This document shows, piece by piece, positions 1 to 64,000 of a stretch of 64,000 nucleotides of DNA. The stretch lies in the NCBI GenBank assembly GCA_903850425.1, contig CAINLR010000048.1, positions 1,364-65,363 on the forward strand, in the 5' to 3' direction. The notes beneath the pieces are model-generated. The model worked only from the letters and a program-made list of their open reading frames with translations, was not told the DNA's origin and did no database searches. Numbering within the stretch: position 1 is the first letter of the stretch; every line of letters starts with the position of its first letter. The DNA comes from an uncultured Verrucomicrobia subdivision 3 bacterium. GTDB taxonomy: Bacteria > Verrucomicrobiota > Verrucomicrobiia > Limisphaerales > UBA11358. The position numbers and the translations under genes are program-made.

Positions 1-557
1 AAAATCAGATGCAACAAACCCATCCACAGAACGGATTCGGTGGATTGCGAAAAAATCCATGCGACGGGCGCGAAGCCGATGAGCAGGATGGTCATCAACA
101 TCAACATTCCCGCCAGCAGTCCGGCCACCTCGCTGAGCCGCGCCTGTGAGCCGCTCAGGCAGGTGAAGATGTAGAGGCTCGGCAGACAGATTCCCGCCGA
201 AATCATCAGGCCCGCGGCGATTTTTACTGGCGCAATCCAGAGCTGGGTGCCGCCGGAAAACGTGCCGGCCACAACGCCGTAAATCAGGCTGGAAACAAAG
301 GCGGTGAACAGCATGGCGGCAATCAATTCGCCCGCGCCCGGCTGGCGCAGTTGGAACAGCAACCGTCGCGGCTGGCGCAGCAGCGCTTCGATGGCGGCGA
401 AGGCGTGCGGGATGGGCACGCGCTCGGCGGGATCGTCGCCCAGCGGACGCGGCCCGGACAACGGCGGCGGCGGCACGGGCTCGTAAATTTTGGCGGCGAA
501 TTTTTGCGCGGATTCCGACGGTGGAATTTGCGGCGGGACCGGATTGTTTTCGTTCAT
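1..557 (-). CDS. Multi-pass membrane protein (Yip1-like), runs off the window edge; paralog-like to 576..1301
   Basis: Not in the ORF track. Manual translation from ATG at 557: MNENNPVPPQIPP...LIYGVVAGTFSGGTQLWIAPVKIAAGLMISAGICLPSLYIF...FAPVAWIFSQST, open to position 1. Confidence 0.75.
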   Translation of the reverse strand, partial: MNENNPVPPQIPPSESAQKFAAKIYEPVPPPPLSGPRPLGDDPAERVPIPHAFAAIEALLRQPRRLLFQLRQPGAGELIAAMLFTAFVSSLIYGVVAGTFSGGTQLWIAPVKIAAGLMISAGICLPSLYIFTCLSGSQARLSEVAGLLAGMLMLMTILLIGFAPVAWIFSQSTESVLWMGLLHLI

Positions 558-575
558 AATTTGATGGTGGTTGAT

Positions 576-1301
576 TTAGTCGTTTGGAAACACATGCAGG
601 ATGGAGCTGAGAACATTTTCGTAGAAATTGCCATGCAATGCGCCGTCGCGGAAGAACTGCACCGGCAGCGTCGGTGAACCGATGAACGGGCGCAAAATCC
701 ACGAGAGCTGGCTGCCGAGAAAGAGATTGCCCGCCAGCCACGCGAATAATACGCGGAACGCCACGTCCCGACTGCCGCCGAGCCGCACGAGCAGTTGGAG
801 CAAACGCACGTTTCCCATCGTGCCGGCGAAAGTGATCACGGCGACGTGTGCGAGCTTGATCAAGTTGTAAGCCGGCAGCGAAATCGCCTGGGTGGTCATC
901 AGCGGCGCGTTCCACGTCAGGAAAGCCATCAACGGACTGAACGCACCGAGAATCGCCGCCGCGATGGTGTGGCTCATCAGGATCGCGGAGAACGACTGGC
1001 GGAAAGGAATATTCAACCCGAGCAGCGGCGCGAGCATGGCGTTGATGAGCGCATTGCCCAGCATCGTGAGCAGGATGATGAGCGGAAATTTGATGGCGAC
1101 GAACAGCGCCTGCTGGGGATCGCGCCACCAGCCCATCGCCGCGCCATAGCAGCCCGCACCCAAGACAATGACGGTGAGATGGAGCAGCAGCCGTGGCGGA
1201 TTCCACTGCTCGCTCCATCCGGAAATCGCCTCGGATTCACCGCGCAACAGCGTGGCGATTTCAGCCGGATGGATTTTTAGGTTTGCGGCTGGCGGGTGCA
1301 T
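576..1301 (-). CDS. Multi-pass membrane protein (Yip1-like hypothetical)
   Basis: 241 aa, several hydrophobic helices, C-terminal SQLSWILRPFIGSP motif; operonic with neighbours. Confidence 0.75.
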   Translation of the reverse strand: MHPPAANLKIHPAEIATLLRGESEAISGWSEQWNPPRLLLHLTVIVLGAGCYGAAMGWWRDPQQALFVAIKFPLIILLTMLGNALINAMLAPLLGLNIPFRQSFSAILMSHTIAAAILGAFSPLMAFLTWNAPLMTTQAISLPAYNLIKLAHVAVITFAGTMGNVRLLQLLVRLGGSRDVAFRVLFAWLAGNLFLGSQLSWILRPFIGSPTLPVQFFRDGALHGNFYENVLSSILHVFPND

Positions 1302-2035
1302 TCAAATTGATCCACAGGTGTTTTAACTTCTGTCCGAGTTATCATCAACCATTGGCGAACGATGTCCATCACTGGCGCGGCCATCAGGACCCACGCAACC
1401 AGAAATAGCGGCCAGTTAAATTTTTCCGGCAGGACGGTGCGGATGGCCTCCAGCCCCTGCTGCGAAGCGACGATGCTGTCGGCCATAAAAACATAAAGCG
1501 CGAGCACCACTCCGGAGAAATTCAATAGCCACATGCGCCAGTTGGACCGCAGCGGGGTGGGGCGGCGTTCAAATTGAATGGCCAGCGTGCCCCACAAAAT
1601 CATCAGCAGCGCAATCAGCCCCGGTGCGAGCACCGGTCCCCACCACGGCAGCGGCAGCAGGAAAAGCACGTCCCAGTCGAGCAGCGAATGTGGCCAGCCA
1701 TACATGAGCTTGAGGAAGACGTAATAAAAAATGTCCCAAACGCCAAAGGCGATCAAGGCATATCCCCACCGCGCCCGCCAAGTCCGGCCCGCGAGCACGC
1801 CCACCGTGAACAGCATGACCAGCGTGGCGAATTCGCGCGGCAGCTCCACTGCGGCGAAGCCGCCAACGACCGGCAGCGGATTCGGCTGATGCGGTTCGAG
1901 ACGGTCAATCATCGTGCGCAAGTAGAAGACGACGGCGGCTTCCACCCACGCCATCGCCACCGCGTAAAGAGCGACGATGAGCCAGCGGTGGACGTTTGAT
2001 TGATTGATTTTCATTGGTGGGAAGGCCGGCATCAA
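1277..2035 (-). CDS. Conserved hypothetical membrane protein
   Basis: About 250 aa hydrophobic ORF with AMAWVEAAVVFYLR, REFATLVML and WDIFYYVFL motifs; overlaps the ispH stop. Confidence 0.75.
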   Translation of the reverse strand: MMPAFPPMKINQSNVHRWLIVALYAVAMAWVEAAVVFYLRTMIDRLEPHQPNPLPVVGGFAAVELPREFATLVMLFTVGVLAGRTWRARWGYALIAFGVWDIFYYVFLKLMYGWPHSLLDWDVLFLLPLPWWGPVLAPGLIALLMILWGTLAIQFERRPTPLRSNWRMWLLNFSGVVLALYVFMADSIVASQQGLEAIRTVLPEKFNWPLFLVAWVLMAAPVMDIVRQWLMITRTEVKTPVDQFECTRQPQT

Positions 2036-2955
2036 TGACGCCCCGCCAGCATGGGAGCGCCGGCTTCCGGCACGGCGCGCTGTTGATGATTTGGCTCAAA
2101 CGCGCCGTGCCCGGAAGCCGGCGCTCCAAATTCTTTTAGTTGTCGCTCGACTTCAGAAATAATTTTGTCGGGCGTCGAAGTTCCCGCCGTGATCCCAACG
2201 GCGTCTTCTTGCTGAAACCATTCTTCGCGCAAGTCGGCGGCGGTCTGGATGTGATGCACGCGGGAGCAATGCTGTCCGCAGGTGCGGACGAGTTCGTGCG
2301 TGTTATTGCTGTGCGCGCCGCCGATGACCACCACCACGTCGCTGTGCTTGGCCAGTTCCACGGCGGCGTGCTGGCGCTGTTTGGTCGGCTGGCAAACCGT
2401 GTCAATGAATCGAGCCTCGGCCTGGGGAAATTGTTTCCGCAGCAACCCGACCAGATGCCGCACTTTCTCAATCGGCTGCGTGGTCTGGGCAATGACGCCG
2501 AAGCGCGGGCGGGCGGTCAGTTGCGCGATGTCCGCTTCGGTCAACACCACGTCAACGTCCGGCAAATCCTCCGTCATGCCGCGCACCTCCACGTGATCGC
2601 GCTTGCCGATGATGACCGGGTGAAATCCCTCGCGCACCAGCTTCGCGAGACTGCGATGCGCCACCTGGACCAGCGGACACGTGGCCTCCAGCACATTCAA
2701 TCCGCGCCGATGCGATTCGCCGATGCGGCGTTCCGAGGCGCCGTGCGCAGTGATCATCACCGTGGGCGTGGCCACGGCGTCGGGCGTCTGCTCGATGCGC
2801 ACGCCCCGCGCCCGCAACTCGGCCAGGACGGTTTCGTTGTGAACCAGCTCACCCAGGACGGTGAGCGGTTCATGTTCGGCAGTGGTGACGGCCAGCGCGA
2901 TGGCGTCGCGGACGCCAAAGCACATGCCCAGATGTTCAGCTTTGAGGATTTTCAT
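2032..2955 (-). CDS. ispH: 4-hydroxy-3-methylbut-2-enyl diphosphate reductase
   Basis: GMCFGV, VHN, AHG, ATCPLV, HVEV, QTT, TVC, SNNT and AGTSTP motifs; three Fe-S Cys ligands present. Confidence 0.95.
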   Translation of the reverse strand: MKILKAEHLGMCFGVRDAIALAVTTAEHEPLTVLGELVHNETVLAELRARGVRIEQTPDAVATPTVMITAHGASERRIGESHRRGLNVLEATCPLVQVAHRSLAKLVREGFHPVIIGKRDHVEVRGMTEDLPDVDVVLTEADIAQLTARPRFGVIAQTTQPIEKVRHLVGLLRKQFPQAEARFIDTVCQPTKQRQHAAVELAKHSDVVVVIGGAHSNNTHELVRTCGQHCSRVHHIQTAADLREEWFQQEDAVGITAGTSTPDKIISEVERQLKEFGAPASGHGAFEPNHQQRAVPEAGAPMLAGRH

Positions 2956-2991
2956 TTTGAATTGGCGTTAAGATCTGGCGATTGCCGAAAT

Positions 2992-3327
2992 TCAGAAGGT
3001 CGTGACACCGTCGCAAGTGACGGTGAAATTGGTTGAAACCGTCATGATGATCTCCTTCATTCCGTTCCAAGGATCCTTCGGCGACGGTTCCGAGAAATGT
3101 CTGCCGTTGGCATCGAAATCCAGCTTGAATTCACCACTGCTGCTTTGAAGTGGAACATGCTGCTGCGCGCCGGGGGCCAGTGATCCGACCGAGTTCGTGA
3201 ACCGGGAGCCGGCAACGGTGATGTTCGTGAGGGTGGTGGTGGATTCGTTGACCACGGTGAGTTGCACGTCGCGGGTGCAGCCAGTCAGCAAAATGGCGAC
3301 GGAGGCGAGGGCGAGTAATGTTTTCAT
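2992..3327 (-). CDS. Small lipoprotein
   Basis: Signal peptide MKTLLALASVAILLTGC with lipobox. Confidence 0.75.
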   Translation of the reverse strand: MKTLLALASVAILLTGCTRDVQLTVVNESTTTLTNITVAGSRFTNSVGSLAPGAQQHVPLQSSSGEFKLDFDANGRHFSEPSPKDPWNGMKEIIMTVSTNFTVTCDGVTTF

Positions 3328-3368
3328 GGTGCGTTGTATGTGAATTGAGGTTGTTGTTGGAAATTTAA

Positions 3369-3385
3369 GCTTTGCGGCACAAAGT
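3369..3385. promoter_or_regulatory. Palindromic operator CTTTG-N5-CAAAG (copy 1)
   Basis: GCTTTGCGGCACAAAGT upstream of the lipoprotein-ispH operon; second copy at 4371. Confidence 0.6.
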
Positions 3386-3423
3386 AACAGACCGCGACGA
3401 TTTATTTTTGTTCAAAGGATTTT

Positions 3424-3729
3424 TCACGGCTTGTGTTGGCGGACAATTTTCTCCAGCAGGTCAATGTAGCTGGCGAAGGCTTTGCGGCCCGCCGCCGTCA
3501 GCGTGCAGGTCGTGAGCGGGCGGTTGTTTTGATAGGACTTGGCCACGGAGACATAGCCTTCCTGCTGCAAGGTTTTGATGTGCGTGGTGAGATTGCCATC
3601 GGTCATGCCGAGGGCGTCGCGCATTTCGGTGAAGGACAATTCTGGCGTGGCGGCGAGCATGGACATGATGGCCAGCCGGCCTTTCTCGTGGATCAAGCGA
3701 TCCAACTGCAAGAACGGTTCCGGGTTCAC
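3424..3729 (-). CDS. Winged-helix transcriptional regulator (HTH_34/MarR-ArsR-like)
   Basis: GTG start overlaps the upstream stop (GTGA); LDRLIHEKGRLAIMS..LSFTEMRDALGMTDGNLTTHIKTL. Confidence 0.88.
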   Translation of the reverse strand: MNPEPFLQLDRLIHEKGRLAIMSMLAATPELSFTEMRDALGMTDGNLTTHIKTLQQEGYVSVAKSYQNNRPLTTCTLTAAGRKAFASYIDLLEKIVRQHKP

Positions 3730-4370
3730 GCGATGGGACTTTTCTTTTCGGTCAGATACAAATAAATGCCGTAGGCCAGGTGCTGTCCGCCGAAGATGGC
3801 GCCCATGTAGATGTGCGGTGAAATCTGCGCCACCGCACTTCCGCCATAGCTGATTCCCACCAGCATACCGGTGCCGGAAAGCACATAAATCCAGCCCAGC
3901 CAGCGCACACCGCGCGGCATGAAAAATCCTGCGGCATGAGCGGCACAGCCGTAGAACCACGACCACAACATGACCAGCATGAACTGCATTCCGCCATCGT
4001 GCATGCCGCCATGCGCGGTGACAATCAGCGCGAGCATCGCCACGGTCAAACCGACGGAGAAGGCTGGCAACAACGCCTGCGCCACGCGGCGCGTCGGCGG
4101 CGACCAGAACGGTTCGGAATCGTTCAACGCTTGGCGGCGCACCAGCAGCAAAGAGCCGATGAGCGAAACCACAGCAACCCCCAGCCAGAGCAGAATGAAC
4201 GCGGCATTGGAGTCGCACTTGGCCAGCACGCCCACGAGGCTGCCGAGAATTCCCGCCGAACCGGTGACCAGCATGATCGGTGCGAGTGCGCGGCGATAGA
4301 CGGCGGAGCGTTCCATCAGCGTGCGGATGGTCTGGAGGTTTTCTTCGGCCCAGTTCGGTTGCATGGACAT
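3726..4370 (-). CDS. Membrane protein co-transcribed with the wHTH regulator
   Basis: AEENLQTIRTLMERS N-terminus followed by about 6 TM segments. Confidence 0.78.
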   Translation of the reverse strand: MSMQPNWAEENLQTIRTLMERSAVYRRALAPIMLVTGSAGILGSLVGVLAKCDSNAAFILLWLGVAVVSLIGSLLLVRRQALNDSEPFWSPPTRRVAQALLPAFSVGLTVAMLALIVTAHGGMHDGGMQFMLVMLWSWFYGCAAHAAGFFMPRGVRWLGWIYVLSGTGMLVGISYGGSAVAQISPHIYMGAIFGGQHLAYGIYLYLTEKKSPIA

Positions 4371-4387
4371 ACTTTGCCAGGCAAAGC
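4371..4387. promoter_or_regulatory. Palindromic operator CTTTG-N5-CAAAG (copy 2)
   Basis: ACTTTGCCAGGCAAAGC directly abutting the start codon at 4370. Confidence 0.6.
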
Positions 4388-4541
4388 GCAAGTCGGCAAG
4401 CGGCAAAATTCGCGGGCTTTCACTTGAGCGCAACGCGCCGCTACCACCGGAGCGCCGGTCTTGTGGCCGCAGTCGAGCCGTGTTCGGAGCGCCCAAGAAT
4501 CTTCGTGTTCTTTGCGCGATTGCGGCTATTTTATTTTGGCC

Positions 4542-4922
4542 ATGCCGCCCAAACCAAAATCTTCCGCCCGCGCCCGCGTGCTCGCGCAATGGCGGGGCGT
4601 GGATTTAACGTCCGCAGAAAAAGGGCGTGCAGACCGCGCGCGCCGCGCCGCCGACGTGCTGCCGGGGCTGATGAAGGATTTGAAGCTGGATTCGCGCCGC
4701 GCCGAGGCCGAGGTCGGCAAGGTCTGGAACGAGTTGATTGACCCGAACGTGACCGCCCACGCGCAACCGGCCGGCGTGCGCAACGGCACCCTCTTCGTCG
4801 AGGTGGACAGCAGCGTTTGGCTTTCCGAAATCGTCCGCTACCGGCGCAAGGAAATCCTGGACCGGCTGCAGCACAGCTTCGGCAAATCGGTGATCCAGAA
4901 AATTTCCTTCCGCGTCGGCTAA
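4542..4922 (+). CDS. DUF721/DciA family protein
   Basis: WNELI..VTAHAQP..VRNGTLFVEVDSSVWLSEI..I.FRVG pattern. Confidence 0.85.
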   Translation: MPPKPKSSARARVLAQWRGVDLTSAEKGRADRARRAADVLPGLMKDLKLDSRRAEAEVGKVWNELIDPNVTAHAQPAGVRNGTLFVEVDSSVWLSEIVRYRRKEILDRLQHSFGKSVIQKISFRVG

Positions 4923-4982
4923 AGTTGGCGTTCACGCTTCAGCGGATCTGGCCGGTGCCACGCGGAAGCGTGAACGCCAACT

Positions 4983-5486
4983 TTATTGCATCCGCTTCAA
5001 CTGTGCGGGCGTGACCAGCCAGGCGAGCGTTGCGCCTTTTCCCGCGCACAACTTTGCCACTTCCAGTTTTGCCAGACCGCCTTTTTTGAGGGCGAAGCCC
5101 GCACCCGCGCGGCCGCTGACGAGCAAGGAAATGAGTCCACTCAAATCCGGTTCGTGGCCGACGAGTAAAATATTTTCCCGCTTTGACTTCAGTCCGGCGA
5201 GGCGTTGCATCAGTTTTTTCAGGTCGCCGCCCGGTTGTAGTTCGTCCGCGAACGCGAGCTGCTGTTTCAATTTCATTTCCGCCGCGACGATTTCTGTAGT
5301 TTGTTTCGCGCGGAGAAACGGACTCGAAAGAATCAAATCGAACGACAACTCCAGCCGCTGCATCGCCCGCGTGATTTTACGCAGCTCCCGCCGGCCTTGG
5401 GGCGTGAGCGGGCGGGCGGCGTCGTGGGCAAAACCAGCCGTGCCGCGTTCCACCGCGAGGCCGTGGCGCAGAAGAAAAAGTTCCAT
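4983..5486 (-). CDS. sixA: Phosphohistidine phosphatase SixA
   Basis: LLRHG, RPLT..G, SSPFLRAKQT, LVGHEP motifs. Confidence 0.9.
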   Translation of the reverse strand: MELFLLRHGLAVERGTAGFAHDAARPLTPQGRRELRKITRAMQRLELSFDLILSSPFLRAKQTTEIVAAEMKLKQQLAFADELQPGGDLKKLMQRLAGLKSKRENILLVGHEPDLSGLISLLVSGRAGAGFALKKGGLAKLEVAKLCAGKGATLAWLVTPAQLKRMQ

Positions 5487-5646
5487 GCCGGCAATTTAGC
5501 CGGACCGGCTTCCCGCCTGTCGAGTCTCTTTTGCATTAGAAAGGGAGTTCCGCCCGGACCGGTGCGCCGGCGATCCCGCCAGCGCCAGCGAAATGTCACA
5601 ATTATATTTTTGGTTTTCGCGGCGAAATTTCCTATCGTTTGCGCCG

Positions 5647-6588
5647 ATGGAACCTGTCCGCCGCGCCGTCATTGATGTCGGCACCAACTCGATCAAGCTG
5701 CTGGTGGCCGACGTGTCGGGACGCGCGGTGCAGCCTTTGCACGAAGAAAGCCGGCAGACGCGGCTGGGGCAGAAATTTTACGAGACCCACCAACTCCAGG
5801 CCCACGCCATCGCCCAGACCGCCGTCGCCGTCGCGGATTTTGCGCGGACCGCGCGCGACCGACAATCCTCCAGCATCCGCGTCATTGCCACCAGCGCCGC
5901 CCGCGACGCGGTCAACGCGGACGAATTGCTCCAGGCCATCTTCACCGCCTCCGGCTTGAAAGCAGAAATCATTTCCGGTGCGCGCGAGGCGGAGTGGGCG
6001 TTTCAAGGCGTGGCGACGGACGCGGAACTTGCGCCGCTGCCGCTCTTGCTGCTGGATGTTGGCGGCGGCAGCACGGAATTTATTCTCGGCCACGGCACGA
6101 AGAAAAGTTTCGCGCACAGCTTTCCGCTCGGCACGGTGCGGCTGATGGAAAAATTTCCGCACAGTGATCCGCCGACGAGCGCCGAATTCACCGCTTGCCA
6201 GGAATGGTTGAAAAAATTTCTGCATGGCGAAGTCCGGCCGCAGCTTGGTCCCGCATTGGCGCTGGAAACCAAGCCCGTTCAACTCGTCGGCACCGGCGGC
6301 ACCACGAGCATTCTGGCGCGCATCGAGAAAAAGTTGGATCGCTTCGACCGCGACAAAATCGAACACACTATTTTGACCTTTGAGCAAGTGGTCGCGCACC
6401 GGAAACATCTCTGGAGCCTGCCACTGGCCGAGCGCAAGGAAGTCCACGGTCTGCCGAAGCTGCGCGCGGACGTGATCCTCACCGGCGTTTTGATTTACGA
6501 AGCGGTGATGGCGGAATTTGATTTCACCGAACTGCGCATCAGCACGCGCGGGCTGCGGTTTGCCGCCGTGATGGACGCCCCGGAATAA
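5647..6588 (+). CDS. ppx: Ppx/GppA phosphatase (short form, no HD domain)
   Basis: IDVGTNS, ATSAARDA, EAE, DVGGGSTE, GTGGT, GLR motifs. Confidence 0.9.
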   Translation: MEPVRRAVIDVGTNSIKLLVADVSGRAVQPLHEESRQTRLGQKFYETHQLQAHAIAQTAVAVADFARTARDRQSSSIRVIATSAARDAVNADELLQAIFTASGLKAEIISGAREAEWAFQGVATDAELAPLPLLLLDVGGGSTEFILGHGTKKSFAHSFPLGTVRLMEKFPHSDPPTSAEFTACQEWLKKFLHGEVRPQLGPALALETKPVQLVGTGGTTSILARIEKKLDRFDRDKIEHTILTFEQVVAHRKHLWSLPLAERKEVHGLPKLRADVILTGVLIYEAVMAEFDFTELRISTRGLRFAAVMDAPE

Positions 6589-6716
6589 TCCGCCACAAGA
6601 AGTAATAACAACGACTGACGCCTTCCGGGTGAGACACAACCGTTTGAGTGCGATCCGTATTTGCGAAATGAAATACTGAACATTCTTGCCGCAGTGGCAT
6701 CCAAGGCTTGACCACC

Positions 6717-7649
6717 ATGCGCCACGCCAAAAAAATCCTGATTCCAGTGCTGCTGCTGGTGGGTGTTGGGTTGGTGGTGCTGGCTGTCCGAACCAGCCCG
6801 GCAAATTTGTCGAGGAATATCGGAAACGACGCAGGCAGCACCAATAGCACTCCTTCTCTGGCCGAGCGAAACAGGCTGACTAGAGGAGATAGACTAAAGT
6901 GGTTGGAGCAGAATGGGCGGGTGCCTGACGATGCGGAATACGGAGATAACGACTGGTATTTGGCACAAAATACCAGTTGGTGGGGGAAGCCCATTGATCC
7001 AAAGATATTTTGGAAAAATAGAGTAATTTGGGATGATGATAGTGCTGATCTCGCAGCAAGACGCCATGGGCGAGCGTATCCGCCAATCCCTAATGGAGAG
7101 TCAATGTTCGCTGGACTGCCGGATGATGCAAAAATATACTGGAATTCCTTTCATCTTGATAGTCGCAATTTACATTTTGCCGTTTCCTCAAAGGAAAATG
7201 CCTTTTGGGATTGGTTTGCAAAAAATAGACCCCGCCCCCCAAAAGATCTTGCGTTGGAGCAAATATCTGCTGCTGAACGGGTAATGAATTTAAAGGGTGT
7301 TATTAAGAAAGAAAACGTAACAAAGATGGCAATCATACTTGGCTGCCCGGTTGAAATGTTGACAGACGATGCGCTCTCCTGGACTTATGTCCTCGAAAGT
7401 CGTAAGGAATACGAACAATTACTGGGTAAGCGGTTTTCTACAGACAGGTTCTTATCACTATTAGTTGTGAGCACAAACCTTATCACCGAGCCTCTGACGT
7501 CCGACCAACTCAAAGCCGCCAACGCCTGGAAACTGGCCTATCTGCAACGGCTGCGCCGGGAGAAAACGGATGAGCAGTATATCCAAGCTTATCTCAAGGC
7601 CTGGAAGCTGACCGAGAGTGAAGTGTTTGGTCCGGCAGATGTCAAATGA
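6717..7649 (+). CDS. Hypothetical exported or membrane-anchored protein with AT-rich core
   Basis: About 310 aa ORF, N-terminal hydrophobic helix, visibly lower GC than its neighbours. Confidence 0.65.
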   Translation: MRHAKKILIPVLLLVGVGLVVLAVRTSPANLSRNIGNDAGSTNSTPSLAERNRLTRGDRLKWLEQNGRVPDDAEYGDNDWYLAQNTSWWGKPIDPKIFWKNRVIWDDDSADLAARRHGRAYPPIPNGESMFAGLPDDAKIYWNSFHLDSRNLHFAVSSKENAFWDWFAKNRPRPPKDLALEQISAAERVMNLKGVIKKENVTKMAIILGCPVEMLTDDALSWTYVLESRKEYEQLLGKRFSTDRFLSLLVVSTNLITEPLTSDQLKAANAWKLAYLQRLRREKTDEQYIQAYLKAWKLTESEVFGPADVK

Positions 7650-7716
7650 CCCGCTGCTCGAAAAGTTTTTGTGGGTGATTGGCCTGGTTTTCCTGCACTG
7701 GCCAGCAACCGGCCCG

Positions 7717-7750
7717 ATTCTTCATTCTTCATTTTTCATTCTTCATTCCT
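7717..7750. repeat. Intergenic heptamer tandem repeat (ATTCTTC)x4-5
   Basis: attcttc attcttc atttttc attcttc attcct. Confidence 0.85.
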
Positions 7751-7762
7751 TATCGTTCCACC

Positions 7763-8656
7763 ATGCGCGTTTTAATTGTCGGCTGCGGTTACGTCGGCCT
7801 GCCGCTCGGGGCGGAACTGGTTCGGCAAGGCCATGAAGTTTTTGGCCTGCGACGCAGCGCGCTGGCGGAAACGGAATTGAAAGCCGCCGGCATCACGCCG
7901 CTTCTGGCCGACATCACGCGCCCGGAAACGTTGGCACCGCTGCCGCGCGATTTTGATTGGGTCGTGAACTGCACCGCGTCCGGCGGCGGCGGCGCGGAGG
8001 ATTATCGAAAAATTTATCTCGAAGGAAATCGCAATCTGATGGCGTGGCTCGCGGGCTCGCCGCTGAAAAAGTTCATCTACACCAGCAGCACTAGCGTTTA
8101 TGGCCAGAACGATGGCTCGGTCGTCACGGAACAAAGTCCGGTCGAGCCGGACGCGCCGACGTCCCGGATTTTGGTCGCGACGGAGAAGCTGTTGCTGGCG
8201 GCCGTGGCCGAACGCAACTTCCCGGCGGCGATTTTACGCGTGGCGGGAATCTACGGCCCGACGCGCGGTCATTCCTTCAAGGCGTTTCTGCGCGGCGAGG
8301 CGCGCATCGAGGGCGACGGCGCGCGGGTGCTGAACATGATTCATCGCGATGACGTGATCGGGGCTATCATCGCTGCGTTGCGCGCCGCGAAGCCCGGCGA
8401 AATTTACAACGCGGCAGACCACGAGCCGGTGAGCCAGCTCAATTTTTTTAAGTGGCTGGCAGCGGAACTCAAGCAGCCCATGCCGCCCGTCATCCCGGCG
8501 GACGCGGAAGCGTGGCGACGGCGCGGCGTGACCAACAAGCAGGTGAGCAACGCCAGGCTGCGTGCGGAATTGAAGTATGAATTTCAGTTCCCGGATTTCC
8601 GCGCCGGCTACGCGGCGGAATTGCGGCGACCTGCGGGAAATTCCCCAACGAGTTAG
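7763..8656 (+). CDS. NAD-dependent epimerase/dehydratase (atypical SDR)
   Basis: GCGYVG Rossmann motif, SSTSVYG, LRVAGIYGP, IHRDD. Confidence 0.88.
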   Translation: MRVLIVGCGYVGLPLGAELVRQGHEVFGLRRSALAETELKAAGITPLLADITRPETLAPLPRDFDWVVNCTASGGGGAEDYRKIYLEGNRNLMAWLAGSPLKKFIYTSSTSVYGQNDGSVVTEQSPVEPDAPTSRILVATEKLLLAAVAERNFPAAILRVAGIYGPTRGHSFKAFLRGEARIEGDGARVLNMIHRDDVIGAIIAALRAAKPGEIYNAADHEPVSQLNFFKWLAAELKQPMPPVIPADAEAWRRRGVTNKQVSNARLRAELKYEFQFPDFRAGYAAELRRPAGNSPTS

Positions 8657-8857
8657 CGCTTGGTTTCAGCAGCCAGCTGGCAGCGAAATTTTCACGCGGT
8701 CCAATCCGTTCACCAGATTTTTGTTTTCATAATTTTCTGGCCCGACTGTCGGCGGGCCAGAATCAGACGATTGAGCCGGGCAAACTCCAGCCGGATAACC
8801 GCGGGATCGCTATCCGACTGGTTTGTTTCAGAACGTGTTCAATCCGCTATTGATGAT

Positions 8858-9748
8858 TCACAATTTCTGGCCCGTCAGCCTTTCATACGCCTCCAAATAT
8901 GTCGCGCTGGTTTTGGCGACGACGTCGTCCGGCAGCTTGGGGCCGGGCGGAGTTTTGTTCCAGTCGAGCGTTTCGAGATAGTCGCGGACGAATTGTTTGT
9001 CGAAGCTCGGCTGGCCGCGACCGGGCGCGTATTGGTCGGCGGGCCAGAAGCGGGAGGAATCGGGCGTCAACACTTCATCAATCAAAATCAATTTGCCCTC
9101 GAACAGGCCGAACTCGAATTTCGTGTCGGCGATGATGATGCCGCGTTGGCGGGCGTAATCGCGTCCGGCTTTGTAGATTTTCAGGCTCAAGTCGCGCGCC
9201 TGCTTGGCGAGGTCGGGGCCGACAATCTTGCACGCTTCGTCGAAGGAAATGTTTTCGTCGTGGCCGGCCTCGGCCTTGGTGGACGGCGTGAAAATCGGTT
9301 CGGGCAGTTCGGCGGATTCGGTCAGGCCGGCGGGCAGCTTGATGCCGCAAACGGTCTGCGATTTTTTGTATTCCTTCCAGCCGCTGCCGGAAAGATAGCC
9401 GCGCACGATGCATTCGATGGCGAGCGGCTTGGCCTTTTTCACGATCATCGAGCGGCGCGCCAGTTGCTTGGCGAACGGCTGCAAATTCTTTGGCAGCGGA
9501 TCATCGGCTTTGGCGAGCAGATGATTCGGCACGAGCGAAGCAAATTTCTCGAACCAGAAATGCGAGATCTGCGTGAGCACCTCGCCCTTGCGCGGGATGC
9601 CATTGGGCATGATGACGTCGAAAGCGGAAATGCGGTCGCTGGCGACGAGCAGGAAGCGGTCGCCGAGGTCGAAGACTTCGCGGACCTTGCCGGAGCGGAT
9701 TTTTTTGATGCCGGGCAGATCGAGCTTGAGAATCGGGGCGTTGTTCAT
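8858..9748 (-). CDS. purC: SAICAR synthetase
   Basis: GKVREVF, SDRISAFD, ECIVRGYLSGS, DTKFEFG, DEVLTPDSSRFW, DKQFVRDYL. Confidence 0.97.
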   Translation of the reverse strand: MNNAPILKLDLPGIKKIRSGKVREVFDLGDRFLLVASDRISAFDVIMPNGIPRKGEVLTQISHFWFEKFASLVPNHLLAKADDPLPKNLQPFAKQLARRSMIVKKAKPLAIECIVRGYLSGSGWKEYKKSQTVCGIKLPAGLTESAELPEPIFTPSTKAEAGHDENISFDEACKIVGPDLAKQARDLSLKIYKAGRDYARQRGIIIADTKFEFGLFEGKLILIDEVLTPDSSRFWPADQYAPGRGQPSFDKQFVRDYLETLDWNKTPPGPKLPDDVVAKTSATYLEAYERLTGQKL

Positions 9749-9890
9749 CGCGCAAAAAATAAAGAGGCCGGGCCGAAGTTCAAAGCCGAAAGTGGGAAAA
9801 GCTCCAAGCGCCGAACCAAACGGCGAGCGCGGGGCTTTCCCGGCGTGGGAATTTCTTGCGAGCCAGGCGCTGGGAAGGTGGCAGATTAAT

Positions 9891-10295
9891 TCACGCCGCT
9901 TGGGGCGGCTGTTGTTTCACCAGCAGCGGAATACCCTGCTGCGATTCGTTGTCGAGGCGGATGTCCACGGAATAGAGCCCGGCCTCGGCAAATTTTAACT
10001 GTTGAAAATTGACGATGAAATTGCGCGTGAGAAAGTGCGCGTCATCCGGCAGCACGACCGGCACGGGCAGATCAATGCCCTGCATGATGGGGCGGCCGTC
10101 GGCGTTGATGAAATTCACGCCGAGTTTGCGCTCGCCTTCGTCGCCGGGCATGAAGGTCACACGCAGGGCGACGGCGCACTGCGGATGCACGGCGGGCAGT
10201 TGTGGCGCGTAGATGGTGTCGAACGCGCCGAGGAGGTTGAGCTTGCCGTTGTCGTCCGTCGCCGCGTCGCATAGCACCGCCACTTGAATGTTCAT
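9891..10295 (-). CDS. Conserved hypothetical protein (DUF6941-like beta-sandwich)
   Basis: LCDAATDDNGKLNLLGAFDTI motif; ATG at 10295. Confidence 0.75.
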   Translation of the reverse strand: MNIQVAVLCDAATDDNGKLNLLGAFDTIYAPQLPAVHPQCAVALRVTFMPGDEGERKLGVNFINADGRPIMQGIDLPVPVVLPDDAHFLTRNFIVNFQQLKFAEAGLYSVDIRLDNESQQGIPLLVKQQPPQAA

Positions 10296-10492
10296 ACTGG
10301 AATAAAGACAGGAAACCCGCGCTTTGGCACGAATTACTTTTAGGGGAAACGGCGGCGGCGCGCCGGGCGGCCCAACCTTATTCGCCGGCCGCCAGCCCGG
10401 AATTGACAAAGTTTTCCCGGCTTTGCAGCATGGTGGCGGCATCGGGAAATTCCATGGATCATCAAGCGCCGGGCCACAAACACGTTATCACC

Positions 10493-11422
10493 ATGAAAGC
10501 AAAAATCATTATCCTGCTGGGCGCCGGCTTCTTGGCGGTGCCGGGCTCGGTCCGCGCGCAGGCGGACACGAACCAAGTGGAACATCTCAAGCAAGTCATC
10601 CAGCTCGTCCAGAATTTGAAGTATCAGTCGGGCGAAATCAATCTGCGGGGCGGGCTGGCCAAACTCACCGTGCCGAAGGAATTTAAGTTTCTCGGGCCGG
10701 ACGACGCCGAAACCGTGCTGGTGAAGTTATGGGGTAATCCGCCCCGGGACGAAAAGCCGCTCGGGCTGTTGATGCCGGCGGGACTGACGCCGTTGAGCAG
10801 CAATTGCTGGGTGGTGACGATGGCTTACAACGAGGACGGTTATGTGAAGGACAACGACGCGAGCAAGATCAATTACGACGACTTGCTCAAGCAGATGCAG
10901 GCTGGCATCGCGCAAAACAATAAGACGCGGCAGGAACAAGGTTATCCCGCCATCACCCTGGTCGGTTGGGCGGCGCCGCCGCATTACGATGCCGCCGCGC
11001 ATAAACTGTATTGGGCAAAACAGCTCAAGTTTGAAGGCGAGGAACCGGACACGCTGAATTACAGCATCCGGATGTTGGGCCGGAAAGGCGTGCTGGAGCT
11101 GAATGCCATCGCCGGGATCGGTCAGCTCGCCGAGATTGACCGGCAGACGCCGCAAATCCTCGGCATGGTGGATTTCAAGGAAGGCAGCCGCTATGCCGAC
11201 TTCGATCCGAAAGTGGACAAGGTGGCGACCTACGGCATCGCCGCGCTGGTGGCCGGCGGCGCTTTGGCGGTGGCGGCGAAGGCGGGATTTTTCAAGTTGC
11301 TGTTCGTCGGCCTGGTGGCGGCGAAAAAATTTGTCATCATCGGCGTGATTGCCGTGGTGGCGATGTTCAAGAAGTTTTTCAAACGCGGGGACAGCTCGAG
11401 TGGCGGACCGACCAGCAGCTAA
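10493..11422 (+). CDS. DUF2167 family membrane-anchored protein
   Basis: Signal peptide, LWGNPP, GYVKD, GWAAPPHYD, LNYSIRMLGRKGV, RYADFDP..DKVATYG, C-terminal TM. Confidence 0.88.
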   Translation: MKAKIIILLGAGFLAVPGSVRAQADTNQVEHLKQVIQLVQNLKYQSGEINLRGGLAKLTVPKEFKFLGPDDAETVLVKLWGNPPRDEKPLGLLMPAGLTPLSSNCWVVTMAYNEDGYVKDNDASKINYDDLLKQMQAGIAQNNKTRQEQGYPAITLVGWAAPPHYDAAAHKLYWAKQLKFEGEEPDTLNYSIRMLGRKGVLELNAIAGIGQLAEIDRQTPQILGMVDFKEGSRYADFDPKVDKVATYGIAALVAGGALAVAAKAGFFKLLFVGLVAAKKFVIIGVIAVVAMFKKFFKRGDSSSGGPTSS

Positions 11423-11424
11423 AT

Positions 11425-11769
11425 TCACCCCGGTGGCCAGGCCAGATGCCGGCCACCGAGAATGTGGCAGTGCAGGTGCGGCACGGTTTCGCCGCCGTCC
11501 GCGCCGTTGTTGATGACGAGCCGGTAGCCGCCTTGCTTCAAGCCTACCTGGTCTGCCACGACAGCGGCTTTGAGCAGCAGGTGGCCGAGCAGTTTGTGGT
11601 CGTCCGCCGTCGCCTCGGCGATGCGCGGCACGGGTTGCTTCGGGAAAATCAGGATGTGAACCGGGGCCTGCGGCTGGATGTCGCGGATGGCGAGGACGAG
11701 GTCGTCCTCATAGACAATCGCCGCCGGAATTTCGCGGGCAACGATTTTTTCAAACAAGGTTTTGCTCAT
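11425..11769 (-). CDS. hinT: Histidine triad nucleotide-binding protein
   Basis: HLHCHILGGR..WPPG HIT motif. Confidence 0.92.
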   Translation of the reverse strand: MSKTLFEKIVAREIPAAIVYEDDLVLAIRDIQPQAPVHILIFPKQPVPRIAEATADDHKLLGHLLLKAAVVADQVGLKQGGYRLVINNGADGGETVPHLHCHILGGRHLAWPPG

Positions 11770-11777
11770 GACTATTT

Positions 11778-11876
11778 TTGACGCGAATTTCGCTAGGTAA
11801 CGCGAAATAAAACCTGACGAACACGCGCTCTCAAATCAGCGTTCCCATCGCGTTAATTGGCGCCAGTCGCGTCAAA
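11778..11876. repeat. Degenerate inverted-repeat element (TTTGACGCGA...TCGCGTCAAA), nonamer-like arms
   Basis: 10-bp perfect terminal inverted repeat with internal about 9-bp periodic GCGAA units. Confidence 0.55.
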
Positions 11877-11880
11877 GTTT

Positions 11881-12435
11881 TTATTCCACGACGAGCGCGC
11901 ACTTGGGCGGTTCCGTCTCGGCGCTGAGACAGTGGCGGATAAACGCCACGATCTGGGCTTGCAATTGATCGCACCGACCGCTCCAGCGGCGGGCCCCGGC
12001 GAGTTGTTTCACACAGCCGCGCAGGCCGCGAAAACGCAACACGCGCGGTGCCAGGCGGAGTTGCGTGCGGAGTTCCTGCCGCAGGCGCGGATAGAAAAAA
12101 AGTTCCAGGCTGCCAGCGGCTTCGTGCGCGAATTGGCGGAGGTCGGCTTCAATGACGCTTGCGTCCGGGTTCTGGGCTTCGCCAGCGCAGAGGGTGAGGC
12201 CGAGGTGGCGCAGGACTTTTTCGAGCGCGACGGAAAATTCGCCGACGGTGACAGTTTCGCGCGCGAGTTCCTGTTTGAAATAATGAAAAACGCTCGCGGC
12301 GGCGTGCCGCAACAGGTCGGGTTCGAGCCAGTGGTCGTTGCCGATGACTTCCACGGAGATCATTTCGGCGGAGCAGGGAACACTTTCACCGCTGGCGAGT
12401 TGGAACAACAGGCAGTCGCTATGCAAGGCGATCAT
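11881..12435 (-). CDS. Conserved hypothetical protein downstream of nrdR
   Basis: 184 aa; ATGA overlap with nrdR; LRGCVKQL.GARRWS..C motif. Confidence 0.75.
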   Translation of the reverse strand: MIALHSDCLLFQLASGESVPCSAEMISVEVIGNDHWLEPDLLRHAAASVFHYFKQELARETVTVGEFSVALEKVLRHLGLTLCAGEAQNPDASVIEADLRQFAHEAAGSLELFFYPRLRQELRTQLRLAPRVLRFRGLRGCVKQLAGARRWSGRCDQLQAQIVAFIRHCLSAETEPPKCALVVE

Positions 12436-12887
12436 TGCATGGCCTCCAGTTTTTTGACTTCGGAAACAAAATCCGTGGCTTCCTGAAATCGCCGATACAC
12501 GCTGGCGAAACGCACATAGGCGACCTCGTCCATTTCCCGCAATCCTTTCATGACCATCGTGCCGATGAATTCGCCGGGCACCTCGGTCTCAAATTTGACG
12601 GTGACGGTGCCGACGATGAAATCCACCAGATCATCCATGGCTTTGGGCGTGACGGGGCGTTTCTGACAGGCTTTGCGGATGCCGGAAAGCAGTTTCTCGC
12701 GGGAAAATTCCTCATGCCGTCCGTCGCGTTTCAGCACCATGAGCCCTTCGTGTTCGAGTTCCTCGTAGGTGGTGAAACGGTGGGTGCAACCGGCACATTC
12801 GCGGCGACGACGGATGGTCGCGCCCTCCCGCGAGGCGCGCGAATCAATGACCTTATCATCCTGACAACCGCATTTGGGGCAACGCAT
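12432..12887 (-). CDS. nrdR: Transcriptional repressor NrdR
   Basis: MRCPKCG..DKVIDSR..IRRRRECAGC..RFTTYE zinc ribbon, ATP cone, VAYVRFASVY. Confidence 0.96.
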   Translation of the reverse strand: MRCPKCGCQDDKVIDSRASREGATIRRRRECAGCTHRFTTYEELEHEGLMVLKRDGRHEEFSREKLLSGIRKACQKRPVTPKAMDDLVDFIVGTVTVKFETEVPGEFIGTMVMKGLREMDEVAYVRFASVYRRFQEATDFVSEVKKLEAMQ

Positions 12888-13223
12888 AAAACCACTGCTA
12901 ATGGTGGCTGACAGTTTGTAGCACACAACGATTTGGGGTGTCAAGGCAGGCGCAGGAGGATTTCGCCGCAATTTTCAAGCTGATCAGTCACCATTCGGAT
13001 GACGGCGCGTCATCGGAGGCACCGTCACACATTGGACCGCCGTCCCGACCGCGCCCACGGACGAAGGCACCCACAAAACAGTCCCGATTTCTCCCGCGCT
13101 CGGAGCCTTTTTTCGGTTGATGGCGCAGGCAGGCAACAGCAATTGGCAAGCGGCGGAATTCCATGCCTTCAGCTCCAGCGGGCGTCCTGGAGTTGGTTCC
13201 AAGAAATCGGCGGTCGGCAGAAT

Positions 13224-14486
13224 TTATTTTTCTTCCACGCGCTGGATGCGCGCGCCGAGTTTCCGCAGCTTCACGTCCATCTGCTCGTAGCCGCGGTCCA
13301 AATGGTAAATGCGGTTCACCTGCGTCGAACCCTTGGCCGCCAAGCCGGCGATGACCAGCGCCGCTGACGCCCGCAGATCGCTCGCCATCACCGGCGCGCC
13401 GCTCAAGGGCTTGCCGCCTTTAATGATCGCGCTCGGTCCTTCAATTTCGATGTCCGCCCCCAGCCGCGCCAGTTCACTGACGTGCATGAAGCGCGATTCA
13501 AAGATCCGTTCCGTGATAATGCTGATGCCCTTGGCGAGCGCAAGCAGCGACATCATCTGTGCTTGAACGTCGGTCGGAAAACCGGAATACGGCAGCGTGG
13601 TCACATCCACCGGCTTCAATGTTCCGCTGCGGCGGACAATCATGTTGGCCCCGCTGCGTTCCACGGAAACGCCCGCTTCCTTCAACTTGTCAATGACGGC
13701 GCGCAAGTGGTCGGCGCGTCCGCCTTTGATGGTGATTTCGCCATTCGTCGCGCCCGCCGCCACCATGAACGTGGCCGTCTCGATGCGGTCGGGAATCACT
13801 TCGTGTTCCGCGCCGTGTAATTTTTTGACGCCGGTGATCGTGATGGTCGGACTGCCCACGCCGGCAATATTCGCGCCCATCGCATTCAGAAAATTCGCCA
13901 GATCCACCACTTCGGGTTCGCACGCCGCACTCTCAATGATCGTCACACCGTCCGCCAGCGCCGCCGCCATCATCACGTTCGCCGTGCCGAGCACCGTCGG
14001 GCCGGCGCGGCCGCCAAGGAACAGCGAATTGCCAGCCAGTTTTTTGGCCGTCGCGTCAATGTAGCCGCTTTCGATTTTGATCTTGGCGCCGAGCGCTTCA
14101 AAACCTTTCAGGTGCAGATTGATTGGCCGCGCGCCGATGATGCAGCCGCCCGGCAACGATACACGCGCCTGGCGCAACCGGCCGAGCAGCGGGCCCATGA
14201 TGCAGATCGAGCCGCGCATTTTGCGGACGAGATCGTAGTCCGCGTAGCCCTTGATCTTTTTGGCGTGGACGGTCAGCGTGCCGTTTTCGAATTTCACGGT
14301 TGCGCCGAGCGATTCCAAAATTTTCACCATGAACCGCGTGTCGCTCAGGTCCGGCACGCGCCGGACAATGCAGGGTTCATCCGTGAGCAGCGTTGCGGCC
14401 ATGATGGGCAACGCGGCATTCTTGCTGCCGCTGATGGTGACTTCGCCGTGCAGCGGCACGCCGCCTTTGATTAAAAAACTGTCCAT
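13224..14486 (-). CDS. murA: UDP-N-acetylglucosamine 1-carboxyvinyltransferase
   Basis: GSKNAALP, LPGGCIIGARP (catalytic Cys), FPTDVQ, DLRASA, HLDRGYE. Confidence 0.97.
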   Translation of the reverse strand: MDSFLIKGGVPLHGEVTISGSKNAALPIMAATLLTDEPCIVRRVPDLSDTRFMVKILESLGATVKFENGTLTVHAKKIKGYADYDLVRKMRGSICIMGPLLGRLRQARVSLPGGCIIGARPINLHLKGFEALGAKIKIESGYIDATAKKLAGNSLFLGGRAGPTVLGTANVMMAAALADGVTIIESAACEPEVVDLANFLNAMGANIAGVGSPTITITGVKKLHGAEHEVIPDRIETATFMVAAGATNGEITIKGGRADHLRAVIDKLKEAGVSVERSGANMIVRRSGTLKPVDVTTLPYSGFPTDVQAQMMSLLALAKGISIITERIFESRFMHVSELARLGADIEIEGPSAIIKGGKPLSGAPVMASDLRASAALVIAGLAAKGSTQVNRIYHLDRGYEQMDVKLRKLGARIQRVEEK

Positions 14487-14502
14487 GAGAAATTAAATCG
14501 GG

Positions 14503-14591
14503 TTAACCACGGATGGGCACAGATGCACACGGATCAGAAATTGCGCGGCGACAAAAAGAATCCGTGTTTACCCGTGTCCATCCGTGGTTAA
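14503..14591. repeat. Nonamer inverted-repeat element (AACCACGGAT[NNNCACGGAT-like]x3 ... reverse complement)
   Basis: ttaaccacggatgggcacagatgcacacggat ... atccgtgtttacccgtgtccatccgtggttaa between prmC and murA. Confidence 0.9.
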
Positions 14592-14598
14592 AAATTGT

Positions 14599-15486
14599 TC
14601 AGCGCCGCGCGACCAGAACTCTGGCGCGCTGACTGTAATCTTCCTGCACCGCTTCGACAATCCACTTTTCCATTTCAAAGATGGTTTTTATCGCATCGGC
14701 CTGGCCGTCGCCGAATTCCAGCATGATTTTGCCATCCGGTTTCAGGAAGTTTTTCGCCTCCGTCGCCAGCCGGCGATAAAAATCCAGGCCGTCCGTGCCG
14801 CCATCCAGCGCGGCGCGCGGATCAAAATCACGAACCTCGGGGTCGAGCGTCGCGATTTCCGCCGAGGCGATGTAAGGCGGATTGCTGACGATTAAGTCAA
14901 ACCGCGCTCCGCTTGCCAGCGCGGCAAAGCCATCGCCGTGCAAAAATTCAATCCGCCCAACCACGGTGTTGCGCGCGGCATTTTCCCTCGCCAGCGCCAG
15001 CGCCTCCGCCGAAATGTCCAGCGCCGTAATTTTGGCGTTCGGACATTTGGCCGCCATGGCGATGGCGATGCAGCCCGTGCCCGTGCCAAAATCCAGCGCG
15101 CTTGGCACAGCGTTTTGACAATTGGATGTTGAATGTTGAGTGTTGGGTGTTGAGTGTTTTCCCAACCACTGCCAGCCCAGTTCCGCCAGCATTTCAGTTT
15201 CGGGTCGCGGCACCAGTGCGTGGCGGCTCACAGCCATTTCAAAGCCGCAAAAGGAAGTCGAGCCGACGATGTGTTGCAGGGGTTCGCGCTGGCCGCGGCG
15301 TTTGACGAGCTCGCGCAAGGCGTCCGTTTCGGCGGTGGTGAGGATGCGGTCGAAATTGAGATACAATTTCATGCGCGGCATTTTCAGCACATGGGCGAGG
15401 AGTAGTTCCGTTTGCAGGCGCGGTGACTCGACATTTTTCTTGCCGAGAAAGTCGGTGCTTTTCTGAATGGCTTCGAGAACGGTCAC
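14599..15486 (-). CDS. prmC: Release factor glutamine methyltransferase
   Basis: EPLQHIVG, LVPRPETE, DFGTGTGC, SNPPY, ALDGG.DGL; contains a heptamer-derived insert. Confidence 0.95.
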   Translation of the reverse strand: MTVLEAIQKSTDFLGKKNVESPRLQTELLLAHVLKMPRMKLYLNFDRILTTAETDALRELVKRRGQREPLQHIVGSTSFCGFEMAVSRHALVPRPETEMLAELGWQWLGKHSTPNTQHSTSNCQNAVPSALDFGTGTGCIAIAMAAKCPNAKITALDISAEALALARENAARNTVVGRIEFLHGDGFAALASGARFDLIVSNPPYIASAEIATLDPEVRDFDPRAALDGGTDGLDFYRRLATEAKNFLKPDGKIMLEFGDGQADAIKTIFEMEKWIVEAVQEDYSQRARVLVARR

Positions 15487-15578
15487 GCGCAGAGGCTAAA
15501 CGCTCGCTGCCCGCCGCGCCAGCCAGCACATTTCGTTTGGGCGTGCGGCGACATGTCCGCGCACTCCGAAAGAATCAA

Positions 15579-16421
15579 CTAACGCAATTGAATCAGCCCG
15601 TTCACAAACTCCCAGTTCTCCTGCATCTGCTCGTCGTAAAGCTCCATGTGCCGGGGGCCAAGACCGAGCAATTGGAGGGCGTTTTGCAGTTCGGAATTGT
15701 TGGCGGCATCGCTTTCCGCCGGATGCTCGAAAATATGCGCCAGCGCGTTGCCCACACAGACCCCGGCCGCCGTCTTCTTGGCCGCGCCCGCCGCCGCCGG
15801 CTGGTGATGGAACCGCACCGCCAGCACTAATTGCGCGGGCAGTCTCCAGTTTTCCAGCAGGCACGCGCCGACTTCCGCGTGCGTGAAACCATAGGCGGAT
15901 TTTTCGCACTCCGTCACCTTCGCCCCGCTGCCGGCGGCCTGCGTGAGAAGTTGGCCATAGGCGGCCCCCTTGGCCTGGGCCAGCACCACGCGGCCAATGT
16001 CGTGCAGCAGGCCGGCGGTGAACAGCAGGTTGCTGTCTTCATCAATGTCCTCGGCGATGAATTTGCAGCCGAACGCCGTCGTCAGGCTGTGCTTCCAAAG
16101 CTGCGCGCCATCCAGGCCAGAATCTGCCGGCGGATTAAAGGACTTGTTGCCGGTGACGGCCGAGACCAGGGAGAAAATCGTCTGGAAGCCGACGCGCCCG
16201 ATGGCTTCCGGCACACTGGCCACGGGTTCACGGCCGGCGAAATAAACGCTGTTGCAATAATGCAGCAGCTTGGCGGTCAGCGCCGGGTCCAGCGCGATGA
16301 GTTCGCCCACCTCTTCGAGCGTGGTTTGTTCGTGGCGCAACGCTTCCAGCACCTTCGGCAAGACCTGCGGCGCTGGCGGCAGCACTTTGACTTCGCGCAA
16401 TAATTTATGAATGGCTTCCAT
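15579..16421 (-). CDS. HDOD domain protein
   Basis: LPPAPQV, DPALTAKLL, WKHSL, AGLLHDIGR, HAEVGA..WRLP. Confidence 0.9.
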   Translation of the reverse strand: MEAIHKLLREVKVLPPAPQVLPKVLEALRHEQTTLEEVGELIALDPALTAKLLHYCNSVYFAGREPVASVPEAIGRVGFQTIFSLVSAVTGNKSFNPPADSGLDGAQLWKHSLTTAFGCKFIAEDIDEDSNLLFTAGLLHDIGRVVLAQAKGAAYGQLLTQAAGSGAKVTECEKSAYGFTHAEVGACLLENWRLPAQLVLAVRFHHQPAAAGAAKKTAAGVCVGNALAHIFEHPAESDAANNSELQNALQLLGLGPRHMELYDEQMQENWEFVNGLIQLR

Positions 16422-16599
16422 AGTTGGCCCGCGCACCGGCAATCCTGACGGTGACGGAATCGCGTGTAATTTAGTTAGCCCGCAGGCTGATGCCCAGCAG
16501 TAACTGCACCCAGCAATCCAACCGGCCAACCGAATCAGAGTGGCGGACGCCGCCGTTCCGCGCGCCGGCCAGGTTTCCCGCGCTCGTTGGCCAGCGCCA

Positions 16600-17310
16600 T
16601 TACTGCGCGCTCCAGCGGTAGTCATAGCCGCCGGGCGGGTCATACGAAAGCGTGGCCCGGTCCGTCCGGGCGGCATCAAAATAAAAAGGAATGTAGCTGA
16701 CGTGCCCATCCACAAAACTGGTCAGGTTCATCGCCCCGTTGAAAGCGGAAGCCCGCTGCGGCGCGTGCCAGGAAAAACAAATCCACGCCGGCATTTCGCC
16801 AATCAAAATCGTTTTGGACGGCTCGCGGATGGCCGTCTCCTTGAGTCCGGCGATGCCGGCCAGATTAGTGCCGTTGACCTTTTTCAGATTGCCTGTGTTG
16901 TAATCGTAGCTGGAAAAATCCGAGCGCGCCTGTTCGTGCAGCGGGCTGTTGGTATAAGCCTCCTTGGCGCTCGTGGTATAAAACCAGTCGGCCGGACAGG
17001 CGAACACCAAGTCGTGCGGCGACGACACTCCCGCCAAGCCAACGTATCCCTTGACGACTGATTTATAGCCATTCCAAAGGTCCACGTTGCTTCTCACCAG
17101 ACTGGGCAGCGTCTGACCGTGGTCATCGGCATACATTTTCGCGCCCAGGCAGACTTGCTTCAGGTTGCTCGTGCAGACGGCGCGCTGGGCCGACGCCTTG
17201 GATTTGGCGAGCGCCGGCAGCAGCAACGCCGCCAGGCTCGCGATGATGGTCATCACCACCAGCAGTTCCATGAGGGTGAAAGCCTTCGGGATGACGCGTT
17301 GCCGGTTCAT
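16600..17310 (-). CDS. Prepilin-type N-terminal cleavage protein with C-terminal DG motif (PVC DUF1559-like)
   Basis: AFTLMELLVVMTIIASLAALLLPAL, C.SNLKQ, N..FVDGHV. Confidence 0.88.
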   Translation of the reverse strand: MNRQRVIPKAFTLMELLVVMTIIASLAALLLPALAKSKASAQRAVCTSNLKQVCLGAKMYADDHGQTLPSLVRSNVDLWNGYKSVVKGYVGLAGVSSPHDLVFACPADWFYTTSAKEAYTNSPLHEQARSDFSSYDYNTGNLKKVNGTNLAGIAGLKETAIREPSKTILIGEMPAWICFSWHAPQRASAFNGAMNLTSFVDGHVSYIPFYFDAARTDRATLSYDPPGGYDYRWSAQ

Positions 17311-17371
17311 GAGCGCTCACATTAACATTGTGCTAAAAAACTCGGGCGTGAAAAAACAACCGGCCACGGCG

Positions 17372-18259
17372 TCACGGCAGTTTCAGTTGCGTGTATTCCT
17401 TCCCCTCCACGCCCATGAGATATGCCAGAATCAGTTCCGGCAAATCCTTGCTGTAACCGCCTTCGAGCAGGGTGAACAGCGGCGTGTTCAGTTTGCGCAG
17501 CGTCGCGCCGAGCCAGTGGAAATCTTCGGGGAGCAATGTGCCTTCCGCCAGCGGATCGCGCAGATACGCATCGAACCCGGCGGATACGGCAATGAGGTCG
17601 GGCCGGTAGCTTCGCAGGTCGTCTAGCGCCGCAGCCAGCGTGGCGCGATAGGTTTCATGCGGCGCGTGTGGCGCAACTGGATAATTAAAGCAATTGTAGC
17701 CCGCGTTTACCGCTCCGGTCTCCGGATACGCCGGATGTTGATGAATGGAAAAAAATTCAATCCCCGGCCGGTTGAGTAAAATATTTTCGGTGCCGTTGCC
17801 ATGATGCACGTCGAAATCTAGCACGGCAACGCGCTTGGAACCCGTCGCCGCCGCTTCGAGCGCCGCGATGGCAATGTTGTTCAGATAGCAAAAGCCCATG
17901 GACTTCTCGCGCGTGGCGTGATGACCCGGCGGGCGCATGAGACTGAAAACACTTTCTCCCGCACGGGCCAGCCGCAAGGCATCCAGCGCGGCCGCAACGG
18001 AACTTCGAGCATAGGCCGCAATGTTCTCAAAGAAGGGCGTGTCGGCGTCAAAATCTCTCGGCTCGGCGAGGCGCGTGAGCACTTCCGGCGTGTGGGCGCG
18101 GAGGATTTGCTCGTCGGTCACGCTGGTCGGCGTGGCCCAAGTCAGCGGGACCGCCTTCTGGTTCCTGAGCAATTCGACCGAAGTGGTGATGCGCTGCGGG
18201 CGTTCGGGATGGCCGGCGCGCGCGTAGCCGGTGCACTGTTCATCGGTGATGATGGTCAC
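17372..18259 (-). CDS. Histone deacetylase family amidohydrolase
   Basis: HPERP, RPPGHHA, GFC, DFDVHHGNGT, SAGFD, LEGGY. Confidence 0.92.
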   Translation of the reverse strand: MTIITDEQCTGYARAGHPERPQRITTSVELLRNQKAVPLTWATPTSVTDEQILRAHTPEVLTRLAEPRDFDADTPFFENIAAYARSSVAAALDALRLARAGESVFSLMRPPGHHATREKSMGFCYLNNIAIAALEAAATGSKRVAVLDFDVHHGNGTENILLNRPGIEFFSIHQHPAYPETGAVNAGYNCFNYPVAPHAPHETYRATLAAALDDLRSYRPDLIAVSAGFDAYLRDPLAEGTLLPEDFHWLGATLRKLNTPLFTLLEGGYSKDLPELILAYLMGVEGKEYTQLKLP

Positions 18260-18377
18260 GCCGAAAATTTAACCACGAATAGCCGCGCAGGAACATGAAT
18301 TTTGTCTCGCCTCATACTAATTTACCAACCGCCTCCCCAGGACATTGGGCGACTCCGCAACAGGATCGGCACCGCCC

Positions 18378-21300
18378 TTATGGTTTCTCCGGCACCTCGA
18401 TCACATCGCCGTCTTGCAACCACAGTTCGTCGCCGTGTTGGGAAACATCCACGGTGAACACCACCGGTTTCTCCGCGCCTGCAGCCTTGCGCGTGACTTG
18501 CACCCGCGACAAATCCGAGGACGAGCGCAGCACCGACCGCGCTTCGGTTTTGCCGAGCGCCTGGCTCAGGAAACCTTCCTTCCACGAATTCACCTTGAAA
18601 TTCGTGGTTTCGCCCGCCACCACGAGTTGCACGGATTTTTGGAGACAGGACTTGGCGGTTTGATAAGCATTCGTCCCTCCATTGGCTTGCGCCGTGATGG
18701 CTTGCAGTCGTTCGGCAAACGTTGTCCCATGCGGCACGGGCAACAGCTCTTCCATTTCGCGCACCGGATTCGGCACCGCCGCATTCAACGCGTGGACGCT
18801 TTCGGGAATTTCAATCACGTCGCCGAATTGCACCGGCACATCCCGCGCGCAATCCACCACGTTGCTGCTGTTGAGCAGGCTCACTTTGATTTCCTGTTCC
18901 TTGTCGCCAGGTTTCGGGCTGGGCCGCCGGATGATGATCCGTCCGAAATCAGGAAACGGCAAACCGCGCCAGGCTTCCTGCTGGCCTTGTGAAGGAACAT
19001 ACACCGTTGAGACACTGTAAAACCACATCACCGTTTCCAGCAGCGTGAATTGATTCGTCAAATTCGGTCTGCGATCAAAAACCTCCACCGGTTGCGCCAA
19101 TCCCTGGCGCGTGATGCGGATGCGCGTGAAATCCGGCAACTCATCCAGCGCCCCGCTCTGCCGCAGCAAATCGGCGGTGCTGATGGTATTCGTGGTGGTC
19201 GCCGGCGTGGCTTGACCGCCAGGATTAATCTGCCACTGATAGGACAATGCTTGTGGCAATCCTGGCCGTGGTGAAAGGCCCATTCCCGGCCTGCGTCCCG
19301 CCGAGGTGTCGGACGACTTGGCGTAGTCCAGCGGCGTGGTTCCGTTTTTCGTTCGCGCGTTCACATCCGCGCCCGCCTTGACCAGCAGTTCCACCAAGTC
19401 TTGGCGATTCTTCTCCGCCGCCCAATGCAACGCCGTTTTGCCATCCGGGTCGGGCGCATTCACACTGGCCTTGCCTTCGATCAATGCCGCCAGCACTTCC
19501 TTGATTCCCGTATTGGCAACAGCGAGCACCAGCGGGGGATAACCGTTGGCGGTTTTAGTGTCGGGATTGGCGCCGCCGGCGAGCAACGCCTGCACGGTGG
19601 CGGAGCTTGGCTTCTGCACCGCATCCAACAACGCCGTGTTGCCACCGGAATCCGTCGCGTTCGGATCCGCCTTGTGTTTCAACAGCAACGAAACAATTTC
19701 CGCATTGCCCATCACCGCCGCCGACATCAACGGCGAAGAGCGGCTGTCACCAACGGTGACGTTCGGATTGGCTCCGTGTTCCAGCAGCCCAGCCAGCACG
19801 TTCGTATCGGTCAAGGCCTTGAATAACACGGGCTGGCCATCCGTTTGCGAATCGTTCGGGTCGGCCTTGAATTTCAAGAGCAGTTCCACCATCGGCAGCT
19901 GGCCACTCACCACCGCGAGGTGGATGGGCGACTCCGAACCGTGGCCCACCGGGCGGCCGTATGCGCCAAGCGTATAAGGCTGCCAATCATCTTCTCCTTT
20001 CGCGTTGGGATTCGCCCCGGCGAGCAGCAGCAGTTCCGCCGACACGACATCCTTGGCGTGAATGGCCACCAGCAACGGGGCGTCCAGCTTGCCGCCGTTG
20101 GGATCAGCCTTGGCGGCCAGAAACATTTTGACGATATCCGGCAAACCGCTGGCGGCGGCAACGCTGAATGGAGTCCGGCCGTTTTTGTTTTCCAGATTTG
20201 GATTCGCGCCTGCCGCCAACAACACCTGGATGATTTTCACCTGTTTATTCTCCGTGGCGGAAACCAGCGGCGTGTTGCCAAAATCGTCCGGAGCATTCAC
20301 GTCCGCCTTGTTTGCCAGCAAGACTTCGGCGACCGCCCAAAACTTTTTTTCGACCGCCGTGTGCAGCGGCGTTTTTCCAAGCGAACCTATTGAATTTACA
20401 TTTGCGCCCCGGCTCAAGAGCAGTTCGGCCATGGCGCGATTGCCGGCGGTTGCCGCGGAGTTTAGCGGTGGAATCCCGCCGGCGTTCACGTCCGCGCCAT
20501 GATCCAGCAAGAAGGCCGCAACTTTTAGCCAGCCATTGTAAGCTGCTTTGTTCAGCGGCGTGTTACCGCCTTCGCCGGGCGCGTTGATCAAGTCCGGGCT
20601 GTTCTGAATCATCGTTTGAATGCGGGCGATTTCCTGATCTTCAGTGTCCGACACTGAAACAATCGACGGGTGGATTTGCGCTTGTTGTTCCACCGATTTG
20701 GTGGCCGGGCGTTGCTTGGCCACTCGCTCTCTCAAAGCTTTTGCCCGCTCTTGAAGTTGGCTTTGGATATTCTCGGCGCGAAGTCCGAGCAGAGCTGCAG
20801 TTCGGCTGCCCTCAAGCCTTTTGTTATCAGCCCGGTCATCGCCAGAGCTTTCAATCATGCGGAGCTGCTCGTTGATTCGTTCAAACTCGGCATCCGGCAC
20901 CAGCGTGGGGATCAGTCGCCGGAGCTGCGATAAATCCCAGCCCCGCAGTTGCGCGATGATCTTTTCCGTGCGCTCCAACTCCAACGCATCTGGCGAAGGC
21001 GTGACGGCGACCGGCGATTGCCCCGCTGACATAGGAGACGGCACCGCTATTGCGCCCATGCCCGCGAGATTTTGCCGGCTTAATGCAGCCAGCGTCGTTT
21101 GATCGGAATAATCTCGGAGGATGCGCTGGTATTGCGCGGCGGCTTCGTTCGTCTTGCCCTGCGCGCGGTAACATTCGCCCAGCCGGAAAATCGCCGTGGC
21201 CGCAAGCTGCCGGTCCTTGTCAAACTGCTTCGCCAGCGCCGCGTAATCCTCGATGGCCGCGTCGAGATTGCGATTGGCCTGCTCCTCGAACAAGCCTTGC

Positions 21301-21461
21301 TGCAACAGCGCGGTGAGATCATTGGTGGCGGCACGACCGGCGGCGGGAATCAACGCCAAGGCGCACAGGAGCAAAGACGCAAAGAAAAAGGAAATACAGT
21401 GGCGCGGTGTCGCGGCGTTGCGCCGGTCAGTCGTCAGTTCAGTTTTCATGGTCGTCATCAT
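18378..21461 (-). CDS. Exported TPR + ankyrin-repeat protein with C-terminal SLBB-like domains
   Basis: Signal peptide, TPR-like AIFRLGECYRAQGK..AAAQY, more than 10 ankyrin repeats (G.TPLH.A..GADVN), DLSRVQVTRK..LQDGDVIEVPEK; start uncertain (21449-21461). Confidence 0.85.
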   Translation of the reverse strand: MMTTMKTELTTDRRNAATPRHCISFFFASLLLCALALIPAAGRAATNDLTALLQQGLFEEQANRNLDAAIEDYAALAKQFDKDRQLAATAIFRLGECYRAQGKTNEAAAQYQRILRDYSDQTTLAALSRQNLAGMGAIAVPSPMSAGQSPVAVTPSPDALELERTEKIIAQLRGWDLSQLRRLIPTLVPDAEFERINEQLRMIESSGDDRADNKRLEGSRTAALLGLRAENIQSQLQERAKALRERVAKQRPATKSVEQQAQIHPSIVSVSDTEDQEIARIQTMIQNSPDLINAPGEGGNTPLNKAAYNGWLKVAAFLLDHGADVNAGGIPPLNSAATAGNRAMAELLLSRGANVNSIGSLGKTPLHTAVEKKFWAVAEVLLANKADVNAPDDFGNTPLVSATENKQVKIIQVLLAAGANPNLENKNGRTPFSVAAASGLPDIVKMFLAAKADPNGGKLDAPLLVAIHAKDVVSAELLLLAGANPNAKGEDDWQPYTLGAYGRPVGHGSESPIHLAVVSGQLPMVELLLKFKADPNDSQTDGQPVLFKALTDTNVLAGLLEHGANPNVTVGDSRSSPLMSAAVMGNAEIVSLLLKHKADPNATDSGGNTALLDAVQKPSSATVQALLAGGANPDTKTANGYPPLVLAVANTGIKEVLAALIEGKASVNAPDPDGKTALHWAAEKNRQDLVELLVKAGADVNARTKNGTTPLDYAKSSDTSAGRRPGMGLSPRPGLPQALSYQWQINPGGQATPATTTNTISTADLLRQSGALDELPDFTRIRITRQGLAQPVEVFDRRPNLTNQFTLLETVMWFYSVSTVYVPSQGQQEAWRGLPFPDFGRIIIRRPSPKPGDKEQEIKVSLLNSSNVVDCARDVPVQFGDVIEIPESVHALNAAVPNPVREMEELLPVPHGTTFAERLQAITAQANGGTNAYQTAKSCLQKSVQLVVAGETTNFKVNSWKEGFLSQALGKTEARSVLRSSSDLSRVQVTRKAAGAEKPVVFTVDVSQHGDELWLQDGDVIEVPEKP

Positions 21462-21481
21462 GGCTTGGTTCAAAGTTTCAG

Positions 21482-21501
21482 TTGTCACGCTTTTGCAAAA
21501 T
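21482..21501 (-). promoter_or_regulatory. Candidate response-regulator box upstream of the ankyrin gene
   Basis: TTGTCACGCTTTTGCAAAAT, 19/20 identical to 25221..25240. Confidence 0.6.
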
Positions 21502-21506
21502 TCTTG

Positions 21507-21613
21507 ACCCCGGATGGACACGGATAAACACCGATTCAGAACTCCTGCAATCGAGAGCGAAAAATCGGCGGCGCTTCGGTTCTATCCGTGTCCATCTGCG
21601 CCCATCCGTGGTT
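21507..21613. repeat. Nonamer inverted-repeat element
   Basis: ccggatggacacggataaacaccgat ... atccgtgtccatctgcgcccatccgtggtt. Confidence 0.88.
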
Positions 21614-22293
21614 CATAATTCGAGTTTGTAGCCCACGCCATGCACGGTCTTGAGCCAGCGCGGGGCGTCGGGATTTTTCTCCAGTTTGGCGCGCAGGCTG
21701 GCGATGTGATTATCCACCGTGCGCGTGGTCGGAAACGCCGTGTAGCCCCACACCACGTCCAGAAATTTTTCGCGCGACACCGGCTCGCCCTCGGCTCCGG
21801 CCAGCAATCGCAGCATGGAAATTTCTTTCGCCGTCAGATGCACCGGCTTCTTTCCGCGCACGGCCGTCTGTCGTGCCAGATCAATCTCCACCTCGCCCAG
21901 CTTCAATTTCGTCGCCGACAGGGTGTTCCGTTCCACGCGCCGCAGCAGGGCGCGCACGCGGGCGAGCAGTTCCTCGGTGCTGAACGGCTTGACGAGATAA
22001 TCATCCGCGCCGGCATCCAGGCCGACCACGCGGTCTTCGATCTGGCCCTTCGCCGTGAGCATCAGCACCGGCACCACCATGGCCAGACGGCGCAATTCCG
22101 CACACACTTGGAAGCCGTCCAGTTTGGGCATCATGACATCCAGCAGAATGAGGTCGGGCTTCTCGGCCAGCGCGCGGGCGAGACCGCTCTCACCATCGGC
22201 GGCGGTGAGCGCGCGATAGCCTTCCGCCGCCAGCAAATCCGCCAGCGCCGTGCGCATCGGCGTTTCATCTTCGATGATCAGAATGCGTTCCAT
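21613..22293 (-). CDS. OmpR/PhoB-family response regulator
   Basis: IIEDE, LLDVMMP (phospho-Asp), LTAK, DDYLVKPF, RTVDNHI..LR.K, TVHGVGY. Confidence 0.95.
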   Translation of the reverse strand: MERILIIEDETPMRTALADLLAAEGYRALTAADGESGLARALAEKPDLILLDVMMPKLDGFQVCAELRRLAMVVPVLMLTAKGQIEDRVVGLDAGADDYLVKPFSTEELLARVRALLRRVERNTLSATKLKLGEVEIDLARQTAVRGKKPVHLTAKEISMLRLLAGAEGEPVSREKFLDVVWGYTAFPTTRTVDNHIASLRAKLEKNPDAPRWLKTVHGVGYKLEL

Positions 22294-22302
22294 AAATAAT
22301 TC

Positions 22303-22483
22303 AACCACGGATGGACACGGATAAACACGGATGAAAAAGGGGCGCGGGCTTCAGCCCGCTTCGACTTGTGCTGACACTGATGTTTGCAGGAAACTGCGGG
22401 CCAAAGTGCGAGGAAGCGGAATTAATTCCGCGCTCCAGTTGCCGGTGTTTTGAATCCGTGTTCATCCGTGTTTATCCGTGGTT
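22303..22483. repeat. Nonamer inverted-repeat element enclosing a REP-like palindrome pair
   Basis: aaccacggatggacacggataaacacggat ... atccgtgttcatccgtgtttatccgtggtt; inside: gcgcgggcttcagcccgcttc / gaagcggaattaattccgcgc. Confidence 0.9.
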
Positions 22484-24978
22484 AAAATTTTCTGCGGCAA
22501 TTCAATCGTGAACCGGCTGCCTTTGCCCGGTTCGCTCTCCACCCGCACGCGACCGCCGTGGGCTTCGGCGATATGCTTGACGATGCTCAAGCCAATGCCA
22601 ACTCCTTGCGTTTCGCGGCGCAGATCCGAGCCCAGCCGATAAAACCGTTCAAAAATCTTCTCGTGCTCCGCCACCGGAATGCCCGGGCCGTGGTCGGCAA
22701 CGAAGAGGCGGCGGGTTGCTGCGTCGCCGCCATTTTGAATTTTTAATTTTTCATTTGTTTTTTCCATCCCCACCGCCACCGCTTGGCCTTTCGCCGAATG
22801 TTTGATGGCGTTGTCAATCAGGTTCACCAGCGCCTGCTGGAGCGCGCGCCCATCCACGTCCATTTCGGTGTTGGGCGTTGAAGGTTGAAGGTTGCAGGTT
22901 TCCAGTTTCACTCCTTTCTCAGCCGCGTAGGGTTCCATGAGTTTCACGGTGGTCTCCACCAGGGCGACGAGATCCGTCGGCTCGAATTCATATTGTTTGC
23001 GGCCTTGTTCGATGCGCGAGAAATCGAGCACGTTCTCAATCAGCGCCGACAGCCGCCGACATTCCTGCACAATGAAATGAAAGTATTCGCCCTGCTTTCC
23101 CGTCTCGGCAATTTTCCCGCGCTCCAGATTTTCCGCCATCAGCCGCACCGACGCGATGGGCGCACGCAATTCGTGCGAGACGCTGGAGACGAAGTTGGAT
23201 TTCATTTCGTTCAGTTGGAGTTGCCGGCGAAAGGCCCGGTGGGCGGTGATCAAGCCAAATAGCGCCGCCAACGCGGACAGCACGATCAGCGTGCCGAACA
23301 GCAGTGTGCGCTGGCTTTGGCGCGCGTAGAGAATTTCGGAACTGGCCAAGGAAATGCGGATATGAAACGGATAAGTGCGCTCGTTGAGCGGCAGGTTTTT
23401 CCACACTCCACCCGCCTGGCCCAGCACTGGCAAATTGCGGTTTGTGGTCGCGCCTACTGGTCCGGGCGATAGGGCAATTTGCTTTCCAGCCATGTCAAAT
23501 TCCACCAGCGCGTAAGGCGGCAGGGAAATTTCCGATTTGCGCACCGCCGCGGCGAGCGCCTTTTCCACCACGGCCTGCGGGAACAGCAGATAGTTGTAAT
23601 ACGCGGCCATCGGCGGAGTGGAATTGGTCGGAGTCTTCCGGCGATCACCGAGCAAAAGCAAAAACTTGCCGAGGCGGGAATCCACCCAGAACGGCCCGGC
23701 ATTCCAAGTATTCGTCGGATATTGTTCCCGAAAATCTTCCCAGACTTGGCGGGCGGCGGCGTTCGCATTCCACCAGGCTCTTAATGTCGCGGCGTAGGGT
23801 TCCTGCGAAGTTCCCCGCAAGACGCGTTCCGTTTCGGCGATGAGCATCGGCGAAAAAACTGAGGCGCGATATTGAATCATCCAGGCGATGGTATGGTAGC
23901 GGATAAAACTCTCCGGCAAGCCCGCGCCCTCCGGCAACCGGCGCAAGGCTTGATAACAAATCAATTGTCCCACCGGCAGTCCGGCTTCAGTCGGTTCGCT
24001 TGAATAACCCCATAGTGATCTGGACGCTTCGGCCATGGGTGCGGCGGCCTCGCTGGGAGCCATTCCGTGAGTTCTCGCCAGCAGCAAAAGATATTCCGCA
24101 TTCGCCCGCGCGCCTTGGGGCGGTTTTGAGGCGATGAATTTTTGCAGGGTCATTTGCGCGGCGGAAAAATCTTGGGCGGCGAATTCCGCTGCTTTCGCTG
24201 CCTGCCAAAGCTGCCGCTGTTCCGAAGTTAATTGCCCCAACCAATCGGGCGGTTGGGGCGGCATTTTTTCCGCTCGCTCAACCAGATAACCCTCGGCATC
24301 CGTCGGCGGCAGCGGGAGCACATCAATGTCGGGATTAGTTTGCTGCCAGATTTTCAGGCGCTGCCAGGCTTCGTCCTGGGACTTTTTGCCGCCTTGCCAT
24401 TCCATCACGCCTAGATCGGTTGACCGGTTGGAACGAAGTTCCTCGCTGACATTGCGATAAGCGCGCAACTGCTCCACGCCTTCCGCGCCGATGGCCAGCG
24501 TGAGCCGTTGCGCGAGCATTTCACAGGACTCACGCGCCTCCTGTTCCGCAAGCAGCCGGTCCTGCCGCAGCGAATACAAACCGAACCACGCCAGCCCCGC
24601 CACCGGCAGCAAAATCAAAACCGCCTGCCAGAAAAAAGCCGGCGGCGGACGTTTCGGATTTTTCGCCGCGAAGCCGGGTTCCGCGCGCATTTTTCTCCGC
24701 GCCGGAAGCAATTGGAAAAGGAAGATGCCAAAGCACAACGCCAAGCAGCCTGCTGATAAAAATTGATTGAACCGGGGCGCATCATGTCGCTGAAACCCGG
24801 CAACCACCATCAGCCCAAGGACAATGCCATAAAGGATGCACGCGGTGCGTAACCTGACGTAACGCGCCCGGCAGTCGGCGTTGCCCTGCGCCCGCCGCCG
24901 GCCATAGAACAGCGCCGCGCCGAACACCAGCAGCATCCACAGCAAGGCCTGCAACCAGAGGTAAGTTCCGTCAGTCAT
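22462..24978 (-). CDS. Membrane sensor histidine kinase
   Basis: SVSHELRAP (H box), NLIDNAIKHS (N box), DHGPGI, FERFYR, GVGIGLSIV; large periplasmic region. Confidence 0.93.
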   Translation of the reverse strand: MTDGTYLWLQALLWMLLVFGAALFYGRRRAQGNADCRARYVRLRTACILYGIVLGLMVVAGFQRHDAPRFNQFLSAGCLALCFGIFLFQLLPARRKMRAEPGFAAKNPKRPPPAFFWQAVLILLPVAGLAWFGLYSLRQDRLLAEQEARESCEMLAQRLTLAIGAEGVEQLRAYRNVSEELRSNRSTDLGVMEWQGGKKSQDEAWQRLKIWQQTNPDIDVLPLPPTDAEGYLVERAEKMPPQPPDWLGQLTSEQRQLWQAAKAAEFAAQDFSAAQMTLQKFIASKPPQGARANAEYLLLLARTHGMAPSEAAAPMAEASRSLWGYSSEPTEAGLPVGQLICYQALRRLPEGAGLPESFIRYHTIAWMIQYRASVFSPMLIAETERVLRGTSQEPYAATLRAWWNANAAARQVWEDFREQYPTNTWNAGPFWVDSRLGKFLLLLGDRRKTPTNSTPPMAAYYNYLLFPQAVVEKALAAAVRKSEISLPPYALVEFDMAGKQIALSPGPVGATTNRNLPVLGQAGGVWKNLPLNERTYPFHIRISLASSEILYARQSQRTLLFGTLIVLSALAALFGLITAHRAFRRQLQLNEMKSNFVSSVSHELRAPIASVRLMAENLERGKIAETGKQGEYFHFIVQECRRLSALIENVLDFSRIEQGRKQYEFEPTDLVALVETTVKLMEPYAAEKGVKLETCNLQPSTPNTEMDVDGRALQQALVNLIDNAIKHSAKGQAVAVGMEKTNEKLKIQNGGDAATRRLFVADHGPGIPVAEHEKIFERFYRLGSDLRRETQGVGIGLSIVKHIAEAHGGRVRVESEPGKGSRFTIELPQKILTTDKHG

Positions 24979-25055
24979 TGGTAATGAAAACCGTTAGCAC
25001 AGCCGTTCAAACCGACATGACATGCTCCGGTTCACGCACTCAGCTCACCGGGGAA

Positions 25056-25155
25056 AAAGCTCCAGAGGACTGGAGCCCTCGAGGAAGCTCCGCGCGGTTC
25101 GGGCTCCGCGCGCCCCGCGCCAGCGTCTTGGACTGCGGTATCCGCTACCGCTTTT
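25056..25155. repeat. REP-like palindromic element, same family as 38857..38953
   Basis: aaagctccagaggactggagc ... agcgtcttggactgcgg. Confidence 0.65.
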
Positions 25156-25220
25156 CCACACGCTCCAGTATTCAGGCATCAATGTCATTTCCGAAAGATT
25201 GCCTTGGCGGCACGGTTTAT

Positions 25221-25240
25221 TTGTCACGGTTTTGCAAAAT
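25221..25240 (-). promoter_or_regulatory. Candidate response-regulator box upstream of the kinase-regulator operon
   Basis: TTGTCACGGTTTTGCAAAAT. Confidence 0.55.
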
Positions 25241-25244
25241 CGTT

Positions 25245-25377
25245 TCCAAGCTTCAAGCGGCAAAAGCTCCAAGCTCCAGAGAAATTCCATACTTCAAGCA
25301 CCAAACATTTTACGCACGCACATTGGAGCTTGAGGCTTGGTGTTTCGCTGGCGGTGGGAGGCGGGGGCTTGGAGCTT
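25245..25377. repeat. Heptamer (AAGCTCC-type) inverted-repeat element
   Basis: aagctccaagctccagagaaattccatacttcaagcacc ... ttggagcttgaggcttggtg..ggcttggagctt; sibling at 38104. Confidence 0.8.
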
Positions 25378-25392
25378 CATCTCCTGCGCGCT

Positions 25393-26751
25393 TCACCCAA
25401 ACACCGCCCGGCACACGATTACCGCCACGACCACGCTGGTGAAATCCGCCGTCAATCCCGCCAGCAGCGCGTGCCGCGTGCGCTTCACCGCGACCGAGCC
25501 GAAATAAACCGCCAGCACATAAAACGTCGTTTCCGTGCTGCCGTAGATGGTTCCCGCCGTGCGCGCGATTAGGCTGTCCGCGCCGAATTGCTGCACCAGT
25601 TCCGTGAAAAACCCGAGCGAGCCGCTGCCGCTCAACGGCCGCACCAAAACCATCGGCAGCAAATCGGTCGGGAAGCCGACGAGGTTCAGCACTGGCGACA
25701 GCACCTGGCTCAGCATTGCGATCCCGCCGGCGGCACGGAACATCCCGACCGCGACCAGCATCGCCACGAGATACGGAATGATGCGGATGGCCACATCAAA
25801 GCCTTCCTTCGCGCCGTCCACAAATTCCTCATAGACCTTCACGCGCCGCAGCGTGGCGAACAGCGGAATGGCCGAGAGCAGAAACGGAATGGCCAGCAGC
25901 GACACCGCGCCAACGCTGCGGATGAACAAACTTTTCCCCGCCAGATCCTCGGCCATCGGCCGGCCGAAGATTTCCGGAAACACCATCCGCAAAAACAGAA
26001 ACGCAAAGAACAGCAGGAACGCGGCGAAGATCAGCGCGCCCCACCATTGCAGCGGTTGCAGCGTCGCGGCTTCTTTCACGGCGGGCTTGTTAGCTTCGCT
26101 CGTGGCAGCCGACGCAGGAAGGCTTTGATCATTTTCCGCTTTCCGCTTTTCGCTTTCCGCCTTTTGCCGAAACATCGGCAGCTTCTCCAAAAATTTCGCC
26201 ATCAGCACGCCGGCCACCGCCGCGCACGCCGTGCAGATGATGGATGTGCCGACGATGGCCGTGGGATTCGTGGATTTGTTCGCCGCAAGAATGGCGATGG
26301 CCGTGACCGGAATGAGCTGGATGCCGCTGGTGTTGATGGCGAGAAAGGTGCACATCGCGTTGGTGGCGGTGCCGGGAGTTTTGTTCAGCGATTCCAAATC
26401 TTTCATCGCGCGCAGGCCGAGCGGTGTGGCGGCGTTGCCGAGGCCGAGCATGTTCGCGGCAATGTTCATCAGCATGGAACCCATCGCGGGATGTTCCGGC
26501 GGGACTTCTGGAAAAATCCGGCGCATGAGCGGACGCAACGCCCGCGCGAGCAACGCCACGAGTCCGGCGCGTTCCGCCAGCCGCATGATGCCCAGCCACA
26601 AAGCCATCACGCCGATGAGCGCAATGGCAATGCCGACCACGGCGGTGTTGGCCATCTCCAGCGCCTTGTCGGCGACTTCCTTGAGCTGGCCGTTCCAGCC
26701 GCCGATCAGCACGGCGCACAACATCAGCCCCAGCCAGATGTAATTCAGCAT
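25393..26751 (-). CDS. spmAB: SpmA-SpmB fusion (nucleoside recognition/Gate domain membrane protein)
   Basis: NIAANMLGLGNAATPLGL, AMCTFLAINTS, YEEFVDGAKEGF, RPLSGSGS, GSTETTFY. Confidence 0.9.
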   Translation of the reverse strand: MLNYIWLGLMLCAVLIGGWNGQLKEVADKALEMANTAVVGIAIALIGVMALWLGIMRLAERAGLVALLARALRPLMRRIFPEVPPEHPAMGSMLMNIAANMLGLGNAATPLGLRAMKDLESLNKTPGTATNAMCTFLAINTSGIQLIPVTAIAILAANKSTNPTAIVGTSIICTACAAVAGVLMAKFLEKLPMFRQKAESEKRKAENDQSLPASAATSEANKPAVKEAATLQPLQWWGALIFAAFLLFFAFLFLRMVFPEIFGRPMAEDLAGKSLFIRSVGAVSLLAIPFLLSAIPLFATLRRVKVYEEFVDGAKEGFDVAIRIIPYLVAMLVAVGMFRAAGGIAMLSQVLSPVLNLVGFPTDLLPMVLVRPLSGSGSLGFFTELVQQFGADSLIARTAGTIYGSTETTFYVLAVYFGSVAVKRTRHALLAGLTADFTSVVVAVIVCRAVFG

Positions 26752-26836
26752 GGGGGAAACGCTACAAAGTGTTTCCGCCAATGGCGAAATGAATCTGCTG
26801 GCCGCCGGGCTGGTTTCCAAACCGACGAGGAGGTTA

Positions 26837-26992
26837 AACCACGGATGGACACCGATGGACACGGATTACGGACAAGGCACGGAGCGCGGCTCGGTGAGCC
26901 GCAGCAGCACGGCGCTGGTTCAAACTTTGGCATTGCTGCGGGTCACAGACCCGCGCTTCGTCATCCGTGTTAATCCGCGTCCATCCGTGGTT
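26837..26992. repeat. Nonamer inverted-repeat element enclosing a second palindromic repeat
   Basis: aaccacggatggacaccgatggacacggat ... atccgtgttaatccgcgtccatccgtggtt; inside: agcgcggctcggtgagccgcagca / tgctgcgggtcacagacccgcgct. Confidence 0.9.
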
Positions 26993-27071
26993 CAGGCTCC
27001 TTCCATCGGAAGCGTTGTGGCAATTCAAATGAGTCCCGCTTCAAACCACACCCTGACAACTCAACCCTGCC

Positions 27072-30000
27072 CTATTGTCCCGCCGCCGCGTTGAGTTTCT
27101 CAGCCAGGGCGGCGGCCTCGGCTGCGCTGAAGCTGCCGGTAATTTGTCCAATGCCGGAGGTGATTTCCGACTGAAGGTTCGGAGCTGACATCAGTTGGCC
27201 ATCAACGATGATGGCGAGCCGCTGGTGCAACAGTGCCCGCGTGACTTGGCCAAATTTCTCGCGGCCGGCGTCAGTGAACGTGATTTCAATTTGCGGCTCA
27301 CCCTGGTTGCCGACGATCAATTTGGCAGACTGCAAATCTCGCTCGTCCAGCAAGGCCTGCTTCGCCACGAACAGCACTTCCTGACGGACTTGGCCGGTCG
27401 TTTTATTGGTGGAAAGGTCGGTCATTTTTTCTGCATCATCGGCCGTTTCATCCACGACCGCTCGCAGCTGGAAAATCGAAGCGGTTTTGGGTTTGAACCG
27501 GTCGGCCAGGCTTTGCAGCAACTTAGCGTCCGCCTCGCGCTGCTGGCGCTTCAGAAACGCGGCGTAATTTTTCACGGCGTCCGGCACGGCGGCGGGACTG
27601 ACCGGACACAACGCCACCGCTTGGCGAAACGCAAAATCTGCGGCGCGCGTCAGGCGTGCTTTTTCACCGGCGGTGGCGGCATGTTCCGCCCGCCACGCGT
27701 AGAGTCCAGCCTGGGAACTGCGCAGCTTGGAAAACATCCGGCTCGAATAATCGTTCTGCACAAAACCCGGATCGCCGGTGAAGCCGTGGAGATCGTGCCG
27801 GACAAAAACTTTCTCGGCGAACGCGGTGACCTCCTGGACGGACGTGTCGTCCTTCAGCCAATCGCCGATCGCGCCGGACAGGACTGTTTGCCAATGGGCG
27901 CGGTCCCGCTGCACCATCGCGTCAGACAATTCCGCCAGCGGCGGGCGGTTGATTTTGAAAATAAATCCGTGCGGTTCGAGGTGCGGATACATCCAGTCCA
28001 GCGGGAAACTTTCCTCGATGAAAAATTCTCGTCGGAGATTTTTGTCGAAGATGATTTTGACGAGCAGGGCGTTGATTTCCATCACGGCAGTCACGCCGCT
28101 CACTTGCACCCGGCCTTCCGTCACTTTGAGGTCTTCGCCGGGCTTGAGTTTGTCTTCTTTTTGGCGCACTTGCAGGTCGGCGACGTAATCCTGAAAGCAT
28201 TTTTGCGAGTCCTCGCCGGTGGGGATATAGAGAACATTGGTTCCAATTTGGTTTGCGCCCGCAGCCTTTTGCGCGCTAGCACGGAATTGAACGCTGGCCA
28301 GCAGCCCTTGCATGCGATCGTTGCGTTGCTGAGCGAATACTTTTGCCGTCTCGTTGGCAGCATTCCATTGCGGATCGTCCTTCTTGTTTGCCAACGCTTC
28401 CAGCTTCTTTTCTGCTTCCGACCACTTGGCACTCAAGGCTTGAAAAGCGCCATCCGTGCGGCATGCCTCGGCGAGTTGGGAGAATAGTTCCTTGTTTTCG
28501 CCATAAGTATTCCGCAGGTAATCCAGGTAGGTTCCATCCGCCAGCGCGTTTTGGGTCAGCGTGAAAAATGGCTCGCCTTTCACATGGGATTTCTGCAGCG
28601 CCGTGATGATGAAACGCCCGGGATCCGTGCCGCCAAAATACACACTGCCCGACGGGATGGATTGGAGAACGTCATCGGCGAAGGCCTTGGAATATTTCTC
28701 ATTACCCACGGCAAACGCCTCGCTGGCCCCGAAGGTTTCGCGCATGGGTTGCAGCCACATGCCGTGCGGATAGCCATTGGTGACCTTGCTTAAACCCAGG
28801 GTGTGGGCTTCCAAGTCCGCCCAACTATTTGTAACCGCCGGCCAATCGCCGGCCGCGGCGGCGGCAAAAAAGCGCGTGCAATCGGGCACTACCATCGTCT
28901 CGTTTGAGTTGGGATACCACTCGGCAAAATTCTTTTGATCAGTGGCAATCAGTTGCAGTTCCTGCGCCTGTTTTTCCCCGACAAAGCGTTTTAGTTGATC
29001 CGCGACTTGGGAAGTTTTCAGCGACCACGGCAGCGAAGAATTTTCGGCGGCATAACTTCCGATCAGCCAGCCCAAACTCAAAAAGGCCGCCACCAGACCG
29101 ACGACCGTCACCTTGGCGATCCGGCTCCGGTTACGGCGCCCGTCCAGAATTGCCTCCACCCGCTGTGCCAGGCCCGATGGACGCGCCATTGCAATCACGG
29201 CAACCTGCGGGATGCGACGAAAACTTTGGGCGATGTCCACCAGATGACCGGCGTAGTCCGAAGCTTTGCAGCCACTGTTCAAAACCAGGTCGTCGCACGC
29301 GCGTTCGCGCTCGACGCACATCCGCCGCGCCGCCAGCCAGACAAGCGGATTGAACCAGAACAACGCGCCGACGAGGTGCGCCGCGAGCTGCGTCAGGCAA
29401 TCCCAGCGCTTCACATGCGCGAGTTCATGCAGCAGGACAATCCGACGACGTTCCCCCGGCCAGTCGTTCGCATCCGCCGGCAACAAAACCACCGGACGCC
29501 GCCAGCCCCATGTCAGCGGCATCACATTTTCCACCGACTGCAACAACGTCACGGCTCGTCGCAACTGCAGGGTTTCGCCTGCTTCTTTCAACAGCGTCGT
29601 CCAATTCTCATCCTGCACCGCTGGCGCGCGACGGGAAAACCGATGGAGTTGAAGCTGGCCGCTGGTGATGGAAAACAAAACCAGGACGACGCCCGCGACC
29701 CAGGCGGCGAATCCGAGCACCAGCCAGCTTGCGCCAAAATGCGCGGTGAACTTGGGAGTGCCATCGGAGAGCTCGCGACCGGCGTTGATTTTTTCCTCGA
29801 TGGCGGGCGGCGTTTGCAGCGCGGCAGCGGCGGTGCCAAGCTGGTTGCCGGCCGCAAATTCCAATCCCAGCGCAACCTGATTGCCGTTTGCGTAAGTGGT
29901 GGAAACCGACCAAAGCGGTTTCTGCCACGAGGGCCGCGTGGAGGTCAGCAACGGGAGACAGGGCAATCCGGCCACGGCCAGCAGCCAGATCAGGTGTCGC

Positions 30001-30146
30001 GTGGCCGCCGATGCGCGCCGCCACAGCGTGCAGGTTCCGGCCGCCAGCGCGAGCACGACGAAGCTCTTGATTAAAGCGTCCAGAAACAGCGCCGTGAAAT
30101 GGGCAGACTGAAGGTAGTTTGCGGTTGGTTCGATCCATGAGTTCAT
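27072..30146 (-). CDS. BlaR1-like M56 peptidase fused to a YFGGTDPGRF domain and a SecD/SecF P1-head-like domain
   Basis: HELAHVKRWD zinc motif, FWFNPL, ERACDD; C-terminal I.FTD.G.EKF..VT....RLAIIVDG..SAP..SEI..G..QITG.F..AEA..LA..L. Confidence 0.88.
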   Translation of the reverse strand: MNSWIEPTANYLQSAHFTALFLDALIKSFVVLALAAGTCTLWRRASAATRHLIWLLAVAGLPCLPLLTSTRPSWQKPLWSVSTTYANGNQVALGLEFAAGNQLGTAAAALQTPPAIEEKINAGRELSDGTPKFTAHFGASWLVLGFAAWVAGVVLVLFSITSGQLQLHRFSRRAPAVQDENWTTLLKEAGETLQLRRAVTLLQSVENVMPLTWGWRRPVVLLPADANDWPGERRRIVLLHELAHVKRWDCLTQLAAHLVGALFWFNPLVWLAARRMCVERERACDDLVLNSGCKASDYAGHLVDIAQSFRRIPQVAVIAMARPSGLAQRVEAILDGRRNRSRIAKVTVVGLVAAFLSLGWLIGSYAAENSSLPWSLKTSQVADQLKRFVGEKQAQELQLIATDQKNFAEWYPNSNETMVVPDCTRFFAAAAAGDWPAVTNSWADLEAHTLGLSKVTNGYPHGMWLQPMRETFGASEAFAVGNEKYSKAFADDVLQSIPSGSVYFGGTDPGRFIITALQKSHVKGEPFFTLTQNALADGTYLDYLRNTYGENKELFSQLAEACRTDGAFQALSAKWSEAEKKLEALANKKDDPQWNAANETAKVFAQQRNDRMQGLLASVQFRASAQKAAGANQIGTNVLYIPTGEDSQKCFQDYVADLQVRQKEDKLKPGEDLKVTEGRVQVSGVTAVMEINALLVKIIFDKNLRREFFIEESFPLDWMYPHLEPHGFIFKINRPPLAELSDAMVQRDRAHWQTVLSGAIGDWLKDDTSVQEVTAFAEKVFVRHDLHGFTGDPGFVQNDYSSRMFSKLRSSQAGLYAWRAEHAATAGEKARLTRAADFAFRQAVALCPVSPAAVPDAVKNYAAFLKRQQREADAKLLQSLADRFKPKTASIFQLRAVVDETADDAEKMTDLSTNKTTGQVRQEVLFVAKQALLDERDLQSAKLIVGNQGEPQIEITFTDAGREKFGQVTRALLHQRLAIIVDGQLMSAPNLQSEITSGIGQITGSFSAAEAAALAEKLNAAAGQ

Positions 30147-30147
30147 A

Positions 30148-30531
30148 TCAGCGTCCTTCCTTCTTGGCTTGTTTGATGAGCTGTTGCAGTTGATTCAACT
30201 CCGTGTCCGAAAGCTTCGTGTCGTGCGCTTCCAGCAGCGCGGCCATCGCCTGCGTGGCGGACCCTTGGAAAAAAGTGGCGACGAGCCGCTTCAAGGCCGA
30301 CTTGCTGGCGGTTTCCCGCGACACGCACGGCAAATAAACGTAGCGCGCGCCATCCTGCCGATGCTTGATGTGCCCCTTGTCCTCCAAAATCCGCAGCAGC
30401 GCGCGAACGGATGAGTAGCTGGGCGGATCGGGCAGGGCCGCGCGGATTTCGACGGCGGCGGCGGCTTCTTTTTCGTGGAGCACGTCCATGATCTGGCGTT
30501 CGCGGCGGCTCAACTGATGTTCTCGGCTCAT
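30148..30531 (-). CDS. BlaI/MecI/CopY family repressor
   Basis: LSRRERQIMDVL, PSYSSVRALLRILEDKG, FFQGS; immediately upstream of the M56 gene. Confidence 0.93.
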   Translation of the reverse strand: MSREHQLSRRERQIMDVLHEKEAAAAVEIRAALPDPPSYSSVRALLRILEDKGHIKHRQDGARYVYLPCVSRETASKSALKRLVATFFQGSATQAMAALLEAHDTKLSDTELNQLQQLIKQAKKEGR

Positions 30532-30535
30532 GGGA

Positions 30536-30597
30536 TGTGCTAAATTTTTAGCACAATGCAGCAAGCTGGTCAATGGCAAATGCTAAAATTTTAGCAT
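30536..30597. promoter_or_regulatory. Two palindromic BlaI-type operators
   Basis: TGTGCTAAATTTTTAGCACA (30536..30555) and the perfect palindrome ATGCTAAAATTTTAGCAT (30580..30597). Confidence 0.78.
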
Positions 30598-30704
30598 GAT
30601 GGACTTCCGCATTGATTCCGGGAGCGTTCCTGACCAGGCGCAGATGATGAAGGAGCCGGCGCACGCGCGGCATTCTGGCATAGCGCCGGGCGGATGCGGG
30701 GATT

Positions 30705-32171
30705 TCATTTCAGCCGCTGGAATTGCTTCAGTTGCTCAACCAGTGAGCGCATTTGGGTGCCGGCATCACCCTTCATTGCCGGCATGTCGGCCGCCGTTTG
30801 CGCAATCAACAGCGCATCGGCGCTGCGGTTTTGCGCCAGCAGGAAGTTGACATACCGAAATACGGCTTCCGGCGAATACGGACACAGCGCCCACGCCTGG
30901 CGGAAGGCGAAGTCCGCTTCGCTCGCTAGGCGTTCCTTCTCGCTGCCAACGGTGCCATGGTCCACACGCCACGCATACAGTCCGGCGATGGATGAGCGCA
31001 GCTTGGAAAACATTTTGTGTGAGTATGCGTTGGTGATGAATTCCGGATCGCCTTTGAATCCGCTGAAGTCGTGCTGACCAAAAGTTTTCGTCGCAAAGGC
31101 GGCGACTTCAGCCACGGATGTTTCCGGTTTCAGCCAGTCGCCGATCATGGGCCGAACATACGCGGTCCAGTAATCATGATCTTTTTGCACAGCTTCAGCG
31201 GACAATGTTTCAAGCGGCTGCCGGTTCAGCTTGAAGATCAGGCCGTGCGGTTCGAGGTGCGGATACATCCAGTCGAGCGGGAAACTTTCCTCGATGAAAA
31301 ATTCCCGGGCCGGATTTTTGTCGCAGATGATTTTGGCCAGCAGCGCGTTGATTTGCATCACGGCCACCTGCCCGCTGACTTGGACGCGGCCGGCCGTGGT
31401 TTGCACGTCCTCGCCTGGCTTCAGCTTGTTTTGGGCGGCGCGTTCCGACGCGTCCTTGGTGTAATCCTCGAAGCACTGCTGCGAATCTTCGGGACTCGGA
31501 ATGTAAATCCGTTTGCCAAACATGCCGCGCAGGTAGTCCAGATAGGAGCCATCGGCCAGCGCATTTTGCGTGAGAATGAAGAAGGGGTCGCCGGCCGCGT
31601 GTGATTTGCTCAAGGCGGTCACGAGGAAGCGGCCCGGGTCGGTGCCGCCAAAATAAATGCTGCCGGCGGGAATGGACTGGATGATGTCGCGCCCGAACGC
31701 CGTGGCATACGGCTCGCCGCCCGTGGCGAATCCTTCCCAGACGCCATACACCTCCTTGGCGGCTTCCCAGGCGGGGCCGCGAAAGCCGACCGGATAGGAA
31801 GGCGGCGGCGTTGGCAGGCCAAGTTTGTTCCGCAGCGCGTGGAAGGCGGAGACCACCGCCTTGCCGAGTTTTCCCTGCGGCGCATTTGGGTCCCCGGACT
31901 GGTTGAGCCGGCTCATCGCGAAAAATGTATTGCTGACGGCCGGCCAGTTGCCGCGCCGGGCCGCCTGGAAAAATGCGGTCATCTCCGCCGGCGGCAGGTT
32001 GGTGGCGGCCCGCGCCTGCGCCTCCTTGTCGGCGATGAACTGCGTCAGTTGCCTCGCCGTTTCCGCGTTCTTGAGCGCGGTGAATGCCGTGGGCGGTTTT
32101 GGCGAACAGCCCGTGAGGCCGGTGGCAGCAGCCAGGATGACCAGTCCCCAGAATTTTCCGATGCGTTTCAT
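30705..32171 (-). CDS. Lipoprotein paralogous to the extracytoplasmic domain of the M56 protein, with TPR-like C-terminus
   Basis: True start MKRIGKFWGLVILAAATGLTGC (lipobox); YFGGTDPGRF, LTQNALADG.YLDYLR, EESFPLDWMYPHLEPHG, FSKLRSS. Confidence 0.85.
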   Translation of the reverse strand: MKRIGKFWGLVILAAATGLTGCSPKPPTAFTALKNAETARQLTQFIADKEAQARAATNLPPAEMTAFFQAARRGNWPAVSNTFFAMSRLNQSGDPNAPQGKLGKAVVSAFHALRNKLGLPTPPPSYPVGFRGPAWEAAKEVYGVWEGFATGGEPYATAFGRDIIQSIPAGSIYFGGTDPGRFLVTALSKSHAAGDPFFILTQNALADGSYLDYLRGMFGKRIYIPSPEDSQQCFEDYTKDASERAAQNKLKPGEDVQTTAGRVQVSGQVAVMQINALLAKIICDKNPAREFFIEESFPLDWMYPHLEPHGLIFKLNRQPLETLSAEAVQKDHDYWTAYVRPMIGDWLKPETSVAEVAAFATKTFGQHDFSGFKGDPEFITNAYSHKMFSKLRSSIAGLYAWRVDHGTVGSEKERLASEADFAFRQAWALCPYSPEAVFRYVNFLLAQNRSADALLIAQTAADMPAMKGDAGTQMRSLVEQLKQFQRLK

Positions 32172-32292
32172 GGAGCTTTCCTTTTGTTGGCAGTTGATGA
32201 TCGTGCGTTCCTGCCCAATAGACACCAAACCGGGCGGATTTTGTATAGCCTGTTTTTCGCGGGTCCACGGCAACCAGCCCGCCGACCGCTTG

Positions 32293-32339
32293 TTTAGAAT
32301 TATTCTAAATCTTGACTTAACCTCCCGGCCCGCTAGATT
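32293..32339 (+). promoter_or_regulatory. Per/ICE-type box plus sigma70-like promoter of fur-sufBC
   Basis: TTTAGAATTATTCTAAA (32293..32309), TTGACT (32312), 16-nt spacer, TAGATT (32334). Confidence 0.72.
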
Positions 32340-32348
32340 GCTGCCGCC

Positions 32349-32783
32349 ATGAAGCTGCGCAGCCCATCGCACGACGACCAGCACCTGACCGAACGGTTGG
32401 GCACCACCGGCTTGCGCCTCACGCCCCAGCGCCAGCAGGTCTATGACGTGTTGCGCCAGAAGCGCGATCATCCGACCGCCGAGGAAGTGTTCATCCGCGC
32501 CAAAAAGGCCATGCCGGAAATTTCCCACGCGACGGTCTATAACTGCCTCGATGCGCTGGTCAAATGCGGCCTGGCGCGGCAGGTCCAACTCGAACGCGGC
32601 GCCACCCGGTTTTGCCCGAACATGACGGAGCACGGCCATTTTCATTGCAGCGTCTGCGGCACCATTTACGATGTGGAGCTGCCCCACGAATTGCCGTGCG
32701 TGGCCATCCCGAGCGGGTTTGAGCCGCAGAGCTATGACGTGACGATTCACGGAACCTGCGCCGATTGCGCCCGGAAGAAATAA
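32349..32783 (+). CDS. Fur family regulator (PerR-like)
   Basis: RLTPQR, DHPTAEEV, ATVYN, HGHFHCSVCG, GTCADC. Confidence 0.92.
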   Translation: MKLRSPSHDDQHLTERLGTTGLRLTPQRQQVYDVLRQKRDHPTAEEVFIRAKKAMPEISHATVYNCLDALVKCGLARQVQLERGATRFCPNMTEHGHFHCSVCGTIYDVELPHELPCVAIPSGFEPQSYDVTIHGTCADCARKK

Positions 32784-32789
32784 CTTACG

Positions 32790-34238
32790 ATGAGCACTGC
32801 GACCGACACGATTGAGAGCCTGGTCAAACAGGAATACAAATACGGCTTCGTCACCGACGTCGAATCCGAGTCCACGCCGCCGGGCTTGAGCGAGGACACC
32901 ATCCGCCACATTTCGACCAAGAAGAACGAGCCGGCGTGGCTGACCGACTGGCGCATCAAGGCGTTCCGCTACTGGCAGACGATGCCGGAGCCGACCTGGC
33001 AGTTCGTCAAGTATCCGAAAATTGATTTTCAGGCCATCAGTTATTTTTCGCAGCCCAAGCCGAAAGGCGATGCGCCAAAAAGTCTGGACGAGGTAGATCC
33101 CAAGCTGCTCGAAACTTACGAGAAGCTTGGCATCCCGCTGCGCGAACGCGGCCGTCTGGCGGGCGTGGCGGTGGACGCGATTTTTGATTCCGTGAGCGTC
33201 GGCACGACGTATCGGGAGGATCTGGCGAAAAAGGGAATCATTTTCTGCTCGTTCAGCGAAGCGGTTCACAATCACCCCGACCTCGTCAAAAAATATCTCG
33301 GCTCGGTGGTGCCTTACACGGACAACTATTACGCCGCGCTAAATTCCGCCGTGTTCACCGACGGCTCGTTCTGCTACATCCCGAAGGGCGTGCGCTGTCC
33401 GATGGAGCTTTCCACCTACTTCCGCATCAACGCCGCCAAGTCCGGCCAGTTCGAGCGCACGCTGATCGTGGCGGACGATGGCGCTTCCGTGAGCTATCTC
33501 GAAGGCTGCACCGCGCCGATGCGCGACGAAAATCAATTGCACGCCGCCGTGGTGGAACTCGTCACCCACAACGACGCGCAAATCAAATACAGCACGGTGC
33601 AAAACTGGTATCCCGGCGACGAGAACGGCGTGGGCGGCATCTACAATTTCGTGACCAAGCGCGGTCTCTGCAAAGGCAAAAACTCGCGCATCACCTGGAC
33701 GCAAGTCGAGACCGGTTCGGCCATCACGTGGAAATATCCGAGTTGCATTTTGCTCGGCGACAATTCCAAGGGCGAATTTTATTCCGTCGCCGTGGTGAAC
33801 AACATGCAGCAGGCCGACACCGGCACGAAGATGATTCACATCGGCAAGAACACCAAGAGCACGATCATTTCGAAGGGCATTTCGGCCGGCCGCGGTCAGA
33901 ACAGCTATCGCGGCCTGGTGGAAATCCGCAAGAGCGCGGCGAACTCGCGCAACTTTTCGCAGTGCGACTCCATGCTCATCGGCGCCAAATGCGGGGCGCA
34001 CACGTTCCCGTATATCGAGGTGAAAAACACCTCGTCGTCCGTCGAGCACGAGGCTTCGACTTCCAAGATCGGCGAGGACCAGATTTTTTACTGCAACTCG
34101 CGCGGGCTGTCCACGCAGGACGCGGTGAACATGATCGTGAACGGCTTCTGCAAGGAAGTGTTCAAGGAACTGCCGATGGAGTTCGCCGTCGAAGCGCAGA
34201 AGCTGCTCGGCGTGAGTTTGGAAGGCAGCGTCGGCTAA
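32790..34238 (+). CDS. sufB: Fe-S cluster assembly protein SufB
   Basis: [52 protein letters not shown]. Confidence 0.97.
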
Positions 34239-34246
34239 AAATAATT

Positions 34247-34740
34247 TAACCACGGATAAACACGGATGGACACGGATAGCAACATCGCTATATTGACCGA
34301 CGATCCTCGAATTAACCGAGTTCTAAAGCGGTATTTGAAGGATGCAGAATATTCTGAATCGTCTTTGGAATTAATTGGGATTCGCCTCGAAGAATTGGAA
34401 ACAATGTGTCGTTGCTCCGCTGAAGCTTTCAAAGCCTCACGAGAATTGGATGGATACGGGCTTGTCAATTTTACAAATCGTATGGGCATGAGTTTTGACG
34501 CGAGCAAATATGATTATTTTGTCCACTCTTATGCTAGGCGTGAATTTTGTTCACCTGACCGAGTTCCGCCAAAGGAATTGCATCTGCCTTGCGAAGTTGG
34601 CCCTCCTTCAAAAATACCACTCGCGAAAGGATTGCATTGGGTTTCTACACGCCCAAAAGATGGAAAAGAGAATGATGTAGGCGTCGAAGTTGAAATTTAG
34701 AAGTTTTTATCCGTGTTAATCCGTGTGCATCCGTGGTTAA
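34247..34740. mobile_element. Putative cassette: nonamer inverted-repeat arms enclosing an AT-rich ORF
   Basis: Left arm taaccacggataaacacggatggacacggat (34247..34277); right arm atccgtgttaatccgtgtgcatccgtggttaa (34709..34740). Confidence 0.6.
34266..34700 (+). CDS. Hypothetical AT-rich cargo protein
   Basis: 144 aa ORF filling the space between the repeat arms; the ATG lies within the left arm. Confidence 0.6.
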   Translation: MDTDSNIAILTDDPRINRVLKRYLKDAEYSESSLELIGIRLEELETMCRCSAEAFKASRELDGYGLVNFTNRMGMSFDASKYDYFVHSYARREFCSPDRVPPKELHLPCEVGPPSKIPLAKGLHWVSTRPKDGKENDVGVEVEI

Positions 34741-34757
34741 AATAAATTTTTAGAAAA

Positions 34758-35516
34758 ATGAGCAAAACGATATTAGAAATCAAGAATCTCTCGGCGGGTG
34801 TCGAGGGCAAACAAATCCTCAAAGGCGTCAGCCTCACCATCAACGCCGGCGAAGTCCACGCGGTCATGGGACCGAACGGTTCCGGCAAGAGCACGCTCGC
34901 GGCGGTGCTGGCCGGCCGCGACGGTTACGACATCACCGGCGGCGAAGTGCTTTACAACGGCAAAGACCTGCTCGACCTCGATCCCGAAGAGCGCGCCCGC
35001 GAAGGCGTGTTTCTCGCGTTTCAATATCCAGTCGAGATCCCCGGCGTGAACAGCACCTATTTTCTTAAGGCCGCGCTGAACGAAATCCGCAAGCACAAGG
35101 GCGAGTCGGAACTCGACGCGATTGAGTTTCTCGCGCTGGTGCGGGAGAAGATGAAGCTGTTGGAGTTGAAGGACGATCTGCTCAAGCGCTCGGTGAACGA
35201 AGGGTTTTCCGGCGGCGAAAAAAAACGCGCGGAAATTTTCCAGATGGCCGTGCTCGAACCCAAGCTCGCCATCCTCGACGAAACGGATTCCGGCCTGGAC
35301 ATTGACGCGCTCAAAGTCGTCAGCAACGGTGTGAACAAACTCAAGCGCGCCGACAACGCGCAGCTCGTCATCACGCATTACCAGCGGTTGCTGAACTACA
35401 TCGTGCCCGATTTTGTCCACGTTCTCGTGGATGGCCACGTCGTGAAATCCGGCGGCAAGGAACTCGCGCTCGAACTCGAGGCGAAAGGTTATGATTGGAT
35501 TCTGAAGGGGGCTTGA
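34758..35516 (+). CDS. sufC: Fe-S cluster assembly ATPase SufC
   Basis: GPNGSGKST, LAFQYPVEIPGV, VNEGFSGGEKKR, LDETDSGLDIDA, THYQRLL. Confidence 0.97.
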   Translation: MSKTILEIKNLSAGVEGKQILKGVSLTINAGEVHAVMGPNGSGKSTLAAVLAGRDGYDITGGEVLYNGKDLLDLDPEERAREGVFLAFQYPVEIPGVNSTYFLKAALNEIRKHKGESELDAIEFLALVREKMKLLELKDDLLKRSVNEGFSGGEKKRAEIFQMAVLEPKLAILDETDSGLDIDALKVVSNGVNKLKRADNAQLVITHYQRLLNYIVPDFVHVLVDGHVVKSGGKELALELEAKGYDWILKGA

Positions 35517-35774
35517 CGTTTGCAGGAGGTGGAAACCCTCGCCGCAAAGCAACCAAGCCTGTCTGGCGAGCTCGACGGAGTTCAACGCTGAAGCTGCGGA
35601 ATCTCAATTGTGTGGTTCCGAATCTCGCAACGGCGGTTCAAAGTCTCTCCGTTGAAGACTGAAAGCGGCGCGCGCCCGTCCGCGGGCGGAACAACGCGGA
35701 TTCTGCGGGTGAATACAAATGTTCAAGACGCCTTCCTAGCGACATGGCTGCTCTCGGAGACGGGCGTGCTCCGG

Positions 35775-36704
35775 CTAAAACATTCGCGGCCGGCCTTCTT
35801 CGAGAATCCTCAGCCGCTTCGACACATGCTGGGACAAGGCGATTTCCCGCAGCCAGTCCAGCGGTTCGTCCATCGCCTCGAACGAGAGCTTGAACGTGCC
35901 GTAGTGCATTGGCACAAATACTTTCGCCTTCAAATCCTTGAACGCCTGCACCGCCTCGTCCGGCCCCATGTGGACTTTGCGGAAACTTTCCGGGTGATAC
36001 GCGCCGATGGGCAGCAGCGCAATTTCCGGCGCGAGCTTTTTTCCGATCTCCGCGAACCCGTCGAAATACGCGCTGTCGCCGGCGTGATAAATCTTCCGCC
36101 CCTGATGTTCCAGCACGAAGCCGCCGTAGCCGCGATGACTGTCGTGCAACGTCCGCGCGCCCCAATGCGCGCTCGGTGTGAACGTCACCTTCCAGTCCGC
36201 TTGCGCGAAACTTTCCCACCAGTCCAGCTCGATGATGCGCGCGAAGCCGAGCTTGCGCGCGAGGTCGCCGACGCCCCACGGCATGATGCCGATTTTGGTG
36301 GCCGCCAGTTTGCGCAGCGTGGGCTTGTGAAAATGGTCGTAGTGCGCGTGCGTCAGCAGCACCAGGTCAATTGGGGGCAGGTCTTTGATTTTCAACCCCG
36401 CGCGCTTGATGCGTTTCATCAGGAACAGCCAGTTCGCAAAATTCGGATCCACCAACACGTTCAAGTCGGTGAACTGGATGAGAAACGACGCGTGGCCGAT
36501 CCAGGTGATGGCCACCTCGCCGGGCTTGAGCTTGGGAAAGACCGGCCGCCGGTGCTCGCCCTGGCGCTTGGTGAACCAGCCTTTCCAGATCAGCTCCTGA
36601 AAAAATGTGCGCGGATTAAAATGCTTCGCCGGGGTCAAATCCTTGAACGACCGGGGAAATTTCTTTCGCGGCGGCGCGGGACGATGCGCAGGGATTTTGG
36701 TCAT
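35775..36704 (-). CDS. MBL-fold metallo-hydrolase (NAPE-PLD/RomA-like)
   Basis: WIGHASF, THAHYDH, HWGAR, AGDS, LPIGAY, PMHYGTF. Confidence 0.88.
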   Translation of the reverse strand: MTKIPAHRPAPPRKKFPRSFKDLTPAKHFNPRTFFQELIWKGWFTKRQGEHRRPVFPKLKPGEVAITWIGHASFLIQFTDLNVLVDPNFANWLFLMKRIKRAGLKIKDLPPIDLVLLTHAHYDHFHKPTLRKLAATKIGIMPWGVGDLARKLGFARIIELDWWESFAQADWKVTFTPSAHWGARTLHDSHRGYGGFVLEHQGRKIYHAGDSAYFDGFAEIGKKLAPEIALLPIGAYHPESFRKVHMGPDEAVQAFKDLKAKVFVPMHYGTFKLSFEAMDEPLDWLREIALSQHVSKRLRILEEGRPRMF

Positions 36705-36831
36705 GCAACGGTTTGACTTTAACACCTGCGGCGGGTTCGACAATTTCGAAAATTAGAAAGTCGGGCGAAAAAGAAGTGAAGGGAATTCGCAATCTATGCT
36801 TAGGCTGACTATGCTGCATGACTGTTACTGA

Positions 36832-37374
36832 CTATTTTTTCAGCGGCCAAGTCTTCTTCAAGCATTCATCCGACTTGCCGTCGAATTCGCGTGCTGAATA
36901 CCTCTGGGCAAACTCAGCGATTGAGCCAGGCGGCTCGTCGCCTATAACTCCTGCCATGCAGTTGCAGAAATGATAGGTGCTGTAATACCAGCGGTCATCG
37001 GAACCGTGCGCCAGGAATAAATGGTTTACAAACCCGTTGTTGTATCCGTGACGGAACGCGTAAACAAGCCATTCGCCATTCGTCATCAGGAGAACAGGAT
37101 CACCCACCCACTCCCGATGTTCTCCGGCACCACTATGATATTTAAGTGATTCCAACTCCCGACTCATGCCCACGTTGGCAAGCGTCAATCCGGCAAGTCG
37201 TGGAAGGGTCGTAATTTTCCAATCGGCTCGAGCGCGTTCATATTTCAACTGCACAGCCCACTGCACGCCGAAAAGTGCGCCGACAATTATGAAAGTTATC
37301 GAGAGAGCGATGACAATTTTACGACTTACGGCCCCAGCCTGACTCGCTTCTTGAATTGTTTCTTGAAAGCGCAT
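36832..37374 (-). CDS. Hypothetical single-pass membrane protein, AT-rich
   Basis: About 180 aa, one TM, H..N....HLFLAHGSD..WYYS.YHFC motif; start uncertain. Confidence 0.6.
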   Translation of the reverse strand: MRFQETIQEASQAGAVSRKIVIALSITFIIVGALFGVQWAVQLKYERARADWKITTLPRLAGLTLANVGMSRELESLKYHSGAGEHREWVGDPVLLMTNGEWLVYAFRHGYNNGFVNHLFLAHGSDDRWYYSTYHFCNCMAGVIGDEPPGSIAEFAQRYSAREFDGKSDECLKKTWPLKK

Positions 37375-37467
37375 GTGGTTGGCTCTGTTTCTTACAAATT
37401 GGTTTGTCTTCAAAAAGCCGCTCCGAAACGGGTGCAGAACCTCAGGAGATAAATTCTGGCAGGCGTG

Positions 37468-37725
37468 TCATTTCAGCTTCTTGATCGAGATCACGGCCTT
37501 GCGCGGCGCGTCGGCGGCGGCGAGAACGTTGCTGATGGCGACCTTGTGATCCGGCGCGGTCGTGATGACGCGGACGATGCCAAAATCGTGGCGCAATCGC
37601 ACCGCGTAGCGCTTCATTCGCACCAGCGCCGCTTGCGGCTGCGGCGGCAAAACGGTCTCCGTTTCCGGCAACACCTCGAGAATTTCGCCCGGGTCGGCCC
37701 GCAGGCTTTGAAACGTAAACGTCAT
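37468..37725 (-). CDS. Small hypothetical protein
   Basis: 85 aa from ATG 37725, host-like codon usage. Confidence 0.45.
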   Translation of the reverse strand: MTFTFQSLRADPGEILEVLPETETVLPPQPQAALVRMKRYAVRLRHDFGIVRVITTAPDHKVAISNVLAAADAPRKAVISIKKLK

Positions 37726-37903
37726 AACGTGTCGGTGGTGGGATGCTCCTCGGTGAACGGCCCAAGAACAGACTTCCAAGCCTGAAATCCAACCAGCCAG
37801 TTGATGTGTATCCGGTGCAGACCCATGGTTTGGACTTTGCGCCGGAGCCGTTGTTTTGTCCAGAAAAAGCCGCAGGGAAATCAGTTGGAGGGTGCTTGCA
37901 ACT

Positions 37904-38059
37904 TCTCATTAGCACCCGGCTTCAGCCGGGTGAAGAGAGCGCGTAGAAAAGGCCAACGGTTTTAACCGTTTTCCACGCCGGTGGCCACCAAGCCGTTGAA
38001 ACGGCTGGGCGACCGAACCCGGCTCCCTTCCACCGGGCTGAAGCCCGGTGCTAATGAGA
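37904..38059. repeat. REP-like long inverted-repeat element
   Basis: tctcattagcacccggcttcagccgggtg ... caccgggctgaagcccggtgctaatgaga, with inner aacggttttaaccgtt / agccgttgaaacggct hairpins. Confidence 0.85.
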
Positions 38060-38103
38060 GCACAAGCTGAGTGGCCATCAATCGAGATGCGCCCTCCATG
38101 TAA

Positions 38104-38230
38104 AAGCTCCAAGCACCAACCTCCAAGCTCCGGAGAAACTTCAAGCTCCATACTCCAGAACACATCGTGCGTCACCCCGGTTTGAACCTTGAGGTATGGA
38201 ATTTCTCTGGAGTTTGGAGGTCGGTGCTTC
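38104..38230. repeat. Heptamer (AAGCTCC-type) inverted-repeat element
   Basis: aagctccaagcaccaacctccaagctccggagaaacttcaagctcc ... ttgaggtatggaatttctctggagtttggaggtcggtgctt. Confidence 0.8.
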
Positions 38231-38279
38231 GAATTGATTTTCTTCGCGCGCCCAGCCCAAAAATAGTTACTCTTTCCGC

Positions 38280-38825
38280 GTGAACAAACTGGCCCAACAA
38301 CTCGACACGTTCCTCCGCGAAGAACCGACGCTCGGCAAAAAGGTATTCATCGCCAACACCGCCACGGTCATCGGCGACGTGACGCTCGGCGCGCATTCGA
38401 GCGTGTGGTATGGCGCGGTGCTGCGCGGCGACATCAACCGCATTGTCGTCGGCCACCACACGAACATTCAGGACAACGCCGTGCTGCATCTGGCGGATGA
38501 TTTCGCCTGCGTGCTGGGCAACTGGGTCACCGTCGGCCACGGCGCGATCGTCCACGCCTGCACCGTCGGCGACCAATGTCTCGTCGGCATGGGCGCGGTG
38601 ATCCTTGACGGCGCGGTCATCGGCAAACAATCCATCGTCGGCGCCAAGGCGCTCGTGACGCAGGGAACGAAAATTCCGCCTGGCTCGCTCGTGCTCGGCG
38701 CGCCCGCAAAAGTGGTCCGCCAACTGACCAAGGAAGAACGCGCCGGGCTGAAATGGTGGGCGCAAAAGTATGTGGACAACGGCGCGTATTGCCTGCAGCA
38801 CGGAATCGGCGTTGGGAAAGTCTAG
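38280..38825 (+). CDS. Gamma carbonic anhydrase family (YrdA-like) hexapeptide-repeat protein
   Basis: IGDV, LRGD, NIQDNAVLH, TVGHGAIVHAC, G.PAK..R. Confidence 0.92.
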   Translation: MNKLAQQLDTFLREEPTLGKKVFIANTATVIGDVTLGAHSSVWYGAVLRGDINRIVVGHHTNIQDNAVLHLADDFACVLGNWVTVGHGAIVHACTVGDQCLVGMGAVILDGAVIGKQSIVGAKALVTQGTKIPPGSLVLGAPAKVVRQLTKEERAGLKWWAQKYVDNGAYCLQHGIGVGKV

Positions 38826-38856
38826 TCGTTCATTATTGCGACGGCGGCTTGGGTCA

Positions 38857-38953
38857 AAGCTCCAGCGGACTGGAGCACTCCAAGACGCTGCGCGTGGTTC
38901 AAGCGGTATGGCGAGCGCAAAGCGTCTTGGACTGCGGCGGCCCGCCGCCGCTT
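38857..38953. repeat. REP-like palindromic element between convergent genes
   Basis: aagctccagcggactggagcactccaagacgct ... agcgtcttggactgcggcggcccgccgccgctt. Confidence 0.8.
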
Positions 38954-38989
38954 TTCCCCGAAACATAATCTCACCGCCCACCGCCCAAA

Positions 38990-40108
<1,119 letters not shown>

Positions 40109-40109
40109 G

Positions 40110-40979
40110 TCAGTCCTTCCAGCGGCGGTGGACCCAGAACCAATTCGCAGGATCGCGGCGCACGGCGACTTCGAGCGCCCGATTCACATCGCGCATGATG
40201 GCCTCGGTTTCACGCGGCTGGCCGTTTTCGTGCGTGGGAATCTGCGGGCCAAATTCGAGCCGCCATTTTGCGAGCGCGATGCGGTAACAAATGCTCGTGG
40301 ACAATTCCGCGTGGTAGCGCAAGGCGAGCACGGCGGGCGCAAGTCCGGTGTTGCACTCGCGGCCCAGAAACAGCCCGCGCATCCCGAGCGAACTCTGGTC
40401 GGCCAGCAGGCCCAGCGTGACCCCACCGCGATCCAATAACTCCCGCAAGGCCTTGCCGTCCGCGCGGCGCTCGAAGAACTGGCACGGGCTGCGGCGGCGC
40501 AGCTCAAGCAGCAGCCGGTTCAACGCCGGTTGTTTCAGCGCGCGAAAAGTCGTGGCAAAGACTCCGTGCGGATGCGCCGCGCCCAGCTTGGCGTAAAGTT
40601 CAAAATTGCCGAAGTGGCCAACGGCGACCACCGCATTGGCGGGAACCTGATTGGCAATGGTCTGGGGCAGATGCTGCAGCCCGGTGAACTCCAGGTGCGG
40701 CTCCAATTCTGCAAAGGTCATGGCCGCCGTCTTCACGGCGGACACATAATTTTCGCCGAGGCGCCGAAAATTTTCCCGCGCGATGGCGGTGATTTCCGCC
40801 GGCGATTTTTCCCGGCCGAAACACTTCGTCAGATTGTCGAGCACCACGCGCCGGTGCCGGGCATCGAGGCGGAACGCCACCGCGCCGCCCGCCCGGCCGA
40901 GGCGCGCGACCAGGTTCAGCGGCAGCATCTGGATGCCGGCGATCAGCGCGCGGCCCAGCCAGTAGAGCACTGTGTTCAT
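40110..40979 (-). CDS. Lipid A late acyltransferase (LpxL/HtrB family)
   Basis: GHFGNFE, LLADQ, P..WFWVHRRWK. Confidence 0.9.
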   Translation of the reverse strand: MNTVLYWLGRALIAGIQMLPLNLVARLGRAGGAVAFRLDARHRRVVLDNLTKCFGREKSPAEITAIARENFRRLGENYVSAVKTAAMTFAELEPHLEFTGLQHLPQTIANQVPANAVVAVGHFGNFELYAKLGAAHPHGVFATTFRALKQPALNRLLLELRRRSPCQFFERRADGKALRELLDRGGVTLGLLADQSSLGMRGLFLGRECNTGLAPAVLALRYHAELSTSICYRIALAKWRLEFGPQIPTHENGQPRETEAIMRDVNRALEVAVRRDPANWFWVHRRWKD

Positions 40980-42151
40980 CAGCGGAAGCAGATTTTGCGC
41001 ACACAATCCTGAAAGTCATTGGCCCCATTCAGGATCTGGATTTCCACGCGCATAAAATAAAACGGCAGGTCGCGCCGGTCAATTTTCGGGAACCGCACGG
41101 CGTCCTTCTGCGTGGTGATGATGAAGTCCGCCTGGCGCTTTTTGGCACGGTTGATGGCGTTGAGGATTTCCTGCTGCGAGAACCGGTGATGATCGGCGAA
41201 ACGCTTGGAATAGACGAGTTCGCCACCGAGTTTCACCAGGCTGTTTTCAAAACTTTCCGGCTGCGCAATCCCGCTCAAGGACGCCACTTTTTTGCCAGCG
41301 AGCAAATCCAGTCCCTTGCGCTCGCCCGTGAACACGTCCTCGAAATACATCGGTTGATGCACGCACTCGATGACGGCGGCGGTAGTGTTCAATTTGGCGA
41401 TGCGCTCGCGCAGGGCCGCCGTGTTGCCGTCGCTCTTGGTGATGAAAATGGTGTGGGCGCGCGCGAGGTGCGACGGCGGCTCGCGCAACGTGCCGCGCGG
41501 CAAGAGATGCTCGTTGCCGAACGGCTGCTGGCGGTCAATCAAAACGACATCGTGGCGGCGGCCGCGCAGATGCCAGTATTGAAAACCGTCATCGAGCAGC
41601 AGCGTGTCGCAGCCAAATTTCTCGATGGCGTAACGCCCGCTTTTCACGCGGTCCTTGTCCACGAGCACGACCACGTCCTTGAGGTTTGACGCGAGCATGT
41701 AAGGTTCGTCGCCGGCAGTTTCGGAATCGAGCAAGAGCGATTTGCCGTCAGACACGACGCGCGGCGGGGTCTGGTCCTCGCGCAGGAGAATTTTGTTGAG
41801 GAATTTCTGGTGCAGCGGCGCGGGCCGGGAACGGTAGCCGCGCGAAAGGATGGCGACGTTGCGTCCGGCATCGCGGAGTTCGCGGGCAAATTTTTCCACG
41901 ACGGGCGTTTTGCCGGTGCCACCAACAGTAAGGTTGCCAATGGCGATGACCTGCACGCCGAGCGTTTTATCGCGGAGAATGCGGACGTTGTAAAGCCAGC
42001 GGCGCAGTTTGACGACGACCGTGAAAACTTTGGAGCCGCCGAACAAAGTGGCACGCGTCAGCTTGGCTTTGAAATCGTTACGGTCCCCGAGCACCACTTC
42101 GAGGAAGAACGTTTCCAAGGCTTCGGCCCAGGCACGGAAAGTTTCACGCAT
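40979..42151 (-). CDS. lpxK: Tetraacyldisaccharide 4'-kinase
   Basis: GNLTVGGTGKTP, LSRGY, GDEP, LDDGFQ, LPRGTLREP, F.DHH, TTQKDAV. Confidence 0.95.
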   Translation of the reverse strand: MRETFRAWAEALETFFLEVVLGDRNDFKAKLTRATLFGGSKVFTVVVKLRRWLYNVRILRDKTLGVQVIAIGNLTVGGTGKTPVVEKFARELRDAGRNVAILSRGYRSRPAPLHQKFLNKILLREDQTPPRVVSDGKSLLLDSETAGDEPYMLASNLKDVVVLVDKDRVKSGRYAIEKFGCDTLLLDDGFQYWHLRGRRHDVVLIDRQQPFGNEHLLPRGTLREPPSHLARAHTIFITKSDGNTAALRERIAKLNTTAAVIECVHQPMYFEDVFTGERKGLDLLAGKKVASLSGIAQPESFENSLVKLGGELVYSKRFADHHRFSQQEILNAINRAKKRQADFIITTQKDAVRFPKIDRRDLPFYFMRVEIQILNGANDFQDCVRKICFR

Positions 42152-42206
42152 TACCGCCTAATGTGCCAAGCGCACGCTGATGCGGCAAGGCGAAGCGTGG
42201 AGATTC

Positions 42207-42297
42207 AACCACGAAATACACAAAACATACGAAATCAGAAAGCAAACGCCAGCTACCCACCGTGAAATTATTTCGTGTGGTTCGTGTATTTGTGGTT
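42207..42297. repeat. Variant nonamer inverted-repeat element (CACGAA type)
   Basis: aaccacgaaatacacaaaacatacgaaa ... tttcgtgtggttcgtgtatttgtggtt. Confidence 0.75.
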
Positions 42298-42305
42298 TCA
42301 ACGCT

Positions 42306-42779
42306 TCAGTAGCCGAGCTTGGCGACTTCCTGCTGCAAGGCGAGTTGGAAATCCTGCACGTCCACCTGCGACGGTTTGTAACCCGTCTGCTTGGGCACGA
42401 CGCCGAGCCGGCCGGTCTGATCCAAATACCACTCGGCAATTTGACCGTCGCTGAAGGTGACTTTGCCGCTGATCATCGCGCCGGGCTTGGTAATTTGATC
42501 CACGCTCACGGAGACGCCGCCGGGCAATGGCGCGGGTTCGGGCGAAAGCGTGGCGGCGGCAGCGGCGGGCGCCTTGGGCGCGGCGGCGGGCGGCGTGACC
42601 ACCTTGGGCGGCTCGGGATCTTTCGGCGTCAATTTCAAATCATCCACGAGGAAACGAACTTCCATGTAGGTGCATTTCACGCCGAATTCCGACAATAGCC
42701 GGTTCTGGATTTCCGAAAGTTTTGCGCCTTCACTGATCCAGGTCGCGACCCGCTGCCGTTGTGCTTCGTCTAAGTTCAT
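42306..42779 (-). CDS. Conserved hypothetical protein
   Basis: 157 aa, two domains joined by a Pro/Ala linker; TYMEVRFLVDDL, G.VTFSDG..A.WYLDQ.GRLG. Confidence 0.8.
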   Translation of the reverse strand: MNLDEAQRQRVATWISEGAKLSEIQNRLLSEFGVKCTYMEVRFLVDDLKLTPKDPEPPKVVTPPAAAPKAPAAAAATLSPEPAPLPGGVSVSVDQITKPGAMISGKVTFSDGQIAEWYLDQTGRLGVVPKQTGYKPSQVDVQDFQLALQQEVAKLGY

Positions 42780-43006
42780 GCGTGCAGTGTAAAAACGCGG
42801 ACCCCCGGTCGCAAGTTACTTCATCGGGTCACAAAGCAGCGGTCGCAAATTCGGATACGCGGTTGGTGGACTGGGCTTGGCGGGCCAATGCGGGATGATT
42901 TCGGCGATGGCTTTGCCGTCGGCACCGGCGCAATCCGCCACGCATTTTCTGAAATTTTCACTTGCCTTGTCATCCGCATGATCACTCACAAAATTGCCGG
43001 CAGCGC

Positions 43007-43660
43007 CTAGCGATCGGCGGCCAGCGCGTCGCACTGCCGGGCCAGCGCAAAATCTTTTTCCGTCAACCTGCCGGCATCGTGCGTCGAGAGCGCGAGCGTG
43101 ACCTGATTCCAGCGCACGTCAATGTCGGGATGATGCTGCGCCTGCTCGGCGAGGCTGGCGACCGCGTTGGTGAATTCCATCGCCGCCAGAAAATCTTTGA
43201 ACCCGAACGTGCGCGCAATCACATTGCCCTGGCGTTGCCAATCCGGAAGGGCAGCGAGCGCCACCAGGATTTGCGGCTCCGACAACGGCAGCTGCCCGGC
43301 GGCAAAACTTTCGAGAGATTCCAGGCTGACCGTGGATGCCTCGCGCATCAGGCTGACGCTGGTGACCAGTGACCACAGCCAGGCGATGACGAATATAACG
43401 GCGCCCGTCGCGAGCAGTTTCAGGTTGGGCGAATGGGGCGACTCATCGTCATACATCAGGCGGTAATAAGGGATCATTTCCTCCAGGAACCAGACCATGA
43501 CCAGAATGAATCCGGCGAGCGACAAGAGCAGTTGACCGCCGCCTGCCAGCCAGCGCCGGGCCATGAGCGAGCCGAGTCCCGGCGTGGCCAGTTGATTTAA
43601 CAATGCGGCGTTGCGAGCCTTGGCGCGGCTAGTTCTTTTTGGGGCCGAAAATGGTTTCAT
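43007..43660 (-). CDS. Pterin-4a-carbinolamine dehydratase with an N-terminal membrane domain
   Basis: C-terminal F.FKDF..AM.F...A.LAE..QHHPDI..W..V...LSTHDAG.LT.KDF.LA; N-terminal 2-3 TM. Confidence 0.82.
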   Translation of the reverse strand: MKPFSAPKRTSRAKARNAALLNQLATPGLGSLMARRWLAGGGQLLLSLAGFILVMVWFLEEMIPYYRLMYDDESPHSPNLKLLATGAVIFVIAWLWSLVTSVSLMREASTVSLESLESFAAGQLPLSEPQILVALAALPDWQRQGNVIARTFGFKDFLAAMEFTNAVASLAEQAQHHPDIDVRWNQVTLALSTHDAGRLTEKDFALARQCDALAADR

Positions 43661-44648
43661 AGCCGATCATCAACGCCGCCAAGCTCACGGGGCCCGTGAG
43701 CACCAAACCGACGCAGCAGGCCAAACCTCCGACCAGGATGAGCAGTCCCGTAATGACGACCAGTCCAAACACCTGCCACCAATGTTTATGCACGCGATTC
43801 CAACTGGTCCGCATGGCGGTGCCAAAATCCATCTCCTTGTCAATAATGAGCGCTTGGGTGAACACCCAATTCACCGTCAGATAGGTCACCGGAATCAAGC
43901 AAATGAACAGGAGCGGCAGCGAGCTGACGAGCGCGTTCATGATTTGCGGCAGCAGATTTTGGACTTCGGTCGGCTGCACCTTTTGCATCTGCGCGAGCAG
44001 CGGTTCCAGATTCTTGGCGTTGACATAGGTATAGGGCACCATGCACAAACCGGTCACCAAGGTCACAACCAGATTGCCCAAAAAGAGCTGGGAAAAGGAC
44101 GCCTGAAAGCCGGCGAACATGTCGCTCACCTGCGCGGGTTGGCCGCGCAGCGTCTTGAGATATACCAAGTTCACCCCGCCCGCCAGCGGTCCCAAAACCA
44201 CCGCCGTCACCGCCGAGAGAGCGATTTTGAAGCCCGTGCTGAACCAGGCGGCGGCCATCAGTGACTTCGGAATCACGACCGAGAGCACGGCAGCCAATAT
44301 ACCTGGCAGGAAGCCGGCGATGAGCATCATGACCAGAAAGGTCACAAACAGAATGCCGAAATGTTCTTTGACCAGATTCCAGCCTTGGGTGAGGCAGCCG
44401 ACCAGATCGAGTTCGTAATCACGCGCGTTGAAATCGTCGGCCGATTCCGGCCGCAGGCTCGCGGCGGGTTCGCTGGGGGCGAACGCATCGGCAAAATCAG
44501 GAAATTTTTCGAGCGGCCGAAATTCCGTGTCGCCCTCGGCCTTGACCTGGGAGTGCGCGTTGAGCCGGCCCTCGGCGATCCACTGGCGGAGATCCTCCGC
44601 CGAGATGGGGCCGTATTCCTTGCCGTCGCCGCCGATGATGGTAAACAT
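43629..44648 (-). CDS. GYF_2 (DUF4339) domain membrane protein
   Basis: IIGGDGKEYGP..LRQWIAEGRL N-terminus plus multi-TM domain. Confidence 0.85.
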   Translation of the reverse strand: MFTIIGGDGKEYGPISAEDLRQWIAEGRLNAHSQVKAEGDTEFRPLEKFPDFADAFAPSEPAASLRPESADDFNARDYELDLVGCLTQGWNLVKEHFGILFVTFLVMMLIAGFLPGILAAVLSVVIPKSLMAAAWFSTGFKIALSAVTAVVLGPLAGGVNLVYLKTLRGQPAQVSDMFAGFQASFSQLFLGNLVVTLVTGLCMVPYTYVNAKNLEPLLAQMQKVQPTEVQNLLPQIMNALVSSLPLLFICLIPVTYLTVNWVFTQALIIDKEMDFGTAMRTSWNRVHKHWWQVFGLVVITGLLILVGGLACCVGLVLTGPVSLAALMIGYETIFGPKKN

Positions 44649-44684
44649 ATATGACTTGGTGATTTGTCGGTTTGACTTGGTAAA

Positions 44685-45554
44685 TTACGGATCCCAGCGC
44701 AGCGTGTTGAGTTGGGCTTCTTGCGTGAACTGGACGCTGCCGTCGGCAAAGGCCACCACGAACATCCGGCCATGGCGCGGCTGGCTGAGCATCAGTTCCC
44801 GGCCGCCGTTGGCATTCCAGCCACCGTCCGCTTCAAAGAACACCACGGTGCGGGGGTTGACTTGGCTTTCGTCCAGGCCGTCCAGTTTCGCATTGTAGGC
44901 GTAATCGCAACGGCGTTCTGAATTGGCGGAGACACATTTGAAAACCTTTTCCGAGCCGGCATAAGTTTTGATCGCGTCGCACCACGTCGCAGCGGGCGGG
45001 AAATGATTGGTGTTGTCGCCGGAAAACAGCTTCACGGCCAGGGACAGTTGCCGCTCGTTATTGGAGCAATTGATCTGCTGCGCCTTGCCCTTCGCGCCGG
45101 CCAGCGCCGGGAGCAGCAGGGCGGCAAAAATCGGAATCATGAGCAGGAACAGGCCGGACACGATGGTGCCGGCCAGCGCCAGGCCGTGCCCGTTCAATTT
45201 GCCGCCGCTGTTTTTTACTTTCGCCAGCGCAACGATGCCCAGGATCAATCCAAACAGCGCGGTGAAGCCGCAGGTGAACAATCCCAAAATGCCCAAGACC
45301 AGCGAAGTGATCGCGAGGTGGCTGGTTTTCGGCGTGAAGGTTGGCCCGGCGGCGGGCAAAGGCGGCGGGGTGGAGGTCTTCGCCACGTCCTGAAACTCTG
45401 GAAAGTCGGACAGCACTTTCCATTCGGTCGCGCCTGCCGTCTTCATCCGGCTCCGCGCGTTGAGCCGACCATCCGTCAGCCACTGGCGCAACTGATCCTC
45501 ACCGATCGGGCCGTATTCCTTGCCGTCGCTGCCGATGATGATGTAGTTGGCCAT
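44685..45554 (-). CDS. GYF_2 + DUF4190 + pilin-like H-X9-DG protein
   Basis: GSDGKEYGP; AITSLVLGIL..G.GLALAG; LLPALAGAK..C.NN..Q; RH...VAFADGSV. Confidence 0.85.
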   Translation of the reverse strand: MANYIIIGSDGKEYGPIGEDQLRQWLTDGRLNARSRMKTAGATEWKVLSDFPEFQDVAKTSTPPPLPAAGPTFTPKTSHLAITSLVLGILGLFTCGFTALFGLILGIVALAKVKNSGGKLNGHGLALAGTIVSGLFLLMIPIFAALLLPALAGAKGKAQQINCSNNERQLSLAVKLFSGDNTNHFPPAATWCDAIKTYAGSEKVFKCVSANSERRCDYAYNAKLDGLDESQVNPRTVVFFEADGGWNANGGRELMLSQPRHGRMFVVAFADGSVQFTQEAQLNTLRWDP

Positions 45555-45646
45555 AAGTGTTTCCGCAGGCATGTTTCTAGTGGATTGGAGCAGCGGGGGC
45601 AAGTGATTTGCATTTAAGAAAATCCCTTTTCAGCCGATGAACTTAT

Positions 45647-45994
45647 GTGGTCCGCGTCAAATCCGAAGAATTAAAGCCCGGCATGGTGGTCGCCCGCGAT
45701 GTGAAGAACATTGACGGGATGCTGCTCGTGCCCTCGGGCTGTGAATTGAGTGAGCGGCAGATTGACATCCTGCAGGCGTGGGGCGTGACCGAAATGGAAA
45801 TCGAGGCCAGCGAGGAACAAGCCAAGGCCCACGACCCGCTGGCGCAATTGCCGCCGGGAGTCGCCGCCAAACTCACCGCCGACCTGCGCGCCCGCTTTTG
45901 GAACCCGGATGAATTCGGGCCGCTGCCGGCGGAAATTTTCCGGCTGATGCTGCTGCGGCAGGCCCGCCGCGCACTCGCGCCGCCCAAGCCATGA
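45647..45994 (+). CDS. Small protein resembling the N-terminal segment of HD-GYP proteins
   Basis: ELKPGMVVARDV..G.LL..G.EL....I..L..WG; ATGA overlap with the HDOD gene. Confidence 0.72.
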   Translation: MVRVKSEELKPGMVVARDVKNIDGMLLVPSGCELSERQIDILQAWGVTEMEIEASEEQAKAHDPLAQLPPGVAAKLTADLRARFWNPDEFGPLPAEIFRLMLLRQARRALAPPKP

Positions 45995-46860
45995 ACCCAC
46001 CTTCCATCAAAGCCATGGTCGCGGCCATGCCGCGCAGTCTGGGTTCCTACGGCCCGGTGTTGCTCGAAATTGAACAGGCTTTGGAATCGCCGCAGTGCAA
46101 TCTGAACACCATCGGCGACGCCATCCAAAAAGATCCCGACCTCACCGCGCGCCTGTTGCGGCTGGCGAACAGCCCGTTTTTCGGCTTCGCGAACCGGTTG
46201 AGCACCGTGGCTGAAGCGGTGAGCCTGCTCGGCATCCAGCAAATCCAGGACATGATCGTGGCGTCGAGCGTGCTGGAGCAGTTTAAGGGCGTGCCCGACA
46301 ACCTGGTCAACAAGGACTCGTTCTGGCGTCACAGCCTCGCCGTTGGCCTCACCGCGCGGTTACTCGCGATGGAACGACGGTTGCCCAAGCCGGACAAATA
46401 TTTCGTCGCCGGACTATTGCACGATGTCGGCCGCCTCGTGTTGCTGGCCCAAGCGACCGAATGGGCGCAGGCTGTTTTTGAATTGTATCAGCACGAAAAA
46501 ATGCTGCTGCGCGATGCGGAGAAAAAAATTCTCGGCTACGACCATCAGCAGATTGCCGCCGAACTGCTGCAAAGCTGGAGTTATCCGTCCGCCCTGGTGC
46601 AGGCGGTGGAATTTCATCACGCGCCCGGCCAAAGCGTCGCCAAGCTGGAGGCCGCAGTTGTCCACGTCGCCGATCACCTGGTGAACGCCATGGCCATCGG
46701 CAGTTCCGGCGAACAGTTCATCTCCCCGCTGGACGAAAAAGCCTGGGCGCTGCTCGGGCTCAACCCCGACATCCTGCCCCGGCTCGTGGAGGCCGTGGAT
46801 GAGCAAATTCTCGCCGTCGAAGAGGCGTTCCTGAAAAAGCCAGCCGGGGCCGCGCCATGA
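45991..46860 (+). CDS. HDOD domain protein
   Basis: DPDLTARLLRLANS, FWRHSL, AGLLHDVGR, FHH. Confidence 0.92.
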   Translation: MNPPSIKAMVAAMPRSLGSYGPVLLEIEQALESPQCNLNTIGDAIQKDPDLTARLLRLANSPFFGFANRLSTVAEAVSLLGIQQIQDMIVASSVLEQFKGVPDNLVNKDSFWRHSLAVGLTARLLAMERRLPKPDKYFVAGLLHDVGRLVLLAQATEWAQAVFELYQHEKMLLRDAEKKILGYDHQQIAAELLQSWSYPSALVQAVEFHHAPGQSVAKLEAAVVHVADHLVNAMAIGSSGEQFISPLDEKAWALLGLNPDILPRLVEAVDEQILAVEEAFLKKPAGAAP

Positions 46861-47591
46861 GCGAAACCTTCGATTCGGTCTATCCTGATTTTTTGTGTGC
46901 CGGCCTGGAGAAATTGAGCCGGCTCGACGCGCAGCAGGAACTCCCCGCGCTCTTCGCCGCGCTGGAACACTTCCGCCGCGATCTGCACGAGCAGACCAGC
47001 GTCAAAGGCATTCTCACCGTGAGCCAGAGCTACATCGGCGGCTTGAACCTGTTTTCCAAAGCGGGTTTCTGGACCGTGAATACCAAGGATTTCAGCTTCG
47101 ACCTTTCGCTCGCGGCCAGTGAAGCCGACGGCGTGGTGCTGCAAAGCCTGGTGGATGGCCAGGTGAAGGCCGGCCGCTTTGCCTTTGCGCTGCGGCAGGG
47201 CACACCGGTTTTTTTCCTGCTCGGCTCCGAGTCCGATCCCGAACGCGGCGTGCTCCATTCGCTGGCGATCTCCAGCCAGGTCATGGGCATGTTCTGCGGC
47301 CTGCTGCGGCGCGAAGCGGCCCCTTCGCAGGAAGTCGCCTTCAGTTTGCTCTCCACGCTGCTGGGCGTCTGTGCGGATGCCCTCGCGACCTTGCGCCGCA
47401 CGCGCCAGCTCACCAGCCAGATCGAGACCCTCCAAAGCCTGCTCCCCGTCTGTGCCTGGTGCAAAAAAGTCCGCAACGACCGCGGCTACTGGTATCAGAT
47501 CGAGAAATACATCACCGCCAATTCCAACACGAAGATCACCCACGGCATCTGCCCCGAGTGCCAGGATAAATTTCTCAAACCGGCCGAGTGA
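46857..47591 (+). CDS. Signalling protein with C-terminal CxxC...HGICPEC zinc-ribbon-like domain
   Basis: LLPVCAWCKKVRNDRGYW.QIE.YI......ITHGICPEC. Confidence 0.8.
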   Translation: MSETFDSVYPDFLCAGLEKLSRLDAQQELPALFAALEHFRRDLHEQTSVKGILTVSQSYIGGLNLFSKAGFWTVNTKDFSFDLSLAASEADGVVLQSLVDGQVKAGRFAFALRQGTPVFFLLGSESDPERGVLHSLAISSQVMGMFCGLLRREAAPSQEVAFSLLSTLLGVCADALATLRRTRQLTSQIETLQSLLPVCAWCKKVRNDRGYWYQIEKYITANSNTKITHGICPECQDKFLKPAE

Positions 47592-47663
47592 AGGGCAGAG
47601 GCTCCAACTTGGTGGCCAAGGTCACGCGGCGATCCGGCCAGGTTCTCACGTTCGCTCCCAGGC

Positions 47664-50600
47664 TCACGCCCAGGCACAGAGTTGGTTCACAAAATCAGCT
47701 GAGCCATCGCGCAGCCAGCCATCGAGCTGGGCTTGATCTTTGAGCTGCTGCCCGCGCTGGCGCGGCACCACGGCGTAGCTCGTTTTTATCTCGGGCAACG
47801 CCGTCATGTCCACCCACAGTTTTTCGAACTGGCTCACGGGGAAAACGTCTTCCTGGCCGTGGCCCCAGCGTTTCTTCACGTCTTTGATGGTGATGTAAGT
47901 CGGCATGCGCGCGGCCACCTGACGAACCGCCGCGGCAACTTTTTCGGCGGCGGTTAAATCGGTGCGCGCCAAACCAAAAACGGCGAGCAGCTTGTCAATG
48001 TTGATCCAGCAGGTGTTGGAATTGTAGTAGCGCAGATGAAATTCATCTTCTTCGCGCGGCATGGCTAGGCCTTCGACAAGCCGCACCTGACCGTTCACGC
48101 GGGCCAGTCCGCCGCCGCGATCTTCCAATCGGCGCGTGATGACTTCGAACGTGAAACCGTTGTCCTGCGCAAGATGCAGGCCGAACATCGCCGGGTCGGC
48201 GTCCGCGCCGAGCGTGTCAATGTTGTGCAGCATCAGGTGCTGCAACTGCGGACGCTCGGCGAGCAACTGCGCGAGCGTGCCGTTGCGGAGCAGGTTTGGA
48301 ATTTCAAACCAGTGGCCCACCGGATGCAGGCATTGGCCCGGGAGATTATCGGTGTAATCGCCGCCTTCGCCCGCCGCGCGCGCCCAGTTCATGAGCGCGG
48401 TGCGCAGGCTCGCGCGGACTTTTTGCTGCTGCTCGTCGAGTCGTTGTTGCGGCATTTCCTCCCAGAGAAAACGCAGGTCGCGCACCATGGGATTCAGGCG
48501 GAGACCGATGGAGCGTCCGGGCGAGAGCCAGAGCGGGCCGGGATAATTGTAATTTTTTTGCCGGCCTAAAAATTCCTCGGTCGCCGCGTGCGTCAGGTAA
48601 CTCGTCGTAAACACATGCGGCAGCGCGCAGCCCGCGAGCTGGCCGATGCGGCGGCTCTTGGCGAGGTGCGTCTCGATGAACGTCCGGTGCGCGCCGGCGA
48701 ATTTGCAGAACGGATGCAGCGCCTTTACCACGCCCGCGCCTTGCGTCCAGCGGCTGCCCACGCCGGCGGCCAGCGTGACCACGGCGAGTTCGCCGCGCGC
48801 GATGGCAGCGAGACCGGATGCGCGGAATTTCTCTGCGAGCGGTTCGGTGGCGTTCAACACATCCGTGTCCTGCACGTCCCTGATGTCGGCGCTGGCGGGC
48901 AGCCGATTTTGGGCGAGACCGATGCGGCCATTCTTCAAATCATCGCGGATTTGCTCATGCTGCACGCGGTCAAACCCATTTTGTTCGAGCAAGTCCGCGA
49001 GGCTTTGCGGCTTGCCGCTTTGAGCTTTCAGCCGGGGCAACAAACGGTCGAACAGCGTCTGCATCATACCGGAAAGTTCCGGGTGCGTGCGACACGCCGC
49101 GCTGAACTTGTCCAGTTCCGCGCGCTGCGGTTTCGTCAGCGCCTGCGGGTCGGCGCGCAGCCAGCGCGGAACGTGCAGCGCGTAATAGCCGCGCGGGAGC
49201 AGCGCCTCGTCGCCGTGCAGCAGCTCCGCCCAGGTGCCGCGCTCGTTGATGGCAAAATCATAAACCACCGGCTCCATCGCGAAGGGCAGCGCGTGTTCCA
49301 GTTCGCGCTTCGTCTGCGACATGATCTCCTGCAGGCGCCGTTGCGCCTCGGCCTTCCGCTTCGGCTCAAAAATGAAGCCCATGCCGCCGCCGGCCATGCC
49401 GCCGAGCATCCAGAAACCCCAGAAATCTTCGCCGAATTCTTTTTGCACCGAGGCGATGAGCGATTCGGTGAACGCATTGCTGGCCCAGGGAATAATGGTC
49501 TGCAGCGGCGCGCGAAAATTGCGCGTGGTCAACGCGCCGACGGCCCGCAAATCACCCGACCGCAACGCCAAAATAATTTCATCGAGCAAGCCGATGGCCT
49601 GCTGGCGTCCCGTCCATTCGGTTGCCGAACGAAGCAGATATTTTTCCGTCACCATTTCGAGAATCGGCCCGACGTTCTGCGCCATGCCGCCGTGGACAAG
49701 CACGAGGCTTTGCTGCAAACGTTCGCGCGTCCCGGCCGAAACCTCGGTGCGATTCAATATCTGGTGGGTCGGCATGAGGCGGCCCCGGCTGATGCCAAAC
49801 TCAGGATCGCCTTCGGCCGCCGCCACGCCGCAAATCAGTTTCATGCCCGGCCACACGCCGCCGGAATCCTGCCAGCCGCCGCCCGAGCCGCCGAGCCATT
49901 CGCCCAGCAGCGCGCGGGCGAGCACGAGCCGCCGTTCTTCTTCCGCGAGTTCACCGGTGAGCGATTTGGCCTGACTGGTGGCTCGCATGCAGACGGAGAT
50001 CAGTGAGGCGAGCAGGTTGGTCGAGACGGCAAGCCGCGAGCCTTTCGGAATGTCGTTGACGTGGCTGACCAGTTCCAAACCGCGTCCCGGCCCGACAATC
50101 CGTGCGAGTAAATCCGCCAGTTCCAAGCCCGAACCTTCAATGCCCGGCGGCACGATGCCCGCAGCAATCACCGCCGCTTTCAACAAGCCCAGATAGTCGC
50201 GCGCGAAATCAAAAACCTCGGCCAGATTATTAATGTCCGCCGTCGCGCCGAGATCCACGCTCGTCAGGCGCAAAATGGGTTCGTCAATCACGCGCAAGCA
50301 CGCTTCGACCGGCGGTTTCGCCGTCTGGTCGCGGCCATGCACGCCGAGGTCAATGGACACATTGAGCACGCGCGCGCCTTCGGGAAAATCCATGCCGAGG
50401 AAAAAAATGTCGCTCCAGCCGGAATGGCTCAGATCCATGCGCACCGGCGTCAGTTCGCGCAGCACGGGATACGTGCCGTCATCGCCGCGCGACAACAATT
50501 CCGGTCGCACGCGCAGCGGGTGATCTGCCGGATGCCCCATGCGAAACATCCATTGGTTGCCGCGCACGGAACGCACGCTGCGCCGCACCTGGTCGGCGAG

Positions 50601-50984
50601 CGTTTGAAATGCGATGCGTTGATAAACATTGGCGAGAGCGCTGGAAATGGCGTCGCTGGGACCGGACGTTTTTTGGACGGTGAGAAATTGTTCCAACGCC
50701 TCCTCGAAGCGCCGTTGCAGCAGTTGTTCAAATCCTTTGAAGGGAATCATGCCATCGGCACCGGCGGGCAATTTTGCCGGCAGATGAAACCGGTGAATCG
50801 CATAAAGAAAAAACAAAGCGCGGACGCGTTCGTAAAGATTGTCGCTGCGACGGCGGAAGGCGTCCAGTTCCGCGCACGCCGCGAGGAGTTCATCCGCCGA
50901 GGCCCGGGCGCAAATCGCGTCCAGCGATTGGTTGCGGATGGCTGGATCCGCCGAGGTGATGATTTCGATGAGCGGATGGGCCAT
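47664..50984 (-). CDS. Bifunctional GHMP sugar kinase / UDP-sugar pyrophosphorylase
   Basis: [31 protein letters not shown] (kinase); [24 protein letters not shown] (UDPGP family). Confidence 0.82.
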
Positions 50985-51098
50985 GCGCGTGTCGTAGAAT
51001 GTTAAGTTAGGTCGCCTCTGCAATACTATTCGTGATAGCGAAACTGAATTTGCCAATAGAAGTTGGCTCCGGAAATTTATTCAGCCACATAGTCATAA

Positions 51099-51476
51099 TC
51101 AAAAATCAACCTCAAGATGCCAGCCAACTCCTTGTTGTGCCGCCACACCCAAAATGCGCTCGCAGTCTTTTAAGTCCTGAATCGCCGGCTGTGCTTCTGG
51201 TCGTGACAGCAAAGCTCTTACAGTCGCCAAACCGTCCTGTGCGGAAAACTGCTGGAGCGCTGGCAACTCAATTTCGCCAACATCCACTCCCTCGCTGCTC
51301 ATAAACTCTGCTGCCTGCGCCGGGTCAATGCTGATGAACTCTGAAATCGGTCGGACACCAAGCTGCGGTGCTATGACATCCAGAATTTCGGCTGTCCGCG
51401 CGAGCAGTTTGCCATCTATCATGATGTCTAAACCGTCAATCTTGCGCTCAAGAACAATGAAATATGCGGCTCCCAT
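51099..51476 (-). CDS. Hypothetical AT-richer acidic protein inserted in the sugar operon
   Basis: 125 aa ORF co-oriented between the two nucleotidyltransferase genes. Confidence 0.62.
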   Translation of the reverse strand: MGAAYFIVLERKIDGLDIMIDGKLLARTAEILDVIAPQLGVRPISEFISIDPAQAAEFMSSEGVDVGEIELPALQQFSAQDGLATVRALLSRPEAQPAIQDLKDCERILGVAAQQGVGWHLEVDF

Positions 51477-51493
51477 ATTAATTTATGGTGCTG

Positions 51494-52330
51494 TTAATGA
51501 GGTTCCTGGGCGAGCAGTTCGACGAGACCGGCCAGCACTTCGGAACGGGCCGGGCTGCTCAAGGCCAGCGCCAGTTGCGCGTGGAGCAGACCGTATTTCA
51601 AGCCGACGTCAAACCGGCGGCCTTGTAACTCGCAAGCCAGATATCGCTCGCGGGTCGCGAGTTTGGCGAGCGTCTGGCTCAAATTGGCCGGCAGACCGGC
51701 GGCGACTTCCGCGCCCAGCAACTCCATCACCGCCGGGGTCAAAACATGCATGCCGAAAAAACACAGATAGTGGCCCGCCCGCAAGCCGGGCACGATGAGG
51801 CGTTGTTCCGCGACCGTGGGCGTTGGTTTCTCCAGCACTTCGGACACGAGGTAAAGTCCCTTGCGATTCTCTGCGAGCCGTCCGCCCGCCACGCCGTAAT
51901 ACGGCAGCTTGCTTTCATGCGTGGCCTGCACGGCCGACACGGCGCAAGCCTCGGCGGCGGCAACCTCGACCAGTTGCCGCGCGCAACTGCGGTTTTCGCG
52001 GCTCAAATAGAGATGATCGCCGACGAGCAACAGAAACGGCTCGCCGCCGGTGAACGTATGCGCGCTCCACACCGCATGGCCGTAGCCGAGCGACTGGCCC
52101 TGTTCCACGAACTGCAGCCGTTTGCCATGGGACCCGGCGGCGGCGCGAAAAGTTTCGGCGTCACCCGGATGGACCACGACACAAATTTCCTCCGCGCCGG
52201 AATTCAGGGCCTCCTCAACAATGATGGCGAGGGCAGTCTTGGTCTTGCCGTCGCGGTCCACGAGCGTTTGTAAAGGGAGCGTCCGTTGGCTCGGCCCGGC
52301 GGCGGTGATGACGGCTTTGCGTATGTCCAT
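51494..52330 (-). CDS. Sugar-phosphate nucleotidyltransferase (GalU-like)
   Basis: [12 protein letters not shown]...LGYGHAV, LVGDH, YGV, EKP, D.G. Confidence 0.88.
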
Positions 52331-52546
52331 AGGTTTTTTCGAGGCGCGGAAATAGTCTGCCATTTGGTCTGCGGCTGGCGACTCAATTTTGAACTCGTCA
52401 CCCGCCGCACGTTTTTCCTTGGGCCAACCCACTGCTTTTGACCGCAAGAACCCAGCCCATTGCGAACCGTCGCCGGTCCAAGGAGCTCAGCTCACCAGGT
52501 TCAGCTTGAAAAGCCGGGCGGCAAATAATCCGCTGATCTTGCGTTG

Positions 52547-52630
52547 TGGTGGGCGAGACAGGACTTGAACCTGCAAGGGTCACCCCACGTGGTCCTAAGC
52601 CACGCGCGTCTGCCATTCCGCCACTCGCCC
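52547..52630 (-). tRNA. tRNA-Leu (anticodon TAG), CCA encoded
   Basis: Reverse complement GGGCGAGTGGCGGAATGGCAGACGCGCGTGGCTTAGGACCACGTGGGGTGACCCTTGCAGGTTCAAGTCCTGTCTCGCCCACCA; long variable arm. Confidence 0.97.
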
Positions 52631-53536
52631 AAGTCAAACCACAAAAACAGCTTGCCTGCTTATTAGCAGCAAACAGGGCCAAGTGAAACAAAATTTCAGG
52701 TGAATCACTTTTCCCGCCTGGTGTTGGCACGCGGGCAAAGCCCGGTCGAATCCGGGCAAAAAAAACCGGGTCAAGCAGCCAGAAGATAGCTGAGAGACCC
52801 GGGGAATTCAGAATTGAGCACAACGTAGGATTACGGAGAACTCGGATTCCAGTCAGTGCTGGGGACCGGAACCGAAATTGTAAAAGATCAAGTTGCCATC
52901 CGGCGGCTACTGCCCCGTGCAACTGTGAATAGTTAATCATGCTTTCTTATCAATTGCAAGCCATCTGCAAAAGTATAATACCAGCTTACCGATGTTGGAT
53001 GGTTAATTAGCCGCCGGGGCGGGGCTAGTCCGCTCGTTTCACTGTGGGTTGCCAGGGTGGGCAAGCCGCCGGTGGCACCTTTGCCGCAGCGGGTTTCCTT
53101 CGCGCTGAGAATGGGCTGAGGCAACGAGACCTAGCTAAAACGCAGGGTTAAAGGGCTTGCCTCCGCACTGCGAAAAATGCGTGAGGCGGCTTTTGAGCAA
53201 CGTTCAATCCGGTTCAAACGGCAGGTCAATCGCGACCCAGGCCGGCAGATTTCGTTGCGGACTTAACAAAAGATTGTTTTTTTTCTGGATAATCTCTAAT
53301 CTGAATCACAGGCAGGCTTAATTCATAAGCAGCTCAAATGACTCTGGCGTTGCCGGTGTCAGTTGAGCCGGCCAGTCAGGTCCAACACGATTAAAATGTG
53401 CCGCATGTTTGACGAACACCAAAACCAGACCTTGGCCCGCGACCGCGACCGCCGGCCAGCCATTTTCACAACGAGCACAATCCACCGCGAAGTCTGTCCA
53501 CCGCGAAGTCTGCCCGCACGCAGGTAAACTGATGTT

Positions 53537-54940
53537 ATGAAGCAAAAGCCAGCGTCGGTGACGCCCTCAAGAATTGCGGAAAAAGCCGTGGCTGCGACCG
53601 CCGCCGCCAGCCCCAAAAGCAAAGCCCCGTCGCGTAAACCCTTGTTCGAATCGGCGGTGGAGGCGGTCGGGAAGCTCCTCAAACCCAAGCCCGCCAAGGC
53701 GCCGGCTGCGGGCGTTGAAGGCGCCGACAGCCAAGTCATTGCCCATCGCAAAAAATACACGGTGCCACCCATTTTGCTGGAAGGCGATGCGCCGGAAATG
53801 ACCAGCGCCAGCGGGCCGGGTGAAAAATATTCGCTCGGGGCCACGCCGCCCCGACAGCGCTTTTCGGGCGGGGAACTGCCGGAGGCTTACGGCACCAAGA
53901 AACTTTTTCTGGCCGCTCGCGATCCGCACTGGCTTTACGCACACTGGGACCTGACTCGCGAACAGCAGCTCGAACTCAACGGCGCCGCCGCCGACGGCCA
54001 TCTTATTCTCCGCATTTACATTGGCAAAATTGAAGGCCATCCCACGTCCGAAATTCACGTCCATCCGGAATCGCGCCACTGGTTCGCCCACGTCGAACAG
54101 GCGGGGAATTCTTACGCCGCCGAACTGGGGTATTATTCTGTCCTGGGCAAGTGGACGCGCGTCGCCGTTTCCAGCGGCACGGTCACGCCGCCCGACGCGG
54201 TAGCGGCCGAAAACGACGCGGAATTTGCGACCATCCCTTTTGATTTTCCGTTTGCGCGACTCATGCAGATCATTGAGGAAGCCGTCCGCGATAACCGGCC
54301 GCTGGCGCTGGCCATCGAGGAATTGCGTCGCCACGGGCACCCGGACTTGCCGCGGTTCTCGTCCTCGGGCGTTTCCTCCATTGCGCCGGCTCCTTCCGCC
54401 ACGCCCGGTCCGACGCGGGTGTGGACTCCCGAACAGGAGCGCGCTCTGGCCAAGATCATCAGCATTGACGAAACCAGGCGCGTTTGGATGGGCTCGCTCG
54501 AAATCACTGAACTCATCCGCCGCCGGCTGACCCACGATGTCTCCTCGCCAACCACCGCGTTTGGCGGGTCCAGCCCCGGCATTTCCAGCGCCAGCAGTCC
54601 GTTCGGCGGCGGTGCCAGTGCCTCCTCAAGCAAAGGTTTTTGGTTCAACGTCAACGCCGAGTTGATCATCTATGGTGCCACGGAGCCGGGCGCGACGGTC
54701 ACGCTGGGCGGACATGCCATCAAATTGCGCGCGGACGGGACATTCAGTTTCCGTTTTGCGTTGCCGGATGGAAATTATGAGCTGCCGGCCGTGGCCGTTG
54801 CCGCCGAGGGCAACGACACCCGCACGGCCGATTTGAAATTCAGCCGCGCCACCCAATATCTCGGCGCGGTCGAGGCGGCGCTGCCGGATCCGGCTCTCCA
54901 GCCGCCGGTGGCGGACAAACTCCCCGCCGCGCAACCTTGA
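53537..54940 (+). CDS. DUF4912 domain protein
   Basis: LPEAYG..KLFL.ARDPHWLYAHWD, FWFNVNAELIIYGATEP.A.VT..G..I.LR.DGTF. Confidence 0.88.
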   Translation: MKQKPASVTPSRIAEKAVAATAAASPKSKAPSRKPLFESAVEAVGKLLKPKPAKAPAAGVEGADSQVIAHRKKYTVPPILLEGDAPEMTSASGPGEKYSLGATPPRQRFSGGELPEAYGTKKLFLAARDPHWLYAHWDLTREQQLELNGAAADGHLILRIYIGKIEGHPTSEIHVHPESRHWFAHVEQAGNSYAAELGYYSVLGKWTRVAVSSGTVTPPDAVAAENDAEFATIPFDFPFARLMQIIEEAVRDNRPLALAIEELRRHGHPDLPRFSSSGVSSIAPAPSATPGPTRVWTPEQERALAKIISIDETRRVWMGSLEITELIRRRLTHDVSSPTTAFGGSSPGISSASSPFGGGASASSSKGFWFNVNAELIIYGATEPGATVTLGGHAIKLRADGTFSFRFALPDGNYELPAVAVAAEGNDTRTADLKFSRATQYLGAVEAALPDPALQPPVADKLPAAQP

Positions 54941-55030
54941 TTCCAGTTACTCGAAGGAAGGCTGCGAGCCAAGGTTTCATCGCCTTGCAATTGGCCAGGT
55001 TTTTGGCTTTCCTAACCCGACTGCAAGGCC

Positions 55031-55252
55031 ATGAACCGCTACGAATTTCAACTCCGGATTTCGTCCGATCAATATCTGGATTATTATCGCGGCACGGTTC
55101 GGCAGGTGATCGTCGAATGCAGCAATGGCCAGAAAGTTCAATTCCCTGCGGCACTGCTCCAGCGGTTTGTCACGCAAGACGGCATTCGCGGGAACTTTGT
55201 GCTGACGTGTGATGCGCAGCACAAGCAAGCTCGATTGGAACGCCGGGCGTAA
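55031..55252 (+). CDS. DUF2835 family protein
   Basis: F.L.IS...YL.YY.G....V.....G..VQFPA..L..FVT..GI.G.F.L. Confidence 0.82.
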   Translation: MNRYEFQLRISSDQYLDYYRGTVRQVIVECSNGQKVQFPAALLQRFVTQDGIRGNFVLTCDAQHKQARLERRA

Positions 55253-55308
55253 TCGTCCGCCCGCCGCTGCCCGGCGCGCAGCCACGTCTAGGTCTTGAGC
55301 CAACCGGT

Positions 55309-58300
55309 TTAAATCTGACCGTCAGCTTTCACCAGTCCGCGCGACCGCCACAAAAAGTAAATCGCCGGATACACCGCCAGTTCCATGATGGTCGAGGTGA
55401 TCACGCCGCCGACCATCGGCGTGGCGATGCGCTTCATCACGTCCGCGCCCGCACCGTGGCTCCACAAAATCGGCGCGAGGCCGGCGATGATGACGCATGC
55501 GGTCATGGCTTTTGGGCGAACGCGTTTGACCGCGCCGTGATAAATCGCGTCGCGCAAATCTTTCGTTGAGTGCAGCACGTTTCGCTTTTTCCAATCCACG
55601 AATGCGAGGTCGAGATAGAGCAGCATCACCACGCCGGTTTCAGCGTCGAGGCCGGCGAGCGCAATGATGCCGACCCAGACAGCGACGCTCAAATTGTAGC
55701 CGCACAGATAAATCGCCCAGAACGCGCCGACCAGCGAGAACGGCACCGCGAGCATCACAATGGCGGTCTTGATGGCGGATTTGGTGTTCAGGTAAATGAT
55801 GAGCGTGATGAGCAGCAGCGTCAGCGGCACGACGATCATCAGCCGTTCCTTGGCGCGCAGCATGTATTCGTATTGGCCGCTCCAGAAAAGGTTGTAGCCG
55901 CCGGGCAGCTTGATGTCGCCGCGCGCCACGGCCTCGTTCACGGCGTGCATGGCCATCTGCACATACGTTCCGATGTCCACGCCGCGGATGTCCACATAGA
56001 CCCACGCGTTCGGCACCGCGCCTTCGCTCTTGATGCCCATCGGGCCGTCCACGACTTTCACCGTCGCCAACTGGCCGAGCGGAATCTGCGCGCCGGTCGG
56101 CGTGGGCACCACGATGTCCTCGCGCAATGCCCGCAGATCGGAACGGAAATCACGGTCGTAGCGCAAATTGATCGTGTAGCGCTGCAAGCCTTCGACGGTC
56201 GTGGTCAACGGCATTCCGCCGAGCGCGACGGACAAAACATCCTGCACGTCGGCGAGCGTCAGGCCATAGCGCGCGATGGCTTCGCGATCAATTTCAAATT
56301 CGATGAAGCGCCCGCCCATCACGCGCTCCGCAAACACGCTCGTGGTGCCGGGAACTTTGCGGACGACGGCCTCGACCTCGGTGCCGATGCGTTCGAGCGT
56401 GGCGAGGTCCGGTCCGGCGATCTTGATGCCGACGGGCGTCTTGATGCCGGTGGAAAGCATGTCAATCCGCGTGCGAATAGGCATGGTCCACGCGTTGTTC
56501 AAGCCGGGAATCTGCACGACTTCATTCAGCGCATCGGTGAGTTCGTCCGGTGTGCGTTGGCGGTGCGCGATGACTTTGCCGTCGTCGTTCTTGATGTCCA
56601 CGGCGGGCCATTCCGCTTCGGGCTTAAGCCGAATCGTGGTTTCGATCATGTCCATCGGCGCGGGATCGGTGGCGGTCTCGGCGCGACCGGCTTTGCCGAA
56701 AACCTCCGCGACTTCGGGGAACGATTTGATGAGCCGGTCGGTGACTTGCAACAACTCGCGCGCCTTCGTCGGCGAAATGCCGGGGAAGGTGGTCGGCATG
56801 TAGAGCAAGTCGCCTTCGTAAAGCGGCGGCATGAATTCGGAGCCGATATTTTGGAAGGGGAAGAACGAGCCGAATTTTGCGGCGACGTTTCGCAGACTCG
56901 GGCGCCAAGTGGTTTGGGCGACGCGTTCTCCCTCACCCTGACCCTCTCCCGCCGGGAGAGGGGACACGTTGTGACCGCTGGTGGATTGTTGGGAGTTGGT
57001 CGAACTGTCGGCAGCCGAGGTCCTGCCGGAAGTCGAGGAGCGTTTCTCCCTCTCCGCGTCGGCGGAGTCGGCGGAGCCGATGGGGAGAGGGCCGGGATGA
57101 GGTGCGCGTTGAACTAACTTTTCTCCTGATTCTTTGGGAAGATTTGCCACGATGAGCGAGTTCCACGGAAAGAAAACCCATGCCACCACGAGGAACGCCA
57201 CGACGATCACGCTTTTGCGCCAGCGGATGACAAAATCCAGCAGCGGATGATAAATCCAGATGAGCAGGCGGTTGAGCGGATTCTTTTCTTCCGATGGAAT
57301 TTTACCGCGAATGAACCATCCCATTAGCACGGGCGCGAGCGTGATGGACAACAGCGCGGCGGCGGCCATCGAATAGGTTTTGGTGAACGCCAGCGGCTTG
57401 AACAGCCGGCCTTCCTGTTCCTGCAACGTGAACACCGGCAGGAACGAAACCGTGATGACGAGCAGCGAGTAAAATAGCGTCGGGCCGACTTCCACCGCCG
57501 CGTCGCGGATGATTTCCCAATGCGGCTTCTTGCCCTGGTCATGTTCGAGGTGCTTGTGGGCGTTCTCGATCATGATGATGACGGCGTCCACCATCGCGCC
57601 GATGGCGATGGCGATGCCACCGAGCGACATGATGTTGGAACTGATGCCCTGGCCGAACATCACCAGCAACGCGATCAACACCGCCACTGGCAAAATGATG
57701 ATCGCCACCAGCGCGCTCCGCAGGTGCAGCAGAAACAGAAAGCAGACGAGCGCCACGACGATGCTTTCCTCGATCAGCTTTTCTTCGAGCGTCTTTACCG
57801 CGTGGTCAATCAACTCGGAGCGGTCGTAGTTCACCGTGACCTTCACGTCCGCCGGTAACGCTTTCATGGCTGTCGCCAGCTTGGCCTTCACGTCCTGGAT
57901 GACCTGATACGCATTCGCGCCGTAGCGGACAATGACAATGCCGCCGACGGTTTCGCCTTCACCGTTGGCCTCGGCGATGCCGCGCCGCATGTCGGGGCCA
58001 AATTGGATCGTGGCCACGTCGCGCAACAAAATCGGCACGCCTTTGTCGCCTATACCGACGGCGATTTTTTTCAAATCGTCCAGGCTCGTGACGTAGCCTT
58101 TGACGCGCAAAATGAATTCGCGTTCCGCCAGTTCGAGCGAGCGGCCGCCGACTTCGCCGTTGCTGCGTTCGATGGCGGTGCTGACGTCTTTCAGCGCGAG
58201 GTTGTAGGCGCGCAGCTTCGTCGGGTCCACCGTGACTTGATATTGTTTCACGAAACCGCCGACACTCGCCAGTTCCGCCACGCCCGGCACGGCGGTGAGC

Positions 58301-58794
58301 TGATATTTCAAATACCAGTCCTGCATCGAGCGCAACTCGGCGAGATCGCGGTTGGTGGAGTTTAGCGAATACATGAACGCCCAGCCGACGCCCGTGGCAT
58401 CCGGGCCGAGCGAGGGCGTGACGCCCTTCGGCATTTGGGCGGTGATGCTGCTCAAATATTCCAGCACGCGGCTCCGCGCCCAATAGGGATCCGTGCCGTC
58501 CTCGAAAATCACATAGACGAACGAGAACCCGTAAAACGAATAGCCGCGCACGACTTTCGATTTCGGCACCGACAACATTTTCGTCGTGATGGGATAGGTG
58601 ACCTGGTCCTCGACGATGTTCGGCGCTTGGCCTTCCCACGGCGTGTAGATGATGACCTGCGTGTCCGAGAGGTCGGGAATGGCATCGAGCGGAATGTGCC
58701 GCACCGCGTAAATGCCGCCGAGTAGCAAGGTCAACGTCGCGAGCACGACGAGGAATTTGTTCCGCAGCGAAAAATCTATGATGCGTTGGAGCAT
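55309..58794 (-). CDS. cusA: Heavy-metal RND permease, CusA/SilA-type, with an about 100 aa insertion
   Basis: DAIPDLSDTQVI, GPDATGVGW, AIGAMVDA, LLYMP / PMDMIET / RIDML Met sites, RVRPK.MT. Confidence 0.93.
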   Translation of the reverse strand: MLQRIIDFSLRNKFLVVLATLTLLLGGIYAVRHIPLDAIPDLSDTQVIIYTPWEGQAPNIVEDQVTYPITTKMLSVPKSKVVRGYSFYGFSFVYVIFEDGTDPYWARSRVLEYLSSITAQMPKGVTPSLGPDATGVGWAFMYSLNSTNRDLAELRSMQDWYLKYQLTAVPGVAELASVGGFVKQYQVTVDPTKLRAYNLALKDVSTAIERSNGEVGGRSLELAEREFILRVKGYVTSLDDLKKIAVGIGDKGVPILLRDVATIQFGPDMRRGIAEANGEGETVGGIVIVRYGANAYQVIQDVKAKLATAMKALPADVKVTVNYDRSELIDHAVKTLEEKLIEESIVVALVCFLFLLHLRSALVAIIILPVAVLIALLVMFGQGISSNIMSLGGIAIAIGAMVDAVIIMIENAHKHLEHDQGKKPHWEIIRDAAVEVGPTLFYSLLVITVSFLPVFTLQEQEGRLFKPLAFTKTYSMAAAALLSITLAPVLMGWFIRGKIPSEEKNPLNRLLIWIYHPLLDFVIRWRKSVIVVAFLVVAWVFFPWNSLIVANLPKESGEKLVQRAPHPGPLPIGSADSADAEREKRSSTSGRTSAADSSTNSQQSTSGHNVSPLPAGEGQGEGERVAQTTWRPSLRNVAAKFGSFFPFQNIGSEFMPPLYEGDLLYMPTTFPGISPTKARELLQVTDRLIKSFPEVAEVFGKAGRAETATDPAPMDMIETTIRLKPEAEWPAVDIKNDDGKVIAHRQRTPDELTDALNEVVQIPGLNNAWTMPIRTRIDMLSTGIKTPVGIKIAGPDLATLERIGTEVEAVVRKVPGTTSVFAERVMGGRFIEFEIDREAIARYGLTLADVQDVLSVALGGMPLTTTVEGLQRYTINLRYDRDFRSDLRALREDIVVPTPTGAQIPLGQLATVKVVDGPMGIKSEGAVPNAWVYVDIRGVDIGTYVQMAMHAVNEAVARGDIKLPGGYNLFWSGQYEYMLRAKERLMIVVPLTLLLITLIIYLNTKSAIKTAIVMLAVPFSLVGAFWAIYLCGYNLSVAVWVGIIALAGLDAETGVVMLLYLDLAFVDWKKRNVLHSTKDLRDAIYHGAVKRVRPKAMTACVIIAGLAPILWSHGAGADVMKRIATPMVGGVITSTIMELAVYPAIYFLWRSRGLVKADGQI
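56928..57102. repeat. Palindromic CCTCACCC..CCCTCTCCC..GGGAGAGGG element inserted in frame in cusA
   Basis: ccctcaccctgaccctctcccgccgggagaggg and the inverted partner ccctctccgcg...ggggagagggccgggatgagg. Confidence 0.8.
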
Positions 58795-58806
58795 GGCAAC
58801 GATTCG

Positions 58807-60438
58807 CTATTTCACGGGCACCAAATCCATTTCGCACTTCGGACATTTGCCCGGCTGATCGGAAACCACCTCGGGATGCATCGGGCAATAATATTTCACT
58901 GCGGGCTTCACTGCCGGCGTTTCCAGTTTTGCCATCACCGGAATGAGCGTCATCGCGCACAGCGGACATTTGCCCGGCTTGTCTTCGTGGATGCTCGCGT
59001 GCTCCGGCATCGGACAGGTGTAGTAAAGCACCCTGCCGCCCGGCTGGATCTTTTGCAGGGCGGAGCGCGTAACGGACACTAGCGTCATGCCGCAGATCGG
59101 ACATTTGCCGGCGTGATCATAGAGGATCGAAACGTGTTCCGGCATCGGGCAGACGTAAAACGACGCTTCCGATGTGGCGTTCGCCGCGGCCATGCCTGCG
59201 ATTGCGTTCGTGGAATATTCGATGGCCATTTCCGTTGTCGCAGCGGAAGTTGGCCCGCGCATTTTTTCAATGGCCTCGCGCAACTGGCTTTCCGAGTCCA
59301 GCAAGAATTGTCCGGACGTCACGACGCGTTCGCCGGCGCTCAAGCCGTTCAGAACTTGGATCCCGTTCTCGGTCTCCACCCCGAGCGCCACGTTGCGCGC
59401 TTCGAACTTGCCGCCGGCCAGCGCGATGAACACGGTGTTTTTTGCGCCGCTGCGCAGCACCGCCGAATCGGGCACCAGCACCGCCGAAGGCTCCAATTCC
59501 GCCTGGACCTGCGCGGAGACAAACATGCCGGGCTTCAAAAAATAGCCCGGGTTTTCAAACTCCAGCCGCACTTTGCCCGTGCGCGTTTTCTCGTCCACGG
59601 TGGGATAAACAAACGTCACGCGCCCACGAAACTCGCGATCCGGAAGCGACGCGGCTTTCACGACCACTTCCTGCCCGAGCTGCACGAACGGCAAATCCTG
59701 CTCATAAATCTGCGCCAGCACCCACACGATGCCCAGGTCGGCGATGCGATAAAGTCTGATGCCCGCGTCCACCATCTGGCCGGTCACGGCATTCTTCTCG
59801 ATGACGAAACCGGAAATGGGCGCCGGCACGGTCAAGGTTTTGAGCACGGCGCGATTGCTTTCGATCTGTGCGATCTGCGCGTCCGAAACGTCAAAATTTT
59901 TCAACGTGCGGATCGCGTTGGTCCTCGCCGACAGAACGCTTCTGAATTTCTTGAAACTATTCGTGACGGTCTTCAGAAACTCCACCTGGGCATCGTAAAG
60001 TTCCGGCACATGCACCTCAAACAGCGGGTCGCCGCGATGCACGAGCTGGCCGGTGGTGTCCACGTCCAATTTTTCAATCCAGCCCTTGAAACGCGTGCTC
60101 ACGTCGGCGACGGCGGTTTCGTTGTAATCAATCGTGCCGACGGTGCGGATGGTTTTGCGCAGCGGGCCGCGCTGGATTGCCGCCGTGCGCACGTTCATGT
60201 TTTGTTGCGTCGCCGCGTCCACGACGATGGCCGACGAACCGGCCGCGTTGGTCTCCGCGCCCACGCCGCTGCGAACCGGTGTCAGCTTCATGCCGCAGAT
60301 CGGACAATTGCCCGGATGATCCAGCACCACCTGCGGATGCATGCCACAGGTGTAGAGCTTCCTGGCACCCTCATCCCGCGCCGCCGCCAGCCCGGTCAGC
60401 GTGAGGAGCACAACTAAAATGGAAACGACTTTTTTCAT
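58807..60438 (-). CDS. cusB: RND periplasmic adaptor with four heavy-metal-binding (Y.CPMH/P) domains
   Basis: YTCGMHP..PG.CPICGM.L, GWIEKL, LKPGMF, SGQFLLDSES, three C-terminal Y.CPM repeats. Confidence 0.9.
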   Translation of the reverse strand: MKKVVSILVVLLTLTGLAAARDEGARKLYTCGMHPQVVLDHPGNCPICGMKLTPVRSGVGAETNAAGSSAIVVDAATQQNMNVRTAAIQRGPLRKTIRTVGTIDYNETAVADVSTRFKGWIEKLDVDTTGQLVHRGDPLFEVHVPELYDAQVEFLKTVTNSFKKFRSVLSARTNAIRTLKNFDVSDAQIAQIESNRAVLKTLTVPAPISGFVIEKNAVTGQMVDAGIRLYRIADLGIVWVLAQIYEQDLPFVQLGQEVVVKAASLPDREFRGRVTFVYPTVDEKTRTGKVRLEFENPGYFLKPGMFVSAQVQAELEPSAVLVPDSAVLRSGAKNTVFIALAGGKFEARNVALGVETENGIQVLNGLSAGERVVTSGQFLLDSESQLREAIEKMRGPTSAATTEMAIEYSTNAIAGMAAANATSEASFYVCPMPEHVSILYDHAGKCPICGMTLVSVTRSALQKIQPGGRVLYYTCPMPEHASIHEDKPGKCPLCAMTLIPVMAKLETPAVKPAVKYYCPMHPEVVSDQPGKCPKCEMDLVPVK

Positions 60439-60554
60439 AAATCCACGGGCCGATGCTTTTGATCGCTAACGAAAACGGCGCCCGGGGAAAAATTCTCCGC
60501 GCGCCATCCCAACTTAGACTACGGCGCAAGCCGCCGCGGTCCAAATTCCGCGAG

Positions 60555-60899
60555 TTACTTCTTTGCCGCTTTATCCGCCGCGCGGATCAGCTTCATGTAT
60601 TTGGCCGGGTCTTTGTCGAAATCCTTTTTGCAGGATTTGCAGCACAGTTTCACTTCCTGATCCTTGTAAACAAACACGAGCGGCTTGCCCATCTCGCCGA
60701 GTTTTTCGCCAGAGACGGGGCAGGTCTTGAGGAGATCCGGAATGGCGTTAGTGCTGACTTCGTCCGCCATGGTGGTGGTCATGCCCATGCCGGCGCAGCA
60801 GCCGGGCATCGGACTGTCCGCCGCTTTGAGGTTTGCGGAAAAGGCCATGACGCCAAGGGCGCACGCGGCCAGCAGGAGGTATTGGTTGGTTTTTTTCAT
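60555..60899 (-). CDS. Exported YHS/TRASH-like metal-binding protein
   Basis: Signal peptide, MPGCCAGMGM, CPVSGEKL..M, LCCKSCKKDF.KDP.KY. Confidence 0.82.
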   Translation of the reverse strand: MKKTNQYLLLAACALGVMAFSANLKAADSPMPGCCAGMGMTTTMADEVSTNAIPDLLKTCPVSGEKLGEMGKPLVFVYKDQEVKLCCKSCKKDFDKDPAKYMKLIRAADKAAKK

Positions 60900-60945
60900 A
60901 TTTGACTAAGCGTTAATCTTGTTAAGTTCGTATTGAACGGATGAC

Positions 60946-60969
60946 TTACCCCGCCGGAACGAAAAACCC
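60946..60969 (-). promoter_or_regulatory. Candidate ECF promoter for the YHS-cusBA operon
   Basis: Minus strand GGGTTTTTCGTTCCGGCGGGGTAA; 20/24 identical to 61344..61367. Confidence 0.65.
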
Positions 60970-61209
60970 GCAAACTATTTTCAATTTTCCGGCTCCAGAC
61001 GGCCAAGCTAGCAATTTCCCCAAAATACACAAGCACCCGTCAGGTGTGTCTTCAGCAAGGGCGCATCCGGCGCCCGCGGCTCCGGTGCGGCGGCGGCAGT
61101 GTCAATTTTTCATGATTGTTTTTAGACTCACAGGACAATAATCAACACCGCAAATCCAGCTTTCGCAGTAAAAACTGTTGAATTGCGAAGGGTTCGATCC
61201 GAATTGCGA

Positions 61210-61226
61210 TTGGCATGTCACTTGCA
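61210..61226 (+). promoter_or_regulatory. Sigma-54 (-24/-12) promoter-like site
   Basis: TTGGCATGTCACTTGCA, GG-N10-GC spacing. Confidence 0.55.
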
Positions 61227-61343
61227 TTCAGATGCCCAGCGGTTCTTAACGAAAGCAAGTCTGCCAACGATCTGCATTCAGCTTCTTTCTTCCCGTCCCA
61301 GCCAGTGGATCACCTCCCAGGCTGGGGCCTGATTTTATTTTGA

Positions 61344-61367
61344 GGGTTTTTCGGTGGAGCGGGGTAA
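61344..61367 (+). promoter_or_regulatory. Candidate ECF autoregulatory promoter
   Basis: GGGTTTTTCGGTGGAGCGGGGTAA upstream of the anti-sigma/sensor/sigma genes. Confidence 0.65.
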
Positions 61368-61495
61368 TACCTGCATCCGCAACGCAATAAAGCGCTGCCC
61401 AATCAAGTCAACCACCCCGGTCGCTGCCGGGTTGTCCTGAAGCGATATAAATGCTAAACCTCGGCTGGCGGAAAATCCCCGCCGCCTTTCAGCTT

Positions 61496-61810
61496 ATGAA
61501 AGAAAATCCAAATCCCGAAGCCGCCAAACTGGGTGCGCTCCTGCGCGAGGTCCGCGTGTCGCCCGGCCTGCCGCCGCGCTTCCAGCAGAACGTCTGGCGG
61601 CGCATCGAAGACGCCGAGTCGCCTGTCAAACCCACCTCGTGGATCGACGCGCTCGCGGCGTTCGCTTTGCGTCCTCGGCTCGCCTTCGCCGCCACGGCTG
61701 CGCTGGTGCTGGTCGGCGTTTTATTGGGAGCCATCGAAGGCGCACAAGCCGCCCGGCATGACGCGCAAGCGCGCTATATTGCGTCGGTCGCGCCAAATTC
61801 ACTGCGCTGA
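61496..61810 (+). CDS. Putative single-pass anti-sigma factor (CnrY-like position)
   Basis: LPPRFQQNVWRRI, one TM, Y..SV.P tail; first gene of the sigma operon. Confidence 0.7.
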   Translation: MKENPNPEAAKLGALLREVRVSPGLPPRFQQNVWRRIEDAESPVKPTSWIDALAAFALRPRLAFAATAALVLVGVLLGAIEGAQAARHDAQARYIASVAPNSLR

Positions 61811-61813
61811 ACC

Positions 61814-62305
61814 ATGAACCGCTCGCTCATCATCCTCCTCGGCGCGCTGGCGCTGGGCGCGGCGATTTTTACCGGGTCGTATTTCGTTGCGCAGCGCACG
61901 AGCGTGATGTGTTGCACGGATACGGGCGATGAGCTGAGCTGGTTGCGCACGGAATTTCATCTGGGCGACGCGGAAATGGCCCGCATCCGCACTTTGCATG
62001 AAGGGTATTTGCCCAAGTGTGGCGAGATCTGCGCGAAGATCGCCGCCAAAAAGCACGAACTGGAATCGGTTCTCGGCACCGGCACCAACGTCACCACGGA
62101 GGTGCAAGTGAAACTGGCCGAACTCGCCGCCCTGCGCGCCCAGTGCCAGGCCCAAATGCTCCAACATTTCGCCACCGTCAGCCAGTCCATGCCGCCCGAG
62201 CAGGGACGGCGTTACCTGGCCGAAATGCAGGCCCTTACCCTCGGTGCCCACGAACAGATGGAACAATCCATGTCGGGCAACACCGGCCATGAGCATCACC
62301 ATTGA
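61814..62305 (+). CDS. Periplasmic heavy-metal sensor (CnrX-like)
   Basis: N-terminal TM, WLRTEFHL, LHE.Y...C..IC, H...V...M.PEQ..RY, His-rich tail. Confidence 0.78.
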   Translation: MNRSLIILLGALALGAAIFTGSYFVAQRTSVMCCTDTGDELSWLRTEFHLGDAEMARIRTLHEGYLPKCGEICAKIAAKKHELESVLGTGTNVTTEVQVKLAELAALRAQCQAQMLQHFATVSQSMPPEQGRRYLAEMQALTLGAHEQMEQSMSGNTGHEHHH

Positions 62306-62888
62306 CGCCGGGCCATCGCCGGACGCGCAAGACCGGGCGGACATGGAGCGGCTGCAGGCGGGCCACGATGCTGCGCTGAATGATTTGATGAAACGCCACG
62401 CCACGCCGATTTTTCATCTCCTCTGCCGCATGGTCGGCAACGAGGACGACGCGAACGATCTCGCGCAGGAAACCTTCGTCCGCGTTTTCAAGTCGCGGGA
62501 CAGCTTCCGCGCGGAACAAAAATTTTCCACCTGGCTGTTTACCATCGCGGCAAATTTGGCGCGCAATCATTTCCGCTGGCGTGCGCGGCATCCGAATCTT
62601 TCGCTGGATGCGGAAAACCCCGAGACGGAACAATCGCTCGACAGCACGCTCCCGTCGAAATCTCCAGCTCCCAACGAGGCCGCGCTCACCACTGAACGCG
62701 CCGCCGCTGTGCGCACGGCGGTGAAGAATCTGCCCGCAGATTTGCGCGCGGCCGTGGTGCTGTGCGAATGGGAGGAACGCAGCATTGCGGACGCCGCGGC
62801 GATTCTGGAGGCCACGCCGAAGGCCGTGGAATCAAGGCTTTATCGCGCCCGTCAGATATTGCGCGAGCGGCTGAAAAGCTGGTTGTGA
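62289..62888 (+). CDS. ECF RNA polymerase sigma factor
   Basis: DLAQETFVRV, FSTWLFTIA.N, LP...R..VVL, V.SRLYRAR. Confidence 0.93.
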   Translation: MSITIDAGPSPDAQDRADMERLQAGHDAALNDLMKRHATPIFHLLCRMVGNEDDANDLAQETFVRVFKSRDSFRAEQKFSTWLFTIAANLARNHFRWRARHPNLSLDAENPETEQSLDSTLPSKSPAPNEAALTTERAAAVRTAVKNLPADLRAAVVLCEWEERSIADAAAILEATPKAVESRLYRARQILRERLKSWL

Positions 62889-62988
62889 CCAGATGCGGCC
62901 GCCGCCGCTTCAACCGACCGGAAGCGTTCTGTTTGAATTTTAGAGGCGGAAAAAGTCAGGCGTGCCGCCCGGCGAGGCCCGCGCTCAC

Positions 62989-64000
62989 TCATTCCGTTGC
63001 CGCCCCATCAAAATCCGCCAGCTCCTTGTTCGCCGCTTCCCATTCCACCGTCGCCAACGGCAAGCGGTCGTGAATCTTCATCAGCTCACGGTTGATGTGC
63101 GTCGCGCGGCCGCCGCTGGCGTAAGCTTCCGGCTTTTCGAGTTCGGCGGCCAGTTCGCCCTCGCGCACTTCGAGATCGGCAATTTCCTTTTCCAGCGCCA
63201 CGATGCGTTTCTGGATCTCCTGCCTTTTGTTCGAGCGCGCCTGCCGCTGGGCGGCCTCCAGGCGCTTCTGCTCCTTGCGATCCATCTTCGGCTCGGAACT
63301 TTTTTGCGTGGCTTGGGCGACCTGGCTCGAACTCGTCAGCGCCGCCCGCGCGGATTGCGACGTCTTGTCCAAATAATATTGATAGCCGCCGCCGAAATGC
63401 CGGAGCTGTCCCGCCTCCACGCGCACGACGTGCGTGGACAGCGCCCGGATGAAATGCACATCGTGGCTGATGAAAACGAGCGTGCCCTGGTATTGCTTCA
63501 ATGCCTCGATCAGCGCGTCCACGCTCGCTAAATCCAAGTGCGTCGTCGGCTCGTCCATCAGCAACAAGTTGGGCGGATCGAGCAGCAACTTCACGAGCGC
63601 GAGCCGGCTTTTTTCACCGCCGCTCAGCACGCTGACCGGTTTGTAAATATCGTCGCCGCGAAATAGAAAGCTGCCGAGCACCGTGCGGATCGCCTGTTCG
63701 GTGATGCGCTGCGGCGTGTCCATCGCTTCCTGAAACACCGTGTGCTTGGGATTCAACATCGCCGCGCGATGCTGCGCAAAGTAGCCATACTTCGTGTTGT
63801 GACCGAGCTTGTGCACGCCCGAAATCGGCTTGAGCACTTCTGCGAGCAGTTTCAACAAGGTGGATTTACCCGCGCCGTTCGGCCCGACGAGCACGATGCG
63901 CTGATCGCGTTCCACTTCAAAATCCAGATTTTCGTAAAGCAACTTCACCGGCGGGTGATCCGGCGTCGGCTGTGCAGCCTCGTCTTCCACCAAATGCGAC
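62989..64000 (-). CDS. ABC-F family ATPase, C-terminal part (starts beyond the window)
   Basis: GPNGAGKST, LSGGEKSR, LMDEPTTHLD, ISHD, C-terminal coiled coil. Confidence 0.92.
   Translation of the reverse strand, partial: SHLVEDEAAQPTPDHPPVKLLYENLDFEVERDQRIVLVGPNGAGKSTLLKLLAEVLKPISGVHKLGHNTKYGYFAQHRAAMLNPKHTVFQEAMDTPQRITEQAIRTVLGSFLFRGDDIYKPVSVLSGGEKSRLALVKLLLDPPNLLLMDEPTTHLDLASVDALIEALKQYQGTLVFISHDVHFIRALSTHVVRVEAGQLRHFGGGYQYYLDKTSQSARAALTSSSQVAQATQKSSEPKMDRKEQKRLEAAQRQARSNKRQEIQKRIVALEKEIADLEVREGELAAELEKPEAYASGGRATHINRELMKIHDRLPLATVEWEAANKELADFDGAATE

Follow-up and report, generated by a model that had tools for sequence, protein, structure and literature searches.

BlaR1 of Staphylococcus aureus, like MecR1, is an M56 zinc protease with its HEXXH motif between transmembrane segments, an outward loop between the second and third of these segments and a penicillin-binding, class D beta-lactamase-like sensor outside the cell at its C-terminus. 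The gene for the cognate repressor, BlaI or MecI, is adjacent, and a beta-lactamase or penicillin-binding protein gene is the target. As far as the accessible text goes, the outward loop EL1 of BlaR1 competitively occupies the sensor groove, and BlaI is cleaved directly by BlaR1 (PMC9834060). Most BlaI/BlaR pairs respond to something other than beta-lactams, and hardly any of these other signals has been identified. According to the available part of a recent survey, some 15,000 M56 proteins fall into 254 architectures, of which true BlaR makes up about 6%, and C-termini that are not sensors, TonB_C for example, occur frequently (10.64898/2026.04.08.717257). The atypical BlaIR pair CenIR of Clostridioides difficile lacks a transpeptidase domain, and the outward part of CenR is described there as short and predicted to be disordered (10.64898/2026.04.08.717257).

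A second line of background concerns the human protein O-mannosyltransferase TMEM260 (9RQL/9RQM/9RQN), an enzyme of the GT-C type. In the accessible portion of its cryo-EM description, the palm, which is Rossmann-like and supplies an Asp as catalytic base, grips an extended peptide together with TPR fingers; the sugar donor sits in the membrane module and the peptide in the lobe (10.64898/2026.03.17.711096). Of bacterial relatives, the part of a PNAS 2023 paper available to us mentions only "distant homologs in bacteria", and our literature search found no paper characterising bacterial TMEM260-like enzymes.

The locus presented here stems from a lake-water Verrucomicrobium with a 6.9-Mb genome and is contained in a window of 64,000 nucleotides, that is the whole stretch of DNA analysed. 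It comprises three co-oriented genes on the minus strand encoding a lipoprotein, a BlaI-family repressor and an M56 protease with a HELAH motif (Table 1), just as an earlier sequence-only reading had delineated them. A single nucleotide lies between the stop codon of blaI and the start codon of the M56 gene. The same reading knew of no described system of this architecture, and our literature search likewise found no description of a BlaI/M56 system with a GT-C-lobe sensor. In the accessible part of the M56 survey, a TMEM260-type lobe is not among the named architectures with 100 or more entries (10.64898/2026.04.08.717257).

Table 1. Features of the blaI/M56 locus and its surroundings (positions within the window).
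Feature	Position	Strand	Size and basis
Free lipoprotein gene	30705..32171	-	488 aa; translation, BLASTP, AF2 model
Promoter region of blaI, containing a pair of 16-nt palindromes	30538..30596	-	sequence and promoter scan
blaI, winged-helix repressor of the BlaI/MecI/CopY family	30148..30531	-	127 aa; PF03965, E 2.6e-27
M56 gene, whole	27072..30146	-	1024 aa
M56 membrane-protease module, residues 1-367	29046..30146	-	PF05569, E 4.2e-35; hydropathy
M56 ectodomain lobe, residues 368-905	27432..29045	-	BLASTP against the lipoprotein; motifs
SecDF P1-head-like C-terminal domain, residues 921-1022	27081..27386	-	PF22599, E 6.9e-23
Fur-box-like palindrome TTAGAATAATTCTAA	32294..32308	.	context; outside the switch
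fur-like gene, divergent from the lipoprotein gene	32349-32783		PF01475, E 1.3e-22

The membrane part of the M56 protein follows the BlaR1 plan. Its M56 domain spans residues 121-333 with HELAH at position 240, and a simple Kyte-Doolittle scan, which is not a topology predictor, yields four transmembrane segments (15-42, 51-70, 137-165 and 343-367) that place the zinc-protease domain in the cytoplasm and the C-terminal domain outside. Residues 71-136 form an outward loop equivalent to EL1. The S. aureus BlaR1 structures 8EXS and 8EXP match with E about 3e-7 (8EXS, E 3.2e-7), residues 148-313 against 109-273. In contrast to BlaR1, however, the protein has no penicillin-binding sensor, in agreement with the sequence-only reading: Pfam listed no transpeptidase or beta-lactamase family at E<=1, and with the NCBIfam model blaR1_generic the score is 107.9 bits, the cut-off being 400, and the match stops at residue 423. 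The sensor consists instead of 650 aa made up of a GT-C lobe and a SecD head. It thus resembles CenIR in that the outward part is no beta-lactam binder, and differs from it in that this part is a large, folded lobe whose origin can be identified. The adjacent repressor gene is another feature in common with BlaR1/BlaI; its product is covered by PF03965 over the full length and matches the NCBIfam CopY_TcrY and BlaI models under their cut-offs. In related loci, blaI is found directly upstream of 17 of 18 M56-lobe genes, the eighteenth being a tandem second copy.

The lipoprotein (N-terminus MKRIGKFWGLVILAAATGLTGC) carries a signal peptide and the lipobox LTGC (Cys22); the lipobox pattern is present in 101 of its 120 top relatives, the misses being mostly odd start calls or PAGC. 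Apart from the signal peptide, hydropathy gives no transmembrane segment, and Pfam gives no PF11028 match. In the AF2 model (mean pLDDT 93.6, pTM 0.89) an N-terminal helical subdomain (residues ~29-166) precedes a Rossmann-like alpha/beta core (~168-320) and a TPR-like helical end (~325-488). Its colinearity with the M56 ectodomain, which had been noticed from the letters alone, is far beyond chance. BLASTP aligns lipoprotein residues 222-480 with M56 residues 639-900 (59% identity over 263 aa, E 4e-100) and residues 32-220 with 375-550 (40% over 206 aa, E 9e-40), the two blocks being separated by an insert of ~88 aa (551-638) in the M56 protein. All five motifs on which the claim had been based occur in both proteins.

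The assignment of these motifs to DUF2723/TMEM260-like GT-C proteins has likewise held up. The same genome encodes a TMEM260-like protein of 1278 aa (P0124) with PF11028 at residues 65-229 (E 1.6e-20), and the lipoprotein aligns with its C-terminal soluble part (49% identity across 271 aa with E 3e-86, and a further stretch of 81 aa at 38%), which also has GGTDPGRF and TQNALADGTYLDYLR. These alignments identify the domain common to lipoprotein and M56 protein as the soluble part found in a DUF2723/TMEM260-like GT-C protein. Fold libraries searched with the lobe returned no TMEM260 match. The best structural matches of the isolated core model, the periplasmic domains of ArnT (Z 4.1), ALG12 (Z 3.9) and PglB (Z 3.4), are below any meaningful level.

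P0124 shares with human TMEM260 the order of membrane module, Rossmann-like domain and TPR; 9RQL aligns with its membrane module only (E 4.7e-12 as a single sequence, 4.9e-20 as a profile). The modelled lipoprotein resembles the human lobe in that an alpha/beta core is followed by TPR-like helices. Unlike human TMEM260, the lipoprotein and the M56 sensor lack a donor-binding membrane module and therefore cannot act as transferases by themselves. The extra N-terminal helical subdomain is found in the free and M56 forms and absent from the GT-C form; it may alter what the groove sees. The motifs GGTDPGR, QN, EES-P-W-P-P-G, R392/Y399/W401/R402 and Q425 are conserved in all three architectures (67 free, 29 M56 and 14 GT-C sequences compared). 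Asp178 within GGTDPGR is retained in 53/67 free, 26/29 M56 and 9/10 aligned GT-C sequences. Since the lobe has diverged too far for a sequence alignment to the human lobe, D441 included, and no fold match to TMEM260 was obtained, the correspondence between Asp178 and the catalytic Asp of the human enzyme is guesswork.

The lipoprotein family formed by the free lobe accounts for more than 3400 clusters (90% identity level) in a scored set of 8000 candidates. Of the 1423 cluster representatives, the best 150 include 28 M56 proteins, 13 GT-C proteins and 109 that are neither (92 consist of the domain only). A TMEM260-type acceptor-binding lobe thus lives alone as a large lipoprotein family and has also been recruited into signalling, which provides a handle on the bacterial TMEM260-like enzymes. 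A quick tree unites the GT-C copies in one clade (SH-aLRT 100) and separates neither single from multiple origin of the M56 lobes nor the direction of descent. As leads only, Atlas feature scores of 0.91-0.94 connect the lobe to clusters carrying PF28495 (TMEM260_2), and an Atlas structure match points to an M56 cluster (TM 0.84 by query).

Between the lipoprotein gene and blaI, two palindromes TGCTAA-N4-TTAGCA (30581-30596 and 30538-30553, 43 nt apart) bracket a sigma-70-like promoter predicted by promoter scan (-35 TTGACC at 30573-30568, -10 AAAAAT at 30549-30544). These candidate operators at the repressor's own promoter recall the BlaR1/BlaI arrangement, from which they differ in sequence and in that no beta-lactamase or penicillin-binding protein gene is targeted. 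The genome contains no further exact copies. Elsewhere the pattern occurs at 16 of 17 blaI loci (26 sites), as a pair 42-43 nt apart at ten of them, and at 0/60 loci devoid of blaI. The visible regulon is the blaI/M56 pair alone, and the predicted operators are best read as those of an autoregulated pair.

On balance, and with due caution, we favour the reading that the locus constitutes an autoregulated BlaI/M56 switch, the sensor lobe of which was copied from the neighbouring lipoprotein gene and which senses extended exported polypeptide. The repressor would bind the two palindromes flanking its own promoter, and the M56 zinc protease would remove it once the outward part is triggered. The sensor is a copy of the lobe, made up of helical subdomain, Rossmann-like palm and TPR fingers, that a TMEM260-like GT-C glycosyltransferase carries in the periplasm, and the SecD P1-head-like domain follows it; most likely, the M56 gene acquired the lobe when the adjacent free gene was duplicated. 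If BlaR1 is a guide, the outward loop (residues 71-136) may fill the groove until a ligand displaces it. Since the human lobe grips an extended peptide and the conserved residues of the enzyme lobe recur in both sensor and lipoprotein, the most likely signal would be exported polypeptide that is present in the periplasm in extended form, unfolded and possibly lacking glycans. In five of six genomes inspected, the GT-C gene is located directly upstream of grpE-dnaJ, a circumstantial link to protein folding. Homologies, topology, operator pattern and synteny are observations, whereas ligand, repressor proteolysis, loop mechanism and direction of the duplication are inferred. A sensor of identifiable origin with a solved eukaryotic relative thus furnishes a concrete, testable ligand hypothesis.

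A more specific form of this idea, substrate surveillance, appears rather doubtful to us. The acceptor-gripping lobe of the cell's own protein O-glycosyltransferase would be mounted on a BlaR-type protease, exported clients of the GT-C enzyme, itself encoded beside grpE-dnaJ, that stay extended or lack glycans would displace the loop and trigger repressor cleavage, and the lipoprotein would act as a holdase-like client buffer. If true, bacteria would possess in their periplasm an equivalent of unfolded-protein or glycosylation-stress sensing.

According to the sequence-only reading, the lipoprotein might belong to the switch itself, as a BlaI-controlled effector, a ligand-buffering decoy or a co-receptor, in the manner in which BlaZ mirrors the BlaR1 sensor. 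A gene for the same domain does indeed adjoin the pair, co-oriented with it and separated from blaI by 125 nt upstream in which no terminator-like site was predicted, and both proteins retain the motifs that face the ligand, so that competition for one ligand is plausible. Furthermore, the trio recurs: blaI adjoins the free gene in 7 of 65 neighbourhoods, which means that the genes do co-occur outside this genome, and 9 of 17 M56-lobe loci are situated at the fur-suf locus. The only recognisable BlaI-type operators, however, sit at the promoter of blaI, which lies downstream of the lipoprotein gene, and the pattern was not found upstream of that gene. Moreover, 58 of the 65 free genes are without a blaI or M56 neighbour, the usual partner being, within 2.5 kb, a fur-like gene in divergent orientation with sufB and sufC behind it (46/66); none of five free-gene genomes searched has an M56-lobe fusion, and at 8 of 17 M56-lobe loci no free gene is present in the flanking sequence examined. 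Membership of the lipoprotein in the switch is consequently improbable. The free gene looks like the older, more widespread form with a conserved place facing the fur-like/suf operon, and its product is probably not an output of the switch but a protein that independently binds a ligand of the same kind.

Alternatively, the lobe could sense not naked polypeptide but a molecule that bears sugar (a glycan, a protein product carrying glycans or a polyprenyl-linked sugar), the switch then reporting on the glycan status of the envelope. The descent of the domain from a glycosyltransferase agrees with this, as do the weak structural matches ArnT, ALG12 and PglB. In human TMEM260, however, the donor sits in the very membrane module that is missing here (available text of 10.64898/2026.03.17.711096), and we regard sugar sensing as unlikely.

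A role of the locus in iron, Fe-S or redox homeostasis, with lipoprotein and derived sensor handling something tied to the fur-like/suf operon, is quite improbable. Such a role is suggested by the suf neighbourhood of the free genes, by the M56-lobe loci residing there and by the 177-nt intergenic region that lipoprotein gene and fur-like gene share, which contains a Fur-box-like palindrome; at most of the related loci the same pattern adjoins the fur-like gene. Synteny is nevertheless the sole basis, the remaining 8 of 17 M56-lobe loci lie elsewhere, and Pfam and NCBIfam revealed no metal-binding family or motif in the lobe. The palindrome is closer to the start codon of the fur-like gene (41 nt) than to that of the lipoprotein gene (123 nt) and may therefore serve fur-suf alone. 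Finally, the proposal that the M56 protein is merely a membrane-anchored protease or scaffold placing lobe and SecD head, with BlaI setting its level and no signal being transduced, would fit autoregulation as the only visible regulation and the commonness of non-sensor C-termini, yet is hardly credible in view of the strict coupling of blaI and M56 genes and of a topology and HELAH motif as in BlaR1.

The last 100 residues of the M56 protein resemble the SecDF P1 head, as had been proposed, matching the Thermus SecDF P1 domain 3AQO (E 9.5e-12) besides PF22599. The P1 head of SecDF contacts the translocating polypeptide. Unlike in SecDF, the head forms the tail of an M56 sensor: the NCBIfam SecD and SecDF models cover residues 886-1022 only, far under their cut-offs, and no 12-TM SecD/SecF membrane domain was found in the protein, all four transmembrane segments of which belong to the M56 module; Pfam detected no PF11028 in the M56 protein either. 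A SecD head is also present in 3 of 28 representative M56-lobe proteins and in 2 of 18 M56-lobe genes in loci; given this rarity, it is not essential to the design. Free-standing small versions of the SecDF P1 head exist too.

The three tightly packed genes of this locus encode a free lipoprotein, a repressor of the BlaI/MecI/CopY family and an M56 protease, and just 1 nt separates the stop codon of the repressor gene from the start codon of the M56 gene (see the table). A soluble domain, here called the lobe, is common to the lipoprotein, to the outward-facing part of the M56 protein and to a TMEM260-like GT-C protein; we refer to its free, M56 and GT-C forms. This homology and the architecture of the locus are secure. 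The predicted layout of the M56 protein is that of BlaR1: four membrane segments by hydropathy (residues 15-42, 51-70, 137-165 and 343-367), a long inner loop with HELAH at residue 240, an outward-facing part of about 650 residues, and a match to S. aureus BlaR1 (8EXS/8EXP) over residues 148-313 (E about 3e-7). As the sequence-only reading had stated, it lacks a penicillin-binding sensor: no penicillin-binding family was found in Pfam at E<=1, and the protein scores 107.9 bits against the generic BlaR1 model of NCBI, the cut-off of which is 400. Pairs of BlaI and M56 proteins that lack a beta-lactam sensor make up a large class already known; in the CenIR preprint, some 15,000 M56 proteins are sorted into 254 architectures, true BlaR making up about 6% (10.64898/2026.04.08.717257). 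The genome studied here contains two more blaI/M56 pairs, whose M56 frames of 1607 and 1138 aa do not carry the lobe, so that their outward parts are of other kinds. For a sensor made of a GT-C lobe that is accompanied by the same lobe as an adjoining free lipoprotein, no published description was found in open-access full text, in line with the earlier remark that no such system was known.

Features of the locus and related features elsewhere (plain coordinates refer to the window; L, fetched loci; G, other genomes; C, contigs)
Feature	Position	Orientation	Remarks
Free lipoprotein, 488 aa	30705-32171	-	signal peptide and lipobox LTGC
BlaI/MecI/CopY-family repressor, 127 aa	30148-30531	-	PF03965, E 2.6e-27
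M56 protein, 1024 aa	27072-30146	-	PF05569, E 4.2e-35
Fur-like gene	32349-32783	divergent from lipoprotein gene	PF01475, E 1.3e-22
Fur-box-like palindrome TTAGAATAATTCTAA	32294-32308		41 nt before fur-like start codon
sufB	32790-34238
sufC	34758-35516
Histidine kinase, 838 aa	22462-24978		HisKA and HATPase_c
Open frame, 856 aa	30705-33275		contains lipoprotein, runs over fur-like gene
Open frame, 461 aa	25588-26973		opposite Gate-domain gene
Lobe-bearing GT-C gene and grpE-dnaJ	L011:5736-11440	co-oriented	own genome, contig C17
Small SecD P1-head-like protein	L090:1638-2339		own genome, contig C1
Small SecD P1-head-like protein	G305:C4:561974-562393		related genome
Small SecD P1-head-like protein	G302:C4:209012-209407		related genome
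Further blaI/M56 pair	C141:198225-199627		own genome
Further blaI/M56 pair	C74:31024-32481		own genome
Three tandem free-form genes	L086:5575-9770		one genome
Two tandem M56-lobe genes	L053:3370-8353		another genome, behind one blaI
Loci in oddly titled bins	L032, L052, L059, L073, L074, L034, L053, L048, L049, L056, L066		locus typically verrucomicrobial

On the alignments, the duplication of the lobe between the lipoprotein and the M56 protein is real. Residues 222-480 of the former are 59% identical to residues 639-900 of the latter (E 4e-100) and residues 32-220 are 40% identical to residues 375-550 (E 9e-40), the two blocks being separated by an insert of about 88 aa in the M56 protein; the colinearity noted earlier is thereby confirmed, and the five motifs quoted for it are present in both proteins. 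A tblastn search with the lipoprotein, run over all 197 contigs of the assembly (6.9 Mb), returned itself, the M56 gene and one frame of 1278 aa on another contig. In the latter protein, PF11028 (TMEM260-like; E 1.6e-20) covers residues 65-229, and some 15 hydrophobic segments are followed by a soluble part that shares 49% identity with the lipoprotein over 271 aa (E 3e-86); a further match (38% over 81 aa) spans GGTDPGRF and TQNALADGTYLDYLR. Its membrane module matches that of human TMEM260 (PDB 9RQL) with an E-value of 4.7e-12, and a profile of 13 GT-C proteins of this type does so with 4.9e-20. The kinship to DUF2723/TMEM260-like GT-C proteins, which had been proposed earlier, is thus borne out by a protein from the same genome. 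Another TMEM260-like paralogue of 955 aa in this genome gave no significant match with the lobe profile (probability 0.5), which argues that the lobe is specific to one GT-C subfamily. Bacterial homologues of TMEM260 are described only as distant in a PNAS 2023 paper, and a paper characterising a bacterial TMEM260-like enzyme was not found in open-access full text.

Among 1.84 billion cluster representatives, all of which were searched, 1423 proved related to the lipoprotein (E<=0.001). When the best 150 of these were classed by phmmer against the modules of the window's own proteins, the lobe followed an M56 module in 28, a GT-C module in 13 and neither in 109 (92 with the domain alone, 13 with a further TPR tail and four others). 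A word-based search gave 3435 relatives at E<=0.001 among 8000 candidates scored; the 120 matches listed are all 435-530 aa long, 56-62% identical to the lipoprotein and annotated as unnamed, hypothetical or, in a few JGI records, 'Lpp'. Leads from a protein atlas point to clusters with Pfam PF28495 'TMEM260_2' (feature scores 0.91-0.94) and, by structure, to an M56 cluster (TM 0.84 by query) and PF11028 clusters (0.63-0.64). In a scan of the phylum, 181 of 301 genomes matched at E<=1e-10, mostly through the GT-C form and true SecD, a count too coarse for the M56 fusion.

The AlphaFold2 model of the lipoprotein, built with 65 free-form sequences, is confident (mean pLDDT 93.6, pTM 0.89). In it the N-terminal part is helical (about 29-166), seven short strands contribute to an alpha/beta core (about 168-320), and TPR-like helices make up the rest. 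This order is also that of human TMEM260, whose luminal lobe has a Rossmann-like 'palm' followed by TPR 'fingers' (10.64898/2026.03.17.711096). The helical N-terminal part is common to the free and M56 forms and was not found in the GT-C form, in which the membrane module precedes the core instead. No direct link from the lobe to the human structure was obtained: although TMEM260 entries are present among the PDB sequences, neither Foldseek against the PDB nor VIA wide (entries to April 2026) matched the lobe models to a TMEM260 structure. The whole model had no Foldseek match in the PDB at E<=0.001 and solely TPR-type matches to its C-terminal helices in VIA wide (Z<=10). The isolated core (residues 160-345, pLDDT 95.1) had no match in Foldseek, and its top three GT-C rows in VIA wide, the periplasmic domains of ArnT (Z 4.1), ALG12 (3.9) and PglB (3.4), are below a meaningful level. 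Sequence and profile searches of the PDB with the lobe matched TPR repeats alone, and the GT-C profile reaches 9RQL across the membrane part only, not across the lobe.

In a one-profile alignment of 67 free, 29 M56 and 14 GT-C sequences, the three proteins of this genome included, all three classes keep GGTDPGR, Q202-N203, E294-E295-S296, P298, W301, P304, P308, G310, R392, Y399, W401, R402 and Q425. Asp178 within GGTDPGR is retained in 53 of 67 free, 26 of 29 M56 and nine of ten aligned GT-C sequences, the four GT-C fragments without this region being left out. Since the same residues are kept throughout, selection has continued to act, in sensor and lipoprotein alike, on a surface that is relevant to the enzyme. 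According to the preprint on human TMEM260, fingers and palm hold a 21-residue acceptor peptide in extended form, the palm aspartate D441, beside R439, G440 and P443, is the catalytic base, and the sugar donor sits in the membrane module (10.64898/2026.03.17.711096). That Asp178 is equivalent to D441 is a guess. Free and M56 forms have no membrane module and therefore cannot transfer sugar by themselves; by analogy, a lobe left without this module may be a binder of extended polypeptide.

The lipoprotein stop codon and the start codon of blaI are separated by 125 nt, which contain two 16-nt palindromes, TGCTAAAATTTTAGCA and TGCTAAAAATTTAGCA, 43 nt apart, one just upstream of a -35-like TTGACC and the other overlapping a -10-like AAAAAT. 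They are the only exact matches to TGCTAA-N4-TTAGCA in the whole genome. Five more sites have one mismatch, compared with 20 for a reversed-pattern control, and no convincing further target emerged among them: two sites inspected are located at the ends of genes or ahead of an Ig/DUF1349 protein, and that on contig C65 is at no clear gene start. Apart from its own operon, no target of the repressor is visible. In 77 related loci fetched from other genomes the pattern occurs 26 times, always directly upstream of a blaI frame or within its start, that is in 16 of 17 blaI-bearing loci (the 17th has no upstream sequence) and in none of the 60 without blaI; in ten loci the sites are paired 42-43 nt apart. 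The putative operator at the blaI promoter is well supported. blaI lies directly upstream of 17 of the 18 lobe-bearing M56 genes in the fetched loci, with overlapping frames in three cases, and the 18th is a second tandem copy. Conservation of operator and gene order makes blaI-M56 a conserved and evidently autoregulated pair. According to a study on BlaR1, BlaI is cleaved directly by BlaR1, which signals once a ligand displaces the outward loop EL1 from the ligand groove of the sensor (PMC9834060). The equivalent of EL1 in the M56 protein would be the Pro/Ala/Thr-rich loop 71-136 (66 residues); its displacement from a groove of the lobe by a ligand would suit a peptide-binding lobe.

The lipoprotein, for which a role as effector, decoy or co-receptor had been considered, is probably not an output of the switch. 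An output role is contradicted by the position of the operator-bearing promoter, which lies downstream of the lipoprotein gene with no operator upstream of it, and by the rarity of blaI beside the free gene. The free gene does co-occur with blaI/M56 in other genomes, albeit in just seven of 65 neighbourhoods, six in the order seen here (L013, L018, L042, L054, L071, L077) and one (L016) with blaI-M56 preceding the free gene. A search of five genomes in which no blaI adjoins the free gene gave, for each, one or two free copies, one GT-C copy and M56 proteins that all lack the lobe; the M56-lobe fusion was found in none of the five. The 77 loci contain 69 free-form genes. Of the 66 whose upstream flank spans 700 nt or more, 46 have a divergent fur-like gene, followed by sufB and sufC, within about 2.5 kb, and a Fur-box-like palindrome, TTAGAATnATTCTAA, adjoins the fur-like gene in most of these loci. 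Nine of 17 M56-lobe loci are at the fur-suf locus, the other eight being elsewhere or having flanks too short for a decision. The simplest account is that the free gene belongs to the fur-suf locus, where, in certain lineages, one of its duplicates became fused to an M56 gene. In a quick, unrooted maximum-likelihood tree of the C-terminal part of the lobe (98 rows), GT-C copies form one clade (SH-aLRT 100) and M56 copies are interspersed with free ones; a single origin of the M56 copies is compatible with the well-supported branches. Tandem free-form genes in one genome and tandem M56-lobe genes in another indicate that the locus is prone to tandem duplication.

The last 100 residues of the M56 protein form the SecD P1-head-like end recognised earlier (PF22599, E 6.9e-23; Thermus P1 domain 3AQO, E 9.5e-12), which is present in three of 28 representative M56-lobe fusions and in two of the 18 M56-lobe genes of the fetched loci. 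Small proteins consisting mainly of such a domain were observed in the same and in related genomes, those of the related genomes sharing 41-46% identity with the M56 tail; each of the two outward modules thus also exists as a protein of its own. The P1 head of SecD probably contacts translocating chains. Most likely, the blaI-M56 pair is a switch of the envelope-stress type that takes extended exported polypeptide as its input, perhaps unmodified clients of the GT-C enzyme. The case for such an input is built on the origin of the lobe, on the conserved surface that it has retained and on the presence of the additional SecD P1 head. Circumstantial support comes from the lobe-bearing GT-C gene, which lies directly upstream of grpE-dnaJ in this genome and in four of five others (L092, L094, L095, L096), the fifth having a flank of only 929 nt; the gene order suggests co-expression of the GT-C gene with these heat-shock chaperones.

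The nearest related loci belong to metagenome bins of Limisphaerales and Verrucomicrobiia, and the stretch itself was found in four lake-water metagenome DNA runs of one study, with no RNA run among them. Several contigs with this typically verrucomicrobial syntenic locus stem from bins titled Bifidobacteriaceae, Pseudomonadales, Dongiaceae, Limnocylindrales, Methylomirabilota, Acidiferrales or Acidoferrum; they are probably mis-binned or mislabelled rather than a sign of gene transfer. The open frames of 856 and 461 aa in the window are no genes but a consequence of high G+C content. The long N-terminal part of the histidine kinase encoded downstream of the locus belongs to no known family; many related loci, e.g. 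L013, L014, L015, L021, L022, L032, L071 and L077, also have this kinase downstream of the lipoprotein or M56 gene.
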